A DNA stretch of 64,000 bases, taken from assembly GCA_963741945.1 (NCBI GenBank), contig CAVUKA010000006.1, positions 192,001-256,000 on the forward strand, given 5' to 3'. The notes beneath the pieces are model-generated. The model ran no database searches and was not told the origin of the DNA. It saw nothing but the letters and a program-made list of their open reading frames with translations. Position 1 is the stretch's first letter; each line of letters opens with the position of its first letter. This document shows positions 1 through 64,000 of this stretch, in pieces. The position numbers and the translations under genes are program-made. The DNA is from an uncultured Gemmatimonadales bacterium. Its GTDB lineage: Bacteria; Gemmatimonadota; Gemmatimonadetes; Longimicrobiales; RSA9.

Positions 1-870
1 CATTCCGCCGTACGTGAAGTCCGGGATGGCCGATTGGTCGTACTTGGCCCAGGGGAACGGCACACCCGTGAGGCGGGAGTACAGCTCGATCATGGAGGGC
101 GTTTCGCCGAAGGCGCGCCAGGCGGCCTCCACGGTGTCCGGGTACACCCAGTAGTCCACGGGGACATCGCGCCAGTGGTCGCGGAGGACAGTGAAGGGGC
201 CGACCACCACACTGTAGAGATAGGTCGACGCCGGCTCTTCCTGCATCCAGTGCCACACGTTCTGCGCGCCGCCGTTCACCGGCTCCACGCCTGCGAGCCG
301 CCCGTTGGACAGCACTTTCATGGCCGAGTCCGCCGTGACCAGCATCTCCCACGTAGTCTTGTCGTTCGCGTTGTCGTACGTGGGCACCCACGCCCGTGTC
401 TCGGTGGCCTCGCCCTGGGACCAGATCACGTGCCTGCGTGGCACGAAGTAGATCCCGCGGACCGGGTGCGTGTGGTATGCCAGCGTGAAAATCACCGTGT
501 CGCCGGCCGACGCGCGTCGCGGCAGCCGGACCGTGACGTGGTTCGTGTCGGCGTCGAACCGGAGCTTCGCGCCGCCCATCGTCGCCCGATCGATCGTCAG
601 CTGCTCGGCATTGAGCCTGATCGAGTCCGTGGCCGCCTTTGCCACCACCGTGGTGGTCACCTCCCCCGTCACCAGCCGCTTCGCCTCGTCGAAGGAGACG
701 GCGAGCCTCTGGTGGACCAGGTCGTAATCGTGCTGCGCCTGGGGCCACGTCCGGGGAGGCGAGTAGCGCCCGACTGCGCCAGCGGCCTGCCCGGCCTGGG
801 CCGAAGCGAGGGATGGAGCAAGGGGCGCGGCGAGGGCGGCGGCGAGGGCGAGGAGGGCAAGACGGTTCAT
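1..870 (-). CDS. M1-family (PepN-like) aminopeptidase, secreted; runs off the window edge
   Basis: Not in the ORF track. Hand translation from ATG 870: signal peptide MNRLALLALAAALAAPLA, then WSQGEATETRAWVPTYDNANDKTTW, STYL, PFPWAKYDQ and ending PDFTYGGM, the start of the GGMEN exopeptidase motif. Confidence 0.85.
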   Translation of the reverse strand, partial: MNRLALLALAAALAAPLAPSLASAQAGQAAGAVGRYSPPRTWPQAQHDYDLVHQRLAVSFDEAKRLVTGEVTTTVVAKAATDSIRLNAEQLTIDRATMGGAKLRFDADTNHVTVRLPRRASAGDTVIFTLAYHTHPVRGIYFVPRRHVIWSQGEATETRAWVPTYDNANDKTTWEMLVTADSAMKVLSNGRLAGVEPVNGGAQNVWHWMQEEPASTYLYSVVVGPFTVLRDHWRDVPVDYWVYPDTVEAAWRAFGETPSMIELYSRLTGVPFPWAKYDQSAIPDFTYGGM

Positions 871-1006
871 CCGGATCGGTTCCTTGTTCCAGGTCGTTGG
901 CAGCGTGTCGATCGAGGCGGGTGAGCCCCGGCCGGACAGCGCGACCGGCAGGTGATGGCGTGCCCTTCCCTGCTCCCGACTTTCGTCAGCCCTGCGGCCG
1001 CGAATG

Positions 1007-1750
1007 TCAACGGAGCGCGCGGACACGAACTTCGATGTCCTTCTCCCCGGCGAGGCGCTGTACGAGCTCCTGCGGGTCCGTGTCACCATAATGGTACGGG
1101 TACAGGATGCCGGGCCGGAACGAGCGGGCGGCATCCGCCACCATGTCAGGCGTCATGGTGTACGGCAGGTTCATGGGGAGGAACGCGATGTCGACGTCCT
1201 CGAGCGCCTTCATCTCCGGCGTGTTCTCCGTGTCGCCGGCCACGTACACGCGGGTGTCGCCGAACGTGAGGATGTAGCCGTTGCCGTTCCCTTTCGGGTG
1301 GAACGGGTTCCCCGGAGAGCGCATGTGCTCCACGTTGTACGCGGGCACGGCCTCGATGCGGATGCGATCCACCTCGAGGACATCGCCATTCGCCATGACC
1401 TCCGAGCCTTCGATCCGCCCCTCCGCAGATCGGCTGACGATGATCCGCGTACCCGGTTTCCGGATCATGGCCACCGCGTTCGGGTCGAGGTGGTCCCCGT
1501 GCTCGTGGGTGACCAGGACCAGGTCCGCCTGCGGCATGGCCTGATAGTCCCCCTCGCGGGTGACGGGGTCGATGTGGATCACCTTCCCCGCGATCCGGAA
1601 CATGAGCGAGCCGTGGCCGACGAACGTCATGGTGAGGTCACCGGCCGACGTGGGAATGACATCTTCCCGGGGCATTTCCTGCGATCCGCTCTGCTGTGCC
1701 ATTGTGCCCGCCGTGATCAGTGCCGTGATGATCAGATCATGAGGTAGCAT
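1007..1750 (-). CDS. Metallo-beta-lactamase-fold metal-dependent hydrolase
   Basis: HIDP, THEHGDH metal motif, YVAGDT, YPYHY. Confidence 0.85.
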   Translation of the reverse strand: MLPHDLIITALITAGTMAQQSGSQEMPREDVIPTSAGDLTMTFVGHGSLMFRIAGKVIHIDPVTREGDYQAMPQADLVLVTHEHGDHLDPNAVAMIRKPGTRIIVSRSAEGRIEGSEVMANGDVLEVDRIRIEAVPAYNVEHMRSPGNPFHPKGNGNGYILTFGDTRVYVAGDTENTPEMKALEDVDIAFLPMNLPYTMTPDMVADAARSFRPGILYPYHYGDTDPQELVQRLAGEKDIEVRVRALR

Positions 1751-1885
1751 GGGTCGCCTCCATTGAGATTCGGGCCATCGCGAAGGGCCTCTTCCGGAGC
1801 CGTCAGATCGAGATGGCTGTCGCTGTCGAGGACGTAGGGCATGCGTGGAGTCACATACCCCGGGGCCCGTTCACGGGGTTCCTGG

Positions 1886-2716
1886 CTAATCGGCCTCGGC
1901 CGCGGCCGTGCCGGCCTCCATCACTTCGGAGGCGTGCTCAGCGGCCTCACGCGCGGCCGCCGCGGCCGCGCGGTCCCGGCGGCGCTCCACGAATCGGACC
2001 AGCCATATGCTGAGCTCGAACAGGAGCAGGAGCGGGATGGCCATGAGGCTCTGGGTGAACACGTCCGGCGGCGTGAGGAGCGCCGCGATGACGAAGATCC
2101 CGACAATGGCGAACGGGCGGCTGCGCCGCAGCATGGCGGACCGGACGATCCCGAGGCTCCCGAGGATGAGCATCACCACGGGCGTCTCGAACACGACGCC
2201 GAAGCCGAGCATGAGCTTCAGTACGAGGGCCAGGTACGGCCCGATGGTGATGTTCTGCTCCAGACTCTGTGTCTGGAAGCCCGTGAGGAACCCGAGGGCA
2301 ACGGGCAGAACGCCGAAATACGCGAGCGATACGCCGGCGAGGAACAGGAGGAGCCCGAAATAGAGCGCGGGGACGATGGCGCGCTTCTCCGCCGGTCGCA
2401 GCGCGGGAGCGACGAACGCCCAGATCTCGTAGACGATCACGGGAAACGCCAGGATGAGTCCGACGCCCAGCGCCAGTTTGAGGGTGATCCAGAACGGATC
2501 GACCGGGCTCAGGTACTTGAGCTTCGACCCGTTCAGGTACGGCTCTATGGGGCGGATCAGCAGCGGCAGGACGGAGAAGTGCGTGACGAGGAAGAAGCCG
2601 ATCAGCATCCCCACCACCAGCGCGATCAGGCTCCGCAGCAATCGCCAGCGCAGCTCCTCGAGATGATCGAGAAGCGGTACCTCCTCCAGATCGACTGTCC
2701 TGCCCCAGAGCTTCAT
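1886..2716 (-). CDS. tatC: Twin-arginine translocase subunit TatC
   Basis: PLLDHLEELRWRL, YEIWAFVAPAL, FETP, LTPPD motifs; about 6 TM helices. Confidence 0.95.
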   Translation of the reverse strand: MKLWGRTVDLEEVPLLDHLEELRWRLLRSLIALVVGMLIGFFLVTHFSVLPLLIRPIEPYLNGSKLKYLSPVDPFWITLKLALGVGLILAFPVIVYEIWAFVAPALRPAEKRAIVPALYFGLLLFLAGVSLAYFGVLPVALGFLTGFQTQSLEQNITIGPYLALVLKLMLGFGVVFETPVVMLILGSLGIVRSAMLRRSRPFAIVGIFVIAALLTPPDVFTQSLMAIPLLLLFELSIWLVRFVERRRDRAAAAAAREAAEHASEVMEAGTAAAEAD

Positions 2717-2765
2717 GAATTCCCGACCTCACTGCGTCCGCCGCTCTCCTGCGGCACCCGACCTG

Positions 2766-3395
2766 CTACACCGCGCCTCCCGGTCGAGTGCCGGAAGATG
2801 ACGAATCGGGGCGTCCCGAGACAGTCCCACCGGCCTTTCCGGATTCAGACCCCTCGCGGTGCTCGCCTTGCCGGGGGTAACGAGCCTGCCAGCGCGCGTA
2901 CTCGGCGGGCGTCATCTTCTCGAGCTGCCGGAGGAATGCGACAATGCCCCAGAGGTCGTGGTCCGAGTGCGTGGGGCCGAACGCGGGCATGCCCGTGAAC
3001 TTGATCCCATGCTTCGTGATCCAGAACAGCTCGGCCTGGCTGAGATCTGATATGTCGTGCGAGAGATCCGGCGGCTCGGGGTCGACCCCCTTGCCCAGAT
3101 CATCCGGCTTCACACCCGGCGCACCGTGGCATTGCTGACACTCCTCCCGGTACTGCCGGAAGCCGTCGGCGGCGAGCGACGAATCGAATGGCGGTGGCGG
3201 CGGGGCACTGCCGGCGCGGGCCGAGATGGAGCGGTCGGCGGTGGTCGCCAGCACCCATCCACTCACAGGGCCGTGCCCGCTCGTGGCGGAGATGTCGTAC
3301 GCGCCGGAATACATGAACGCGAGCCCGGCGACAATGACGATGAGCGCGAGGGCGACCGCGGTTCCGACGACGATCTTCCAGAAGCGTCCGTTCAT
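2766..3395 (-). CDS. Membrane-anchored monoheme cytochrome c
   Basis: ATG 3395 with AGGAGG SD; N-terminal TM; CQQCH; KHGIKFTGMPAF (likely Met axial ligand). Confidence 0.85.
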   Translation of the reverse strand: MNGRFWKIVVGTAVALALIVIVAGLAFMYSGAYDISATSGHGPVSGWVLATTADRSISARAGSAPPPPPFDSSLAADGFRQYREECQQCHGAPGVKPDDLGKGVDPEPPDLSHDISDLSQAELFWITKHGIKFTGMPAFGPTHSDHDLWGIVAFLRQLEKMTPAEYARWQARYPRQGEHREGSESGKAGGTVSGRPDSSSSGTRPGGAV

Positions 3396-3588
3396 CCATC
3401 CTCCTGAGGTCACGCCCCGCCGCCGGCCGGTGCAGCCGGCGTGTGTGGGCAGGGAAATCAGTCGATGGCGCCGGCCGCAAACTTCCCGCCATGCGCACGC
3501 GAAGCCCCGGCAAGGCGGCAGATTCGCCGCATCGCCGGGGCTTCCCCGGGCCCGGGCGCCGGCTGCTCCGCAGCCGGCGGGGCCCTCC

Positions 3589-4152
3589 TCACACGGACGT
3601 CGTGAAGCTGAAGATCATCCCGTACGTGTCCCCGCCGGGTCCGCCCTGCCACCCTTCACCCATGTGGCTGCCCATCCCGCCGCCCATGCCACCGCCCATG
3701 CCACCGCCCAGCCCATCGCCCAGCATCTCGCCCGTGCACCATTCGCCGCCCATGCCCGCGCCGTACTCCCCCATGTCGACGGGATCGCCGTCGGCATCCA
3801 GCATGCCGCCGCCCACGTGGATCGTGTACTGCGTGGCCGGCTTCAGGGGCTGGTCGTGCGAAAAGACCAGCTGGAGCGAGTCGTCGGAGAACGCCCAGGT
3901 GCCCGCCACCTCCGGCCCCGTGACACCTCCCTCGTGAAGCGCAGCATACTCCGCCATGGCCGGGTTCATGGCGTGATCGAACGCGATCACCACCGGCTCG
4001 TTCGGGTCCACGTCCGTCGCACCGCCCTGCGGGATCACACTCAGCAGCGCCGTCTCCGGCGTCACCGGCGACGTCGCGTCCTCGCCGCACGCGACCCCTG
4101 CGGCCGCAGTGGCCCCCAGCAGCACCATCAGCCCCAGCTTTCTCATCATCAT
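3589..4152 (-). CDS. Lipoprotein with Ig-like (Big_5-like) domain and Gly/Met-rich tail
   Basis: Lipobox GVAC; PQGGATDVDPNEPVVIAFDHAM and PLKPATQYTI Ig-like pattern; GGGMGGGMGGGMGSHM tract. Confidence 0.7.
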   Translation of the reverse strand: MMMRKLGLMVLLGATAAAGVACGEDATSPVTPETALLSVIPQGGATDVDPNEPVVIAFDHAMNPAMAEYAALHEGGVTGPEVAGTWAFSDDSLQLVFSHDQPLKPATQYTIHVGGGMLDADGDPVDMGEYGAGMGGEWCTGEMLGDGLGGGMGGGMGGGMGSHMGEGWQGGPGGDTYGMIFSFTTSV

Positions 4153-4206
4153 TTCGCTCCCGGCTCTCCCATAAGGGTGCTCCCGCACCGTCATTTCATG
4201 AATGGA

Positions 4207-4261
4207 ATTCTACCGGGCCATCCATGAAGGCGCGCTGAGACGGGCGTTAAGCGCTCTTCAT
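4207..4261 (-). promoter_or_regulatory. Promoter with four pentamers at 11-bp period (OmpR-family-type operator) and TAGAAT -10
   Basis: Minus strand ATGAA-n6-TTAAC-n6-CTCAG-n6-TTCAT-n11-TAGAAT; same geometry at 6827-6881. Confidence 0.6.
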
Positions 4262-4296
4262 GATGGGGATCGTGAGGGTCGGGCGCCGCTCGGGCT

Positions 4297-4914
4297 TCAG
4301 TGGGAGTGCCCGAGTGTGCCGGGGGCATGGTCGTGTCCGGCGGCTTCCGCCCCAGCGTCGCCCTGGTCGGCCTCCTCGGGGCCCTGTGGCGACGCGGCCT
4401 GTGCCGCCAGACGCGCGTACTCCTGCGGCGTCATGTCCTGGAGCCGGCGCAGGAACGCCACGATGGCCCAGATCTTCGCGTCCGGGTGGGTGGGCCCGAA
4501 GCCCGGCATCCCGGTGAACTTGATGCCGTGCTTCGTGACCCAGAACAGCTCTTCGTCGCTGAGATCCCGCGCTGCGTGGGCCAGATCGGGCGGCTCGGGG
4601 TTGAGCCCCTTCCCGAACTCGCCGCGCTCCACCCCGGGCGCGCCGTGGCAGACCACGCACATCTCGCGGTAGTGCTCGAAACCCTCGCCCACCATGGCGG
4701 AGTCAAACACGGGCTTCTCGCCCACGCTGCGCCCGCGGAGCCGCACGGATCGCTGCTGCGTGGTGTTCAGCACCCAGCGCACCGCTCCGCTGTGTGGCTG
4801 AGTCGCGGCCACGTTGTAGAGGCCGGAATAGATGAACACCATGGCGAGGATCGCCAGCGCGGCCATGATCAGGACTGCCGTCAAGGCGAAACGCCGCAGG
4901 GGCCCACCATCCAT
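4297..4914 (-). CDS. Membrane-anchored monoheme cytochrome c, paralog of 2766-3395, with His-rich tail
   Basis: CVVCH; KHGIKFTGMPGF; C-terminal GHDHAPGTLGHSH. Confidence 0.85.
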   Translation of the reverse strand: MDGGPLRRFALTAVLIMAALAILAMVFIYSGLYNVAATQPHSGAVRWVLNTTQQRSVRLRGRSVGEKPVFDSAMVGEGFEHYREMCVVCHGAPGVERGEFGKGLNPEPPDLAHAARDLSDEELFWVTKHGIKFTGMPGFGPTHPDAKIWAIVAFLRRLQDMTPQEYARLAAQAASPQGPEEADQGDAGAEAAGHDHAPGTLGHSH

Positions 4915-5078
4915 TCATTGCGTCCCGGTGTCAGTGCAGAGCTGGATGCCGACGACGATGGAGCCGGCGTCCACGGACGCGCCAGCCGTCCGCGCCAGTG
5001 AGAACTCCGACGCGGCGGCCCTCGAAGCGAGGCGCCGACGGGCACCAGGGACGCGAGCGCTCGCCGGCGGCTCCGGCC

Positions 5079-5711
5079 TCACTGATGGCTCAGCGAGTAC
5101 ACGTACGCGGCGACCTGGCACACCTGATCGGCCGAGATGCTGCTTCCTCCCTTGGGCGGCATCGGGGCGGGGTGCTGCTTCGGGCTCGGCACCCCCGTGG
5201 TCACCAGCTTCGCGATGGAGGCATAGGAGCCGTCAATGTCCAGCCAGCTGTCATCGGTCAGGTCCGGCGCCAGGGCGGTTCCCTTCGCGTCGGGGCCATG
5301 GCAGGAATGGCACAGGCCGGGACCGGAGAAGATGGCGCGACCCTGTTTGACCATCTCGTCATTGATGGCCAGACAGCCACCCTGCGCCGTTGCCGTGGCG
5401 GCCGCCGCCACCGGCGCGGCGCCCGTGTCCCCCTGCCCGCCCATCATGCCCTCGTGCATGGCGCCCATCTGCCCGCTCATCATGCCGCCAGACCGACCAC
5501 CCATCATCTGGCCCGGCTGCATGGCCCGGCCTCCCGCGGGTGGTGGCGAGTCCGGCATTGTCGCCGGTGTTCCCTGTCCGCCAACGCCCGGCTGCCCGCC
5601 CTCTTCCGCGGCCGGCGTCCCATCCTCGGCGGGCTGCCCGTTCTCCCGTCCGCCGCAGGCCGCCAGGCCCATGGCGATGATCACGAGACCCACCATTGCA
5701 TTCGGCTTCAC
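5079..5711 (-). CDS. Monoheme cytochrome c lipoprotein with Met-rich linker
   Basis: GTG 5711 with GAGGAG SD; lipobox LAAC; MMGGRSGGMMSGQMGAMHEGMM; CHSCH; PMPPKG. Confidence 0.8.
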   Translation of the reverse strand: MKPNAMVGLVIIAMGLAACGGRENGQPAEDGTPAAEEGGQPGVGGQGTPATMPDSPPPAGGRAMQPGQMMGGRSGGMMSGQMGAMHEGMMGGQGDTGAAPVAAAATATAQGGCLAINDEMVKQGRAIFSGPGLCHSCHGPDAKGTALAPDLTDDSWLDIDGSYASIAKLVTTGVPSPKQHPAPMPPKGGSSISADQVCQVAAYVYSLSHQ

Positions 5712-5868
5712 GGTTTCTCCTCTCGAACTCCAACGTCGCAACGATCATGATTACCGGCGTAATCCCGGCACGCAGCGCGGGCAAGATCCGTACTTGATCC
5801 CTGCTTGCAGGCTCGGGACGTCCGGGTCGGACATGCAGTGGGCGTGGGTTCCTGCTCCCCGCCCGACG

Positions 5869-6300
5869 CTAGTCGTTGCGGAGCCGACGGGCGGCCTCTC
5901 CAAGGAACTCCTTCACGGCCGCCATCTCGCTGTCCGCCGGCGGGACGACGCCCGCCTGGCCAATGTGCCAGCGCATCAGGTCCACCTTACCGCGCCAGAC
6001 CTTCGCGGGGTGCGCGGCCGGGTCCGGCAGCACGTGGCAGGACGCGCAGCGCATGGAGTAGGTGCGGAATCCGGGGAGGTCGTTCACCGCCTCCAGCTCC
6101 GGGGCGCTCGTGGGCGGGACGTGCTTCGACCGGATGCTGACGCCGGCCGCGGAATTGGCCCGGGCCCACGCCCGCAGCCGCAGCGTCTCCATGGATGCGG
6201 CGCGCTCGGCCGCCTGCCGCTCGGCCGCCATGCGCCGGGCATCGAAGAGCCCGACGCCGGCCAGTAGGGCGAGGAGCGCGATCGCCGTCCGGAGTCTCAT
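5869..6300 (-). CDS. Small monoheme c-type cytochrome
   Basis: ATG 6300, hydrophobic N-terminus, YSMRCASCHVLPDP. Confidence 0.7.
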   Translation of the reverse strand: MRLRTAIALLALLAGVGLFDARRMAAERQAAERAASMETLRLRAWARANSAAGVSIRSKHVPPTSAPELEAVNDLPGFRTYSMRCASCHVLPDPAAHPAKVWRGKVDLMRWHIGQAGVVPPADSEMAAVKEFLGEAARRLRND

Positions 6301-6313
6301 GCGCGCCTCGTCG

Positions 6314-6772
6314 TCAGGTGCTGTAGAGATGATCGATGGCGCTCCGGATCTGGTCCAGCGACTTGCCGGCCCTGTGCATCCGGTAGACCATGTCGCCCTC
6401 GGACAGGCAGATGTCGCACTGCGACGCGTGGTCGTTGTGGAAGCAGTCCAGGAGCGAATAGTGGCCCGCGTGCTCCTCGCAGTTGCAGTAGCAGTAGACA
6501 CCGTCCACCACTTCCGCGACCTGCGCCACTTCCCCGTAGATCTGCGCCACGCGCGGGTACGCTGCGTATTCAGCCGCCGGTGCCGTGCGCGCCCGCTGGC
6601 TCATCGGCCGGGGATCCGGGTGATGCCTGCCCCTCGTGCCGAGGCTCAGCGTCGGCAGGATGAACAGCCCCAGCAGCACCGCCGCACCCCCGAACCAGAC
6701 CAGCCCCGAGTCCTTCCAGCTCCGCTCCCCACGTCCGCGCCGTGCCGGACTCCGCTTTCCGCTGCTGCCCAT
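6314..6772 (-). CDS. PCYCGC-motif family membrane-anchored Cys/His-rich protein
   Basis: One TM helix then YCYCNCEEHAGHYSLLDCF and HASQCDIC. Confidence 0.75.
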   Translation of the reverse strand: MGSSGKRSPARRGRGERSWKDSGLVWFGGAAVLLGLFILPTLSLGTRGRHHPDPRPMSQRARTAPAAEYAAYPRVAQIYGEVAQVAEVVDGVYCYCNCEEHAGHYSLLDCFHNDHASQCDICLSEGDMVYRMHRAGKSLDQIRSAIDHLYST

Positions 6773-6826
6773 GTGAGACCTCCCGTGGTGCGATGACTCT
6801 GCGACGCCCTCCGCGCCGACGCCCCC

Positions 6827-6881
6827 AGCCTAGCGGATGAGGCGTGAGAGTTTCGTGAAACCAGCATGAAGAGAGGCTCAT
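6827..6881 (-). promoter_or_regulatory. Promoter with four pentamers at 11-bp period and TAGGCT -10
   Basis: Minus strand ATGAG-n6-TTCAT-n6-TTCAC-n6-CTCAC-n11-TAGGCT, lying between the response regulator and the divergent cluster. Confidence 0.6.
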
Positions 6882-6974
6882 GGTGGCCCGCGACGCGGTC
6901 CCGGGCCGTATCTTGACCGTGGACCGAGGCGCGCACGGCGGCGCGAATCGACCACGAAGCGGCAGAAGGAGGCG

Positions 6975-7661
6975 ATGATGCGGATCCTTGTGGTGGAGGA
7001 TGACCGGAAGGTGGCCAGCTTCCTGGAGAAGGGGCTCCGGGAGGAGGGCTACGCCGTCGACGTGGCGCACGACGGGATCGATGGCAGCCTGAAGGCGAAT
7101 GTCTACGACTACGATCTGGCCGTGCTCGACGTGATGCTCCCGGGCAAGACGGGGTACGAGATCGTTCGCGATCTGCGCAAGGCCGACAAGCCCGTGCCCG
7201 TCCTGCTGCTCACCGCCCGCGACTCCAAGGACGACATCGTGCGGGGGCTGGACGCCGGCGCGGACGACTACCTCACCAAGCCGTTCAGCTTCGATGAGCT
7301 GCTCGCCCGCGTGCGCGCGCTGCTGCGCCGGGGCGGGGCGGCCAGGCAGGAGCGGCTGATCTACCAGGATATCGAGCTGGACCGGCTGAAGCACAGTGCG
7401 TCGCGAGCCGGCCGCGACCTGGACCTCACGCCGAAGGAGTTCCAGCTGCTGGAGTACTTCCTGCTGCGCCCCGAGGAGGTGATCCGGCGGACCGAGCTGC
7501 TGGAGAAGGTCTGGGACCTCCATTTCGACCCGATGAGCAACGTGGTGGACGTGCACGTGGGCAACCTGCGGAAGAAGCTTCGCGGGCTCGGCGAGCCCAT
7601 CATCCACACGATCCGGGGCGTCGGGTACATCCTCGAGGCCGGTCGCCCGGACGAGGACTGA
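6975..7661 (+). CDS. OmpR-family response regulator (CusR/CzcR-like)
   Basis: ILVVEDD, LDVMLP, GADDYLTKPF, winged helix NVVDVHV and IHTIRGVGY. Confidence 0.93.
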   Translation: MMRILVVEDDRKVASFLEKGLREEGYAVDVAHDGIDGSLKANVYDYDLAVLDVMLPGKTGYEIVRDLRKADKPVPVLLLTARDSKDDIVRGLDAGADDYLTKPFSFDELLARVRALLRRGGAARQERLIYQDIELDRLKHSASRAGRDLDLTPKEFQLLEYFLLRPEEVIRRTELLEKVWDLHFDPMSNVVDVHVGNLRKKLRGLGEPIIHTIRGVGYILEAGRPDED

Positions 7662-9070
7662 TGCGCTCCCTCCGCCTGAGCCTCGCGATCCGGGCCGCCC
7701 TCGCCATGGCGGCCGCCCTCGCGGTCATGTCGCTGGCCGTGGTCCTGGCCATGCGCCAGTTCCTCGACCGGGAGCTGAACGCCAGCCTGCTCAACGTGGC
7801 TTCCATCCAGGCCGCGTCCGTCACTGCGGACACCAGCGGCGTGATGCGCTTCCACGAGTGGGAGCTCACGCCCGAGGAGGCCACGCAGATCCGGGAGCTC
7901 AACCGCTTCGCACAGGTCTGGAACGCCAGCGGTCGAAGCCTGCTCCGCAGCCAGTTCGTCACCGAGGACCTGCCCCTCGACACGGCCGCGCTCCACCGCG
8001 CCTCCGCCGGCAACCTGGTGATCGTCGAGCAGCAGTACATGGGCATGCCCATCCGCTCCCTCTACTACCCGCTCGAGCGCCTTGGCCCGCTCCACGCCCA
8101 CCACGTGCTCCAGGTCGCGGCCCCGCTGAACGGACGAAACAGGGTCCTCACCTGGCTCGGCCGCTTCCTCGCCGCGATCACCGCCCTCGTGGGCATCGCC
8201 ACCTTCGCCGGCGGGTGGTGGCTGGCACGACGCATGGTCAAGCCGGTCAACGAGATCATCGACCAGGCCGAATCCATGGAGGCCCGCACGCTCTCCCGCC
8301 GCATCGACGCCCACGCCGACTCCAGGGAGTACCAGCGCCTCGTGCGCGTCCTCAACACCATGCTCGCCCGCCTCGATCACGCCTTCGATGCACAGCGCCG
8401 CTTCACCGCCGACGCCAGCCACGAGCTGCGCAGCCCGCTGACCGCGCTGCGTGGCGAGATCGAGATCGCCCTCCGTCGCCCCCGGGACGACGACGAGTAC
8501 CGGCGGGTCCTGGCGAGCAACCTCCAGGAGGTGGAGCGCCTCTCCCAGCTCGCCGAGGACCTCCTCACCCTCGCCCGCTCCGATGCCGGGGTCATGCAGC
8601 CCCGGCTCCAGCGCACCGACGCCCGCGAGCGCGCCCGGCGCGTGCTCGACCGGCTCGACGGAAACGCTGCGAGCAGGGGCATCACGCTCGAGCTGCGAGC
8701 CGATGGCGACACCGAGGCGATCCTGGACCCCGGCCTCCTCGACCAGCTCCTCTGGAACCTGGTCGACAACGCCATCAAGTTCACGCCGCCTCAGGGACGC
8801 GTCCGCGTGGTCGTCGCCGGCGACGACCACGCGGTCGAGATCCGCGTCGCCGATACCGGCCCCGGCATCCCCGCCGACGACGTCGACCGCGTCTTCGAAC
8901 GCTTCTACCGGGCCGACATTTCCCGCACGCACGGCGACGAGACGGCGAGCACAGGACTCGGGCTTTCCATCGTCCGCGCCATCGCCGAGGTCCATGGTGG
9001 CGAAGTGACCGTCCGTAACGCCCCCGGCGGCGGCGCCGAGTTCGTGGTGCGGCTGCCGCGGGTGGGATAG
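7661..9070 (+). CDS. Sensor histidine kinase (CusS/CzcS-like; 2 TM, HAMP, HisKA, HATPase)
   Basis: FTADASHELRSP H-box, NLVDNAIKF, DTGPG, FERFYR, GLGLSI; TGATG overlap with the regulator. Confidence 0.93.
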   Translation: MRSLRLSLAIRAALAMAAALAVMSLAVVLAMRQFLDRELNASLLNVASIQAASVTADTSGVMRFHEWELTPEEATQIRELNRFAQVWNASGRSLLRSQFVTEDLPLDTAALHRASAGNLVIVEQQYMGMPIRSLYYPLERLGPLHAHHVLQVAAPLNGRNRVLTWLGRFLAAITALVGIATFAGGWWLARRMVKPVNEIIDQAESMEARTLSRRIDAHADSREYQRLVRVLNTMLARLDHAFDAQRRFTADASHELRSPLTALRGEIEIALRRPRDDDEYRRVLASNLQEVERLSQLAEDLLTLARSDAGVMQPRLQRTDARERARRVLDRLDGNAASRGITLELRADGDTEAILDPGLLDQLLWNLVDNAIKFTPPQGRVRVVVAGDDHAVEIRVADTGPGIPADDVDRVFERFYRADISRTHGDETASTGLGLSIVRAIAEVHGGEVTVRNAPGGGAEFVVRLPRVG

Positions 9071-9093
9071 ACGGGCCGTCCTTCTGCGGTATG

Positions 9094-9109
9094 CGGAACG
9101 CGTTGTGCA
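9094..9109 (+). promoter_or_regulatory. Possible sigma54 (-24/-12) promoter
   Basis: CGGAACGCGTTGTGCA: GG-N10-GC upstream of the 9198 gene. Confidence 0.3.
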
Positions 9110-9197
9110 CGCCGCCGCCCCCGCAAATTCGGGCTCGGCCCACTCGAGCCTGGTGGACGAGGCGCGGCCGAGCCAACCCAATGGACTGGAGATTCTC

Positions 9198-9878
9198 ATG
9201 ACGAATCGAACCGCTCTTGCGACCGCGTTGGCATTGCCCATTGCCCTCGGTGCCTGCGCCGCCAACAGCGCCACCTTCGAGCCCGCGCCGGGAGCGCAGC
9301 CCGCGCCGGCCGCGGGCGGGGCCGTGGCCACGGATGCCGGCGTGCGGGTGGTGGCGGAGGGGAACGCGTGGACGGGACGCCCGGCGTCGCTCGATCAGAA
9401 GCTCACGCCTTTCCGGGTGCACGTGACGAACAACAGCACCCATCAGCTGCTCGTGCGGTTCCGGGATTTCCGGCTGGTCACACCCACGGGAGAGACGTAC
9501 TTCGCGCTGCCGCCCTTCCAGATCGACAAGCAGGTGACCCGGACCATCACGCCGGCCTACCCGTACACCGGCTTCGCCGTGGCGCCGTACCTGTCGCCCT
9601 ACTATCCGGACCTCACCGCTGCCGACCCGTTCCTCTTCGACGAGCCGTACTACTCCACGTACTGGCCCATCATCCAGCAGATCGAGCTGCCCACGGTCGA
9701 CATGGTCGACAAAGCGCTCCCCGCGGGGGTCCTCGAGCCGGGCGGCACGGTGAGCGGGTTCGTGTACTTCCAGCACGTGGACCCGAAGGCCGCTCGCGTC
9801 CGCCTGGTCATCGACCTGCCCCGGGCGAGCACACACGAGGACTTCGGAAAGGTCGAGATCCCGTTCGTCGTTCACTGA
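9198..9878 (+). CDS. Hypothetical lipoprotein (Ig-like, Tyr/Pro-rich insert)
   Basis: ATG 9198 with GGAG SD, lipobox LGAC, GVLEPGGTVSGFVYF. Confidence 0.7.
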   Translation: MTNRTALATALALPIALGACAANSATFEPAPGAQPAPAAGGAVATDAGVRVVAEGNAWTGRPASLDQKLTPFRVHVTNNSTHQLLVRFRDFRLVTPTGETYFALPPFQIDKQVTRTITPAYPYTGFAVAPYLSPYYPDLTAADPFLFDEPYYSTYWPIIQQIELPTVDMVDKALPAGVLEPGGTVSGFVYFQHVDPKAARVRLVIDLPRASTHEDFGKVEIPFVVH

Positions 9879-9984
9879 CCGGGGGAACCCCACCGAGGCA
9901 GACCGGCCCGCCAGCGCCCTCGGAAATCCCCGAGCGTCGCTGGCGGGCCCGTTCGTTCCCCGAGCGCCCCCGCGTGCCGGCGGA

Positions 9985-10335
9985 TCACCGGAACCTGTGG
10001 GCGAATACGGCTACGCTCGAGAGCCGGATCTCGCGCTCCACGTCCAGCTTCACGAACGCGTTGTCGCCCACGCGCACCGGAGCTTCCCCGTGGGCGCGAG
10101 CATCCCGGGCCGCAGCGGGAAGAGCTCCGTCCCCAGCGCCTCCACCCGCCCCAGCCGGTGTGCTGCCTCGGACCGCGTACACACTCACCGCCTCCCAGCT
10201 CCGGTTGTGAACCTGCACTACCTGCTGATCCGCCCCCGGCACCAGCTCGCTGCTCGTTGATGCTCCTCCCGTGGCGCAGCCCGCCACCACGATCATGGCT
10301 GCGAGTGAGGCCGCTTTCCCTGTGATCGACTTCAT
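9985..10335 (-). CDS. Small lipoprotein with an apparent internal compensated frameshift (possibly degenerate)
   Basis: AGGAGG SD, lipobox VAGC; 10157-10077 fits a different frame much better (see findings). Confidence 0.55.
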   Translation of the reverse strand: MKSITGKAASLAAMIVVAGCATGGASTSSELVPGADQQVVQVHNRSWEAVSVYAVRGSTPAGAGGGAGDGALPAAARDARAHGEAPVRVGDNAFVKLDVEREIRLSSVAVFAHRFR

Positions 10336-10353
10336 GGCCAGTCCTCCTGGTAC

Positions 10354-10386
10354 AAAGAAAGAGGCGCCGTGCCTACGGCGCCTCTT
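10354..10386 (-). terminator. Intrinsic-terminator-like hairpin in the leader of the 10335 gene
   Basis: Perfect 12-bp stem AAGAGGCGCCGT/ACGGCGCCTCTT with a 4-nt loop, followed on the minus strand by a U-rich tail (TCTTT). Confidence 0.55.
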
Positions 10387-10424
10387 CGATTCCTCTCCCC
10401 GAGAATCCACCTCGTCACCCGGAG

Positions 10425-10441
10425 CGCAGGAGGTGTTCCAA
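10425..10441 (-). promoter_or_regulatory. Probable sigma54 promoter
   Basis: TTGGAACACCTCCTGCG = TGG-N10-GC. Confidence 0.45.
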
Positions 10442-10585
10442 CGCAGATTCAATCAATGGAGCCCCTCCGATAGCCCCGTTTCAGTCCGGTTCTTGCGTTG
10501 CCGCGCGGCGCAGCAGACAACCCTGCAGGGCGACGCCGCGCTCCAGCGCGCGCGTCGCCTGTTTCACATCCAGCCGGAGGTCTCA

Positions 10586-13500
10586 ATGCTCGCCAAGCTG
10601 CCGATGCTCACCGACGTCCTGCGCCGCTGGCCCGTGGTGCGCCAGTTGTCCGAAGCGGGACTGGGGAACGCGGCCATATCGGAGCGGACGCGCAGGATGC
10701 GCTCACGTCTGTCGGGCGAGGACGTGGAGACAGTGGCGAGCGTCTGTCCATACTGCGCCGTGGGGTGTGGAACGCTGGTCCACAAGCGCAGCGACCAGAT
10801 CATTGACATCGAGGGCGACCCGGAGAGCCCGATCAACGAGGGCACGCTCTGTCCGAAGGGCGCGGACATCTTCCAGTACTCGGTGAACCCGCAGCGCCGG
10901 ACGAAGGCGCTGTACCGGCGTCCGTACGGGACGGAGTGGGAGGAGGTGGAGCTGGAGTGGGCGATGGACCGGATCGCCGAGCGGTTCAAGGAGACGCGGG
11001 ACCGGACCTTCCGGATGGAGGACGAGGACGGCAACCCGGTGCGCAGCACGGAAGCGATCGGCTTCCTGGGTGGTGCGGCGCTGGACAACGAGGAGAACTA
11101 TCTGATCAAGAAGTTCTGCATCGGCACCGGGATCACGTTCGTGGAGAATCAGGCGCGAATATGACACAGCGCCACAGTCCCCGGTCTGGGGACACCGATG
11201 GGGCGGGGCGGAGCGACGACGTTCCTCATGGACCTCCAGAACGCGGACTGCGTGATGATCATGGGGTCCAACTTCGCCGAGTGTCATCCGGTGGGCTACC
11301 GGTTCGTGATGCGGGCGAGGGAGCGGGGGGGCGAGGTGATCCACGTGGACCCGCGCTTCACGCGCACCTCGGCCACGGCCACGCAGTACGCGCAGATCCG
11401 GGCCGGTACGGACATCGCCTTCCTGGGTGGGCTGATCAACCACGTCATCAACAGCGAGCGCTGGAACACGGACCCGTTCTTCAGGGAGTACGTGGTCCAC
11501 TACACGAACGCGGCCACCCTGGTACACCGTGACTTCCAGGACGTGGCCGAGCTGGGCGGCTGGTTCTCCGGCTGGAATCAGGGCGCCGGAAGCTACGACT
11601 ACAGCACGTGGCAGTACGAGGGGCAGGAGCGCGTCGCACAGAAGGACTCCGAGGGCGAGGAGCCCATTGGCAGCGTGCCGTCGTGGGCCACCGGCCCCAC
11701 CACGGGCTGGACCACGGACGGGAGCGCGCCCGCGGACGAGACGCTGCAGCACGAGCGCTGCGTCTTCCAGGTGCTGAAGCGGCATTTCTCGCAGTACACG
11801 CCCGAGAAGGTGGAGGAGATCACGGGTGTGCCGGCGGAGAAGGTGATGGAAGTCGCGGAGACGCTGCTGCGGAACTCGGGGCGGGAGCGCACGTCCGCGA
11901 TCGCGTACGCCGTGGGGTGGACCCACCATACGGTGGGGCCACAGATCATCGCATGCGCGGCGCTGCTCCAGCTCCTGCTGGGGAACATCGGGCGCCCGGG
12001 CGGCGGGATCCAGGCGCTGCGCGGCCACGCCACGATCCAGGGCTCCACGGACATCCCCACGCTCTACGACCTGCTCCCCGGCTATCTGAACATGCCGTCG
12101 AGCGATCCGATCCACGAGACGTTCGAGGACTACGTCGGGAACGAGAAGTCCGCGGAGGGGCTGTGGGCCGACACGCGCGCGTTCACGGTGTCGCTGCTGA
12201 AGGCGTGGTTCGGTGAGCATGCCACCGCGGAGAACGGGTGGGGCTACCACTGGCTCCCGCGGATCACCGGCGACCTCTCGCACCTGCCCATGTTCCTGCG
12301 CATGCACGAGGGGGGCGTACAGGGGCTGTTCCTGATGGGGCAGAACCCGGCGGTGGGCGGTCAGAACGCAGGCTTCCAGCGGGAAGCGCTGGGTAAGCTG
12401 GACTGGCTCGTGGTACGCGATTTCTTCGAGGTGGAGTCCGCCAGCTTCTGGAAGGACTCGCCGGAAGTCATGGCCGGGGAGCTGTCGCCGGAGGAGATCG
12501 GCACGGAGGTGTTCCTGCTCCCGGCGGCCGGGGTGCCGGAGAAGAACGGGTCGTTCACGAACACGCAGCGGCTGATCCAGTGGCACCACAAGGCCATCGA
12601 GCCGCCGGGCGACTGCCGCAGCGAGACGTGGTTCATGCACCACCTCATGATGCGCCTGAAGCGGGCGTACGCGGGCTCGACGGAGGCGAAGGACGAGCCG
12701 ATCCGCCGGATCACGTGGGACTGGCCCACGCACGGTCCGCACGATGAGCCGGTGGTCGACTACGTGCTGCGGGAGATCAACGGCTTCGAATGGTCTCCCA
12801 CCTGGGAGGGCCGCAGGCAGCTCGACTCCTACAAGAAGCTGAAGGATGACGGGTCCACGGCGTCGGGCTGCTGGATCTATTGTGGCGTCCACGACGGGCG
12901 GAACCGCGCGGCGAGCAGGGAGAAGGGGAACGCGTGGGTAGCCGAGGACTGGGGCTTCGCGTGGCCCGGCAACATCCGCATGCTGTACAACCGGTGCTCC
13001 GCCGACAAGAACGGGCAGCCGTGGTCGGAGCGGAAGAAGTACATGTGGTGGGATCCGGAGCAGGGGAAGTGGGCCGGGTACGACCAGGCGGACTTCGGCG
13101 ACACCAAGGCTCCGAGCTACCGTCCGCCCGACGGCGCCACGGGCATGGACGCCATCGGGGGCGACTCGCCGTTCATCCTGAAGCCGCACGGAAAGGCCTG
13201 GCTCTTCTTCCCCTTCGGCATGAGCGACGGTCCGCTCCCGACGCACTACGAGCCGTGGGAGACGCCCGTCCACAACGCGCTGTATCCGGAGCAGGAGCGG
13301 AACCCGGCGACGAAGCGCTGGCCGAGGCCGGGCAACCCGTACCACGATGTCGGGGACCCTCGCTTCCCGTACGTGCTCACCACGTATCGGCTCACCGAGC
13401 ACCACACGGGCGGCGGCATGACCCGCTGGAACTCCTGGCTGGCCGAGCTCCAGCCGGGCGCGTTCGTGGAGATCAGCCCCGAGCTGGCGGCCGAGAAGGG

Positions 13501-13882
13501 GATCGAGCCCGGAGGCTGGATGACCGTGGTCACCGCCCGCGGCGAGGCCGAGGCGCGCGCCATGGTGACGCGTCGCATGAAGCCGCTCACGGTGGGCGGC
13601 CGGACCATTCATCAGGTCGGGTTCCCCTGGCACTTCGGCTACGGCGGCATCGCCCGGGGCGGCACGGCGAACAATGTGGTGTCGATCGTCGCGGAGCCGA
13701 ACGTCAGCATCCACGAGGGCAAGGTCCTCACGTGCGATGTCCGGCCGGGCCGCGCCCGGCAGGGCCGGAAAGCCGGCCGCGGGTTCACGCGGTCGGAACA
13801 CGGCGGAGCCGAGAAGGCGGATCCACCGGAGCCGCCTCGCAGCCGGAGCGGCGCGGACCGGCCGGAGGGAGGGAACGAATGA
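10586..13882 (+). CDS. fdhA: Selenocysteine-containing formate dehydrogenase alpha subunit (Mo/W-bisPGD, FdnG/FdoG-like), UGA at 11162-11164
   Basis: GGAGG SD plus ATG 10586; CPYCAVGC...CPKG 4Fe-4S motif; ENQARI-UGA-HSATV continues in frame into the 11198 ORF; ALRGH, EKNGSFTN, TTYRLTEH. Confidence 0.93.
11165..11194 (+). promoter_or_regulatory. Bacterial SECIS element (fdh)
   Basis: Hairpin GTCCCC-GGTCT-GGGGAC beginning 12 nt after the UGA; GGUCU loop resembles the E. coli fdhF SECIS loop. Confidence 0.85.
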
Positions 13883-15252
13883 ACACGCCCTTCGACAGGT
13901 ACGTCCGCGCAGAGCGGCAGCACGGCGTAGCACCCACCCGCCTGGAAGCGGAGCCGGGGGCGCGAACCACCGCATTCGAACGGCCGGACGGGCGGGCCTA
14001 CGTGGGCGCGCCGCCCCACGGCTCGAACTGGGACGTGGACGCCGTGGTCCCGCTGCTCCAGGAAGCACAGCGCACCGCCGGCGTCACCATCGAGCCGGGC
14101 CGCGCCTACGGATTCTTTACGGACACCACGCTCTGCATCGGCTGCAAGGCGTGCGAGGTGGCATGCAAGCAGTGGAACCAGCTGCCGGCCGAGCCACCGC
14201 ACCTCACCGGCCTCTCCTACGACAACACCCGCTCCTTCTCGGCCACCACGTGGCGGCACGTCCGCTTCATCGAACAGATCGAGCCGGGGCGATTCGGGCC
14301 ACGCGAAGGGGCGAAGGGCGCGAAGAACGGCGCGCCACGTGGAGGGGCGAAGAACGGTGGTAATGGGCAGGCCGGTGGCGATGGGCGCGCGGAGTCGCGC
14401 GCGGACGTCGGCGCACCGGGTGACCGCGGGGCGCGCGGTCACTTCTACGGCGGCGGCCACCGTGGCGAGCTGCCGGAACCGCGCTCCGCGGGGCTGGAAG
14501 GTCGGGATACGGAGGAGGTGGGCCGGGACCAGCTGCGGCTGGACGATCCGGCAGAGGGGCGGAACCGGTCGGCGGCGTGGGCGAGGTCGCACATCCCGGC
14601 ATCGTTCGAGCCGTGGGGGAACCTGACGAGCAGTGAGGCGTGGTCGGACCCGGCGTCGCGCTGGCTGCTCATGAGCGACGTGTGCAAGCACTGCGTCCAT
14701 GCGCCATGCATGGAGGCGTGTCCCACGGGCTCGCTGATCCGGACCGAGTTCGACAGCGTGTTCGTGCAGCAGGACGTGTGCAACGGCTGCGGATACTGCC
14801 AGAGCGCGTGCCCGTTCGGTGTGATCGAGGTGGACAAGGAGGGCGACGGAAAGGCGCACAAGTGCACCCTCTGCTATGACCGGCTCAAGGATGGCCTGGA
14901 GCCAGCGTGCGCGAAGGCGTGCCCCACCGACTCGATCCAGTTCGGTGCCGTGGAAGACCTGCTCGAGCGCGCACGCGTGCGCGTGGCCGAGCTCCGCGAC
15001 CGGGGGATCCCCGCCTACCTCTACGGCAGCGGCGGGGTGCTGGAGGACGATTGCGACACGTCCGAGCTCGGAGGCCTCAACTGTTTCTTCCTCCTGGTCG
15101 ACCGGCCGGAGGTCTACAACCTGCCGCCGGTGGCGAAGCGGCCGTCGGATCGCACGGCTTCGGGTCTCGCGTCGGGGCTCCTGGCCGCCGCGGCATTCAC
15201 CGCCGCCACCATGCTGGCTCTGCGCAGCGGGAAAGAAGGGAGCGGCTCATGA
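13879..15252 (+). CDS. Formate dehydrogenase iron-sulfur (beta) subunit with a long low-complexity insertion and C-terminal TM helix
   Basis: ATGA overlap; CIGCKACEVAC, CKHCVHAPCMEACP, CNGCGYCQSACP, CTLC...CAKACP. Confidence 0.9.
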   Translation: MNTPFDRYVRAERQHGVAPTRLEAEPGARTTAFERPDGRAYVGAPPHGSNWDVDAVVPLLQEAQRTAGVTIEPGRAYGFFTDTTLCIGCKACEVACKQWNQLPAEPPHLTGLSYDNTRSFSATTWRHVRFIEQIEPGRFGPREGAKGAKNGAPRGGAKNGGNGQAGGDGRAESRADVGAPGDRGARGHFYGGGHRGELPEPRSAGLEGRDTEEVGRDQLRLDDPAEGRNRSAAWARSHIPASFEPWGNLTSSEAWSDPASRWLLMSDVCKHCVHAPCMEACPTGSLIRTEFDSVFVQQDVCNGCGYCQSACPFGVIEVDKEGDGKAHKCTLCYDRLKDGLEPACAKACPTDSIQFGAVEDLLERARVRVAELRDRGIPAYLYGSGGVLEDDCDTSELGGLNCFFLLVDRPEVYNLPPVAKRPSDRTASGLASGLLAAAAFTAATMLALRSGKEGSGS

Positions 15253-16469
15253 GCGACGTGCTGTACGGCCGGAAAGTGCCCTACGGGAAGAAGGGGATCG
15301 GACGCCTGCGCCCCACGGGCGATCAGACCGACGCGCAGGTCGCCGAACCCGCGCGCTCCGGCCCGCTCGCCGGAACGGGGCACGTGACGTACCACGGGGT
15401 GCCGCCGGTGAAGCGCGCGCCGTTCCAGATCCCCTACATCCCTCTCTACTTCTGGGTCGGCGGGCTGGCGGCGGGGAGCTGGCTGGCCGTCACCGCGGAA
15501 TCGTGGACGGGCGAGGAGGACCGCGACCTGGTTCGCGCGGGGCGCTACGTCACCGTCGGATCCGTCCTCGCCGGCACCGGACTCCTCATCAAGGACCTGG
15601 GCCGGCCCGACCGCTTCCTCAACATGCTCCGCGTCTTCCGTCCCCGCTCGCCCATGAGCCTCGGCTCCTGGGCGCTGTCCACGTTCGGTGGCTACGCCGG
15701 CGCGGCCGCGCTGCTGCAGGCGGCGGAGGATGGCTGGTTCGGCGACCGGCCACGCGTCGCCCGGCTCTCGAGCGGGCTGACGGGACGGATGCTCCACCTG
15801 GTGGGGCTCCCGGCCGCGCTGTTCGTGGGCAGCTACACGGGGGTCCTGCTCTCGGCCACCTCCACACCCAGCTGGGCCACGCGCAACGGCACCCTCGCTC
15901 GCCTGTTCGTGGCATCCGCGACGTCCAGCGGCCTGGCTGCGGTCTCCGCCGTCCTCGAGGCCGGTGGCGGGACTCCGTCCCGGACGGCGGGGCGTCTCGC
16001 CCGTGCGCAGGCCACCGCCCTCGGGGCCGAAGGGGCGCTGCACCTCATGGACCTCCGCGAGGCGAAGCGGATGCCGTCGTGGCAGGAGGAGAATGGCTGG
16101 GTGAAGGCGCTGACGACCGCCACACTGGCGGCCGGGATCGCGCTCCCGCTCCTGCTCAACCTGGCCGAGGCACGGCAGGCGCGGCGCACCGGGGGCGAGG
16201 AGAAGGCGGAGGACGAGCCGGGCGGAGGCGAGCGCCGCAGGTCGGGGCGGCGCCTGCTGGCCGCCGGGCTCGCCCTTGCCGGGAGTCTCGCCCTCCGCTT
16301 CACGACCGTGAAGGAGGGCAACCGTTCGGCCAGCACCCCCGCGGACACCTGGGCCTACGCCGGCGATGGTCGCGCTCGTGGCCCGGCCGAAGCGCCAGGC
16401 CAGGACCGGCGGGGATGGACGGGTGGACGAAGCCGCCACGAGGAGGAGCAGACCGATGCCGAAGCGTAG
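15249..16469 (+). CDS. NrfD/PsrC-family membrane anchor subunit
   Basis: ATGA overlap; IPLYFWVGGLA, DLGRPDRFLNML, SPMSLGSW, YTGVLL, TPSW. Confidence 0.88.
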   Translation: MSDVLYGRKVPYGKKGIGRLRPTGDQTDAQVAEPARSGPLAGTGHVTYHGVPPVKRAPFQIPYIPLYFWVGGLAAGSWLAVTAESWTGEEDRDLVRAGRYVTVGSVLAGTGLLIKDLGRPDRFLNMLRVFRPRSPMSLGSWALSTFGGYAGAAALLQAAEDGWFGDRPRVARLSSGLTGRMLHLVGLPAALFVGSYTGVLLSATSTPSWATRNGTLARLFVASATSSGLAAVSAVLEAGGGTPSRTAGRLARAQATALGAEGALHLMDLREAKRMPSWQEENGWVKALTTATLAAGIALPLLLNLAEARQARRTGGEEKAEDEPGGGERRRSGRRLLAAGLALAGSLALRFTTVKEGNRSASTPADTWAYAGDGRARGPAEAPGQDRRGWTGGRSRHEEEQTDAEA

Positions 16470-16731
16470 CCGCAGCCGGTACAGCGCGCCGCCGCCCCCA
16501 CCGCCGCCTCGGGAGGGGAGGCTGGAGGGGCGAATCACGATCGTGCAGGAGGACCGCTTCCGGCTGATGGACGGCGACGGCCGTGGCTACCTCTTCATCA
16601 CGCGGAAGCGCGCCGCTTCCCTGGACGACCTCGAGTATTGGCGCGATTCAGGGACGCGCGTGGCGGTGAGCTTCCGGGGCGTTCCCGACATCGGGGCGCT
16701 GGCGCACCATGTTCTACCCGCGAGTGATTGA
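16456..16731 (+). CDS. Small hypothetical protein, last gene of the fdh operon
   Basis: AGGAGGAG SD, overlaps the end of the NrfD gene; GRITIVQEDRFRL core. Confidence 0.65.
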   Translation: MPKRSRSRYSAPPPPPPPREGRLEGRITIVQEDRFRLMDGDGRGYLFITRKRAASLDDLEYWRDSGTRVAVSFRGVPDIGALAHHVLPASD

Positions 16732-18186
16732 CTGCCGCTCGCGCGCCGGCACGCCGGCCGGGGTGTCCCGGAGTCGCCGGAGCACCGATCGGGCGGCGTG
16801 ATAGCCGCACATGCCGTGTACGGCGCCGCCGGGTGGTGTGGCGGCGGAGCAGAGGTACAGGCCGGCGGCCGGCGTCGCGTACGGATGGAGGCTGGGCACC
16901 GGGCGGAAGAGAAACTGCCTCACGTCCTGGACCCCGCCGTTGATGTCCCCGCCCACCAGGTTGGCGTCGTGGTCCTCGAGCTGGCGCGTGTTCATGGTGC
17001 TGCGGGCCAGGATCGTGTCCCGGAACCCGGGAGCGAATCGTTCGATCTGCCGCTCCACGGGCCCCGTCATGTCCTCCGTCGACCCGTGCGGGACGTGGCA
17101 GTAGCCCCAGGCCGTGTGCTTCCCCGCCGGGGCGCGGGACGAATCGAACAGGCTCGGCTGCGCCACCAGCACGAAGGGCGCGTCATCGGGGCGACGGTAC
17201 CAGGCGGCTGCGGCCGAGTGCGCGATGGCCTCGGCGCTCCCCCCGACATGGACGGTGCCCGCCCGCCGGCACCCTTCCGCAGTCCACGGAATCGGCTCCG
17301 ACAGGGCCCAGTCCAGCTTGAAGACGCCTGGCGCGTACCGGTACCGTCGGAGGCGGCGGCGATAGCCTTCCGGCAGCCGGTGCCCGGCCACCTCCAGGAC
17401 CTGGCGAGGCGTCAGGTCGAGTACAGTGGCCCGGGCGGAGGGGAGGCTGTCCACGTCATCGACGCGCGATCCGGTCAGGATCGCGCCGCCGTATTGCCGG
17501 AGCAGCCCGGCCAGCGCGTCCGCGATGGCCTGGGAGCCACCCCGTGCGATGGGCCAGCCGGCGCCGTGTCCCGCCAGCGCGAGCATGATGCCGAATGCCG
17601 CCGACGGTGACCGGTCCAGCGGGAGCAGGGTGTGGCCGGCGATCCCGACGAAGAAGGCCCGGGCGCGGTCGCCGTCGAAGACGCGCCGGCTCAGGCCCAT
17701 GGCCGACTGGAAGCCGAGCACCCCCAGTCGCGCCATGAGAAGGGGGCGCGCCGGGATGTGCAGCGGAGGGGCAAGCGCTTCCTCCAGGAGGGTCTGCCAG
17801 CGGCGTACGAATGGGTCCATGAGCCGCTGGTACGCCCTTCGATCCTGCCCCAGCGTGGTTCCCGTCTCGGCGGTGGAGCCCAGGAGGAGGGCGGCCGTGC
17901 CATCGTCGAACGGGTGCGCCATGAGCACGGGCGGATGGATCCACTCGAGCCCGTGATCGCTCAGTGGAAGCGTCCGGAAGAACGGGGACCCGATGCCCAT
18001 CGGGTGCACGGCCGAGCACACGTCGTGGCGGAACCCCGGCAGCGTCAGCTCCTCGGTGCGCGTGCCACCGCCGATTCGTGCCGCCGCCTCGTGGACCGTT
18101 ACCCCCAGCCCCGCCCGCGCCAGCGCCACGGCCGCAGCAAGCCCGTTCGGGCCCGCTCCGACGACGACTACGTCTTCTTGCGCCAC
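16714..18186 (-). CDS. Phytoene-desaturase-like FAD-dependent oxidoreductase
   Basis: GTG 18186; VVVGAGPNG Rossmann motif, HDVCSAVHP, GGDING, TPPGGAVHGMCG. Confidence 0.88.
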   Translation of the reverse strand: MAQEDVVVVGAGPNGLAAAVALARAGLGVTVHEAAARIGGGTRTEELTLPGFRHDVCSAVHPMGIGSPFFRTLPLSDHGLEWIHPPVLMAHPFDDGTAALLLGSTAETGTTLGQDRRAYQRLMDPFVRRWQTLLEEALAPPLHIPARPLLMARLGVLGFQSAMGLSRRVFDGDRARAFFVGIAGHTLLPLDRSPSAAFGIMLALAGHGAGWPIARGGSQAIADALAGLLRQYGGAILTGSRVDDVDSLPSARATVLDLTPRQVLEVAGHRLPEGYRRRLRRYRYAPGVFKLDWALSEPIPWTAEGCRRAGTVHVGGSAEAIAHSAAAAWYRRPDDAPFVLVAQPSLFDSSRAPAGKHTAWGYCHVPHGSTEDMTGPVERQIERFAPGFRDTILARSTMNTRQLEDHDANLVGGDINGGVQDVRQFLFRPVPSLHPYATPAAGLYLCSAATPPGGAVHGMCGYHAARSVLRRLRDTPAGVPARERQSITRG

Positions 18187-18534
18187 GCCACCTTCGCTCT
18201 CTCCACGGGCGAATGCCGGGGGCCCCGCCCGTACAGGAGCGCGGTGCCGAACCCGAACGCCAGCGGGGCCGTAGCCAGCATGATCTCCACCCGGATCGGC
18301 CGGTCGCTGGGATGCGCCTCGCTTCCGGACAGGACCGCGGCCCCCCAGCGCGGGAACGTGATGGCGTGGCTCCCCCACGCTTTCCGGCCGGATCTGCCGG
18401 CGCAAGTCCGGGGCCGGCGCCGGCGTGCAGCCGCCCATGGCTCGCGCCATGCGCCTCCCGGCACGCCTCTTCCATCCGCCCATGCCCGCAGGTCGACCAT
18501 GGCCCGATCCGACGCACCGAACACCGAGAGGCCC

Positions 18535-19083
18535 ATGCAGTGCAGCCCGCCGGCAGCGCTCCGGCCGACCCGGAGCTTGATCGTCGTCACGGCACTCACC
18601 ATCGCGCTGATGGCGCAAGTCAACGGCGCCAGGGCGCAGGTGCTCCCCACAGTGGCCGGAGCGGCCGGCGGGCTGGTCGCCGGCGGGATCGTCACCCTGA
18701 GCACCGCGGTGGCGCGCACCACGTTCACTTCGCTGTACGTCACCGACGTTCGCGACCTGGTCGGGTTCACGGGCATCCCGCTCGTGGCCGGTCCCGTTAC
18801 CGGAGCCACGCTGGGCCTGCTCGGTTCCGACATTCTCGCGGGCGCCACCGTCGGCGGGATCACGGGAATGGCGGGGGGGATCGTGATCGGCGCCGTGATA
18901 GGGAAGCTGCTCACGCCCGAGCCGGACGGTCCCTGGATCGGCGGCGAGATCGGCGCGGGCGCCGGGCTCCTGCTGGGCGCCGCGGTGGGCGGACTCCTGA
19001 GGGCCACCCGCCGTGGCGGCGGCACCCCTTCAGACCCTGGCGCCGCCGCCCGGATCCCGGTCGCCGTGACGATCCGATTCTGA
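18535..19083 (+). CDS. Secreted/membrane glycine-zipper-like protein
   Basis: Signal peptide ending ARA-Q; repeated GxxxG hydrophobic helices; C-terminal VAVTIRF. Confidence 0.6.
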   Translation: MQCSPPAALRPTRSLIVVTALTIALMAQVNGARAQVLPTVAGAAGGLVAGGIVTLSTAVARTTFTSLYVTDVRDLVGFTGIPLVAGPVTGATLGLLGSDILAGATVGGITGMAGGIVIGAVIGKLLTPEPDGPWIGGEIGAGAGLLLGAAVGGLLRATRRGGGTPSDPGAAARIPVAVTIRF

Positions 19084-20312
19084 TGAGCACGCGCCTGCTC
19101 GCCCGCCCCCGAACCCGCCTGACGGCTACCGGCAACGCCGGCGCCACTCTCGCCGCCGCGTTCGTCCTGGCTCTCTCCACCGCCGGCTGCGGCGTGCGCC
19201 AGCTGCCGGATCTGCCGACCCCTCCCTCCATGCCCGAGCCGGACCCCTCCTCGGTGGAGACCGTCCTCTTCCTCCTGGGCGACACGGGAAAGACGCCGGT
19301 GCTGGACCATCCGGTCCTGGGCGCGCTGAAGCAGGACGTGGCCCGCTGGTCGGCGGCGCTGGACCGGGACTCTGCCGTCGTCGTGGTGGTGATGGGCGAC
19401 ATCGTATACCCCGATGGCGTGCACGCGCCGGGCGAGCCCGGGTACGCCAACGACTCCGCGAGCGTGGCCGCACAGGTCGACGTGCTGGGCACCCCCGCGG
19501 CCAGGCGGTCCGCCATCGAGTATTTCGTGGCCGGAAACCACGACTGGGGCCTCCGCGACAGCTGGCCGGGCGCCGTGCGGCTCAACCACCTCGACGCCCT
19601 CCTCGACACCCTCCACGCCGCCGGGCACCTGCGCGTCTCCCTCCAGCCGGCCGCCGGCGAGGGCGGGCCCTCCGTCATCGATTTCGGAACGCGCCTCCGG
19701 CTCATCCTCCTCGACACCGCCTGGTGGCTCCTCGGTCCCGACCCGTCCGCCAAGCCGGACGTCCTCCGCCGCACGGCCGACGCCGTCCGCACGGCCGGGC
19801 AACGGAACATCGTGTTCGTCGCACACCACCCGTTCCAGTCGGCCGGCGCCCACGGCGGCACCGTCCCGTTCTGGAAATCGCTCGGCGTGCGGTTCCTGCT
19901 CAATCGCGCCGGCGCGCTGCTCGAGGACCTGAACTCCCGCCCGTATCGCAAGCTCCGCCAGGGCCTCGGCACGATCTTCGAGGAGCACGGCCGCCCCCTA
20001 CTCTTCGCCGGGGGCCACGACCACTCCATCCAGCTGATCGAGGGGCCGGAGCCGGGCACCCCCAGATGGTCCCTCGTGGACGGCGCAACCAGCAAGCTCA
20101 CGCCCGCCGGCTACGTGGATGGCATGATCTACCGCCGCTCCGAGCCCGGCTACGCCAAAGTGTTCTTCCTGCGCGACGGCTCCGCACAGCTCGTCATCCA
20201 GACCGCTCCCGTTCGCTTCCTCTCCTGCACGGGCACCGACGCCGCCCGCCAACGCTGCATGGCCGACGGCGCCCGCGCCTTCGCCCCCTCCTGGTCCGGC
20301 CTCCTCCGCTAG
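19083..20312 (+). CDS. Calcineurin-like metallophosphoesterase lipoprotein
   Basis: TGATG overlap; lipobox TAGC; GDTG, GDIVYP, GNHDW, HHP, GHDH. Confidence 0.85.
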   Translation: MSTRLLARPRTRLTATGNAGATLAAAFVLALSTAGCGVRQLPDLPTPPSMPEPDPSSVETVLFLLGDTGKTPVLDHPVLGALKQDVARWSAALDRDSAVVVVVMGDIVYPDGVHAPGEPGYANDSASVAAQVDVLGTPAARRSAIEYFVAGNHDWGLRDSWPGAVRLNHLDALLDTLHAAGHLRVSLQPAAGEGGPSVIDFGTRLRLILLDTAWWLLGPDPSAKPDVLRRTADAVRTAGQRNIVFVAHHPFQSAGAHGGTVPFWKSLGVRFLLNRAGALLEDLNSRPYRKLRQGLGTIFEEHGRPLLFAGGHDHSIQLIEGPEPGTPRWSLVDGATSKLTPAGYVDGMIYRRSEPGYAKVFFLRDGSAQLVIQTAPVRFLSCTGTDAARQRCMADGARAFAPSWSGLLR

Positions 20313-20567
20313 TACTCCGTTCCCCGACAGCCCCCCTCGTGAACCCCCACGCCGAAATGGGCGGATTTCCCGATTGATCACTGCGGAATCTTTTTAGCAT
20401 CTTGGTGATACGGTTCGCCCGGCTTCATCCTGCCAGAGTACTGGCGCCGCCCTCCGGCGCCCCGGACGATCCCCACGACACCGACCTGGACGCACCTGCT
20501 CGATAGATTGCTCGCGCCCCCGCAACAGGGAGGCGCTGTGGCCATCCTCCTTCCCTGGAGGCGGTGT

Positions 20568-21308
20568 ATGGAGTCGACTGTCATTGAACCGCGGCGTGCC
20601 CTGCTCGGTTCGTTCTCACCCTCGGAGCTGGGGCTCACGGGACAGGTGGCTGCCGGCTGGGGAGTGGGGGGCGGGCTGGTGGCCTGCGGGGTGGTGACCG
20701 GCCACATGGTGGCGGGGAATCTGAGCTCGAGCATGGCGATGTTGACGGCTACGCTGTTCTACGGCGTGGCGTCGATCCTGGGCTTCCTGCATGGCGGACT
20801 GCTCGGGTACGCGGGACGACCGGCGCCTGAGTCGCGGTTGCGGGCGCTCCGACACCTTGCACTGGCGCTGCTGTACGCGATCCCGCTGCTGGTGGTGGGC
20901 TGGGTGGTGGGGATGCTGATGGTCATGGCCACGATGGGGTACCTGACCGGGCGGCTCGGAACGCTGGTGGTGGGGCTGGTGGGGTGGCTCGCGGCGCTGG
21001 GGCTGCTCGCGTGGGCCTGGGTCGCCACGATGGAGGCGTTGCGGAACCTGCTCAGGCGCTGGCCTGCGGCGCGTGCGCTGCTGGTGGCGCTGGGGCTGGG
21101 ATTCCTGATGCTTCTCCCTCTCTTCCTTGCCACCCGTCCGGCCATCTGGGGGCTGGGGATCCGGCCCACGCGGACTGCGGCGGCAATCATGGCGCTGGCG
21201 GCCACGGCGTGGATCGGGGGCCCGCTGACGACGCTGGTCCTGCTTGCTGTCCGGGCATGGCGGCTGCGGCATCCGGGCTCGGGCGCGGCGACCGGGCGGG
21301 CGGCATGA
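20568..21308 (+). CDS. Uncharacterised polytopic membrane protein, first gene of the bc-type operon
   Basis: GGAGG SD plus ATG 20568; about 6-7 hydrophobic segments; ATGA overlap with the next gene. Confidence 0.7.
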   Translation: MESTVIEPRRALLGSFSPSELGLTGQVAAGWGVGGGLVACGVVTGHMVAGNLSSSMAMLTATLFYGVASILGFLHGGLLGYAGRPAPESRLRALRHLALALLYAIPLLVVGWVVGMLMVMATMGYLTGRLGTLVVGLVGWLAALGLLAWAWVATMEALRNLLRRWPAARALLVALGLGFLMLLPLFLATRPAIWGLGIRPTRTAAAIMALAATAWIGGPLTTLVLLAVRAWRLRHPGSGAATGRAA

Positions 21309-22195
21309 CTCGAGGGCGGGAAACCGCCTCCAGTCTTCTGGCGCTGCTCCTGGTGCTGGGCGGATGCGGGGGCGCGGACACACCGGGGGCCACTCCGCGA
21401 TCGGCCGGTGCCACGACGCAGCCAGCAGCGGGGCTCGCGGGCGAGGCCATGGCTGCGGCGACGCCGGTGTCGTCAGCAGCGGCGGCGGCGCCGGTGTCGT
21501 CAGCAGCGGCGCCCGCGTCGCTGGGCTTGCGCAGGGCGCTGGAGGCGGTGGACTACGCATTCCCGCACAGCAAGCACGGCGGTGTGGACTGCCTGCGTTG
21601 CCACACGCGGCCGGCCAGCCATGTGACCCACCCCGACGCGCCCTGTACGGCGTGCCACACGCGACCCGCCGTCCTGGCTACGCTCCCGGCGCCCGCCAGG
21701 ACCGAATGCCTCGAGTGCCACCACGCCGAGAGGCCGGACCGTCCCTGCGCGCGCTGCCACGAGTCGGCGCCTCGCGCGCCCATTCCGGAACGGCTGAGCG
21801 TTGTCACCGCTGCCGGTAAAGGGCCGCGGACACGGATGGTGGCCTTCGACCACGCGCGGCATTCGGGACGCGCCTGCACCGCCTGCCACACGACGCCCGT
21901 GACCCGTGCGTTCGGCACGACATGCGGCAGCTGTCACGAATCCCACCACCGAGCTGAGGCGGAATGCATCACCTGTCACGACGGACGCGGGATCGCCGCG
22001 CACGACGACCGGAGTCACCGGAGCTGCGCCGGGGCCGAGTGTCACAGCGATCGAACGGTGCTGGGTCTCCCTCCCACGCGCAACGTGTGTCTGGTCTGCC
22101 ACGCGGATCGGCGGAGCCACTATCCGGGGGAGCAGTGCGCCGAATGCCACACGGGTTTCGGCGCCACGATCCGGGGCGCGCGAGGCGCCCGGTGA
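21305..22195 (+). CDS. Multiheme cytochrome c lipoprotein (9 CxxCH + 1 CX4CH; c3/c7-like)
   Basis: Lipobox LGGC; FPHSKH and FDHARH motifs; haem motifs counted by eye. Confidence 0.88.
   Translation: MTRGRETASSLLALLLVLGGCGGADTPGATPRSAGATTQPAAGLAGEAMAAATPVSSAAAAAPVSSAAAPASLGLRRALEAVDYAFPHSKHGGVDCLRCHTRPASHVTHPDAPCTACHTRPAVLATLPAPARTECLECHHAERPDRPCARCHESAPRAPIPERLSVVTAAGKGPRTRMVAFDHARHSGRACTACHTTPVTRAFGTTCGSCHESHHRAEAECITCHDGRGIAAHDDRSHRSCAGAECHSDRTVLGLPPTRNVCLVCHADRRSHYPGEQCAECHTGFGATIRGARGAR
21462..21511 (+). repeat. 27-bp-period tandem duplication in the linker (PVSSAAA x2)
   Basis: cgccggtgtcgtcagcagcggcg at 21462 and 21489. Confidence 0.8.
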
Positions 22196-23520
22196 TGCGG
22201 TTCGCGGAGGTGGGGATGCGCGGCGCCGGACGCGCGCGCTGGACGCCGCTGGTGCTCGTCGCCCTGCTCGCTCCCGTGCTCGGCCCGCGAGCGCTGGTGG
22301 CGCAGCAGCACCCTTCGAGCGAGGGTTGCATCGACTGCCACGCGACACTCGATGACCCGCGCCTGTCGGGGCCCGCCCGGGAGTTCCCCTCGGACATCCA
22401 CGCGGAGAAGGGGTTCGACTGCCTGTCATGCCACGGGCGGGTGCCGGCGGGCGGGGCGAGCGGGGCAATGGATCCGGCGAAAGGGTTCATTGCGAAGCCC
22501 ACGCGGGCCCAGATCCCGGAGCTGTGCGGCAGCTGCCACTCCGACATCGAGTTCATGAAGAAGTACAACCCGTCGCTGCGGGTGGATCAGCTGGCCGAGT
22601 ACTGGACATCCCGGCACGGCAAGGGACTGCTGGCGGGCGACGCGGACGTGGCCACGTGCGTGAGCTGCCATCCGGCCCACTCGATCCGGCCGCCGTCGGA
22701 TCCGGAATCGAGCGTGTACCCGACCCACATCGCCGATCTGTGCGGTTCGTGCCACGGCGACGAGAAGATCATGGGGCCGCGGGGACTGCCCACGGACCAG
22801 CTGACGCAGTGGCGGGGCAGCGTCCACGGTCGCCAGATGGTCGAGAAGGAAGACGTCTCGGCGCCCACGTGCAACGACTGCCATGGGAACCACGGCGCGG
22901 CGCCGCCCGGCGTCGCCTCCGTCCAGCGGGTATGCGGTCAGTGCCACAGCATCATGGCCGACGACTTCCACGGCAGCGCCCACGACCTCGCCTTCAGTGA
23001 CGCCGGGCTGCCGGGGTGCGAGACCTGCCATGGCAACCACGGGATCCAGACGCCGGTGGACTCGGACCTGGCGGTCCGCGCCCGACAGGTCTGCACGCGA
23101 TGCCATGAGCCGGGCGACACAGCGGCCAATGCCTTCAACGTCATCCTCTCCCTCATCGACTCGCTGAAAGTCGAGCGCGCGGGGGCCGAGGCCGTGCTGG
23201 CCCGGGCGGCGAATCTGGGAATGGAAGTGAGCCAGTCCCAGTTCGAGCTGCAGGACGTCAACAACGCCCTCACCCGCGCCAGGGCGGCCGTGCACACGTT
23301 CTCCGTCGATCCAGTCCGCACCGAGGTGGCCAGCGGCCTCGAGATCGTGGACCGCTCACGGGAGCGGGGCGATCACGCGCTCTGGGAACACGGCTTCCGT
23401 CGGGCCGGGCTGGGCGTGTCCGCCCTGTTCATTCTCCTCCTCATGGTCGGGCTCGTTCTGAAGATCCGGGAAATCGAGCGCCGGCCGCCCTCCCCGCCGC
23501 GGGAGAAAAGGACGCCATGA
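22195..23520 (+). CDS. Nonaheme cytochrome c with C-terminal membrane anchor
   Basis: Nine CxxCH; signal peptide; helical region then TM GLGVSALFILLLMVGLVL. Alternative start at 22216. Confidence 0.9.
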   Translation: MRFAEVGMRGAGRARWTPLVLVALLAPVLGPRALVAQQHPSSEGCIDCHATLDDPRLSGPAREFPSDIHAEKGFDCLSCHGRVPAGGASGAMDPAKGFIAKPTRAQIPELCGSCHSDIEFMKKYNPSLRVDQLAEYWTSRHGKGLLAGDADVATCVSCHPAHSIRPPSDPESSVYPTHIADLCGSCHGDEKIMGPRGLPTDQLTQWRGSVHGRQMVEKEDVSAPTCNDCHGNHGAAPPGVASVQRVCGQCHSIMADDFHGSAHDLAFSDAGLPGCETCHGNHGIQTPVDSDLAVRARQVCTRCHEPGDTAANAFNVILSLIDSLKVERAGAEAVLARAANLGMEVSQSQFELQDVNNALTRARAAVHTFSVDPVRTEVASGLEIVDRSRERGDHALWEHGFRRAGLGVSALFILLLMVGLVLKIREIERRPPSPPREKRTP

Positions 23521-24059
23521 TGATGCGACACCGGGATGCGGACCCGCACCGGGACACCAGCGCTTCGGCCGACGCAGATTCCGTCGGGCCGGAGGACACC
23601 GGGCCGGAGGACACCGGGGCCACCGCGGCCATGAGCCGCTCCCGATTCCTCACGTACGTTCTGGGCACCGGCGTCACCGGACTCGCGGCCGCTGTGATCT
23701 ACCCGGTGACCCGCTACATCATCCCGCCGGATGCGCCGGAATCCGCGGCGAACACCGTGGTGCTCGGGATGTCCGGGACCGACATCCCGCCGAACACCGG
23801 GCGGATCTTCAAGTTCGGCAACAAGCCCGGTCTGCTGCTGCGCACGCCGGGCGGCGAGCTGCGTGCGTTCTCCGCCGAGTGCACGCACCTCCAGTGCACG
23901 GTCCAGTACCGGACGGACCTGAGCCACATCTGGTGCGCGTGCCACAACGGGCACTACGACGTCTCCGGCCGCAACATTGCCGGCCCGCCGCCCGCTCCGC
24001 TCACGGAGTACGACGTGATCGAGCGGGGCGAGACCATAGTCGTGAGTCGAAAGGCATAG
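23517..24059 (+). CDS. Rieske [2Fe-2S] subunit of a cytochrome bc complex
   Basis: CTHLQC and CACHNG boxes, GPPPAPL, N-terminal TM. Confidence 0.92.
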   Translation: MMMRHRDADPHRDTSASADADSVGPEDTGPEDTGATAAMSRSRFLTYVLGTGVTGLAAAVIYPVTRYIIPPDAPESAANTVVLGMSGTDIPPNTGRIFKFGNKPGLLLRTPGGELRAFSAECTHLQCTVQYRTDLSHIWCACHNGHYDVSGRNIAGPPPAPLTEYDVIERGETIVVSRKA

Positions 24060-24062
24060 GCC

Positions 24063-25229
24063 ATGGCGACGAAGACCACTACTCCCCCATCGACCCGACC
24101 GCCGGCGCCGGGCGCCGCTCCTGAGCCGACGTCGCCCGGCAGGCGTTCGGTCTGGGGCGGGCTGCTGCGCTGGCTCGATGACCGCACGGGGGCCTCCGCG
24201 CTCTGGCCACTGGCCCGGAAGAAGCGCGTGCCGATGCACCGGCACTCATTCTGGTACTACCTGGGTGGAATGGCCCTCTTCCTCCTGGTGCTGCAGGTGG
24301 CCACGGGGGTCCTGCTGCTCTTCTACTACCGGCCCAGCGCCGAGGGGGCGTTCGAATCGGTGCAGTTCCTGATGGCGGAAGTGAAGTTCGGCTGGCTCAT
24401 CCGCTCGATCCACGCGTGGGGGGCGAACCTGCTGATCCTCACGCTCTTCGTCCACCTGTTCAGCACGCTGCTGATGAAGGCCTATCGCAAGCCGCGCGAG
24501 CTGACCTGGATGACGGGCGTGGCCCTGTTCGCGCTCTTCCTCGGGCTCGGCTTCACCGGCTACCTCCTGCCGTGGAACGAGCTGGCACTGTTCGCCACGC
24601 GCGTCGGCACCGAGATCCCGGCGACCATCCCCGTGGCCGGGGGCTTCATCCGCCACGTGCTCCGAGGCGGAGATGACGTGACGGGCGCCACCCTCACCCG
24701 CTTCTACGCCCTGCACGTCTCCGTTCTACCCGGGCTCGCCATCCTCATCGTGGCCGTGCACGCGCTGCTGGTGCAGCGGCACGGGATGAGCGTGCCCCCG
24801 GCCATCGAGCGGGCGGGCGGCGCGAAGCGGAGTGTCCCGTTCTTCCCCAACTTCCTGATCCGCGACCTGGTGGGCTGGCTGGCCGCGCTGGCCATCCTCG
24901 CCTCCGCCGCCGCGTTCTTCCCCGCTCACCTCGGGGAGAAGGCCGACGCCTTCGCGTCCGCCCCGGCCGGCATCCGGCCCGAGTGGTACTTCATGTTCAT
25001 GTTCCAGACGCTGAAGTTCCTGCCCGCCCGGATCCTCGGGATCAACGGGGAGCTGGTGGGCGTGGCGGGGTTCGGCGCGGCCGCGCTCGTCCTCCTGCTC
25101 ATGCCGTTCCTCGACCGGCCGGACGCGCACGGCCACCACCGTGCGATCTGGCGCTACGTGGCCGTATTCGCTCTGGTCTACATCGTGGCGCTCACCTACG
25201 TCGGGTACGCCGTCGACCCCACCCGGTGA
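24063..25229 (+). CDS. Cytochrome b (unsplit) of a bc complex
   Basis: RSIHAW, FVHLF, ELTWMTG, GYLLPW, RFYALH, AVHAL, PEWY Qo motif. Confidence 0.95.
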
Positions 25230-25249
25230 GCCGCGCGGGAAGAGGCCAG

Positions 25250-25490
25250 CGGCGCGGAGGGCGCCAAGAATGCGAAGAACGCCGGCTCACGCGAAGCCGC
25301 AGAGAACGCGAAGGGCATTGGGGGGCGAGGGAGCCGCCTCGCACGGACGCTGCGGGGCGTTCCCTGTAAAATGACCACCTGCGGGCGCAGCCCGGTGAGC
25401 GGACTCCGCCAGTGGACGGTGAACCCCCGGCGTGCCCTCGGCGTTCTCCGCGGCTTCGCGTGAGCCGCTGTTCGCCGTTCTCCGCGTGGA
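25250..25490. repeat. REP-like intergenic element: 35-bp inverted repeat with 8-9-nt periodic units
   Basis: 25283-25317 versus reverse complement of 25433-25467: 32/35 identical. Confidence 0.75.
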
Positions 25491-25610
25491 GAAACGCGGG
25501 GGTCCCCGAGCCGCGAAGCGGCGACGGGGACCGAGCCTCGATGGCTCGATCCCCGCCCCGCACCTTCGACTCCGCGTTGGACCGGGCGGGCACGCGCCCC
25601 GGCCCGGCGA

Positions 25611-28124
25611 CTACGCGTTCGGGTCGAGCACCTCCGCGATCCGATGCTGCACGCCGATGAGGTGGTACCGTGTTGCCCGGTCACCCGCGCGGGAGATGGC
25701 CCGCTTCACCCGGTCCTGCAGGGTGCTCAGCTCGCCCCGCACCTGGGCCTTCGCGGCCTCGGACAGCGGCGCCGGGCGCCGGAACCCCGGATACGGCGAT
25801 GGCTGGTTGGAGGTGTCCGGCGGATTCAGCTTCTGGTCGAGCATGTCCAGATACGTCATCTGGAGCGCGCGGCGGTACGGCCCCACGAGGACATCGCGGG
25901 AGGCCGCGAGCTCGGAGAAGATCCCGCCGGTCACGTCATCCAGCAGGTTCGTGAGCGTGTACGTCCCGCCCGCCGCCCGACTGAGCGCCTCGGTGTCCAG
26001 CAGCCGGTTCAGCCGCTCGTCGCTCAGGAGCGTCCTGAGCACGGCCTGCTGGGCGCCGTTGACCCGATCGGTCATGGCGTCGGCCTCGATGCGGCGCGCG
26101 ATCTCGGGCTGGACCAGGTACGCGGGCGTCTGGAACACGTTCAGGTTCAGGAACCGCACGGCCGCCTCCTGCCGGTTGCGCGGCAGCGGCTGGTAGACCG
26201 CGCCCGGCTGGCTGCCGGACTTGTACTGCACGGTGCCGCCGCCCACGACCGTGGCCACATGGCTCGCCTCACGCGCCCACTGCCCGACGGTCCGGTCGTA
26301 CAGCTCCTCCATCTCGCTGTTGTCGGTGCCCGGGTGCGTGGTGGCCGACGGGATGTACGTCATGACCCGGCGGATGTTGCGGAAGCCCAGCTCCGTGGAC
26401 TGGATCGGGTCGGCGTCGCCCACCGCTTCCGACATGGTGCCGAAGCCGCCGAAGTCGTTGTTGGCGGAGAAGCGCAGCCACACTACGGTATCCTGGACCA
26501 TGGCCCAGCGATCCAGTGTGGGGACCTCCTCGGCGGGTGTTTTCGCCGACGGGATCGGCTTGTACCCCCACATGATGACGAACCTGTCATAGGGACCGAT
26601 GCGCGGAACGAGGTCCTCCAGCGCGACCCCGTCCTCCGGCTGCGCCACGTAGTTGAAGCGGGAGTAGTCCATGATGCTGGGCGAGTGGCCCATCTTCGCC
26701 ACCCATGTGGCGCTGCGTACGCTGTCGGCGGGGTACGTCGAGCTGCCCAGCTGATCGTGCTGCAGACCGATGGTGTGCCCGATCTCATGGGCCACGATGA
26801 ACTCGAGGATCCGGCCTGTCAGGCTGTCCGGGAAGGGCAGCGACCGGGCCCGCACGTCCAGTGGCGAGACCTGTGCGAAATACCAGTCGCGGCCCAGGGT
26901 GAGCACGTTCTGGAAGATGCGCACGGATCCGTTCAGGATCTCGCCGGTCCGCGGATCGCTCACGTGCGGGCCCTGCGCGTTCTCCACCGTGGACGGGAGC
27001 CAGCGGATGATGGTGTGGCGGATGTCCTCGGCCGACCAGGTGGGGTCGTCCGCGGGCGCGTCCTTGGCCACGATCCCGTTCTTGAAGCCCGCCGCCTCGA
27101 ACGCGGGCTGCCAGTCCTCGATGGCCTTCCGGATCCAGGGCTTCCACACGTCCGGTGTGGCCGGGTCCACGTAGTAGACGATGGGCTGCTTCGGGACGCA
27201 CAGATCCCCGACCATCTGGTCCGAGCACTCCAGCCGGTACTTCGTGATGTAGCGACGCTGGGCCGCCCCGGCCTGCTGGCCGTAGTTCACCTGCCGGATG
27301 CTGAAGAAGCCGAGACGCTCATCGAAGCGACGCGGCATCATCGGCTGCTCCGGGAGCCGCACCAGGCTCCAGTGCGCCAGCACACTCTGCGCCGGCGTGG
27401 CCCGCCCGCCGCGCGCGGCCGGCGATGCGCCTCCACCCCCGTTCCCGGACGGCGTCCCCGTCTGCGTGGCCTCGATCTCCACGTTGTCCGGGAAGGCGCT
27501 GACGCGCTCCACGTAGGAGCGCTTCTCGTCGATGTTGCCCTGGATGGCCTGGAGCTGCGGCACCGACGTGGTGAACAGCTTGGTCACGTCCACCACCGGG
27601 GCGTGCTCCGGCCCCCAGCTCTCCACGGGGAGGACCGCGAGGATCGGGGGATAACTCGAGTTCACCACCGCCCGGTAGACGGGGAGCGTGGTGTCGGCGG
27701 CGATGGCGTACATGGGCGCGCGCACGATCACCCGCTCGCCCTCCAGGTCGAAGCGGAGCGTGCTCTCGGCGAACTGGTCGCCGCCATACTCGCCAAACCC
27801 GCGCGTACCGCGGGGATCATTCGGGTCGAACGCCGACGCGCGGGCGTACCGGCCCACGATCAGCATGTCCTTGCCCAGCTCGGATGCCGGGATCTCGAAG
27901 TACAGCTTGTCGCCGACCTGATGGGTGACGAGCATGCCGCGCTGCGTCTTCGCTTCCGACGTGATCACGGTGTCATACGGCTTCGGCGCGGACTCGGCGC
28001 CCTGCTGCCGGCGCGCCGCGGGGCCTTCGCCTCCGGGGCGCGGCGAGGGTGCCGCGGGAGGAGCATGCGAGCAGCCGGCGCCCAGGAGCGCGGCCGCCAT
28101 GATCATGACGGTGGTTCGTCTCAT
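25611..28124 (-). CDS. Zinc-dependent metalloprotease lipoprotein (metzincin, DUF5117/DUF4953-like)
   Basis: Lipobox [15 protein letters not shown]; Met-turn [13 protein letters not shown]. Confidence 0.88.
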
Positions 28125-28281
28125 CGCTCGATCGGGGTTCTCTGGATGGAAAGCTGGCGTCCGGAGAGGCACGCGGACGCGGGGATCCATTTCCAAGGAC
28201 GCGCGGGGCGCCGGGAACGTTGAGACTCGGCGCGCCCGCCACCGCTTGACACGAGCCCTCGCCGCCCGCGACCATGCCCCC

Positions 28282-28668
28282 ATGAAAGCGCTGCTCCAGC
28301 GCGCCGCGCGCCGGAAGGGGGCCCACGCCCGCGAGTTCTGGATGTCGCGGGGCGGCGGCTTCTACGGCTTCGCGGCCGCGCTCACGTTCGTCTATCTCGA
28401 GGTCGTGGACCTCGTGGGCGATGTCGCCGGACTCGGCGCCGTTCAACTCAACCTCGGCTTCGCCATCGGCTGGCTGGTGCAGAACGCCGTCGACGCCCTC
28501 ATCAACGTGGTCCGCTCCACCCTCTGGCCCATCGCCTGGATCGACCACTTCGGCCTCGGACTCCCCTCCGCCGCCCTCCTCGCCGGTGCCTACGGCCTCT
28601 ACCTCCTCGTCCGCCCCCTGGCCCTGCGCCTCCTGGGCGGATCCCCCCGGCAGCGGCGGATTCGCTAG
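28282..28668 (+). CDS. Small hypothetical membrane protein
   Basis: GGGFYG motif, hydrophobic segments, high-GC3 codon use. Confidence 0.65.
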
Positions 28669-28685
28669 CCCCCCACCGGCGAGCC

Positions 28686-28763
28686 GCGCATGCCGCGAGC
28701 TTCGAATCCCGCGCCAGCGAGGCGAACGGCGCATGCCGCGAGCTTCGAATCCCCGCGCCAGCG
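28686..28763 (+). repeat. Direct repeat of about 34 bp upstream of glnS
   Basis: gcgcatgccgcgagcttcgaatccc(c)gcgccagcg at 28686 and 28729. Confidence 0.8.
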
Positions 28764-28880
28764 GGGTGCCCGGGCCGCGCCAGCGGCGAAGGGCATCGCC
28801 CCCTCCACCTCCCGACGGCCTCGCCCCGGCATTACGTTCAGTCCCCTGAGCAGGCCACACCCACGGAGAGGAACGGAACG

Positions 28881-31259
28881 ATGGCGCGCGCGGGCGATGC
28901 AGGGGAGGGGAACGGAAGGAAGCTGGAGCCGAGGGACTTCATCCGATCCATCGTCGTCGAGGACCTGGCCACCGGGAAGCACGGCGGCCGTGTGGTCACC
29001 CGGTTCCCCCCGGAGCCCAACGGCTTCCTCCACATCGGCCATGCCAAGTCCATCTGCCTGAACTTCGGACTGGCGCAGGAAGTTCCGGGCGCCCGCTGCC
29101 ACCTCCGCTTCGACGACACCAATCCCGAGACGGAGGACATGGCGTACGTCGAGGCCATCAAGCGTGATGTGGCCTGGCTGGGCTTCGACTGGGGCGAGCA
29201 CCTCTACTTCGCTTCCGACTACTTCCACGAGATGTACGCGTTCGCGGAGCACCTGATCCGCGAGGGAAAGGCGTACATCGACAGCCAGAGCGAGGAGGAG
29301 ATCCGGGAGGGGCGGGGAACGGTAACGGAGGTCGGGACGCGGAGCCCCTACCGCGACCGCTCGCCCGACGAGAGCCTGGCCCTCTTCCACCGCATGCGCG
29401 ATGGCGAGTTCCCGAACGGCGCCCACGTGCTGCGCGCGAAGATCGACATGGCTTCGCCGAACATGGTGCTCCGCGACCCCGTGCTCTATCGGATCCGCCA
29501 CGCCAGCCATTACCGCACCGGCGACGAGTGGTGCATCTACCCGCTCTACGATTTCGCCCACCCGATCGAGGACGCACTCGAAGACATCACACACTCGCTG
29601 TGCACGCTCGAGTTCGAGATCAACCGCCCCCTCTACGACTGGGTGGTCGAGAATATCCCGCTGGAGACGCGGCCGCGGCAGTACGAGTTCGCCCGCGGCA
29701 ACCTGGACTTCACGGTCATGAGCAAGCGCAAGCTGCTCACACTGGTCAGGGAGGGGCACGTCTCCGGATGGGACGATCCGCGCATGCCCACCATCGCCGG
29801 GCTCCGCCGCCGCGGCGTGACACCCGAGTCCATCCGCGCCTTCTGGGACATGCTCGGCATTGCCAAGTCACAGAGCCGCGTCGACATGGGCAAGCTCGAG
29901 TTCGCCATCCGCGACGACCTGAACGCGCGCGCGCCGCGCGCCCTCTGTGTGCTGCGCCCAATGCGGGTGATCATCACCAACTACCCCGATGGGAAATCCG
30001 AGATCATCGACGCCAGCTCGTGGCCCCACGACGTCCCGCGCGAGGGGTCGCGGCCACTCCCCTTCTCCGGCGAGATCTTCATCGACGATGACGACTTCCG
30101 CGAGGATCCGCCCGCCGACTGGAAGCGTCTCGCGCCCGGCCGCGCCGTCCGGCTCCGCCACGGCCACGTCATCCGCTGCGACGAGGTCATCCGCGATGAC
30201 GCCGGCGCCATCCGCGAGCTCCACTGCCGCTACGCTCCCGACAGCCTCCACGGCGACGCCCCCGCCGACTGGAAGGCGGGAGGCGCCATCCACTGGGTGG
30301 ACGCGGAGCACTCGGTGTCGTGTGAGGTGCGGCTGTACGATCGGCTCTTCCTGGTGCCCGATCCGGATGCGGCGGCCACCGAGAGCGGGCGGGACTTCTC
30401 GGCCTTCCTCAACCCCGACTCCCTCGTGGTGGTCGAGAATGCCCGCATCGAGCCGTCGGTCACGGCCGACCCGCCCGGCAGCCGCTACCAGTTCGAGCGG
30501 CTCGGCTACTTCATGAGCGACCCCGAAGACTCGGCCCGGGGACACCTGGTGTTCAATCGGACCGTCACGCTGCGCGACACATGGGCGAAACGGGTCACGC
30601 AGGCGGCCACGCATAGTGGCGAGCCCACCCCCGCCGGGCGGCAGGCCGAGGAGGGGCGCGCGCCGGAGCTCACGGCCGAGGAGCACCGGCGCCTGCGCGA
30701 GGCCGCGGCGCCAGAGCGGTCCTCCGAGCTGGAGCGGCGGCGGCGTCGCTACCGCGACGAGCTGGGCGTGGACGATGAGGACGCCGAGCTGCTCACCCGG
30801 GAGACGGCCATGGCCGACTTCTTCGACGCCGCGCTCGAGGCCGGAGCCCCGCCGCAGCGGGTGGCCAACTGGATCATCAACGAGCTTCCGCGGGAGATCG
30901 GGGATCGGACGCTGGCGAACCTCTCGTTCGGCGGTCGCGACCTGGGGCGGCTGGTGGCGCTGCTCGAGGACGGCACCCTCTCCAGCGGCACCGCGCGCGA
31001 TGTCCTGGCGGAGATGATGGCATCCGGCCAGGAGCCCGACGCCATCGTGGAGCGGAAGGGACTCCGCCAGATCAGCGATGAAGCCGCCCTCGCCCCCGTG
31101 GTGGCCCGCATTGTCGGCGCCAATCCCGGAAAGGCCGAAGAGTACCGGACGGGTCGCTCCGCGCTCATGGGCTTCTTCATGGGCCAGGTGATGAAGGAGA
31201 CCGGCGGCAAGGCCGATCCCGTCCTGGCGCGGCGGCTGCTCGGGGAGCGACTCGGCTAG
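28881..31259 (+). CDS. glnS: Glutamine--tRNA ligase with C-terminal GatB/YqeY domain
   Basis: TRFPPEPNGFLHIGHAK, MSKRKL, YQFERLGYF; C-terminal GFFMGQVMKETGGKADP. Confidence 0.95.
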   Translation: MARAGDAGEGNGRKLEPRDFIRSIVVEDLATGKHGGRVVTRFPPEPNGFLHIGHAKSICLNFGLAQEVPGARCHLRFDDTNPETEDMAYVEAIKRDVAWLGFDWGEHLYFASDYFHEMYAFAEHLIREGKAYIDSQSEEEIREGRGTVTEVGTRSPYRDRSPDESLALFHRMRDGEFPNGAHVLRAKIDMASPNMVLRDPVLYRIRHASHYRTGDEWCIYPLYDFAHPIEDALEDITHSLCTLEFEINRPLYDWVVENIPLETRPRQYEFARGNLDFTVMSKRKLLTLVREGHVSGWDDPRMPTIAGLRRRGVTPESIRAFWDMLGIAKSQSRVDMGKLEFAIRDDLNARAPRALCVLRPMRVIITNYPDGKSEIIDASSWPHDVPREGSRPLPFSGEIFIDDDDFREDPPADWKRLAPGRAVRLRHGHVIRCDEVIRDDAGAIRELHCRYAPDSLHGDAPADWKAGGAIHWVDAEHSVSCEVRLYDRLFLVPDPDAAATESGRDFSAFLNPDSLVVVENARIEPSVTADPPGSRYQFERLGYFMSDPEDSARGHLVFNRTVTLRDTWAKRVTQAATHSGEPTPAGRQAEEGRAPELTAEEHRRLREAAAPERSSELERRRRRYRDELGVDDEDAELLTRETAMADFFDAALEAGAPPQRVANWIINELPREIGDRTLANLSFGGRDLGRLVALLEDGTLSSGTARDVLAEMMASGQEPDAIVERKGLRQISDEAALAPVVARIVGANPGKAEEYRTGRSALMGFFMGQVMKETGGKADPVLARRLLGERLG

Positions 31260-31370
31260 CCCTCGTCGCTGCCCACGCGACGGTCGCGCGGATCCGGGAG
31301 CGGCCGCCGTGACGCGAGAGGATCCCGCGGACCGGCCGATCCGGAGGATGGAAGCAGGGTCCGGGGCGAG

Positions 31371-32318
31371 CTAGCTCGTTCCCGGGGCGGCGGGCGGGGG
31401 GACATCGTCGTAGCAGAGGTAACGGAGCAGCGCCCGGTGCTGCCGGTCCCAGTCCACCGGGCCACCCGAGCGCTCGCCGGGGAGCAGGTGGCCGGGCACC
31501 TGCCGGAGATAGGAATCCACGGAGCGGCGCAGGGACAGGAAGGGCGACCTGCTGCGCAGCCAGTTCTTGCCCGACGCCGCCTCCATCGCCTGCACCCATC
31601 GGATCAGCCGCCCCACCTGGACGGCCAGCGCATCGGCCGGATTGCTTTGTCTGAAGTAATGCAGGATCGGGTACTGGTTGTTGGCTGTGGTCACTCGCGC
31701 CAGGCGGTGCGCGAATTCGCGGGCCAGCGAGTACGACCATTCCAGCTCCTGCGGGCTCGGCTCACCATCCCAGTCGATGGGCGCCGCCCCAGCCAGGGCG
31801 TGGTCGATGTCGTTGGCGAGTGCCGTCTGCACCGACTGCTGCGTGTAGATGGAGACCACGTAGGTGATGCCCACGGAGAACAGGCCGAACCCGATGAACG
31901 CTTCCAGGATGGCGAGCATGCGGAACACCGGTTGAAGTGGCACGACGTCACCGAGACCCAGTGTCGTGGCCAGATAGCCGCTGTAGTAGAACGCCTGGAG
32001 CCAACCCCGGTGTGCCGGCCCCGGATCGAAGGAGAACGAGAGCACGAACGGCCAGTGGATGAAGGCGAACCCCACGATCAGGATCGCCACCCACAGGATC
32101 GGGGTGAGCGCGGCGATGGCCGGGCCGCCGAGCGTGAGGATGCGGTCGTTCGGTCGGCCGCGGCACCTGCCGACGAACCGCGTCAGGCGCCACACGGACC
32201 GGCTCTGCACACGTGTGAGCGGACCCGCGTGGGCGGTGGGATGGAAAACCGTCAACAGGACGTCGGCCAGCACGAGGGCCACCAGGAGCGCGCCCGCCAG
32301 GAGCACGGCGGCCGTCAC
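31371..32318 (-). CDS. Potassium-channel-family (2-TM pore) membrane protein
   Basis: YYSGYLATTLGLGDVVP pore signature, YPILHYF; start uncertain (GTG 32318 or 32321). Confidence 0.75.
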   Translation of the reverse strand: MTAAVLLAGALLVALVLADVLLTVFHPTAHAGPLTRVQSRSVWRLTRFVGRCRGRPNDRILTLGGPAIAALTPILWVAILIVGFAFIHWPFVLSFSFDPGPAHRGWLQAFYYSGYLATTLGLGDVVPLQPVFRMLAILEAFIGFGLFSVGITYVVSIYTQQSVQTALANDIDHALAGAAPIDWDGEPSPQELEWSYSLAREFAHRLARVTTANNQYPILHYFRQSNPADALAVQVGRLIRWVQAMEAASGKNWLRSRSPFLSLRRSVDSYLRQVPGHLLPGERSGGPVDWDRQHRALLRYLCYDDVPPPAAPGTS

Positions 32319-32442
32319 CACTCGGCGGCGTCGCTGAACACGTGGAGAGGAGCTTCGGACTGGGATCGCATGGCTGTCACTCCCGCTTCGGTGCGAACCC
32401 GGCACCGTGCACGACCCGCGCCAGACTGCCGGGGCGGGTCGC

Positions 32443-33873
32443 TCAGGCGATCTCGTCCCGCGCCAGCCGCAGCGGAAGCCGGACTTCGAACCGGGTCCGC
32501 CCGGGCTCCGCGTCCACGGTAATGCGTCCCCGATGACGGTTGACCACGATGTTGTGGGCCACGTGCAGACCCAGCCCCGTGCCCGTTCCCGCCGGCCGCG
32601 TGGTGAAGAAGGGATCGAAGATGCGGGAGCGGATCTCGGCGGGGATCCCGGGGCCACTGTCGATCACGTCTACCACCACGTGGTCCCCGGACCGCCGGAC
32701 CTGGAGCCGGATCCGGCCGTGGCCGTCCATGGCATCGATGGCGTTCGCGATCAGGTTCGTCCACACCTGGTTGATCTCGCTGCCGTACCCCTCGACGGGG
32801 GGCAGGTCGGGCTCGTACTCGCGCTCGACCGTGACGCCCTCCTTCAGTCTGTGCTTCAGGATGACGAGCGTGGTCTCCAGCGTCTGGGGGATGTCCACGT
32901 CCTGCACCGGGGCGCGGTCCATGTAAGCATAGCTCTTCACCGCCTTGACGATCTCCGAGACCTGCCGCGCGCTCGTCTCGATCTCTTCCCGCAGCCCGCG
33001 CGCCGCCAGGCCGGCGCCGAGCCATCGCAGCACAACCTCGAGCTGGTCGGCTGCCAGGCGCTCCGCCAGCGTCTCGACCCGCTCCACCGTCCATCCGTAG
33101 GCGACGAGGGGCTCCGCGATCTCCCAGCCGGCCTCCACCCCCCGTTCCTCCAGCCAGTCCGTCAGGCGGTCCTCCTCCAGGCTGCACGTCAGGGCGTCCG
33201 TTCTCGCCGGGCCGGGGCGGGTGAGGGCGTCTTCCAGCTCCTGCACGGCCGCCCCCCCGTCCTCGCCCGGCCGAAGCGCGCCCAGGCGCGCGGTCCACGC
33301 CTGCCACGCCTCCAGCGCTTCCCCCAGCTGCGCCACTGCGCGCTGGATCGCCGCGGCCGGGTTGTTCAGCTCGTGGGCCAGTCCCGCCGCCAGCGTGCCC
33401 AGCGACGCGAGCTTCTCCTGCTCCATGAGGGAGGACTCCGTGGAGCGGAGCCGGGCCGCCATGGTGCGGAGGATCGAGGCCGCAGCGTCGGGGCTGGCGG
33501 CCAGCAGCCCGCGGAACGCCGCCGGCTGGATCACGAGAAGCTCGCTCGGCTCGACGGCCCGCACCGTCGCTGACCGGGGCGCCCCCTCCAGCAGCGACAT
33601 CTCCCCCAGGAACTCCCCCGGCTCCCGCAGGGCCAGCACCACGTCCGCCCCGCTTTCCCGGGTGAGGACCTCGAGCCGCCCCTCCACGATGATGTGCAGC
33701 CCGTCCGCCGGCGTGCCTTCCTCCATCACGGTCTCACCGGCCGCGTAATGCTGGCGCGTGGCCATCCGGCAGAGGCGGCTCAGGTCGGCTTCGGCCAGAT
33801 CCGAGAACAGCGGGAGGCGACGCAGGAACTCCTTGTTCGTCCGGACCGTGCGGAGCGGGCCGGCGCCGGTCAT
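32443..33873 (-). CDS. Cytoplasmic histidine kinase with N-terminal cyclic-nucleotide-binding domain
   Basis: LPLFSDL, GEFLGEMSLL...PRSATVRA; AHELNNP; NQVWTNLIANAIDA; DSGPG; FDPFFTT; GTGLGL. Confidence 0.9.
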   Translation of the reverse strand: MTGAGPLRTVRTNKEFLRRLPLFSDLAEADLSRLCRMATRQHYAAGETVMEEGTPADGLHIIVEGRLEVLTRESGADVVLALREPGEFLGEMSLLEGAPRSATVRAVEPSELLVIQPAAFRGLLAASPDAAASILRTMAARLRSTESSLMEQEKLASLGTLAAGLAHELNNPAAAIQRAVAQLGEALEAWQAWTARLGALRPGEDGGAAVQELEDALTRPGPARTDALTCSLEEDRLTDWLEERGVEAGWEIAEPLVAYGWTVERVETLAERLAADQLEVVLRWLGAGLAARGLREEIETSARQVSEIVKAVKSYAYMDRAPVQDVDIPQTLETTLVILKHRLKEGVTVEREYEPDLPPVEGYGSEINQVWTNLIANAIDAMDGHGRIRLQVRRSGDHVVVDVIDSGPGIPAEIRSRIFDPFFTTRPAGTGTGLGLHVAHNIVVNRHRGRITVDAEPGRTRFEVRLPLRLARDEIA

Positions 33874-35603
33874 CGGGAGGACACCGCGGCCGACCGCGGG
33901 GCGAGAACGGGTCCCGTCATGTGCTGGTGCACGAACTGCACGGCCATGGCGCCCTCGCCCACCGCCGAAGCCACACGCTTCACCGACCGGTGCCGTACGT
34001 CGCCGGCCACGAAGATCCCGGGCACGCTCGTCTCCAGCCAGAGCGGGGCCCGCCCTGGGGTCCACCCGGCGGGGCGCTCGCCATCGCGCAGGACGTCCGG
34101 GCCGGACAGGATGAAGCCGCGGGCGTCCCGTGCCACCAGTCCGCCCAGCCATTCCGTGCGCGGGACCGCGCCGATGAAGACGAAGACGGCGTGGGCCGCC
34201 AGCGTTTCCCTGGCCTCCGGCTCCCGCGTCTCCACCACGATCCGCTCCATCCGCTCGTCGCCTTCCATGGCCACCACCTGCGCGCCCGTGCGGACGGTGA
34301 TGTTCTCCGTCTCCTCGATCTGAGCGATGAGGTAGTGGGACATGCTCGTGGCCAGCGTCGGGCCGCGCGCCAGGATGGTGACCGACCGGGCGAATCGGGC
34401 CAGGTACATCGCGCCCTGGCCGGCGCTGTTCCCCGCCCCGATGACGAACACGTCCTCGCCCGTGGCCTCGATGGCTTCCGTGATCGCCGCCCCGTAGTAC
34501 ACGCCCGCCCCGGCCAGGCGGTCGGCCCCGGGCACGTCCAGCCGGCGGTACGACACGCCCGTCGATACCAGCAGCGCCTGGCCCGTGATCTCCGCGCCGT
34601 CCGAGAGCGTCACCACCGGATAGCCATCCTGGAGTCGCAGCGCAGTGGCTTCCGCAGGCGTCAGGATCTCCGCGCCGAAGCGCCGGGCCTGCGCCACCGC
34701 CCGCCGGGCCAGGTCGCCGCCGCTCAGACCCACGGGGAAGCCGAGGTAGTTCTCGATGCGCGAGCTCTGACCCGCCTGGCCGCCGGGCGCCTCCCGCTCG
34801 ATCAGCAGCGTCCGCAGCCCCTCCGACGCCCCGTACACGCCCGCCGCGAGTCCTGCCGGCCCCGCGCCCACGATCACCAGGTCGTATGCGTCCGCTTCCG
34901 CCTGCAGCCGCAGCCCGATCCGCTCCGCAATGGCCGGATTGTCGGGACGCGCCAGGTGCGAGCCATCCGGGAATACGACGAGCGGGAGCATTGCCGCGTC
35001 GTCGGCTCCGCCCCCGCCATGGTCGCCGCCGGCGCCCCCCGTCGCCAGCTCCAGGAGCCGGCGAGCCTCCGGATTCTCCTCCACGTCCAGCCACTGGAAG
35101 GGCGTGAGGTTCCGGGCCAGGAAATCCTTGACGCGATGGCCATCCGCGGACCACCGGTGACCGATCACGCGGACGCCTTCGAAGCGCGGACGGAAGCGTG
35201 CGCGCCACGTGTCCAGCAGGTCGGTGAGCACCGGGTACAGGTGCTCCTCCGGCGGGTCCCACGGCTTCATCAGGTAATGGTCCAGCCGGATCTCGTTGAT
35301 CGCGCTGATCGCCGCGTCCGTGTCGGCGTAGGCAGTCAGCAGCACCCGCTTCGCGTCCGGGAACAGGAGCATGGCTTCGCGGAGCATCTCCACCCCCGTC
35401 ATTCCCGGCATGCGCTGGTCGGCCAGGAAGAGCGCCACCGGCTCCTCCTTCAGCTTCAGCTCCCGCGCCGCTGCCAGCGCTTCCATGCCGGACGTGGCGC
35501 GCAGGATCCGGTACTCGGAGCCGTACTCCTTGCGCAGGTCACGGGCGACGGCGCTCAGGACGGCGGCCTCGTCGTCCACGGCGAAAATGATCGGCTTGGT
35601 CAT
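33870..35603 (-). CDS. Receiver domain fused to a thioredoxin-reductase-like flavoprotein (no cysteines)
   Basis: AVDDE, ADQRMP, KPW receiver motifs; GAGPAG, IENYLGF, GAGNSA, AGDVR; YGAAITEA where TrxB has CxxC. Confidence 0.9.
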   Translation of the reverse strand: MTKPIIFAVDDEAAVLSAVARDLRKEYGSEYRILRATSGMEALAAARELKLKEEPVALFLADQRMPGMTGVEMLREAMLLFPDAKRVLLTAYADTDAAISAINEIRLDHYLMKPWDPPEEHLYPVLTDLLDTWRARFRPRFEGVRVIGHRWSADGHRVKDFLARNLTPFQWLDVEENPEARRLLELATGGAGGDHGGGGADDAAMLPLVVFPDGSHLARPDNPAIAERIGLRLQAEADAYDLVIVGAGPAGLAAGVYGASEGLRTLLIEREAPGGQAGQSSRIENYLGFPVGLSGGDLARRAVAQARRFGAEILTPAEATALRLQDGYPVVTLSDGAEITGQALLVSTGVSYRRLDVPGADRLAGAGVYYGAAITEAIEATGEDVFVIGAGNSAGQGAMYLARFARSVTILARGPTLATSMSHYLIAQIEETENITVRTGAQVVAMEGDERMERIVVETREPEARETLAAHAVFVFIGAVPRTEWLGGLVARDARGFILSGPDVLRDGERPAGWTPGRAPLWLETSVPGIFVAGDVRHRSVKRVASAVGEGAMAVQFVHQHMTGPVLAPRSAAVSSR

Positions 35604-35635
35604 GGGCTCCAGGGGTGTGTGGCCCGGCCGCAGCG

Positions 35636-38600
35636 CTACTCGGCTGCGCTGGCCGGAGTGAGCTTGATTTCGGTTCGGAGCTCGCCGGCGCGGGAGCGGG
35701 CGAGGGCGGCGTCATCGCCTCGCCCTGCGCGGTCGTGGATGCGTGCTTGCAGCTCCAGCGCCCGCGCTTCGTACGCCGGCATCTGCGCGGAGCGGTAGAA
35801 CTCCAGCGCGGGCGAGAGGGTCCGCACCGCTTCCTCGAGGCGGCCCTCCCGGAAATGGGCGCGCGCCAGGCGCTCGGAAGCCGTTGCGGCCGAATACTCG
35901 TCCTGGTCCGCCCGCGCGTTCGCGATGGCGTCCTCCAGCTCGCGCACGGCCGCGGCGGAGCCCTGCTCGAGGCCCACGGACGCGGTGCCCACGTGGATCC
36001 GGCTCCCGTACCCGCTCCACCCGCTCCAGTCCCCCTCCTCGAGGAACGTCCGGGCGCTGGCGAAGCTCCCCATGGCCCGGTCGAGCTCCTTCTTCTCGAG
36101 CTCGCCCATCCCCACCACATAGAACCCGGCGCAGGCACATTCGAAAGCGTTCCTGGAACGGGCCAGCTCCGTGCCACGGCGCGCGTGCTCCAGCCCTCGC
36201 TCCAGGTCGCCCAGCTCGTAGAAGACGCTGCCCACGATCAGGTGCACGTCCGCTTCCTTCACCGGGTGCCCTCCGCTCGGCGCCGCCGCCAGCGCTTCGT
36301 CGATCCGCGTCCGCGCCCGCTCGTAGTCGCCCGCTCGCGCGTATGCCAGCGCGCTGGAGGCCAGCGCATGCCCCTCGATCTCCGGCATCCCGTATTCGCG
36401 CGCCAGCACGATCACTTTCTCGAACTGCTCCACGGCCCGCCGCGGGTCCCGGTCGAGCAGCGTCTCGGTGGCGAAGAAGAAGGGCAGCAGCAGCAGCTGC
36501 TCCATCCCGAGCGCCGCCGCCAGCTCCGCGCTCTCCCGGATGTACGGTGCCGCCCGCGACGGCAGGCCCGTGACCATGTAGATGAGGGAGATCCACGACA
36601 GGATGCGGGCGAGTCTCACACCGTCATCGATGGCGCGCGCCCGCTCCTCCGCCTGCTGAAGCCGCTCCAGGACACCCTCGTAGTCCGCCAGCTTGTACCG
36701 GACCACTGCCCATCCCACGATCGCATCGAGCAGGCGCTCCGGCGGCGCATCGGGCAGCCGGGCCAGCGCTTCGAACGTGCGCTCGTAATGGCCACTCGCT
36801 TCGGTCAGCGCGTACAGCGATACGGCCCGCTCGGCCGCCTTCGTGGCATGGTGAGCCGTGCGCTCCGGATCGTTTCCCTGCCAGAAGTGATGGGCCAGCA
36901 CCGGGGCGAGTTCCTCGAGCCGGTCCGCGTACAGCGCCTCCAGCGCCGCGCCCGCCCGCGCGTGCAACTCCCGGCGACGCTGCTTCAGCAGCAGCTCGTA
37001 CGCCGCCTCCTGCGTCAGCGCATGCTTGAAAATGTACTCCCGCTCCGGGACCGTGGTCCGCTCACGCACGAGCTCTCCGTACGTCAGCGTCCCCAGGTGC
37101 GGATCGACGTTCTCGATCCGATCCGGCGGCGGCGCGGCGCGGCAGACCGACGCCAGCGCCCGATAGAAGAACGTGCGCCCCAGCACGGCGGCCGTCTGCG
37201 CCACCCGCTTCGTGGCATCCGGGAGCCGATCGATGCGCGCGCTCAGCACGCCGGCAAGCGTCTGGGGGATCGCCACGCTCGTGATCTCCCGCGTCGCCCG
37301 CCAGTGGCCGTCTTCGCGCACCACGTGCCCTGATTCGATCAGCGAGCGCAGCACCTCCTCGAGGAAGAACGGGTTCCCGTCCGACCGCCGCAGGATCAGC
37401 TCGCGCACGCTGCCGGGAAGCGCTTCGATGTGCAGCAGGTTGCCCAGCAGCTCGCCCGCACGCGCTCCGTCGAGAGGCTGCAGGTCCAGTCTCGCGTACC
37501 TCGACCCGAGGCTACCCGCCAGACGGTCCAGCAGCCCCCAGCTCGGCGCCTGCCGGTCCGGACGTAGCACGCACACCAGCAGCAGCGGCTCCGAGGCCGC
37601 GATCGTGGCCACCTGCCCGATCAGTTCCAGCGACGCACCATCCGCCCAGTGCAGGTCGTCGAACACCAGCACGTGCGGCCGCCCGGTGTCGCCCTGCGGT
37701 CCGCTCCCCTCGCGCATCACCGCCCGGAGCGCGCCGATCACCACGTCCGCGATCCGCTCCACCAGCGCCCCGCCCTCCAGCTCCCCCAGCGCCTTCCTCG
37801 CCGCGGGCGTCTCAACCGCCAGCAGCGTCTCCATGACCGGGAGCGCGGACGGATCGAGCGACAGCCGGTCCACGAACGCCTCCAGCCGCTCCCGCACTAC
37901 CGCCGGCCCCTCCATGTCCCCCGCACCGATCATCTCCCGACCCAGCTGCTGCCACGGCTGGTAGGCGAGCGACTGCCCGTACGAGACCGCCCGGCCTTCG
38001 TACCACGCCACACCGGCCGCCCCGGCACCCGACCGCACCTCGGCCATCAGCCGCGACTTGCCAATGCCGGCCTCGCCCACCACCGCCACCACGCTCCCGG
38101 CCCCACGACCCAACCCCTCCAGCGCCTCCGCCAGCGCCGACAGCTCCGCTTCCCGACCCACCAGCGGCGATGCCAGCCCTTCACCCTCCAGCCCGCGCGT
38201 CTTACCCGGCCGCGCTTTCGCTCCGAGCACCGCGAACGTCTCCACCGCTTCCTGCTTGCCCTTCAGCTCCACCACGCCCCGGGGCTCCAGCTCGAACAGC
38301 CCTCGCACCAGCCGGCGCGTCTCGCCGCTGATCAGGAGCGTTCCGGGCGACGCCAGCGATTGCAGCCTCGCGGCCACGTTCGCCGTGTCGCCCATGGCCG
38401 TGTACTCCGCCTTCACCTCATCGCCCATGTACGCCAGCACCGAAGTCCCGGAGTTGATCCCCACCCGCACCCGGAACTCCACACCGTAGCGACGCTCCAC
38501 CATCTCCCCGTACTCCGCCGCCGAGTCCAGCAGCGCCAGCCCGGCCCGCACTGCCCGCTCGGCATCGTCTTCGTGCGCTACCGGCGCGCCGAACAGCGCC

Positions 38601-38872
38601 AGCACCGCATCACCCATGAGCCGCGCGACCGTGCCGCCAAAGCGCGTCACCGCGGCATTCATGAAGCCGAACCCGCCGTTCATGATCGCCGCCCAGTCCT
38701 CCGGGTCCAGCCGCTCCGCCAATGCGGTCGAGCGGACCACGTCCGCGAACAACACCGACGTCAGCTTCCGCTCCCCCTCCACCGGCCGGGGGGCGTCCAG
38801 ACTCCCACCGCACCGGTTGCAGAATCGGGAGTGATCCGGGTTCTCGGTGGAACAGATGGGACAGACAATCAT
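35636..38872 (-). CDS. Zn-ribbon + class III nucleotide cyclase + STAND/AAA ATPase + TPR-like repeats
   Basis: CPIC and CNRC; LFADVV, MGDA, GDTANVAARL; GEAGIGKS; FDDLHWAD; GNPFF; FKHAL. Confidence 0.9.
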   Translation of the reverse strand: MIVCPICSTENPDHSRFCNRCGGSLDAPRPVEGERKLTSVLFADVVRSTALAERLDPEDWAAIMNGGFGFMNAAVTRFGGTVARLMGDAVLALFGAPVAHEDDAERAVRAGLALLDSAAEYGEMVERRYGVEFRVRVGINSGTSVLAYMGDEVKAEYTAMGDTANVAARLQSLASPGTLLISGETRRLVRGLFELEPRGVVELKGKQEAVETFAVLGAKARPGKTRGLEGEGLASPLVGREAELSALAEALEGLGRGAGSVVAVVGEAGIGKSRLMAEVRSGAGAAGVAWYEGRAVSYGQSLAYQPWQQLGREMIGAGDMEGPAVVRERLEAFVDRLSLDPSALPVMETLLAVETPAARKALGELEGGALVERIADVVIGALRAVMREGSGPQGDTGRPHVLVFDDLHWADGASLELIGQVATIAASEPLLLVCVLRPDRQAPSWGLLDRLAGSLGSRYARLDLQPLDGARAGELLGNLLHIEALPGSVRELILRRSDGNPFFLEEVLRSLIESGHVVREDGHWRATREITSVAIPQTLAGVLSARIDRLPDATKRVAQTAAVLGRTFFYRALASVCRAAPPPDRIENVDPHLGTLTYGELVRERTTVPEREYIFKHALTQEAAYELLLKQRRRELHARAGAALEALYADRLEELAPVLAHHFWQGNDPERTAHHATKAAERAVSLYALTEASGHYERTFEALARLPDAPPERLLDAIVGWAVVRYKLADYEGVLERLQQAEERARAIDDGVRLARILSWISLIYMVTGLPSRAAPYIRESAELAAALGMEQLLLLPFFFATETLLDRDPRRAVEQFEKVIVLAREYGMPEIEGHALASSALAYARAGDYERARTRIDEALAAAPSGGHPVKEADVHLIVGSVFYELGDLERGLEHARRGTELARSRNAFECACAGFYVVGMGELEKKELDRAMGSFASARTFLEEGDWSGWSGYGSRIHVGTASVGLEQGSAAAVRELEDAIANARADQDEYSAATASERLARAHFREGRLEEAVRTLSPALEFYRSAQMPAYEARALELQARIHDRAGRGDDAALARSRAGELRTEIKLTPASAAE

Positions 38873-39053
38873 GGCCGGCGACGGGGGTCCTGGGGCGAGG
38901 GTTGAGCGTGCAGTCCTTCAATATGGTGCCGGCCGACGCCCGCGTTCAAGGGTTATGTCGATGTCGATGTGGGGAATTGCCCCTCGCACTGGAACCGCGT
39001 GGCGCGCGCGCCTACATTCACGTGGACTCCTACTCTCCGAGGAGAAGAACATC

Positions 39054-39758
39054 ATGAGCCCCATCCGCATTACCACGGCCGCAGCGGTCGTGCTCTCACT
39101 GGTTGCAGCGACGGCCCCCGCCGAGGCGCAGGAGACGGATCATTCCGTGTCCAGCGGCGGCATCATGGTCCCGGGCTGGCAGGGCGCCGTGGACTCGCGG
39201 GCTGCCGCGTCCGGGCAGACGGTGGCGGACTCCCGCTTCGTCGAGACGTCGGGGGGATACCACATCACCACCGGCCCGGCGACGACGTACTGGAATCCGG
39301 CGAACACGGCCGAGGGGGACTACACGGTGACGGCCACGTTCACCGAGCCGAAGTACATGAACCGGAACGACCACCCGCATCCCTACGGTCTGTTCATCGC
39401 CGGAAAGGACATGGGCACTGCCCGGGAGCAGATGCTGTATTGCGAGGCGTACGGGAACGGCACGTTCATCGTGCGCGGCTTCGGTCCGGAGCCGTTCCAG
39501 ATGAACGGCCGCAGCGGTGAAGCGAACCCGGCCGTCCACAAGGCGGCGGGCAAAGGGGAGCCGGTGACGCAGACGATCTCGATGTCGGTGAAGGGGGACC
39601 GCGTGGACTGCGCCATCAACGGGAAGGTGGTGGCCAGCTATCCCAGGTCGGAGGTTACCGGCCCGGGCAAGCTGTCGGCCACGGATGGCGTCTACGGGAT
39701 CCGGTTCGCCCACAACACCGAGGGAACGGTCACCGGTCTCGAGCTGACCCGGCCGTAG
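39054..39758 (+). CDS. Secreted hypothetical protein (probable beta-sandwich)
   Basis: GAGGAG SD, signal peptide ending AEA-Q, HPHPYGLFIAG. Confidence 0.7.
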   Translation: MSPIRITTAAAVVLSLVAATAPAEAQETDHSVSSGGIMVPGWQGAVDSRAAASGQTVADSRFVETSGGYHITTGPATTYWNPANTAEGDYTVTATFTEPKYMNRNDHPHPYGLFIAGKDMGTAREQMLYCEAYGNGTFIVRGFGPEPFQMNGRSGEANPAVHKAAGKGEPVTQTISMSVKGDRVDCAINGKVVASYPRSEVTGPGKLSATDGVYGIRFAHNTEGTVTGLELTRP

Positions 39759-39772
39759 CTCAGCGGCGAGGC

Positions 39773-39799
39773 GGCGCCGTCGCGGCTTGCGACGGCGCC
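39773..39799. terminator. GC-rich hairpin between convergent genes
   Basis: GGCGCCGTCGC-ggctt-GCGACGGCGCC, 11-bp stem. Confidence 0.55.
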
Positions 39800-39849
39800 A
39801 TCCTCGGCGGCGGCGGATCCGTTCGCCGGACCCGCCGCCCGCCCGGGGA

Positions 39850-42804
39850 TCAGTTTCCGCCGCCCGCCGCCTCCCGAGCGCCGGACGCCATTGTCCCTTC
39901 CGCGCTGTCGAGCCCCAGCGTCCTCCCCTTCTCGGTGGCCGGGATGCCGTCCGTCATCCAGACGGGGGCCGGCGCGCCCTGGAGGTAGTGGTCGAAGAAC
40001 TGCTGCATGCGGATGTTCCAGTCCCGGATGTCGGCCGGGGTGACCGGCCAGTGCGGCGCGTCGTTGTAGACGATCATCCACGCTGGCTTCTGCAGGCGTC
40101 GCATCCCGAGGAAGAGCTCGATCCCCTGTGTCCACGGCACTGCGCTGTCATGGTCGTTGTGCATGATGAGCAGCGGGGTCTTGACCTTGTCGAGCTCGAA
40201 GATCGGGCTGTTCTGGATGTAGCGCGACGGCTCTTCCCAGAGAGAGCCGCCGATCCGGCTCTGGGTGCGCTCGTACTGGAACATCCGGCTCGTGCCCGTG
40301 CCCCACCGGACCCCGCCATAGGCGCTGGTCATGTTCGCCACGGGGGCGCCCGCCTCCGCCGCGGCGAAGAAGTCGGTCCTGGTCACCATGTAGGCGATCT
40401 GATAGCCGCCCCAGGAGTGCCCCTGCACGCCGACGCGCTTCGCATCCACCCACGGCTCGGCCGCCAGCTTCAGGACGCCGGGCATGATGGCGTCCATGGC
40501 GCTCTCGCCCGGGTACCCGTCCTCGTACACGATGTCCGGCTCGAAGACGATGTACCCCCGGCTGGCGTAGAACGTGGGCCGGATGACGGACCGGTGCGGC
40601 AGCGGCGGCGAGTAGGCGTTGAGCTCGTCGCTGCTCCGCTCGTAGAACGTCACCATCATCGGGTACTGCCGTGAGGGATCGAAGTTCTCCGGCCTGTACA
40701 CCAGCCCCTGGAGCGGAATGCCGTCCGTGGAAAGCCAGCTCACCAGCTCCACGGTGGCCCAGTTGTACTCCTTCTGCTGCGGGTTCACATCACTGATCCG
40801 GTGCGCGCCCGAGAACGAGCGGTCGGCCACCCACAGGTCCGGGAATTCGGCCACGTCTTCGCGCGTGTAGAGCAGCGCGTCGGCGTCCTCCGCCCGCACG
40901 GGGCGCCCGAACTGCTTCGCTCCCCACACGAGCCGCTCCGGCGCCCGGCCGCCGTCCACGTGGTCGCGGAAGAACCCGGCATCTTTGGTCCGGAGCTGGA
41001 ACCCGGAGAGCAGGAGCGGCGCGTCACTCTCGAGGGCGTCCTGCTCCGGGTCCAGATCCACGTAGCGCAGGCGGATGTCGTTCTCGCGGCCAAACCCCTC
41101 CGTGATGGCCCGGGGGTCCCCGCGCCCGGTCGGCGAGACCGCCCACACGTCGTAGCGGTCGTAGACCAGCAGCGCCCGGTCCCCTGCCGTCCACCCGGCC
41201 ATGCCGTACGGCGATGGCAGCATCGGGTGATCATCGTCCTCGTCCCAGAGTGGGTACGGGATCCCGGCAGTCACCGCCACCGGCGCCCTGCCGTCCACCG
41301 GCATGGCCATCCACTGGCGGGCCCGGTAGTCGTACCAGGCCACGTGCTTCGCCTCCGGCGACAACGTCGTTCGCGCCACCTGCCCGTCCTGCACCACGCG
41401 CCGCCGCTGCCCCGTGGTCACGTCGACGAGCCAGATATCCGCGTGCTCGGGGGCGTCGATCCCCACCAGGTGCCGGTACGGCACGCCCGTTTCCGCCACA
41501 GCCACGTCGGCGTCACCCTTCCGGCCCACATCCACCTCGGGCATGGCCTCATTCGCCAGCTGAACGATCCGGTCGCGCTGGTCGAGGAGCACCACGGCCC
41601 GGTACGCCCGCTTTCGCTCCCGCTCGATCTGGAGCTTCTGCATCGGCTGGATCAGCGGGTCCTGCCAGTTCCAGACGTCCAGCTCGACCTTCTCATCGTC
41701 CAGCAGCGTGTCCTCGGATTCCGGCGCCGGTCTGGGCGACGTCCCGAAGAACAGGCGCCGGCCGTTCTCGGAAAACGACGTCTCCGCGTCCCTGCTCACC
41801 CACCAGCCGTCCGGGATCCCGGCCGATCCCTGCGCCGCCGCCTTCGTGGCCACGTCCCGGCCGTCGCGCCAGTGATAGAGCGCGAACGACGGCTGCTCGG
41901 CATCGACGTCATCGCGATCGGTGACGAACGCCAGCTGCGCACCATCCCCGCTCAGCACCAGCTGCTCGTAGGCGCCGCGCCCGCCCAGCACCGGCCGCGC
42001 CGCGCCCGTGGCCGTGTCCATCACGTACACGCCGTCGCCACTCCCGTCCTCTGTCGAGGCCGTGTACGCCAGCGTTCGGCCGTTATCCGACAACGCGTAC
42101 GCCACAGCGTCGCCGACCCGGTACTCCTGGCCCGTCGCCGCATCCCGCACCACCAGCGTGTACGTATCCGGCCGCTTCCGCTCCTTCGCCTCCGGGGCCG
42201 CCGGCCCCTCCTCCTTCTCCCCCGCGGGGGCCGCCGTGGGCTTTCCCCCCCGAGGCTCCGCGGCCCCTTTCTCCTCTTCGCCAGGCGCAGACTTCTCGGG
42301 CTTGACCAGGTAGGCGACGACGGAGCCGGCCACCTCCGGCAGCTTCCACGACTCGAGTCCCGGCACCCGCACCACTTCGCTGGTGCCGAGGTCGATGATC
42401 CCGAGAGTGTCCGGCGGCAGGTCGGCCTTCTTCGTCTTCTTCAGCTTGAGCGCGCGCACGGAATCGTGCGCGGGCAGGATGGTCACCACCACGAACCGGG
42501 AGTCCGGCGTGAAGGCGGCATTGCCCGCGCGCTCGATCCGGATGGCGTCGCCTGCGTCGGCAGGCGTGACCACCAGCGTGGCATCGCCCACCCGGGGCTC
42601 CGTCCGGTAGAGCACCCACGCGCCGTCGGCCGAGACCCGCTCCCCGCGGATGGTCCGCCACACATCGTAGGCGTCGTGATCCAGCACCTTCTTCTGCGCG
42701 GCCGCGCCGCCAGCGAAAGTCAGGGTCAGCATGAGCGCGAGAGCGCCCGGCAGCCGCGCGAACGTCGTCGCAGCGGAAAGGTATCCCTTCATGGGTCTCG
42801 TCAT
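39850..42804 (-). CDS. S9 (prolyl oligopeptidase family) secreted peptidase
   Basis: Propeller repeats; GHSWGG nucleophile; HNDHDSAVP Asp; NDAPHW His. Confidence 0.9.
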   Translation of the reverse strand: MTRPMKGYLSAATTFARLPGALALMLTLTFAGGAAAQKKVLDHDAYDVWRTIRGERVSADGAWVLYRTEPRVGDATLVVTPADAGDAIRIERAGNAAFTPDSRFVVVTILPAHDSVRALKLKKTKKADLPPDTLGIIDLGTSEVVRVPGLESWKLPEVAGSVVAYLVKPEKSAPGEEEKGAAEPRGGKPTAAPAGEKEEGPAAPEAKERKRPDTYTLVVRDAATGQEYRVGDAVAYALSDNGRTLAYTASTEDGSGDGVYVMDTATGAARPVLGGRGAYEQLVLSGDGAQLAFVTDRDDVDAEQPSFALYHWRDGRDVATKAAAQGSAGIPDGWWVSRDAETSFSENGRRLFFGTSPRPAPESEDTLLDDEKVELDVWNWQDPLIQPMQKLQIERERKRAYRAVVLLDQRDRIVQLANEAMPEVDVGRKGDADVAVAETGVPYRHLVGIDAPEHADIWLVDVTTGQRRRVVQDGQVARTTLSPEAKHVAWYDYRARQWMAMPVDGRAPVAVTAGIPYPLWDEDDDHPMLPSPYGMAGWTAGDRALLVYDRYDVWAVSPTGRGDPRAITEGFGRENDIRLRYVDLDPEQDALESDAPLLLSGFQLRTKDAGFFRDHVDGGRAPERLVWGAKQFGRPVRAEDADALLYTREDVAEFPDLWVADRSFSGAHRISDVNPQQKEYNWATVELVSWLSTDGIPLQGLVYRPENFDPSRQYPMMVTFYERSSDELNAYSPPLPHRSVIRPTFYASRGYIVFEPDIVYEDGYPGESAMDAIMPGVLKLAAEPWVDAKRVGVQGHSWGGYQIAYMVTRTDFFAAAEAGAPVANMTSAYGGVRWGTGTSRMFQYERTQSRIGGSLWEEPSRYIQNSPIFELDKVKTPLLIMHNDHDSAVPWTQGIELFLGMRRLQKPAWMIVYNDAPHWPVTPADIRDWNIRMQQFFDHYLQGAPAPVWMTDGIPATEKGRTLGLDSAEGTMASGAREAAGGGN

Positions 42805-42958
42805 CTCCTCGGGTCCGCAATGGCTCCGGCCCCCGGACGGGTGGCCGGCCAGACAGGGGCTCCCTCAAAGTGGGCCCCGAGCGCGCTGCCGGTCAACCGC
42901 GGGCACGCTGCCGATCAGCCGGGCGGAGGAGGGCGCCGCCCCATGTTCGCGGCAGGTC

Positions 42959-43684
42959 TCAGAAAGGCACGCCCGCAGCTTCGCACAGCCACGCCATCAA
43001 CGGTGAGCCAGCCCGGCAGAGCTCGGCGAACCGCTCCACGAATCCATCCGCCACCACCTCTTCTTCCGTGAGATCGACGGAAGCGACGAAGTCCTTTCGC
43101 TTCAGGTCGTCGATCAACGGGTGGTCACGGTCATAGCCCGCAGGGCCGCGCTTCAGCGAATCGCCACCCAGCTCGAGCGCCGCGCCGGGCTGCGGGGCCG
43201 GGCGGACCGCGATCCAGCGCTCGGGGTCCGCCACCATCGCATCGCGGATCGCAGTCAGCGTGTCGCGATCCGGCCGCCAGACGCCCATCGCCGCCATGCT
43301 CCCCGCCCCGCCGCCGTACTCACCCGGCCCGCCCGAGGGCTCGAGATGAAGGTAGAACCCCGGCGCGTGAACGTCGCCGCCGGCCGTGTGGCGGAACTGG
43401 ATGCCCGCGTGCGTCTTGTACGGCGGCCGGTCCGGGTGGAACCGGCGGTTGTTGTGGATCCGGAAAAGGGACCCGCCCCGGACCCGGGGCTCCGCCTGGA
43501 AGTGCGGGCTGACCCTGCGCAGCTCCGACCGGAACGCCAGCACGAAGATCTTGCTCGGCTCGAGGACGTGCTCCTCGTACCGGTCGCGGTTCGCCTCGAA
43601 CCACTCCTTCCGGTTGTTCTCCCGGAGGTCCCGGAAGAAGCGGAAGAGCTCCGGCGTGAACGGGCTGGGCTGGGGCGCGGTCAC
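42959..43684 (-). CDS. DUF2461 (TIGR02453) family protein
   Basis: NNRKEWFEANR, FRIH...RF...PYKTH, GFYLHLEP. Confidence 0.88.
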   Translation of the reverse strand: MTAPQPSPFTPELFRFFRDLRENNRKEWFEANRDRYEEHVLEPSKIFVLAFRSELRRVSPHFQAEPRVRGGSLFRIHNNRRFHPDRPPYKTHAGIQFRHTAGGDVHAPGFYLHLEPSGGPGEYGGGAGSMAAMGVWRPDRDTLTAIRDAMVADPERWIAVRPAPQPGAALELGGDSLKRGPAGYDRDHPLIDDLKRKDFVASVDLTEEEVVADGFVERFAELCRAGSPLMAWLCEAAGVPF

Positions 43685-43687
43685 GGC

Positions 43688-45862
43688 CTACCACCCCGCC
43701 CTGTTCGCCCGCGCGGACGCGCCCGGATCCCCGCCCCCCGGCGCCTGACGCCCGGCCGCCGACCGGCTCGCGGGCACGCAGTCGAGCGTGAGCACCTCGA
43801 ACGGCTCCAGCCGGAACGCCCGCGGCTGCCCGGCGCGCAGCGCCATGGGCTGCGCGTTGCGGCCATCGCGCCAGGGACTGGCGGCGAGGTAGCTCCCGGC
43901 CCCGTGATCGGGCAGCTCGAACGCGTCGGCCACGTCGAGCTCCAGCGTGCGTGGCGAGTCGCCGGGATTGCGCAGCGTGAGGATGCCGCGGTCCTGTGAC
44001 CATGCGGCCCAGCCGTACGGCTCCAGCGACCCCGGATCGCCGCCGACCCAGTGCGTGTCCACCAGGGTGGCTGCGCGGGCGCGGGACCAGCGGGCGCCCT
44101 CGGCGATGGAATCCCAGTCGTCGTCGCCCAGGAGCGATGGCGTGATGTACATCTCCTGGAGCTGTGTCCCCGAGCCGAAGTAGGAGCGGACCTCGGCCTT
44201 GAAGTCGTGGTCGGGGTCGTCGCTCAGTCCACGGGCGTGCTGCGCGTAGATGAGCCCGTGGAGCATGAGGGCGTTGAGCGGGTAGAGCGGCCCTTGCCGC
44301 ACCACGCCCTCGTACGTCGCCGCATCGCGGTACGTGATCCACTGCTGCCGCTGACTGCCCACACCGGCGAAGTCGTGGTCGCTCCCGCCCCGCCACGTCG
44401 AATCGGCGTAGCGCAGCCAGAACGGCGAGGGGTAGGTCCCGGTGGTGAGATTCACGTAGAGGTCGGGCTCGGCCTCACGGAGTCGGCCGATCAGGTGGAT
44501 GGCGGCGTCGAAGTCGCTGTCGAAGTGGCTCCCGGCGATGGCGTGCCCGGTGTCGCCGGTGCCGTCCAGCTTGAACTGGTTCACGCCGTAGCGCTCGACC
44601 ATCTCCAGGCAGACGTCCTCGAATCGCGGGTAGTACTTCGGGCCGGAGAGGGCGAGACCGCTCTCGTTCGTCTCGAATCCCCGGGCCCGGGCGCTGGCGA
44701 GGCGCTCCTTCCGGGGCTCGCCGTAGCCACCCCACGGTGACAGCCAGACACCGGGCGAGGCGCCATAGATCGCCGCGGCGTCCCGCACGCGGGCGAAGCC
44801 GTCGGGGAAGTCGCGGCTGAAGCGCCAGAGGTGGTCGTGGTCGTCCCAGCCGTCGTCGAAGAGGAAGGAGCTCAACACCACCCGGCGCTCCTCGTGCAAC
44901 GCACGGCCGAAGGCGTGGATGCGGTCCAGCGCCCCTGCCTCGTCGTACGGGCTGAAGTAGCCGAGATCGTACCAGGAGTTGTAGTGCAGGAAGGGGCGGT
45001 AGGGATGGGCCCGCTCCCGCTCGATGTAGTCGAGGAAGCCTCGCCGCAGCTGCCCCGTGGGCACCACGCCCACCACAGAGGACACGGTCGTGGGGGCTCC
45101 GGGCCGGAGCGGCAGCCCGCGCGCGAGGGCGCAGCGGGCGCTGGCATCCGGGCCGCTACCGTCAACGCGGCTTTCGCTGAGCGGGTGCTCGAACGCAAGG
45201 AAGACGTCGCCCGCCACCACCGGCGAGCCGTTCACGGCGCCGTGTACGGCGCCGCCCGGCAGCGGCAGATCCCAGAGCACGATCTCGCGCACGGGCAGCT
45301 CACCCCCCGTCGCCTCCAGCTCGACTGCCTGTCGCACGTAGCCGGCGCCATCCCGGAGCTCCGCGCGCCAGGTGGCGCGCAGCCGACCACCCGGGTCCGC
45401 CAGCTCCACCGTGATGCGCTGACCGCCCAGCCGCTCGGCCAGTCGGGATGCGCCAGGGCGAGGCGCGATCCGCTCCAGCCGCGGCCCGGCCTCGAGGCGC
45501 ATGGAAGACGATGCCAGGGCGGTGCCGCCGGGGAGGCTGAGAACGAAGACGTCCGGCGGCAGCGCCAGCGTGCGCCCGTGGCGGCGATCCTCCAGGCGCA
45601 CGGCCCTCAGCGTGGATTCCTCCAGCGTCCAGGTCACGGCGATGGCGTCCCCCATGAGCGCCAGCTCGCGACCGCGCCGGACCACGCGAGCCGCCCGGCC
45701 ACCGGCCTCCCGGGCTGCGCCAGCGCTGCCCGGCCGCCCGAGCCTCCCGACGGCCCCGGGTACCAGCGGCAGCAGCGCGAGGCTCGCAGCACCCTCCGCC
45801 GCACGGCCGAGAAAGGCGCGGCGCGTGAGCGGATCGGGCCAGATCGCGTGTTCGTTCGACAT
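43688..45862 (-). CDS. Tat-exported TIM-barrel protein, alpha-galactosidase/GH-like
   Basis: ATG 45862; TRRAFL twin-arginine signal; HYNSWYD, FDDGWD, FPDG, GVWLSPWGG, FKLDG. Confidence 0.7.
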   Translation of the reverse strand: MSNEHAIWPDPLTRRAFLGRAAEGAASLALLPLVPGAVGRLGRPGSAGAAREAGGRAARVVRRGRELALMGDAIAVTWTLEESTLRAVRLEDRRHGRTLALPPDVFVLSLPGGTALASSSMRLEAGPRLERIAPRPGASRLAERLGGQRITVELADPGGRLRATWRAELRDGAGYVRQAVELEATGGELPVREIVLWDLPLPGGAVHGAVNGSPVVAGDVFLAFEHPLSESRVDGSGPDASARCALARGLPLRPGAPTTVSSVVGVVPTGQLRRGFLDYIERERAHPYRPFLHYNSWYDLGYFSPYDEAGALDRIHAFGRALHEERRVVLSSFLFDDGWDDHDHLWRFSRDFPDGFARVRDAAAIYGASPGVWLSPWGGYGEPRKERLASARARGFETNESGLALSGPKYYPRFEDVCLEMVERYGVNQFKLDGTGDTGHAIAGSHFDSDFDAAIHLIGRLREAEPDLYVNLTTGTYPSPFWLRYADSTWRGGSDHDFAGVGSQRQQWITYRDAATYEGVVRQGPLYPLNALMLHGLIYAQHARGLSDDPDHDFKAEVRSYFGSGTQLQEMYITPSLLGDDDWDSIAEGARWSRARAATLVDTHWVGGDPGSLEPYGWAAWSQDRGILTLRNPGDSPRTLELDVADAFELPDHGAGSYLAASPWRDGRNAQPMALRAGQPRAFRLEPFEVLTLDCVPASRSAAGRQAPGGGDPGASARANRAGW

Positions 45863-45873
45863 GAGCCTACCAG

Positions 45874-47982
45874 TCAACGTGTGAGCAGGGCGCGCCCCAC
45901 TTCCACCAACACCAGCACGCCCACGCCGGCCGCCGCCGAGCGCTTCGCCGCATCGCCGAACGACCGCCGGCTCGTGTACCCCCCGGCGAAGGTCATCACC
46001 ATGAGGGCCAGCCACGGGATCGGGAAGATGGCGAACGCCGCCGCATTCAACACCAGCATGATCCACCGGATCCCCGGGACCCTGTCCAGGATGCCGGCCT
46101 TCCCGTGCGTGCCGAAGCAGTCCAGCTGCCACTGCGAGAGGCTCGTGCCTTCCTGCTCCGAGCTGCGCGCGCCGCAATCCGGGCAGCGGTGCGTGGCCTG
46201 GCTGCTGTCGGAGCCGCCGTCGTCGGCCTCCGACAGGGGCTCGAGCCGCACACTCCCGCACCGCGGACAGGCTTTCCGGAAGAACGCCTTCCGCACCAGC
46301 CAGGCCCCCGTGAGGAAGAGCGGTATGAGCACGAGGAGCAGGGCGCGCTGGTCGCCCACCGGGAAATCGAAGAACCCGGTCGGTCTCCAGATCCCGGAGA
46401 TGGCCAGCAGATGCGGGTCGCCGCCGCCGAACGTGAGCGCCAGCAGCACGGCCGCCGGGACCACGGGGAAGAGGAGCCGGGGCGTGCGGTTCGAGGAGCT
46501 GGCCCCGACTTTCGCGCTCCCGGCCTGGTACACCGCCGGGTAGCTGCTCTGCAGCCACTCCGCGTCCCCCAGCAGCGCCTCGCCGCAGCGGCGGATGTGC
46601 TGCTTGTGGTCCGCCTCGATGCGGTCTCCCATCGTGGCCGCGAAGTACATGCAGTCAACGACCTTGCGCCGGACCGACTCGTCGAACCGGTTCATGAACT
46701 CGATGGCCAGCGTCTTCCCCAGTTCCGGGTAGCGGGCTGGAATCTCCTGGAACGACTCGTCATCGAGAAGCCGCTCGTGGATGTCGAAGCTGAACAGCTC
46801 CCCCTCCAGCTCTTCCAGCAAGTGCTGATAGTGCTCCTGCGCCCGCGCCTCGTCATCGTGATCCCGCTTATGGGCGAGGATCGGGTGCAGCAGGAGGATC
46901 ACCGAGGCCGTGTACTGCTCGTGGGGCGTGTATCCCTCCAGCCGGTTGATGATCGCTTCCCAGTCCTCGTCGTGGACCTCCGGGAAGTTCTCCCGCTCAA
47001 TGGCGTACCGGTGGTTTACAGCCAGCTCGAAACGACCCTCCACCCGCTCGGGGTCCGTCAGCACCATGGTGCGGTCACCCACCCGGACGAACGGCACCGG
47101 CGCGAGCGTGAAGTAGCCGATGCCGAAGTCCTCCGGGATGTGGAGCCGGAAATCGGTGTCCAGCGCCACTTCGGTCTTGGCGGGGATGTTCTGGTCCTCG
47201 TTCTCCAGGAGGTCCCCCTCGAACACCACAGTGTCCTCCGGCTCGACTACCAGCCCTATCCTGAAGGGAGCGGGCATGGGTATGCCGTGCTCGTTCGCCA
47301 GGACCACGCCGTTGATCGTGAACGAGCTGCCCGCCGTGAAGACGCCGTTCCGGCGCGAGCCATCATCCACGACGTTGATGGTGTGGGGATGCAGTCCGCA
47401 GGACGCGCTCATGTACGGCAGACCGTTGATGTCGGCCAGGTACGTGCTCGAGCCGGGTTGTCCGGTGGACCCGCTGGCGCCCCAGGGGTCGCCCCGGCCA
47501 GCCAACCCGCCCTGCCCCCCCCTCGCCGTCACCCGGATCATCGGCAGCAGGCGCGGATCCTCCGATCGCACCACCACCTCACCGCCGTTGCCGCCGCGGC
47601 CGCCGTTGCCGCCCCGCCCGTCATTCCCCTTCCGCCCGGGCGGGTTCCCCGAGCCGCCCGAGCCGCCTCGCCCGCCGTTGCCGCCGTTGCCGCCCTTGCC
47701 GCCCGAAACGTCGATGGTGACCGGGCCCGTCACCTCGTACCGATGCTCCCCGCTGGTGAGGAAGATGTGGTCGTCCTCCACCACCACGTCGAAGCCTACC
47801 CGCTGGCCATCCGTGGCGTGGGTACCGTCACCGGCGTTCGTGCCGGGCGTGCCGTCCTCACCCTGCTTCTGCTCGTTCTGACCCGTATGCGGATTCCGGA
47901 CCGTACGCCCCGCCGCCCCCGCCCTCCCGTTGCTCCCGTCGATCCCGCTCCGGCCGTCACTTCCTTTGAAATCCAGGTACAT
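45874..47982 (-). CDS. Hypothetical multidomain protein: Gly-rich repeats, beta domain, TerB-like helices, TM helices, Zn ribbon
   Basis: 702-aa ORF; GGNGGNGGRGG repeats; CPRC...CPDC; C-terminal hydrophobic helices. Confidence 0.7.
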   Translation of the reverse strand: MYLDFKGSDGRSGIDGSNGRAGAAGRTVRNPHTGQNEQKQGEDGTPGTNAGDGTHATDGQRVGFDVVVEDDHIFLTSGEHRYEVTGPVTIDVSGGKGGNGGNGGRGGSGGSGNPPGRKGNDGRGGNGGRGGNGGEVVVRSEDPRLLPMIRVTARGGQGGLAGRGDPWGASGSTGQPGSSTYLADINGLPYMSASCGLHPHTINVVDDGSRRNGVFTAGSSFTINGVVLANEHGIPMPAPFRIGLVVEPEDTVVFEGDLLENEDQNIPAKTEVALDTDFRLHIPEDFGIGYFTLAPVPFVRVGDRTMVLTDPERVEGRFELAVNHRYAIERENFPEVHDEDWEAIINRLEGYTPHEQYTASVILLLHPILAHKRDHDDEARAQEHYQHLLEELEGELFSFDIHERLLDDESFQEIPARYPELGKTLAIEFMNRFDESVRRKVVDCMYFAATMGDRIEADHKQHIRRCGEALLGDAEWLQSSYPAVYQAGSAKVGASSSNRTPRLLFPVVPAAVLLALTFGGGDPHLLAISGIWRPTGFFDFPVGDQRALLLVLIPLFLTGAWLVRKAFFRKACPRCGSVRLEPLSEADDGGSDSSQATHRCPDCGARSSEQEGTSLSQWQLDCFGTHGKAGILDRVPGIRWIMLVLNAAAFAIFPIPWLALMVMTFAGGYTSRRSFGDAAKRSAAAGVGVLVLVEVGRALLTR

Positions 47983-48221
47983 TCCGCCCCCTTGAGCACC
48001 TCAAGAGTACAAGGGCCGAGGCTGCAGCCCAGGCGGAGTAGGGGCCGTGGATGGACGCATGTTAGACCCTCGCACACCCCGTGACAACCGTTCCGTGACC
48101 GCAGCCGCGCACAGTGTCATCACGACGGCGGGCCCGTTCCGTTCCATCCCGCGACGTGCCACATTCCCGTAGCGCACGGTGGGCGCCGCCGGCGCCCCGC
48201 GCTCCTCGCTCCGGACCAGCT

Positions 48222-48785
48222 GTGAAGATCGCATTCATCGGCAGCCACGGCGTGGGCAAGACCACGCTCTGTTTCGACGTGGCCGCTCGCCTCAAGCGGC
48301 TCGACCTTGGCGTCGAGCTGGTGAAGGAAGTGGCGCGCGCCTGTCCACTCCCCATCAACCGGAACACGACCGTGGAAGCGCAGGCCTGGATCCTCCACTC
48401 CCAGGTGGCCCAGGAGATCGTGGCGTCGTCCCGGTATGACGTGGTCCTGAGTGACCGCTCGGTGCTGGACAACTACGCCTACATGGTCCACCAGGCGGGG
48501 CCCGCACCTGCGTACGCGCCGCTCGTGCGGGAGTGGATGGGCACGTACGACGGCGTGTTCAAGGTCCCGATCGTGGAGCCCCCTTCGTTCGACGGCACCC
48601 GGGACACGAGCGCGACGTTCCAGCGGGAGGTGGACGCGATCATCGACCAGCTGCTCGAGACGTTCTCCGTCCCCTGTCATCGCCTCGACCCGCGCGACCG
48701 TCCGGCATGGACCGACGCCGTGGTGCGCATCATGGGCCTGCCCACCGCGCCGCCACAGATGGAGATCTTCGCCGCCGGTAGCTGA
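48222..48785 (+). CDS. P-loop ATPase/kinase (NadR/AAA_28-like)
   Basis: GTG start; GSHGVGKTT Walker A; LSDRSVLDNYAY. Confidence 0.8.
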   Translation: MKIAFIGSHGVGKTTLCFDVAARLKRLDLGVELVKEVARACPLPINRNTTVEAQAWILHSQVAQEIVASSRYDVVLSDRSVLDNYAYMVHQAGPAPAYAPLVREWMGTYDGVFKVPIVEPPSFDGTRDTSATFQREVDAIIDQLLETFSVPCHRLDPRDRPAWTDAVVRIMGLPTAPPQMEIFAAGS

Positions 48786-48786
48786 G

Positions 48787-50118
48787 ATGCCCTTCCGAAC
48801 GACCCTCTCGCCAATGCCATGCCGCGCCCGCGAGCGCCGGACGCTCCGGGCGCTCGCCACTGTCGCGCTCGTGGCGGCGGCCCTCGTCGCCCTGCCGGCC
48901 GCGGCCGCGCCCCAGGCGGATCAGGACCGTACGGACAGCCTGCGCGTCTTCCTCCTCACGTTCGGGAAGGGGGAGGCGGTGTGGGAGCGCTTCGGCCACA
49001 ACGCGCTCTGGGTCCACGACCCCGGCGCGGGGACGGACCGGGCGTACCACTACGGCCTGTTCGACATGAGCCGGGCGGGTTTCATGGTGGATTTCCTCCA
49101 GGGGCGGATGTTCTACTCCATGGGGGAGGTCGACGCGCTCCGCCTCATCGACGCCTACCGCCGCATGGGGCGCCCGGCCACGATCCAGTCGCTGAACCTG
49201 TCACGCGAGCAGATCCGGGAGCTCCAGGAGTTCCTCGAATGGAACATGCGTCCCGAGAATCGCGGCTATCGCTACGACTATTTCCGGGACAATTGCTCGA
49301 CGCGCGTGCGGGACGCGCTCGACAGGACGCTGGGCGGTCAGCTCTCCGCGGCGTTGCGGGGGCGGGGCACGAACATGACCTACCGCTCGGAAGCGCTCCG
49401 CCTCACGGCCGATGACCCGCTCCTCACGCTCGGCCTGGACGTCGGGCTCGGGCCGCTGGCCGACCAGCGCCTCGATCGCTGGCAGCTCGCCTTCATTCCC
49501 ATGCGGCTCCGCGACGACGTTCGGACCATCACCGTGCTGCGGGACGGTCGCTCCGTTCCGCTCGTGACGGGCGAGCGCCACCTGGATGCCCGCGGCGTAC
49601 CGGACGGCCAGATCGAGGTGTCCGGAGAAGCGACGGGCGGCCGGCTCGGCTGGATGCTCGCGCTCGGCCTCGCGTGCGCCCTGCTCTTCGCCGCGCTGGG
49701 ATGGGGAGCGACCCGCCCGGGGGCGGACCGCCTCGGCGCCACCATCGCGCGGTGGACCCTCGGCCTCGCCGGCGCCGCGTGGGGCCTGCTCGCCGGAGGC
49801 ATCGGCGTCATCCTTGCCGGGCTCTGGCTGTTCACCGACCACCAGTTCGCTCACGCCAATGAGAATCTATTCCAGGCCAACCCGCTGGCGCTCGGACTGG
49901 CGGTGCTGGTCCCGCTCGCACTGACGGGGCGAGCCATCCGGCCGGCCGCCCGGCTTGCCGCCGCCCTCGCCGCGCTGTCGCTGACCGGCCTGCTCGTCTA
50001 TCCGCTCCCCCTCACCCACCAGGCCACGCTGGGCATCATCCTCCTGGCGCTCCCGATCCACCTGGCCCTCGCCTGGACCCTCGCCCGCCTCCGGCACGTT
50101 AGCAGCGGCACGCGCTGA
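48787..50118 (+). CDS. DUF4105/Lnb-like membrane protein
   Basis: FGHNALWV, YHYGLFD, YRYDYFRDNCSTR, FIP; C-terminal TM bundle. Confidence 0.8.
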   Translation: MPFRTTLSPMPCRARERRTLRALATVALVAAALVALPAAAAPQADQDRTDSLRVFLLTFGKGEAVWERFGHNALWVHDPGAGTDRAYHYGLFDMSRAGFMVDFLQGRMFYSMGEVDALRLIDAYRRMGRPATIQSLNLSREQIRELQEFLEWNMRPENRGYRYDYFRDNCSTRVRDALDRTLGGQLSAALRGRGTNMTYRSEALRLTADDPLLTLGLDVGLGPLADQRLDRWQLAFIPMRLRDDVRTITVLRDGRSVPLVTGERHLDARGVPDGQIEVSGEATGGRLGWMLALGLACALLFAALGWGATRPGADRLGATIARWTLGLAGAAWGLLAGGIGVILAGLWLFTDHQFAHANENLFQANPLALGLAVLVPLALTGRAIRPAARLAAALAALSLTGLLVYPLPLTHQATLGIILLALPIHLALAWTLARLRHVSSGTR

Positions 50119-50510
50119 CCCGGGCAGCGCCCCGGTCATGGCCCATCGCGGCACATACCCTGTGCCGGGGCGTGACGCCCGGCGCACCTCCCGGACGCCC
50201 CGCTTTCCACGGAAATCCGCGTCCTTGCGGCCCCTCCGTGAGCCGGGGGCGAACGGCTCGGATGGTGCATTTCTCGGCCGGCACGCGCGACTAGGGAAGC
50301 GGCTCGCCCGCTCAGCCCCCGAAACCCGCGCCTTGTGGATGCGACTCGATGACGTGCATCGTCAGAGTGCGGCATCCCAGTGGTTGGCCATCTGGAGGCA
50401 GGCAACAGGCAATGGGTCGCACACGTTCATCGGGCACGCGAATCGGCGTCCCGCTCCGCCGCCGGATACGGTGGAGGGCGGGCGACAGCCGCATCGTGGG
50501 CCGACGGTCG

Positions 50511-51200
50511 ATGCGACGGTTCGTGTACGGCGTCCTGGCGTCCCTCGCCGCACTCTCCACGGTCACCCCGCCCGCCACTGCCCAGGCGACGGCGGATCAG
50601 AGCCGGCGCATCGTCGTTTCTCTCGGCCAGAAGGAGCTCTGGCTCCTGGAAGGTCAGGACACGCTCCTCGCGGCCCCCGTGGCCGTGGGGCGGGACGAGT
50701 CCTTCCGCTACGGCGGGAAGTCGGTGGAGTGGAGAACCCCCCGGGGCACCCGCTCCGTGCTGGCCAAGCGAAGCGACCCGGTATGGACCGTCCCCGACTG
50801 GCATTACTACGAGCGGGCGGAGGAGGAGGGGCTCCGGGTGATACGCGTGGACCGGGGGCAGCGCTATCCGCTGCCGGACGGCACGCGGCTGGAGGTGCGG
50901 GGAAACAACGTGGTCCGCGTCAGCGGGGATCGTTTCTGGAAAGTGCCGCAGGGCAGCGAGATCATCGTGGATGGCGTGCTCTACATGCCCCCGCCCGGAA
51001 CGGTGCAGCGCCGCGTTCCCGGGGCCCTCGGGACCCGGGCCCTGGACCTGGGCGACGGCTACCTGATCCACGGCATCACGCCATACAACCGTTCGTCCAT
51101 TGGCGCCAGCGTGAGCCACGGCTGCATACGGATGCGGAATACCGACATTGAGCGTTTGTTCGACCTCGTCTACGCAGGGACGCCGGTGCTCATTGAGTGA
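50511..51200 (+). CDS. L,D-transpeptidase (YkuD family)
   Basis: Signal peptide; IHG...SHGCIRM catalytic motif; GTPV. Confidence 0.88.
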   Translation: MRRFVYGVLASLAALSTVTPPATAQATADQSRRIVVSLGQKELWLLEGQDTLLAAPVAVGRDESFRYGGKSVEWRTPRGTRSVLAKRSDPVWTVPDWHYYERAEEEGLRVIRVDRGQRYPLPDGTRLEVRGNNVVRVSGDRFWKVPQGSEIIVDGVLYMPPPGTVQRRVPGALGTRALDLGDGYLIHGITPYNRSSIGASVSHGCIRMRNTDIERLFDLVYAGTPVLIE

Positions 51201-51236
51201 CATGGCACCCGTCCCGTGGAGTGAAGGCAGAGCGAG

Positions 51237-51797
51237 ATGACCAGGAAGAAGAAGTGGGGGATCGCGATCCTTCTGTCTCTGATCGCGCTGCTGGTCGCCG
51301 CCGTGGCGTTCATGGCGGGGGCTCGTGCGGGCGGGCCGCAGCTCGTGGATCAGCTCGCCATGGCAGAGGCGCCGAAGGAGGCGGCGGACACCGCTGAGCC
51401 GATCGCGTCGAAGCCGGTCTACACACCGCCACCGCTCCAGCCGGCGGTGGGCTGGCCGTTCGAGCCGCTTCCGCGGATCGCGAAATTCACGCGCACCCTG
51501 CCGGAGGTCGAGCTGGCGAACACCTTCTCGGACTATCTGCACTCCCCCGAGATCCGGAGCCTGCCGGTCGCGGCTTCCGCCGCCCCGGTCAGCCGCTCCC
51601 CGTCCGTCGCCTGGGTGCTGCCGCCACTCGCGGCCGCCGGTGGGCTCGCCCTGGGATCCAGGGAGTCCAGCTGGGGAGGAAGCTCCGTCGTGCCCGAGCC
51701 CGGGACCATTCTCCTCCTGGCCACTGGACTCCTGATCCTGGGCCTCATCGTCGTCCGACGCAGGCGGAAGGCGGGCAGCGCGACGACGGAATCGTGA
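51237..51797 (+). CDS. PEP-CTERM sorting-domain protein
   Basis: C-terminal VPEPGTILLLATGLLILGLIVVRRRRK; N-terminal hydrophobic signal. Confidence 0.8.
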   Translation: MTRKKKWGIAILLSLIALLVAAVAFMAGARAGGPQLVDQLAMAEAPKEAADTAEPIASKPVYTPPPLQPAVGWPFEPLPRIAKFTRTLPEVELANTFSDYLHSPEIRSLPVAASAAPVSRSPSVAWVLPPLAAAGGLALGSRESSWGGSSVVPEPGTILLLATGLLILGLIVVRRRRKAGSATTES

Positions 51798-51805
51798 TGC
51801 TCCCC

Positions 51806-51831
51806 GGGAGCGGGCTTCCCGGCCCGCTTCC
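51806..51831. terminator. Hairpin between convergent genes
   Basis: GGGAGCGGGC-ttcccg-GCCCGCTTCC, 10-bp stem including one G-U pair. Confidence 0.5.
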
Positions 51832-51843
51832 GTCCCCTGCGTC

Positions 51844-52473
51844 CTAGTTCGACCGGGTCGTGGCGGAAGCGGGCTCCTTCCCCAATCCAAGCACGTACGT
51901 CAGCCCCAGGTCCACCGTGAGCTCCGAAACGCTCGTGCTCGATTCCCGGCCGTTCGCTTCCACCTTGAACGAGTAGTGCCGGTATCGCGCTGTCGGCCGG
52001 AGGAACAGCCCCCGGGCCGGTAGCGCGATCTCCACACCGGCTCCCCCTTCCAGGGTCGAGATCCCGTCGGTGTCCACGTGCGCCAGGTCGCCGCCCGCGA
52101 GCAGGGGATCGAGATTGTGCCAGCCGATGCCGAGCCTGAGCCACGGCTGCAGACGCGATGAGTCGCGGACCGGGACCCACAGCTGCCCGCCCACGCCCAC
52201 CCCCGAGTCGACCCAGTTCCCGTCCCCGGGATTCGCCGCTCCATCCGCCACACCGAACGACGCCCGCTCATACGAACCGTAGACGCCCAGCAAACGGGTG
52301 ATCCGCACGCTCACGGACGCGTCGACGCTCCACCCCACCTTCGCGCCATCGTCCGCGAACGCGCCCAGCGGGACCGCGACGCCTCCCCCTCCACTCAGGA
52401 TGAGCGCGGGAACCTCCTGGGCTCCGGCCGACGTGGCCAGCAGCAGTAGTGGCAATACCAGTGCACGGCGCAT
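51844..52473 (-). CDS. Small outer-membrane beta-barrel protein
   Basis: Signal peptide AGA-Q; alternating amphipathic strands (GGGVAVP, LQPWLRLGIGW, VDLGLTYVL). Confidence 0.7.
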   Translation of the reverse strand: MRRALVLPLLLLATSAGAQEVPALILSGGGGVAVPLGAFADDGAKVGWSVDASVSVRITRLLGVYGSYERASFGVADGAANPGDGNWVDSGVGVGGQLWVPVRDSSRLQPWLRLGIGWHNLDPLLAGGDLAHVDTDGISTLEGGAGVEIALPARGLFLRPTARYRHYSFKVEANGRESSTSVSELTVDLGLTYVLGLGKEPASATTRSN

Positions 52474-52552
52474 GGCTCTCTCCATCCGGTTGCGTGAGCG
52501 GCTCGGTGCCGATTGTGGGCAGGCGCCCGTGATCAGGCCGGCCCGGAAACGG

Positions 52553-55500
52553 TCACCTCTGCGAATCGAGTCGCTCGAGGAGTGTCCGGACCGCCGCCTC
52601 CAGCTGCTGATCCTGCCCGCGGCTGACCACGTCATAGTCGTTCCAGACAGGCACGTCCACCTCGGTCTGCCAATTCTCGAGATAGCGGCCGGAGACCGCG
52701 TCCTTGACGCCCATCCCGGGCACACCCCAGACCACCCCGTTCTGGAGCATCTCCCAACCGGCGAACGTACACGTGCCGGGCACGGGCTGGCCTACCAGCG
52801 GCCCGATTTCCAGGTGGCGATACGCCCACGCGTAACAGTCGCCGTCGCTGTACGCGGCCTCGTTCACGATCGACACGCTCGGCTTCGTCCAGCGGAAGTT
52901 CGGCTCGAAACCGACGCTGCGGGTGTCGGTGGTGTAATCGAAGAACCGCTTCCCGCTCAGGAACATGGCCAGGTCCGCCACCAGGTCCCCGCCCCCATTC
53001 CAGCGCTCGTCCACGACCAGTCCGTCACGGTTCGGATACTTCCCCATGACCGTTTCGAAGGTGGACCGGTAGGCCCCGTCGTTCATGCCGGGGACGTGGA
53101 CGTACCCCAGCCGGCCATGACTGAGGCTGTCCACTTCCGCCTCGTTGCGCTCGACCCAGCGCAGGTATGCGAGCCGTCCTTCCTCGCGTGGCGTGATCGG
53201 CTTGACCACGACATCGCGCGTGCTCCGCGCCCCGGGGTCCCGCACCGACAGCAGAACGTTCCTGCCCGCCTTCCGGTTTAGCAGTGCGGCGAAATCCACG
53301 TCCGCGCCGATGGCGACGCCGTCAATGGCCGTGATGACGGACCCGGACTTCACGTCCATCCCCGGCCGGTCCAGCGGACCGCGCTTCATGACCTCCACGA
53401 CCTCCACGCCCGGTTCGGTGCGGCCGTAGTCGAAGAAGATCCCCAGCGACGCCGTCTCGTCCCCGTTCTCACCGCGGCTCGAGTAGCGCGCCCCGCTGTG
53501 GCTCACGTTCAACTCGCCCAGCATCTCGCTGAGCAGCTCCATGAAGTCGTATTCGTCGCCCACTCCGCTCAGGTACTTCCCGTACTGGGGACCGAGCGCC
53601 AGCCAGTCCACACCATGGTAGCCCTCGGTGTAGAACGTGTCCCGCGTCCTCCGCCACACGCGGTCGAAGAGCGCAGCCCGCTCCGCGTCCACATCCACCC
53701 GCATCTCCCCGCGCACCTTGATGTTCTCCCGCTTCCCACTGGACGGGTCCACGAGCGACATGCCGCCGTCCGACACCAGGAAGATCTTCTTCTGCGCGCT
53801 GTCCCATGCCATGCTGGCGCTGCCGACGTCCAGCGCCAGCACCATCTTCGTCTCCTTCGTGCGCAGCTGCGTCGACCACAGGTTCATGCCCTTCTCGAAC
53901 CGCGCCAGGTAGTACAGCGTCTCCCCGGCCTCGTCCATCAGCGCTCCGCCCATCCGCGAGGAATGGATCGTCAGACGCCCCTTGCGGTCCTGCGCTCCGT
54001 CCAGCTCCAGCACCACGGACTCGGGCAGGGACGGCTTCCGCTCCGCTCCCTTCTCACTCTCCTTTCCGGCCGCCTTCTTCGCCGCCGCCTCCGAGTCCTT
54101 CAGCAGCCGGTAATCCTCTTCGCTCAGGTTGAACCGGTCCCAGCCATCGCGGGTGAAGAACATGGCGTACGCATCCGTCTGGTCACCGCCGGACATGGCC
54201 ATGGACCGCATCCCGTCCCGGTTGCTCTGCCAGAGCATGGCTTTGCCACCCAGGATCCAGCTGGGCGCGAAATCGTTGAAGCCGCTCTCTGTCAGGTTGA
54301 TGGCCGGCTCGCCACCCGCCGCCCGCACCAGGCCCGCCTCGCCGGGCGCCAGCCCGGGGACCGCGTAGTCGAACAGGATCCACTGACCGTCCGGGCTCCA
54401 CTCGAAGTGCTGGCGCGGGCCCGTCCCGAACAGCTCCCGCTCCGTCAGCAGCGTTCGCGTCTCGCCGCTCGCCACATCCCGCACACGCAGGGTGTTGAAG
54501 TCCTCGATGTAGGCGATCTGCTTGCCATCGGGCGAGTACGACGGCTGGAAGTTCTGGTGCTCGTTCACGATCACCGGCTCCTCCGCCAGCACCGTCGAGG
54601 CGAAGAGGTACGGCTCCGCCTCCCGCGTCCGCTTCGCCCGGTACACCCCCCACTTCCCGGCTCGCTCGGACGCGTACAGCAGTGTGCGGCTGTCCGGCGA
54701 GAAGACGACGCCGGTCTCGGCTTCCGGCGTCACCGTCACCTGTTTCGTCGTCGCCCCGTCCACCGACGTGACGAACACATCCCCGCGGTAGACGAAGGCC
54801 ACTTCCTTCCCGTTCGGCGCCAGCACCGCTTCCCGCGCGCCGTTGCTGAACGTTTCGACCCGGGTCCCGTTCGTCGCCTTGTCCGTCGCCACCGTCACGT
54901 GCACGGGGCGCGGCTCGCCTCCCGGCGCCATCGTGTAGATCCGCCCCGCATGCGCGAACGCCAGCGTGCCGTCCCCGGAGCGCGTCAGGAACCGCACCGG
55001 CCCGCCCGCTGCGAAATGCGTCACCTGCCTGGACTCGCCCCCGGACAGCGGCATCCTGTGGACGTTGAACGTCCCGCTCTCCTCGCTCAGGTAGTAGACC
55101 GTCGAATCGCCGTCCGCGAAAACGGGGTTCCGGTCCTCGCCCGCGAACGTCGTGAGCTTGCGGTGCGTGTTCGCAGCCGCGTCGTAGACCCAGAGGTCCC
55201 GGGCCACCGACGACGTGTGGTGCTTCCGCCAGGGATTCTCCTGACCCTTCCGATCTTCGTACAGCATCAGCCGGCCGTCCGCGCTCGGCGCCACCGCTTC
55301 CGCCGGCGTGGTCAGGAGCTGGCGAGGCCGGCCACCGTTCACGGAAACACGGTAGAGCTCCGGCTGCGCCCCCGTCGGGAACAACCGACTCGCGGCCCGG
55401 TCCAGCCTCGTCGCCCCGTAGAGCACCGCCGCGCCATCCGGCGTGAACGCGTACGGGTACTCGTCGGCGCTGTGCACCGTCAGCCGCCGCGCTTCGCCGC

Positions 55501-55792
55501 CCTCCGCCGGGACCACGTACACGTCGAAGTTGCCGAACCGATCGCTGGCGAATGCGATCCGCCGACCATCACGGCTCCACACCGGCATGAAATCGTGCGC
55601 CGTGTGCGTGGTCAGCTGCGTCGCCGCGCCGCCCGCACTCGGCACGCGATACAGGTCCCCCCTGTACGCGAACACCAGCGTGGCACCATCCGGCGAAAGG
55701 GCCGGGTAGCGCAGCCACACGGCTTCCTCCTGGGCGGCAACAGGAGCGGCGAAAAGGCAGAGCGCGGCCAGGAGCAGCCAGATCCGGGTCAT
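52553..55792 (-). CDS. Tricorn-like S41 protease
   Basis: PD40/TolB-like repeats, PDZ, GELNVSH, DERWNGGG, YSDG. Confidence 0.9.
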   Translation of the reverse strand: MTRIWLLLAALCLFAAPVAAQEEAVWLRYPALSPDGATLVFAYRGDLYRVPSAGGAATQLTTHTAHDFMPVWSRDGRRIAFASDRFGNFDVYVVPAEGGEARRLTVHSADEYPYAFTPDGAAVLYGATRLDRAASRLFPTGAQPELYRVSVNGGRPRQLLTTPAEAVAPSADGRLMLYEDRKGQENPWRKHHTSSVARDLWVYDAAANTHRKLTTFAGEDRNPVFADGDSTVYYLSEESGTFNVHRMPLSGGESRQVTHFAAGGPVRFLTRSGDGTLAFAHAGRIYTMAPGGEPRPVHVTVATDKATNGTRVETFSNGAREAVLAPNGKEVAFVYRGDVFVTSVDGATTKQVTVTPEAETGVVFSPDSRTLLYASERAGKWGVYRAKRTREAEPYLFASTVLAEEPVIVNEHQNFQPSYSPDGKQIAYIEDFNTLRVRDVASGETRTLLTERELFGTGPRQHFEWSPDGQWILFDYAVPGLAPGEAGLVRAAGGEPAINLTESGFNDFAPSWILGGKAMLWQSNRDGMRSMAMSGGDQTDAYAMFFTRDGWDRFNLSEEDYRLLKDSEAAAKKAAGKESEKGAERKPSLPESVVLELDGAQDRKGRLTIHSSRMGGALMDEAGETLYYLARFEKGMNLWSTQLRTKETKMVLALDVGSASMAWDSAQKKIFLVSDGGMSLVDPSSGKRENIKVRGEMRVDVDAERAALFDRVWRRTRDTFYTEGYHGVDWLALGPQYGKYLSGVGDEYDFMELLSEMLGELNVSHSGARYSSRGENGDETASLGIFFDYGRTEPGVEVVEVMKRGPLDRPGMDVKSGSVITAIDGVAIGADVDFAALLNRKAGRNVLLSVRDPGARSTRDVVVKPITPREEGRLAYLRWVERNEAEVDSLSHGRLGYVHVPGMNDGAYRSTFETVMGKYPNRDGLVVDERWNGGGDLVADLAMFLSGKRFFDYTTDTRSVGFEPNFRWTKPSVSIVNEAAYSDGDCYAWAYRHLEIGPLVGQPVPGTCTFAGWEMLQNGVVWGVPGMGVKDAVSGRYLENWQTEVDVPVWNDYDVVSRGQDQQLEAAVRTLLERLDSQR

Positions 55793-55987
55793 GAATCGCG
55801 TCCAGTTTCAGGGTTCCAGGGTGGGGCAACCGGCAATATGCGGAGCCGGACCGTCGCCGTCCACCAGCAGGGCGACGTCGGAAAGCTCCGGCCACGGGCA
55901 CGCGCGCGTCGGCCCCGCGCGGGCCATGCCGGACACCGCCGGCCTCCGCTTGCGCATCGGCGCGGGCCATGGCACATTCGTCGTTGA

Positions 55988-56004
55988 TTGAGAATGAATC
56001 TCAA
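55988..56004 (+). promoter_or_regulatory. Fur-box-like palindrome upstream of feoAB
   Basis: TTGAGA-ATGAA-TCTCAA; 7-1-7 TGAGAAT-G-AATCTCA. Confidence 0.75.
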
Positions 56005-56105
56005 CTGCGCACGGAACCGATGCGCGGACCGCAGGCGGAGAGAGGCAGGGATGAGACGACGGCAGCGCACGAGGAGCGCGCGGAAGCGGCGGCGGGCCGG
56101 AGGGG

Positions 56106-56384
56106 CTGCGCCTGTCGCAGGTCCCGCTGGGCGAGGAGGTCGAGCTGGACTCCATCGAGCTGCCGCCCGCGGAGCTGGAAGCGCTTCTGGAGCGAGGGCT
56201 CCTCCCCGGCTGCCGGATCTGCACGGTTCGTCGTTCACCGTTCGGTGATCCCATCGTGCGAGTGGACGGGACGGTGCTCGCGCTGCGCCGGGAAGTGGCG
56301 AGGTGCCTGTGCGTCCGTCGCCCGCCGTCGCCGGGCGGAGGCGGTGACGGGGGCGGGTGGCGGGGGCGAGGGCGAGGGCGGTGA
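56106..56384 (+). CDS. feoA: Ferrous iron transport protein FeoA (no canonical in-frame start)
   Basis: Absent from the ORF track; LRLSQVPLGEEV...LLERGLLPG...SPFGDP...LALRREVA; stop overlaps the feoB GTG. Confidence 0.8.
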   Translation: MRLSQVPLGEEVELDSIELPPAELEALLERGLLPGCRICTVRRSPFGDPIVRVDGTVLALRREVARCLCVRRPPSPGGGGDGGGWRGRGRGR

Positions 56385-58375
56385 GCCCGGGAAGCGCCGG
56401 GGCGACGTGTCACGATCGGGGTGGCGCGGCCGTGGCAACGGCGAATGGGGCGGGACCGGACGGCCGCACGGGTGGAGCTCCACCGCTCGTCGCCCTGGTG
56501 GGGCCACCGAACGCGGGGAAGACCACGCTCTACAACCAGCTGACGGGTCTTCGCCAGAAAGTGGCGAACTACCCGGGCGTGACGGTGGAGAAGCACGTCG
56601 GTCGCGTGCGCCTGGAAGGCGAGCGCGAAGTGCGGCTGGTGGATCTGCCGGGCGTGAACGGGTTCACGGGCCGGACACTGGACGAACGGGTGACGCGGGA
56701 CGTGCTGGCGGGGCGCGTCGAGGGGCTTCCCCGCCCGGACGCGATCCTGGCCATCGTGGACGCCACGCGGCTCGAGACGCAGCTCATGCTCATCGAGCCG
56801 ATCCTGGAGATGGGCCGCCCCACCCTGCTGCTCCTGAACATGGTGGATGAGCTGGAGGCTCGGGGCGGCCGGATCCAGGATGGGGCGCTGGCCGAGCGCT
56901 TCGGCGTCCGCGTGGCCCGGACCAACGCACGCGCGGGCCACGGACTGGAGCGCGTCCGTGAGTTCCTCTCCGCCGTCGCCGCGGGCGAGCTGGACGGCGG
57001 GACGCCTGCGTGGAACGGCCGGTCCCCCGCGGCGCCCGGCGAAGAGACCGCCGTGGCGGGCTTCGGGGCGCGCAGGAACCTCCCGGTGCTCGACGCGTTC
57101 GCAGAGCGCCGCGCCCGGGTGCGCTCGGCGGTGGAAGCGGCGGACCATCGGCCGCCCGAGCCCTCCGCGCTCAGCGAGCGTCTCGACGCCATCCTCCTGC
57201 ATCGCGTGTGGGGGCCGCTCGTGTTCCTGGCCGTCGTGCTCGTGGTCTTCCAGGCCATCTTCACATGGGCCGCGCCGCTCATCGACGGCCTGGAGTGGAT
57301 CGTGGCCACGTCCGGCGAGTGGCTGGCGCCGCACCTCCCGTCGGGCTGGGTGCGGTCGCTCATCATCGACGGCGTGTGGTCCGGCGTGGGCTCCGTCGTC
57401 GTATTCCTTCCCCAGATCCTCCTGCTCTTCCTGTTCCTGGCAGTCCTGGAAGACTCCGGCTACATAGCCCGCGCGGCGGTGATCGCGGACCGCCTCATGT
57501 ACCGGGTGGGATTGCAGGGTCGAGCCTTCCTGCCGCTCATCAGCGGATACGCCTGCGCCGTCCCGGCGATCCTCTCGGCCCGCACGGTGGAAAACGAACG
57601 GGACCGCCTGGCCACGATCTTCGTCACGCCGTTCATGACCTGCTCGGCCCGACTCCCCGTGTACGCGCTTCTGATCGCGGCGTTCATCCCGGCGAAGCCG
57701 CTGCTGGGCCCCGTCTTGGGCTCACGCACCGCCGTGCTCCTGGGACTCTATGGACTGGGACTCATCGCGGCCATCGGGACTGCGTTCCTCCTCAAGCGGA
57801 CGCTGCTGAGAGGTGGGGAGACGGGCTTCATGATGGAGCTGCCGCCGTACCGGCTGCCATCCCCGAAGTCGGTGGGCCTGCGGCTGCTGGACCGGAGTCG
57901 CATCTTCTTCAGTCGCGCCGGGAAGATCATCTTCACGGTCACCATCGCGCTCTGGCTGCTCACCCAGGTGCCGCGGACGCCGCAGGGCCCACCTCCCATC
58001 GGCGACAGCGTGCTCGGCCGCGTCGGCCACGTGATCGAGCCCGTCATCGAACCGCTCGGGTTCGACTGGACGGTGGGCGTCGGGCTGGTGTCGTCACTGG
58101 CCGCGCGGGAGGTGATCGTGGGGACGCTCGGCACCATCTACGGCGTCGAGGACGCGTCCGAGTCCTCCATCTCGCTGCAGTCCAATCTCCGCCAGCACCT
58201 GGACACGGGGGCGGCCGTGGCGCTGCTCGTCTTCTTCGCCTTCGCGTTGCAGTGCACGTCCACCATCGCCGTGATGCGCCGCGAGACCGGCGGGTGGAAG
58301 TGGCCGGCCATCCAGTTCGGCTACATGCTCGCGATGGCCTTCTCAGGGGCGTGGCTCGCGAACTGGCTCCTGTAA
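56381..58375 (+). CDS. feoB: Ferrous iron transporter FeoB
   Basis: GPPNAGKT, NYPGVTVE, DLPG, NMVD, LEDSGY, CSARLP, MELPPY, AAREV. Confidence 0.95.
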   Translation: MSPGSAGATCHDRGGAAVATANGAGPDGRTGGAPPLVALVGPPNAGKTTLYNQLTGLRQKVANYPGVTVEKHVGRVRLEGEREVRLVDLPGVNGFTGRTLDERVTRDVLAGRVEGLPRPDAILAIVDATRLETQLMLIEPILEMGRPTLLLLNMVDELEARGGRIQDGALAERFGVRVARTNARAGHGLERVREFLSAVAAGELDGGTPAWNGRSPAAPGEETAVAGFGARRNLPVLDAFAERRARVRSAVEAADHRPPEPSALSERLDAILLHRVWGPLVFLAVVLVVFQAIFTWAAPLIDGLEWIVATSGEWLAPHLPSGWVRSLIIDGVWSGVGSVVVFLPQILLLFLFLAVLEDSGYIARAAVIADRLMYRVGLQGRAFLPLISGYACAVPAILSARTVENERDRLATIFVTPFMTCSARLPVYALLIAAFIPAKPLLGPVLGSRTAVLLGLYGLGLIAAIGTAFLLKRTLLRGGETGFMMELPPYRLPSPKSVGLRLLDRSRIFFSRAGKIIFTVTIALWLLTQVPRTPQGPPPIGDSVLGRVGHVIEPVIEPLGFDWTVGVGLVSSLAAREVIVGTLGTIYGVEDASESSISLQSNLRQHLDTGAAVALLVFFAFALQCTSTIAVMRRETGGWKWPAIQFGYMLAMAFSGAWLANWLL

Positions 58376-58393
58376 CAGTCCGGCCTCCGCAAC

Positions 58394-58936
58394 TCAGTTC
58401 ATCGATGGATCGTACGGCATCCGCGACAGACGCCGGTACTCCGGGCCCTTCCGCTCGAGCACCCGCGCCCACAGCGTGTCCGGCGCATCCGTGAAGACGT
58501 CCTCCTCCCGCGCCGGATCGACGATCCAGGAGCCCGTCTCCATCTCCGCCTCGAGCTGACCCGGACCCCAGCCCGCGTGTCCCACGAACACGCGCGCGCG
58601 ACGCAGCACCGGGAGGACCTCCGGGGAGATGTCCCCGGTCAGGAAGCCCACCGTGCCGAACACCGGGACGTCGGCCAGGGCGGCGTGCGCCAGCTCGGCC
58701 AGCAGCACCGGCTCCCGCGGCTGGACCGGACCGCCCCGGTACACGAGCTCACCCGGGCCCGCCAACGCGCTCAGCGGCGGGAACGCCGCGGCCACCGGGA
58801 CGTCCAGCGGCCGGTTCAGCACCACGCCCAGCGCCCCGTCCTGATTGTGCTCGCCCACGAGCACCACCGTGTGGCGGAAGTTCGGATCGAAGAGGCCGCC
58901 GCCGGAGATCAGCAGCCGTCCGCGCAAGCTCTTCAT
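58394..58936 (-). CDS. YqgE/AlgH family protein
   Basis: DPNFRHTV, GVVLNRP, GGPV, GHAGWGPGQLEAE. Confidence 0.9.
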   Translation of the reverse strand: MKSLRGRLLISGGGLFDPNFRHTVVLVGEHNQDGALGVVLNRPLDVPVAAAFPPLSALAGPGELVYRGGPVQPREPVLLAELAHAALADVPVFGTVGFLTGDISPEVLPVLRRARVFVGHAGWGPGQLEAEMETGSWIVDPAREEDVFTDAPDTLWARVLERKGPEYRRLSRMPYDPSMN

Positions 58937-59074
58937 GGCGACAAGTTTAGGCCCTGCGGCTCGTCACGGGCAAGCGTCCTGCTCCTTGCTTTGTAGCGCA
59001 AAGCGCTTTACTGTGCACGCGGCAACGCAGGCCGCTGTGGCCGCGCTGCCGCGTGCCCCGGACGGGTGGTGACC

Positions 59075-60958
59075 ATGACGGCATCGTGGGCGAGGCGGGC
59101 GGGCGGATACCTGGTGGACGCGCTGCGCGGTGTCCGCGAAGCTCCCATCGAGATGGTCGCCACGGCGACGGTGGCGGCGACGTTCTCGTGGGCGCTGGAG
59201 TCGCAGGGGTCCGGGACGGCGTTCCGTGCGTGGTGGGAGATCGCCGTGCCGTGTGCGCTGGTGCTGGTGATCGCCTGGACGGGGACGCTGCTGCACGCCA
59301 TGGGTCGCTGGGACGCGACCCGGCGCTGGGCGTTCACACTGGCCGGCGCGCTGGCGGTGGCGATCTACGCGTGGACGGTGGTGGATTTCCGGTACGAATC
59401 GGAAGCGTGGAGAGCCGGGCTGCTGCTGGCGGCCGCGGTGGCGTGGCTGGTTGCGCTCCCCGCGTTCGGGGGGCGAGGCCGGGGTGAAGCTGGCGGGGAG
59501 CGGATCGGGCGGATGCGTCGGGTGGGCGAGCGTTTCGCGCTGCGGGCGATCGGGGCGGTGCTTTACGGTGCGGTCCTGTTCGCCGGTCTGGCGCTGGCGC
59601 TGGCGGCCGTGGACAACCTGTTCGAGCTGGGCCTGGAGGAGCAGATCTACGGTCACGTCTGGGGGTGGATCGCGTTCGTGCTGATCCCGTGGATCGTGCT
59701 GGGCGGGCTGGACGACTACGTCCTTGCCGCGGACCGGGCCGAGGCGGACGCGATCCCGGCGACGTGGTCGGGGGTGAGTTCCGTCGCCTACCGCATCATC
59801 CTATGGCTGGTGCCGCCGCTGCTCGCGCTCTACACGCTCATCCTGTACGCGTACGCGGCCCGTATCCTGGTGACGGGGGAGCTCCCGAAGAACCTGGTCT
59901 CGCCGATGGTGCTGGCGGCGGGCGGGCTCGCGGCGCTGGCGCTCATCCTTTTCGATCCGCGGCCGGGGCGTGGCGGGCTGGCTCGCGGGCTCCGGCTCGC
60001 CCCCGCGCTGTTCCTCCCGCTGGCGCCGGTCGGCTATCGCGCGCTGCTGCTGCGCGTGGACCAGTACGGCTGGACGGAGTTCCGGGTGGTGCGCGTGGTC
60101 GTGCTGAGCGCGCTCGCGGCGCTGGCGATCGGGGCGACGGTCCAGCTGGTGCGACGCCGGGCGTTCTCACTCCACGCGGCGCCTCTCGTGCTCGCGGCCG
60201 TCTTCCTGCTGAGCGCCGTGGGCCCATGGAGCGCGCTGGCCATATCGCGGGACAGCCAGCAGGAGAGGCTGGCCGCGGCGCTGACGGAGGTGGGGGTGCC
60301 GCCCGGGGCGACGTCCGTCCGCGCAGCCGACCGGCCCCCGACCGGCGCAGGCCCCGACTCGGCGCACACCGTGCCCGCGGCCACGTACGAGCGGATCCGG
60401 GACAGCGCGCGCTATCTGTCCAGCCACTTCGGCCGCGAAGCGCTCCCCGGCGGTGTCGCCGGTTTCGCGCACGACCACCCCGGCAGCGTCGACTACGCGG
60501 CACAGCTCGGCCTCCGCCCGGATGCGCTCCCCGCGCGCGAAGGGCTGAGCGTCGGCGGCACGCTGTCGCGGGGTGCGCCGCTCCGGCTCGAGGGAGGGCT
60601 GGCGTACCGCGTCGAATGGACGAGGGGGCCCCGCGGGGAGGAGCGTCCCGGCGGGGCCGTCGAGCCCGCGGGCCGGAGCCCCATGACCGTGGCCGTGCGC
60701 GACGGCCAGCGCCTGGAGCTGAGCGTGGGGAGCGCACTCCTGACGGCGGACCTCGGCCCGCTCATCCGGGAGCTCGAGCGTACGGCGGACCCACGGGAGC
60801 CCGGGCGGCTGCCGCCGGATCGCGCGGTCGTGCCCCTGGTGGGCGGGAGCGGCGCCCGGGCCGGTGAGCTCGTGGTGTGGCAGATCTGGGCTCAAGCCGA
60901 TTCCGCGGGCTGGCGGCTCCAGCGAGTGGAGGCGCTGGCGGTGGTGGGCGCGAACTGA
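59075..60958 (+). CDS. DUF4153-family polytopic membrane protein
   Basis: Many TM helices; ELPKN; RVDQYGWT. Confidence 0.75.
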   Translation: MTASWARRAGGYLVDALRGVREAPIEMVATATVAATFSWALESQGSGTAFRAWWEIAVPCALVLVIAWTGTLLHAMGRWDATRRWAFTLAGALAVAIYAWTVVDFRYESEAWRAGLLLAAAVAWLVALPAFGGRGRGEAGGERIGRMRRVGERFALRAIGAVLYGAVLFAGLALALAAVDNLFELGLEEQIYGHVWGWIAFVLIPWIVLGGLDDYVLAADRAEADAIPATWSGVSSVAYRIILWLVPPLLALYTLILYAYAARILVTGELPKNLVSPMVLAAGGLAALALILFDPRPGRGGLARGLRLAPALFLPLAPVGYRALLLRVDQYGWTEFRVVRVVVLSALAALAIGATVQLVRRRAFSLHAAPLVLAAVFLLSAVGPWSALAISRDSQQERLAAALTEVGVPPGATSVRAADRPPTGAGPDSAHTVPAATYERIRDSARYLSSHFGREALPGGVAGFAHDHPGSVDYAAQLGLRPDALPAREGLSVGGTLSRGAPLRLEGGLAYRVEWTRGPRGEERPGGAVEPAGRSPMTVAVRDGQRLELSVGSALLTADLGPLIRELERTADPREPGRLPPDRAVVPLVGGSGARAGELVVWQIWAQADSAGWRLQRVEALAVVGAN

Positions 60959-61093
60959 GGGCTTGCGGCCGGGTTGCCGCCGTCCTTAGGTCCGCCTAAA
61001 CTCGGTCATCGGTCCGCTGCGGGGACGGCGTGCACGCGCGCACTCCCGGGGGCGGTTCCGGGACTGTTCGATTCCAGGTCAGGAGGTCGCGCA

Positions 61094-61810
61094 ATGGAAG
61101 AAGTCGGCTGCGCTCGACCCACGGGAGGACCCGTCGGCGCCGCGCCGGCGGACGGGGAGGACGCGCTTCCGCAGTCAGCCACGCAGGAGGAGGCGAAGAT
61201 GATCAAGGTGGGCCAGAAGGCGCCGGACTTCACGGCACCCGCATATCACGAGGGGAAGTTCACGGCGGTTAAGCTGTCGGACTACCTCGGCGGGTGGATC
61301 GTCCTCTGCTTCTACCCGGGGGACTTCACGTTCGTCTGAGCGACGGAAGTGTCTGCGGTCGCAGACAAGCATGCAGTATTCCAGGAAATGGGCGTACAGG
61401 TGCTCTCCATGAGCACCGACAGTGTCTTCGTGCACAAGGTGTGGAACGAGGCGGAGCTGTCGAAGATGGTGGACGGCGGCGTTCCCTTCCCCATGCTCTC
61501 GGACGCCGGCGGCAAGGTGGGAGCCGTCTACGGCGTCTACGACGAAGCCGCGGGCGTGGACACGCGCGGGCGCTTCATCATCGACCCGGACGGCGTGGTG
61601 CAGGGCTTCGAGGTCCTCACCCCTCCGGTGGGGCGGAACGTGGCGGAGACGATCCGGCAGCTCCACGCCTTCCAGCTGGTGCGGGAGACCGGTGGTGCGG
61701 AGGCGACGCCCTCCGGCTGGCACCCGGGCAAGCCCACGCTGAAGCCGGGGCCGGACCTGGTCGGTCGGGTCTGGGAGGTCTGGAGCCCCCGTATGGAGGA
61801 GGAAGGCTGA
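61094..61810 (+). CDS. prxU: Selenocysteine peroxiredoxin (AhpC/Prx1-type), UGA at 61337-61339
   Basis: AGGAGG SD plus ATG 61094; [15 protein letters not shown] at the peroxidatic position, in frame with the 61349 [17 protein letters not shown]. Confidence 0.9.
61340..61368 (+). promoter_or_regulatory. Bacterial SECIS element (prxU)
   Basis: Hairpin TGTCTGC-GGTC-GCAGACA beginning 10 nt after the UGA. Confidence 0.85.
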
Positions 61811-61814
61811 GGGA

Positions 61815-62558
61815 TCAGGGGAGCCGCGTGTAGCTGACGGTGATGCCCACCATGTAGCCGGTTCCTGCCTGGAAGATCCGTCGCAGCCCGAGGTGCACGT
61901 CGAGTCCCCGCACCCCGACCTGCTGCGCCGCCACCCCGACGCCGGTGAACACGGCGATCCCGGTGGACGGCGCGGCGGAGGAGCAGCGGATGTCCAGGAG
62001 GGCGCCGGGCGAGACGAACGCGGCCACGCGGACGGTCCGGAGCATCGCGATCGAGAACGGCGTGGAGAGGTCCACGGTGCATGCGTTCACCCCGGGGAGC
62101 ACCCCGGGCGCGTAGCCCACGCCGAGCACGGTGCCCAGTGTGCTCGTGGCCGTGTAGTCGCCGATCAGTCCGGCCAGCGTGGGTCCCGCCGTGATGACGT
62201 TCAGCCGCGCGCGGGCGCCGAACATGGCATGGCCGCCGCATTCGGACCCGGCGAGCTCGCAGTCGCGCTGGACGTACCCTGCCGTCACGCCGAATGTCGA
62301 CCCGCCGAGCCACTGCAGGTCGACGCCCGCGCCGTACGCCATGCGGAGCGGACCGCCCCCGCGCAGCTCGCCGACCACCAGCCGGCCGGCCCAGTAGCTC
62401 TTGTTCCGGGCGGCGGGCATGGGCAGCGCCAGCGGCGGGAGCGCGCCGACGGGGGTGGATCTCAGCCGTACGGCGCGCACGGAGGAAGACGCGTCCTGCG
62501 CTGCCGCCGGGGGCGCCAGCAGGAGGAGCGCGGCCGCGACCCACAGGCGCCTACTCAT
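61815..62558 (-). CDS. Secreted hypothetical protein, probable outer-membrane barrel
   Basis: Signal peptide AAA-Q; amphipathic strands; overlaps the upstream phosphoesterase stop. Confidence 0.6.
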   Translation of the reverse strand: MSRRLWVAAALLLLAPPAAAQDASSSVRAVRLRSTPVGALPPLALPMPAARNKSYWAGRLVVGELRGGGPLRMAYGAGVDLQWLGGSTFGVTAGYVQRDCELAGSECGGHAMFGARARLNVITAGPTLAGLIGDYTATSTLGTVLGVGYAPGVLPGVNACTVDLSTPFSIAMLRTVRVAAFVSPGALLDIRCSSAAPSTGIAVFTGVGVAAQQVGVRGLDVHLGLRRIFQAGTGYMVGITVSYTRLP

Positions 62559-63630
62559 GGGGCTCCAGCCAGCGCGTGTAGACGAGCCCCCCCGCACCGT
62601 GACGGTCGTAGCGGAACACGCGCAACAGCACGCCCCGGGGCTTCAGGATGTCGAGGCGCATGAAGCCGAGGCTCTGCTGCGCCACGTAGTAGCTCTCCCT
62701 CATCCAGACCGCGCACGCCGTCTTCGAGCCCGCGCCGCTCACGAGCAGGTAGGGCAGCGTATGCCCGCTGCGCAGGACCTGCAGGACGTGCTCGTGCCCC
62801 GCGGCGTACACGAGTGGAGGATGGTCGGCGAAAGCGCTCGTGATCGAGTCACGCATCGTGCGGTTCGCCCTGGAGACGATGTCCTGGTTGCGCCCCCCGA
62901 AGCGGTGGAACGGTCCGCTCGGACCGCAGTACCCGCCGTGGGTTCCGCCTGTCATGAGCGGGTGGTGCCCGGCCACCACGGTGACCCGGTCCTCCCGCCC
63001 TGGCGCCGTCATCGCCCGCAGCTTCGCCGTGACCTCGCCCGGGTCCGAGGTGCAGTCGGACCGGGCGTCCCGGACAATGTAGTCGTGCAGCCACCACTGC
63101 GTGTCCAGCAGCACCAGGTGCAGCCGGCCCGTGTCCACCGCCACCGGCCCCGGGCAGCCGTTTGCGGGGAGCATCCGGATCGGGCGGCCGCCCGCGAGGG
63201 ACGCGAGCATCTCCTGCTCCAGCCGCACGGACCGGAGCCCGAACACTTCGCCGCTCGCCCAGTCGTGGTTGCCCGGGATGAAGATGGCACGCACGCCCGC
63301 CGGGACCGACCGGAGCTGCCCCCGCAGGCGACGCCGGGCGTCCGCCCGCTCCGCCGCACCCTCTTCCCGCGCCCCCACCGGCTGGATCCCGTCCGGGTAG
63401 ACGTTGTCGCCCAGGAACAGGATCAGCGACCGCTCTGGCGCTTCGGCCGCCTGGACCGCGAGCGAATCGAGCGGGGTGCTCAGCGCGCGGCGGGGATCCG
63501 GCTCGCCCGCGTCGCCCACCAGGAAGAGCGTCGTCTCGATGGACGACGGCTCCGGCTCGACCGGGCGCACGGCGCCGTGGCAGCCGGCGGCGGCGGCGAG
63601 GAGGAGGGTGATGGACAGGTGTGGGCGCAT
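62551..63630 (-). CDS. Calcineurin-like metallophosphoesterase lipoprotein (paralog of 19083-20312)
   Basis: Lipobox AAGC; GDAG, GDNVYP, GNHDW, HHP, GHEH. Confidence 0.87.
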   Translation of the reverse strand: MRPHLSITLLLAAAAGCHGAVRPVEPEPSSIETTLFLVGDAGEPDPRRALSTPLDSLAVQAAEAPERSLILFLGDNVYPDGIQPVGAREEGAAERADARRRLRGQLRSVPAGVRAIFIPGNHDWASGEVFGLRSVRLEQEMLASLAGGRPIRMLPANGCPGPVAVDTGRLHLVLLDTQWWLHDYIVRDARSDCTSDPGEVTAKLRAMTAPGREDRVTVVAGHHPLMTGGTHGGYCGPSGPFHRFGGRNQDIVSRANRTMRDSITSAFADHPPLVYAAGHEHVLQVLRSGHTLPYLLVSGAGSKTACAVWMRESYYVAQQSLGFMRLDILKPRGVLLRVFRYDRHGAGGLVYTRWLEPHE

Positions 63631-63741
63631 GGGTGTCGAATTCGGTGACCGTCCGGTCCGCTGCGCAGGTTGCGGACCAGCGCCGCGGCCCGGCCCGCGG
63701 TCGGCGGGTCAGTCCCGCTCCGTGCGAGGGGCGAGGCCCGG

Positions 63742-64000
63742 TCAGCCGAGCGGCGCGAGCTCCACCTTCACCCACCCCTGCTCCCGCCGGTCGAACGCTT
63801 CGAACGCCTCGATGGCGTCGCTGAGGGGCTCGAGCTGCGTGAGGATGCGCGACGGCTCGAACACGCCGCCGGCCACCATCTGGACCAGCTCCGGGATGTA
63901 CTTGCGGTGGTGGCAGTTCCCCATGTTCAGCGACAGGTTCCGGTTCATGGCCTCGCCGATCGGGAACGTGGTGGTCGTGCTGTCGTAGACCCCGATGATG
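63742..64000 (-). CDS. Zinc-dependent (formaldehyde/alcohol) dehydrogenase, C-terminal part only
   Basis: IIGVY...FPIGEAMNRNL...GNCHHRKY...WVKVEL; start lies outside the window. Confidence 0.75.
   Translation of the reverse strand, partial: IIGVYDSTTTTFPIGEAMNRNLSLNMGNCHHRKYIPELVQMVAGGVFEPSRILTQLEPLSDAIEAFEAFDRREQGWVKVELAPLG

Follow-up and report, generated by a model that had tools for sequence, protein, structure and literature searches.

A cyclase, a receiver-flavoprotein and a soluble histidine kinase form a three-gene module in an uncultured Gemmatimonadales bacterium

Three neighbouring genes in the genome of an uncultured Gemmatimonadales bacterium form a real module, which is a variant of known signalling logic. 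Its core is a strongly conserved and widespread two-gene cassette, made of a response regulator in which a receiver (REC) is joined to a flavoprotein and of a soluble histidine kinase with a cyclic-nucleotide-binding (CNB) domain. A cyclase-STAND-TPR gene is accessory to this core, and a K+-channel-like gene beyond the kinase is a lineage-specific neighbour outside the conserved cassette. The three genes probably work as a self-contained signalling cassette, in which a cyclic nucleotide (cNMP) would act through a phosphorelay on the flavoprotein. The locus lies in a stretch of 64,000 nucleotides of contig CAVUKA010000006.1; this whole stretch is called the window here.

Genes, junctions and domains

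The features of the locus are listed with the evidence for each.

35636..38872, minus strand: Zn-ribbon / class III nucleotide cyclase / STAND (AAA_16) NTPase / TPR gene (P0001), 1078 aa; ORF and Pfam
38795..38869, minus strand: N-terminal four-cysteine zinc ribbon, CPIC...CNRC, aa 2-26; Pfam, under cut-off
38228..38761, minus strand: cyclase catalytic domain, aa 38-215; Pfam Guanylate_cyc, 85 bits, and alignment to solved cyclases
37574..38167, minus strand: STAND/AAA_16 NTPase module, aa 236-433; Pfam AAA_16, 84.7 bits
35705..36463, minus strand: C-terminal TPR / MalT-like repeats, aa 804-1056; TPR_12, 37.2 bits (above cut-off), and TPR_MalT, 30.3 bits (below cut-off)
33870..35603, minus strand: REC / glutaredoxin-fold / TrxR-like flavoprotein response regulator gene (P0002), 577 aa; Pfam, NCBIfam and AlphaFold2
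35247..35588, minus strand: receiver domain, aa 6-119; Pfam Response_reg
34920..35174, minus strand: glutaredoxin-fold domain, aa 144-228; AlphaFold2 secondary-structure order, Foldseek and weak Pfam match
33915..34886, minus strand: TrxR-like FAD/NAD(P)H module, aa 240-563; Pfam, NCBIfam, alignment to solved TrxRs and structure comparison
32443..33873, minus strand: soluble cNMP-binding histidine kinase gene, 476 aa; Pfam and NCBIfam
33496..33753, minus strand: CNB domain, aa 41-126; Pfam cNMP_binding, 86.5 bits
32467..33375, minus strand: kinase core, from H-box AHELNNP (His167) to HATPase_c (aa 366-469); alignment A1 and Pfam
31371..32405 or 32321, minus strand: K+-channel-like gene (Ion_trans_2); Pfam, 43.5 bits; start uncertain, GTG at 32405 or 32321

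The order and the junctions of the genes were read directly from the DNA. All four genes are co-oriented on the minus strand, and a check of the open reading frames confirmed the spacing given in a preliminary description of this DNA: the REC-TrxR-like gene starts 32 bp past the cyclase stop, and the kinase ATG overlaps the TGA of the REC-TrxR-like gene as ATGA. These junctions are operon-like, and the 32-bp spacing suggests that the cyclase is co-transcribed with the pair. The reading frames are long and the domain matches strong, so that the four genes are not due to chance. Pfam and AlphaFold2 also bear out the domains previously named for the first three genes, with the zinc ribbon remaining under the cut-off.

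This ribbon matches the Pfam models DZR, Zn_Ribbon_1 and DUF7577, each below its own cut-off. Ten of the 11 full-length orthologue rows show its cysteine pairs, as does a Chloroflexota locus (L071); the first cysteine is missing in the eleventh row. When the catalytic domain was aligned with cyclases of solved structure, among them CyaC (1wc0) and CyaB (3r5g), its key residues were assigned as D44 and D88 (metal), R84 (the position of the substrate Lys), T158, N165 and R169. Both metal-binding Asp are intact, as are the Asn and the Arg. The Lys that specifies the substrate in adenylate cyclases is replaced by Arg in all 14 STAND-type cyclases adjacent to the pair, 13 of which have the substrate pair Arg/Thr and the fourteenth Arg/Ser. 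Because of this exchange the product of the cyclase is not predictable. At the first substrate position, 11 of 29 cyclase paralogues of the phylum have Lys, 9 have Gln and 3 have Arg. The STAND module carries a Walker A motif (GEAGIGKS, aa 266) and a Walker B-like motif (FDDLHW, aa 404), and the TPR region is presumed to be the ligand sensor.

The REC-TrxR-like protein matched at least 8000 cluster representatives. Alignment A2, with 38 sequences of many phyla, shows no variation in the receiver residues D10, D11, D62, T90 and K113. In the AlphaFold2 model of the protein (mean pLDDT 86.4), aa 144-228 form a beta-alpha-beta-alpha-beta-beta-alpha fold of the glutaredoxin type, to which Pfam Glutaredoxin gives a weak match (E 0.017); RWSADGH stands in the place of CxxC, and the active-site cysteine is absent. 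The C-terminal module matches Pyr_redox_2 (aa 240-551) as well as TIGR01292 TrxR, the latter with 211 bits against a cut-off of 343 bits. The module retains the glycine motifs for FAD and NAD(P)H (GAGPAG and GAGNSAG), which are invariant in the family alignment. In a Foldseek search with the AlphaFold2 model the top match was AhpF (4o5q), and the TM-score to the L. lactis TrxR (5mh4) was 0.92.

There is no cysteine in the 577 aa of the window protein. The CxxC of TrxR aligns to G-A-A-I within the site YYGAAITEA (aa 369-377), and YGAAxTEA is conserved across the family at this former CxxC site. These two features indicate that the protein is not a thioredoxin or disulfide reductase. Judging from the sequence, the module more probably serves as an NAD(P)H-linked electron-transfer flavoenzyme, and we infer a non-thiol acceptor as its substrate. 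Hence the TrxR-like FAD/NAD(P)H fold of the redox enzyme claimed earlier stands, but the disulfide sense of that name does not.

In the kinase no hydrophobic segment was predicted, and the phosphate-binding cassette GEMSLLEGAPRSATVRA (aa 90-106) is intact, with the canonical form GE...PRSA..RA; both had been stated correctly before. H167 is invariant and the N, G1 and G2 boxes are conserved in alignment A1, with a distance of about 200 aa between H-box and N-box. Intact catalytic and phospho-acceptor motifs are a direct observation.

Conservation of the pair and linkage to the cyclase

Of 557 confirmed matches the 80 with the best scores were compared, a choice which biases all fractions towards close relatives. 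In 70 of these 80 loci, from about ten phyla, the REC-TrxR-like gene has an orthologous kinase core no more than 2.5 kb away. The kinase lies downstream of it in the same orientation in 58 of the 70, upstream in the same orientation in 10 and on the opposite strand in 2. Pfam cNMP_binding was found in 68 of the 71 kinases scanned (window included). A canonical Gly-Glu...Arg phosphate-binding cassette is present in 23 of the 71, and the other 48 are degenerate; the Arg of the cassette is absent from these 48, so that cNMP sensing does not hold for the pair in general.

Thirteen of the 81 loci (window included) have a full cyclase-STAND-TPR gene in the same orientation; these 13 come from Gemmatimonadota, Alphaproteobacteria, Betaproteobacteria and Chloroflexota, that is, from three phyla. 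Eleven of the 13 group in one well-supported 13-row clade, in which Gemmatimonadota, Alphaproteobacteria and Betaproteobacteria are mixed. The other two form part of a separate Chloroflexota clade, with the cyclase upstream in L069 and downstream in L071. Cyclase orthologues with 59-74% identity lie directly 5' of the pair in other phyla. Three further loci have a non-STAND cyclase directly 5' of the pair (L029), a cyclase fragment at the contig end (L013) or a divergent cyclase-AAA_16 gene (L057). The neighbourhood conservation anticipated in the preliminary description was thus found for the kinase and the REC-TrxR-like gene; for the cyclase it holds in that a same-strand orthologue occurs in three phyla, but in just these 13 loci.

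All 15 cyclase-bearing loci with a kinase, a count which leaves out L041 and L059, sit within the 23 canonical-cassette kinases and none among the 48 degenerate ones. The raw Fisher p of ~1e-12 for this association ignores relatedness. Only 2 independent contrasts fall on well-supported branches, and 5 over all branches; with so few contrasts the association cannot reach significance once relatedness is considered, and the Fisher p overstates it. The conserved gene linkage itself is directly observed.

Proposed signalling and alternative readings

In the proposed scheme the STAND-TPR protein would sense a ligand, and NTP-dependent oligomerisation would join its N-terminal class III cyclase domains. 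Class III cyclase domains are active only as dimers, so that the oligomerised protein would make cyclic nucleotide. The nucleotide would bind to the CNB domain of the kinase and alter autophosphorylation at His167. The phosphoryl group may then pass from His167 to Asp62 of the receiver, which would switch the attached glutaredoxin-fold and TrxR-like FAD/NAD(P)H module. We infer the direction of this signal, the nucleotide that carries it and the effect of phosphorylation. The conserved pair, the cyclase linkage and the intact cassettes thereby survive from the self-contained circuit put forward earlier, while its channel, its defence role and its disulfide redox chemistry do not.

The flavoprotein could also be the sensor and not the effector. 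Its FAD/NAD(P)H module would then read the redox or pyridine-nucleotide state and tune the phosphorylation of its own receiver; the receiver would serve as a sink for phosphate or give feedback to the kinase, and the output would lie elsewhere. The retention of the FAD/NAD(P)H motifs together with the loss of all catalytic cysteines is as expected of a ligand-binding pseudo-reductase, and no conserved downstream target gene was seen near the pair. However, the module has kept 55-87% identity across the sampled phyla, an extreme degree of conservation that extends to the surface in place of CxxC; in a sister family, described below, it is C-terminal to a CNB sensor, which is the usual position of an output; and no other regulator is conserved near the pair. 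This makes a sensor role unlikely. We also doubt that the cyclase is merely a co-inherited neighbour, with the STAND cyclase signalling to other receptors and the kinase reading the general cAMP pool or a non-nucleotide ligand. The genome does contain 6 further cNMP_binding matches, five of which exceed the Pfam cut-off, and a second cyclase, a HisKA-REC-cyclase, which could feed the kinase too. Furthermore, 8 of the 23 intact-cassette loci show no cyclase in the available sequence (some are on short contigs), the independent contrasts are few, and in the sample of the phylum the pair is absent from the 1.5 kb around each of 29 paralogous cyclase-STAND loci. Nevertheless, the linkage is kept in three phyla and at least three gene orders, cyclases occur only beside intact-cassette kinases, and L029 has its non-STAND cyclase in the same position. 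The close spacing again speaks for co-transcription, and with just 2 class III cyclase genes in the 4.09 Mb of the window's genome a chance adjacency of cyclase and pair is unlikely.

An anti-phage or abortive-infection cassette with the logic of Pycsar or Avs would have the STAND protein as phage sensor, the cNMP as alarm and the flavoprotein as toxic effector, joined by the channel in the window's genome. The fusion of STAND sensor and cyclase with a CNB-bearing partner resembles Pycsar, and the PADLOC models for PycC and Pycsar effectors match the cyclase and CNB domains with 53 and 63 bits. The family distribution of the cassette is patchy (11 of 24 genomes), and the tree gives signs of horizontal spread between phyla. 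But the same domains score higher with the generic Pfam models than with PADLOC, which indicates shared folds only, and neither the REC-flavoprotein nor the channel matches any PADLOC model. No defence-island context is visible in the flanking genes, which have housekeeping or peptidase functions (S9 peptidase, GlnRS-type synthetase, Met-zincin); typical defence genes are much less widespread and much less conserved than the two-gene core, and the channel is not conserved. A defence role, as suggested in the preliminary description, is therefore very improbable. Less credible still is the full four-gene version of that description, which makes the K+-channel-like protein a further effector of the relay. 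This protein has a filter-like motif (TLGLGD) and three predicted hydrophobic segments. Its gene lies on the same strand and, according to which start is used, begins 37-122 bp past the kinase stop; a terminator-like site was not found between the two, and a genome of the same genus (G001) keeps all four genes, with a channel that is 72% identical. This is, however, the only genome in which the channel was found: tblastn (E 1e-5) detected no homologue at the 80 related loci, not even at the closest Gemmatimonadaceae locus (L001, 77% identity). No window ORF of at least 100 aa recurs at five or more other loci except the three genes and antisense shadows, and Pfam gave no CNB or receiver domain in the channel protein.

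Related families and known systems

In a sister family the CNB domain is fused directly to the glutaredoxin-fold/TrxR-like module, and PF00027 and PF07992 occur together in 120/120 among the matches listed. The module is 45-57% identical to aa 138-570 of the window protein and has a YY..T.E motif at the former CxxC site; its architecture suggests that here too a CNB-fold domain controls the module. The differences are that there is no phosphorelay and that the cassette is non-canonical (FTGDIDILTRRRPVVGA). Database names for these proteins are only 'FAD-dependent oxidoreductase' or 'thioredoxin reductase'. The family agrees with the earlier statement that the receiver is tied to a flavoprotein and not to a DNA-binding domain, which was confirmed.

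The cyclase protein shares the order of class III cyclase, AAA_16 NTPase and TPR with the Rv0386 group of Mycobacterium tuberculosis and with the TIGR03903 TOMM kinase/cyclase fusions; TIGR03903 matches aa 75-768 with 276 bits, far below its cut-off of 706 bits. In contrast to these, it has an N-terminal Zn ribbon and is without a C-terminal LuxR-type HTH, which we take to be part of the Rv0386 architecture. As in Pycsar, a class III-type cyclase gene adjoins that of a CNB-domain protein, and the PADLOC models PycC and PycTIR match weakly. In the window, however, the place of the TIR or membrane effector is taken by a histidine kinase that would feed a receiver-flavoprotein; the cyclase protein includes a STAND-TPR sensor, and the flanks have no defence-island context.

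Low-molecular-weight TrxR and AhpF have the same two-domain FAD/NAD(P)H fold with conserved glycine motifs, and AhpF also has a thioredoxin-type fold N-terminal to the TrxR-like core. They differ from the window protein, which has a receiver, no cysteine and G-A-A-I for the redox-active CxxC; only one Arg aligns with the H-R-R stretch of TrxR. Response regulators of the 'TrxB-family' (REC + TrxR-like) are a class catalogued in P2CS/P2RP and in the Galperin censuses, an example being SCO7298 ('trxB3') of Streptomyces coelicolor with its kinase SCO7297 (PMC9739842, PMC9953108, PMC5847659). By its description, SCO7298 likewise combines a receiver with a pyridine-nucleotide-disulfide-oxidoreductase module next to a classic histidine kinase. 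The catalogue passages give no function and mention no cysteine loss, CNB kinase or cyclase partner. Induction of SCO7298 by sulfane sulfur and by acid shock is described in passages of two reports (PMC9952706, PMC2631018). The system was earlier called undescribed; this is correct in the sense that a functional study of REC-TrxB regulators or of the kinase-flavoprotein pair was not found in the literature searched, but not for the regulators as a class. The kinase-regulator pair is widespread yet unstudied, and its output, as judged from architecture only, would be a cysteine-free TrxR-like flavoprotein.

Gene layout and conservation of the kinase-flavoprotein pair

The region 31371-38872 of the window, which has a G+C content of about 70%, contains four long open reading frames (ORFs) on the minus strand. 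Searches against Pfam and NCBIfam gave the following domain content:

35636-38872 (-), cyclase-STAND-TPR protein of 1078 aa with Zn ribbon, Guanylate_cyc, AAA_16 and TPR matches
33870-35603 (-), regulator of 577 aa with Response_reg and Pyr_redox_2 matches (Pfam); the thioredoxin reductase (TrxR) model TIGR01292 scores 211 bits, under its cut-off of 343 bits
32443-33873 (-), histidine kinase of 476 aa with cNMP_binding and HATPase_c matches
31371 to 32405 or 32321 (-), K+-channel-like protein with an Ion_trans_2 match (Pfam)

The cyclase gene ends at 35636 and the regulator gene starts at 35603, leaving a gap of 32 bp; the regulator stop and the kinase ATG overlap as ATGA (33870-33873). The kinase gene stops at 32443 and is followed by the channel-like ORF, with candidate GTG starts at 32405 and 32321. 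Direct translations and a direct check of the junctions bore out the four co-oriented genes, the 32-bp spacing and the ATGA overlap of the preliminary description, and every domain that it had named was recovered. It had also described the kinase as lacking transmembrane segments; no hydrophobic segment was predicted in the kinase or in the regulator. The four genes are flanked upstream by an S9 peptidase gene and downstream by a convergent gene for a GlnRS-type synthetase, which is followed by a Met-zincin gene. A spacer of about 1 kb (38873-39849) separates the cyclase gene from the S9 peptidase gene; its only ORFs, 38847-39758 (+) and 39096-39713 (-), have no Pfam match, and none of them clusters with ORFs of the related loci.

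Homologues of the regulator comprise at least 8000 cluster representatives, with an identity of at least 65% across phyla, and 557 regulator places were confirmed in species-representative genomes. The best 80 of these 557 places (L001-L080) served as related loci. They stem from Gemmatimonadota, Alpha- and Betaproteobacteria, Verrucomicrobiota, Cyanobacteriota, Chloroflexota, Acidobacteriota, Bacteroidota, Actinomycetota, Deinococcota and others; the closest are from Gemmatimonadaceae (75-77% identity). Neighbours were searched by tblastn with the window proteins and by clustering of all ORFs in the loci. An orthologous kinase core was found at most 2.5 kb from the regulator in 70 of the 80 loci, and it was the sole general neighbour. 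In most cases it is co-oriented with the regulator, downstream in 58 loci and upstream in 10, and in 2 it is on the opposite strand; three of the ten loci without a kinase core are cut at a contig end. Because the kinase is the sole general neighbour, and because Pfam cNMP_binding matches 68 of 71 kinases (window included), the part that is conserved is a cassette of two genes, for a CNB kinase and a REC-flavoprotein. The gene cassette is present in 11 of 24 genomes searched from the window's family, a tally that includes the unpublished genome G017. Cultured carriers among the loci include Devosia and Hymenobacter strains.

In twelve loci, mostly from Verrucomicrobiota, the REC-flavoprotein gene is immediately preceded by a co-oriented gene for a VTT/DedA-type membrane protein (for example L052:7442-8752, plus strand). 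The window has no such gene.

The cysteine-free regulator and its CNB kinase

The receiver domain of the regulator (Response_reg, 48 bits in Pfam) has the acidic pocket, the phospho-acceptor Asp and the conserved Thr and Lys; these residues (D10, D11, D62, T90 and K113) do not vary among 38 sequences from many phyla. In the AlphaFold2 model of the protein (mean pLDDT 86.4, pTM 0.70) the receiver is followed by a beta-alpha-beta-alpha-beta-beta-alpha glutaredoxin-type fold (aa 144-228) and then by a TrxR-like two-domain core. The predicted elements of the middle domain (E144-148, H153-164, E169-173, H178-188, E208-210, E216-218, H222-228) form a thioredoxin-type fold, while the Pfam Glutaredoxin model matches only with E 0.017, under its cut-off. 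The best Foldseek matches of the model are AhpF and TrxRs, with a TM-score of 0.92 to 5mh4.

The preliminary description of a REC-glutaredoxin-like-TrxR-like protein is correct for the receiver and for both folds, but the active-site cysteines of glutaredoxin and TrxR are missing. RWSADGH stands at the position of the glutaredoxin CxxC/CxxS, and C-A-V-C of solved TrxRs, the redox-active CxxC of the low Mr enzymes, aligns to G-A-A-I. The H-R-R stretch after the NADPH glycine motif of solved TrxRs aligns to A-R-G. The window protein contains no cysteine at all. Together with its 119 closest cluster representatives it makes a set of 120 regulator sequences, 67 of which have no cysteine; no Cys column is conserved in this set, and the replacement motif YGAAxTEA is at least 95% conserved at most positions. 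The FAD and NAD(P)H glycine motifs of the two-domain TrxR fold, GAGPAG and GAGNSAG, are invariant in the 38 sequences from many phyla, as are Y370, E376 and R413.

Because the glycine motifs, these three residues and the receiver residues are invariant, the module appears from the alignments to be a functional flavoprotein that is strongly constrained. The replaced CxxC and the absence of any cysteine rule out the thioredoxin-reductase annotation in the disulfide sense; the module cannot perform dithiol-disulfide chemistry. The missing cysteines favour NAD(P)H-linked electron transfer to a presumed non-thiol acceptor. The regulator family is very widespread, and its current annotation as thioredoxin reductase is misleading.

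REC-TrxR regulators as such are a catalogued class. In PMC9739842 they form the 'TrxB' family of P2CS/P2RP, in which S. coelicolor SCO7297/SCO7298 are listed without a name. PMC9953108 gives one REC-TrxR example from a thermophilic cyanobacterium, the genome of which also has one cNMP_binding kinase, and archaeal REC-TrxR proteins are listed in Table S3 of PMC5847659. PMC9952706 and PMC2631018 report that SCO7298 ('trxB3') is induced by sulfane sulfur and acid shock. SCO7298 is a possible orthologue of the window regulator. A search of main texts in openly available journals found no paper that characterises the pair, and none that notes the missing cysteines or links the pair to a CNB kinase or a cyclase. 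The combination had been called a candidate undescribed system with no known functional characterisation; the REC-TrxR class is catalogued, and the literature searched yielded no functional study.

The kinase has a phospho-acceptor His in the H-box AHELNNP (H167, invariant in 71 kinase sequences) and the N, G1 and G2 boxes for ATP binding (N373/N377, D405-G407-G409 and G431-G433-G435, at least 90% conserved in the 71 sequences; HATPase_c, 91 bits in Pfam). Its gene adjoins that of the regulator, with the ATGA overlap and with the pair retained in 70 of 80 loci, and the receiver is its candidate partner for phosphotransfer. The CNB domain contains a phosphate-binding cassette, in which an Arg binds the cyclic phosphate. 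As had been proposed, this cassette is intact in the window kinase: it has the canonical Gly-Glu and Arg-[Ser/Thr]-Ala elements (GEMSLLEGAPRSATVRA), and the kinase is a putative cNMP-binding protein. The canonical form (Gly-Glu ... Pro-Arg-Ser/Thr-Ala) is kept in only 23 of the 71 family kinases. In the other clades the Arg is replaced, for example by Trp in Verrucomicrobiota, VPVT in Cyanobacteriota and FSRM in Acidobacteriota and Hymenobacter.

About 200 residues separate His167 of the H-box from Asn373 of the N-box (aa 168-365; window 32779-33372); this spacing is shorter in classic HisKA kinases. The segment includes the conserved stretch LD.L.RSDRE..L..WLE..GV..AW.LAP.LV (consensus of 71 kinases) and may be a domain inserted in the dimerisation hairpin. 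At three loci from Verrucomicrobiota (L023, L033 and L051) there are 2-4 tandem kinase cores behind one REC-flavoprotein gene, 2 or 3 of them with a detectable CNB domain.

Relatives in the window's order have the Grx-fold/TrxR-like module without a receiver. Stand-alone genes of about 410 aa, with neither receiver nor CNB domain, occur at L095, L096, L097 and L100 (genomes G038, G032, G034 and G040), and their products share 54-55% identity with aa 142-564 of the window regulator. In a large sister family (L098:1099-2754, genome G036) cNMP_binding is fused directly in front of the module; a database search with this protein found PF00027 and PF07992 together in 120 of the 120 matches listed (P0124-P0243). 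The phosphate-binding cassette of this family is non-canonical (FTGDIDILTRRRPVVGA), and the former CxxC site reads YY.AT..EL, with a YY..T.E motif common to the matches.

The window genome contains a further set of cNMP-linked genes on contig C5 (L104:1839-6998, plus strand), in which the gene for a 1056-aa TLC-transporter-like/HEAT-repeat protein, with cNMP_binding at its C-terminus, precedes those for a stand-alone receiver and a histidine kinase, in this order. This receiver is 46% identical to that of the window regulator, and the genes may form a second cNMP-linked relay.

The cyclase-STAND-TPR gene and its linkage to the pair

The 1078-aa protein has the signature of a STAND protein (central P-loop NTPase AAA_16, 84.7 bits; Walker A GEAGIGKS at aa 266; Walker B FDDLHW at aa 404; C-terminal TPR_12 and TPR_MalT matches; the cyclase as N-terminal effector), with putative ligand-triggered oligomerisation. 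As a class III nucleotide cyclase, the cyclase domain contains the metal-binding D44 and D88 and the transition-state residues N165 and R169. From these residues the cyclase looks active; its product is not readable from the sequence. Where CyaC (1wc0) and CyaB (3r5g) have the adenine-specifying Lys of the adenylate cyclase pair (Lys + Asp/Thr), the window protein has Arg84. Arg occupies this position in 14 of 14 STAND cyclases adjoining the pair; of 29 paralogues of the phylum, 11 have Lys here, 9 have Gln and 3 have Arg. At the second specificity position the window protein, like CyaC, has Thr (Thr158), and the 14 neighbouring STAND cyclases have Thr (13) or Ser (1). Thr at this position marks class IIIb cyclases; Rv0386 uses a Gln/Asn pair.

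A full cyclase-STAND-TPR gene on the same strand as the pair is present in 13 of 81 loci (the window and the best 80 of 557). It lies directly upstream in 11: the window, L001 and L002 (Gemmatimonadaceae), L003, L005-L009 and L014 (Alphaproteobacteria), and L004 (Burkholderiales). At L069 (Anaerolineae) it is upstream with a larger gap, and at L071 (Caldilineae) it is downstream of the kinase. In addition, L029 has a non-STAND cyclase directly upstream and L013 a cyclase fragment at a contig end. At L057:8153-9814 (-), from Chloroflexia, the REC-flavoprotein gene has a divergent cyclase-AAA_16 gene upstream of it, and a search of 21.6 kb of this locus found no kinase. The STAND matches at L041 and L059 were rejected as cyclases and left out of the counts; they represent a BTAD-AAA_16 regulator about 9 kb away (L041 was scanned, L059 judged by close similarity).

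In a FastTree phylogeny of the regulator, 11 triads of cyclase, regulator and kinase genes fall into one well-supported clade of 13 rows, which mixes three bacterial classes, and the Chloroflexota triads are located elsewhere. This tree indicates that the three genes moved together between phyla and that their linkage outlasts gene rearrangement. One regulator subclade has acquired a dedicated STAND-type cyclase. A further 300 genomes of the phylum yielded 29 loci with paralogous cyclase-STAND genes, whose identity in the cyclase domain does not exceed 42%, and none of these loci has a REC-flavoprotein gene within 1.5 kb. This makes the link specific to the subfamily of orthologous cyclases. 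Conservation of the cyclase next to the pair, which the preliminary description had put forward as a check, was found in part of the loci.

Like the result for the paralogues, the presence of no more than two class III cyclase genes in the window genome bears on how likely a chance adjacency is. The other one encodes a HisKA-REC-cyclase hybrid (L105:4341-6554, minus strand, contig C2) and adjoins a gene for a 7TM-PAS-HisKA-HATPase-REC hybrid kinase.

Proposed signal flow and alternative readings

From the gene order, the junctions, the intact motifs and the conserved linkage we infer each of the following biochemical steps, together with the identity of the nucleotide, the sign of regulation and the acceptor of the flavoprotein. 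The TPR region would bind a ligand, the STAND module would oligomerise, and the cyclase domains would dimerise so that cNMP is made. Binding of cNMP to the CNB domain of the kinase would then change the autophosphorylation of His167, and Asp62 of the receiver would be phosphorylated. The flavoprotein would finally be switched, possibly by an action on either of two features required by TrxR-type enzymes, the domain rotation and the dimer. We lean, by a modest degree, towards this signal flow as a whole, from the ligand to the switched flavoprotein.

The preliminary description had considered the channel as an extra effector of the circuit, in stress or defence. The protein has a pore domain with a filter-like motif (TLGLGD at aa 148 of the long form; Ion_trans_2, 43.5 bits) and three hydrophobic segments, and since no terminator-like site was found between kinase and channel, the two may be co-transcribed in this genus. 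Tblastn found no channel homologue in any of the 80 related loci; the sole genome to retain the gene is G001, of the same genus (72% identity), and between these two genomes gene order as a whole would be expected to agree in any case. Together with the ORF clustering, this absence led us to reject the channel as a fourth component, and a four-gene system that includes it is extremely improbable. The defence role fared no better. PADLOC gave matches of 53 and 63 bits, which are generic, at the domain level and weaker than the Pfam scores, and no PADLOC model matched the regulator or the channel. A Pycsar effector joins a CNB domain to a TIR or transmembrane killing domain; the CNB protein here is a histidine kinase. 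The PADLOC-based assignment was rejected since the similarity is at the domain level only, and we consider it very unlikely that the cassette is a defence system.

It is also conceivable that the cyclase is a mere neighbour of the pair. The cyclase-bearing loci with a kinase are all found (15 of 15) among the 23 kinases with an intact phosphate-binding cassette and none among the 48 others, a co-occurrence that would be expected if the kinase were served by the cyclase next to it. A raw Fisher test of this association (p of about 1e-12) ignores relatedness and overstates the evidence because the independent events are few: an independent-pairs test on the regulator tree found 2 contrasts when only well-supported branches were counted and 5 when all were, too few to be informative. 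On balance we regard a cyclase that is no more than a neighbour as unlikely. A similarly small probability is assigned to the flavoprotein being a redox sensor or a phosphate sink. The domain arrangements point to two ways in which the flavoprotein module is coupled to a predicted CNB-fold sensor, by direct fusion or by a kinase-receiver relay, and this supports the flavoprotein as a regulated output.

Taken as a switched output, the cysteine-free Grx-fold/TrxR-like module might even represent a new class of switchable flavoenzymes in many phyla, controlled by CNB domains directly or via a CNB-kinase/receiver relay. In the subclade of the window, a second-messenger cascade set off by the STAND receptor would end in this module as its effector, with a nucleotide that may be other than plain cAMP given the conserved Arg/Thr specificity pair. 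We advance this wider reading only tentatively and hold it to be rather doubtful.

The three genes are a real, conserved module and a variant of a known logic, in which a second messenger acts on a two-component system whose output is an enzyme. DNA binding is the output of most response regulators, and enzymatic outputs are less common. If the wider reading is true, the module would be a full path that leads from the receptor via the messenger and the kinase to the enzyme without a transcription step. The regulator family has been catalogued but is functionally blank. The fact that its TrxR annotation is wrong in the disulfide sense, that its partner kinase almost always carries a CNB domain and that one subclade has a dedicated cyclase provides a hypothesis for this family: a non-transcriptional path from a second messenger to a redox enzyme, which would also give a handle on the targets of STAND cyclases.
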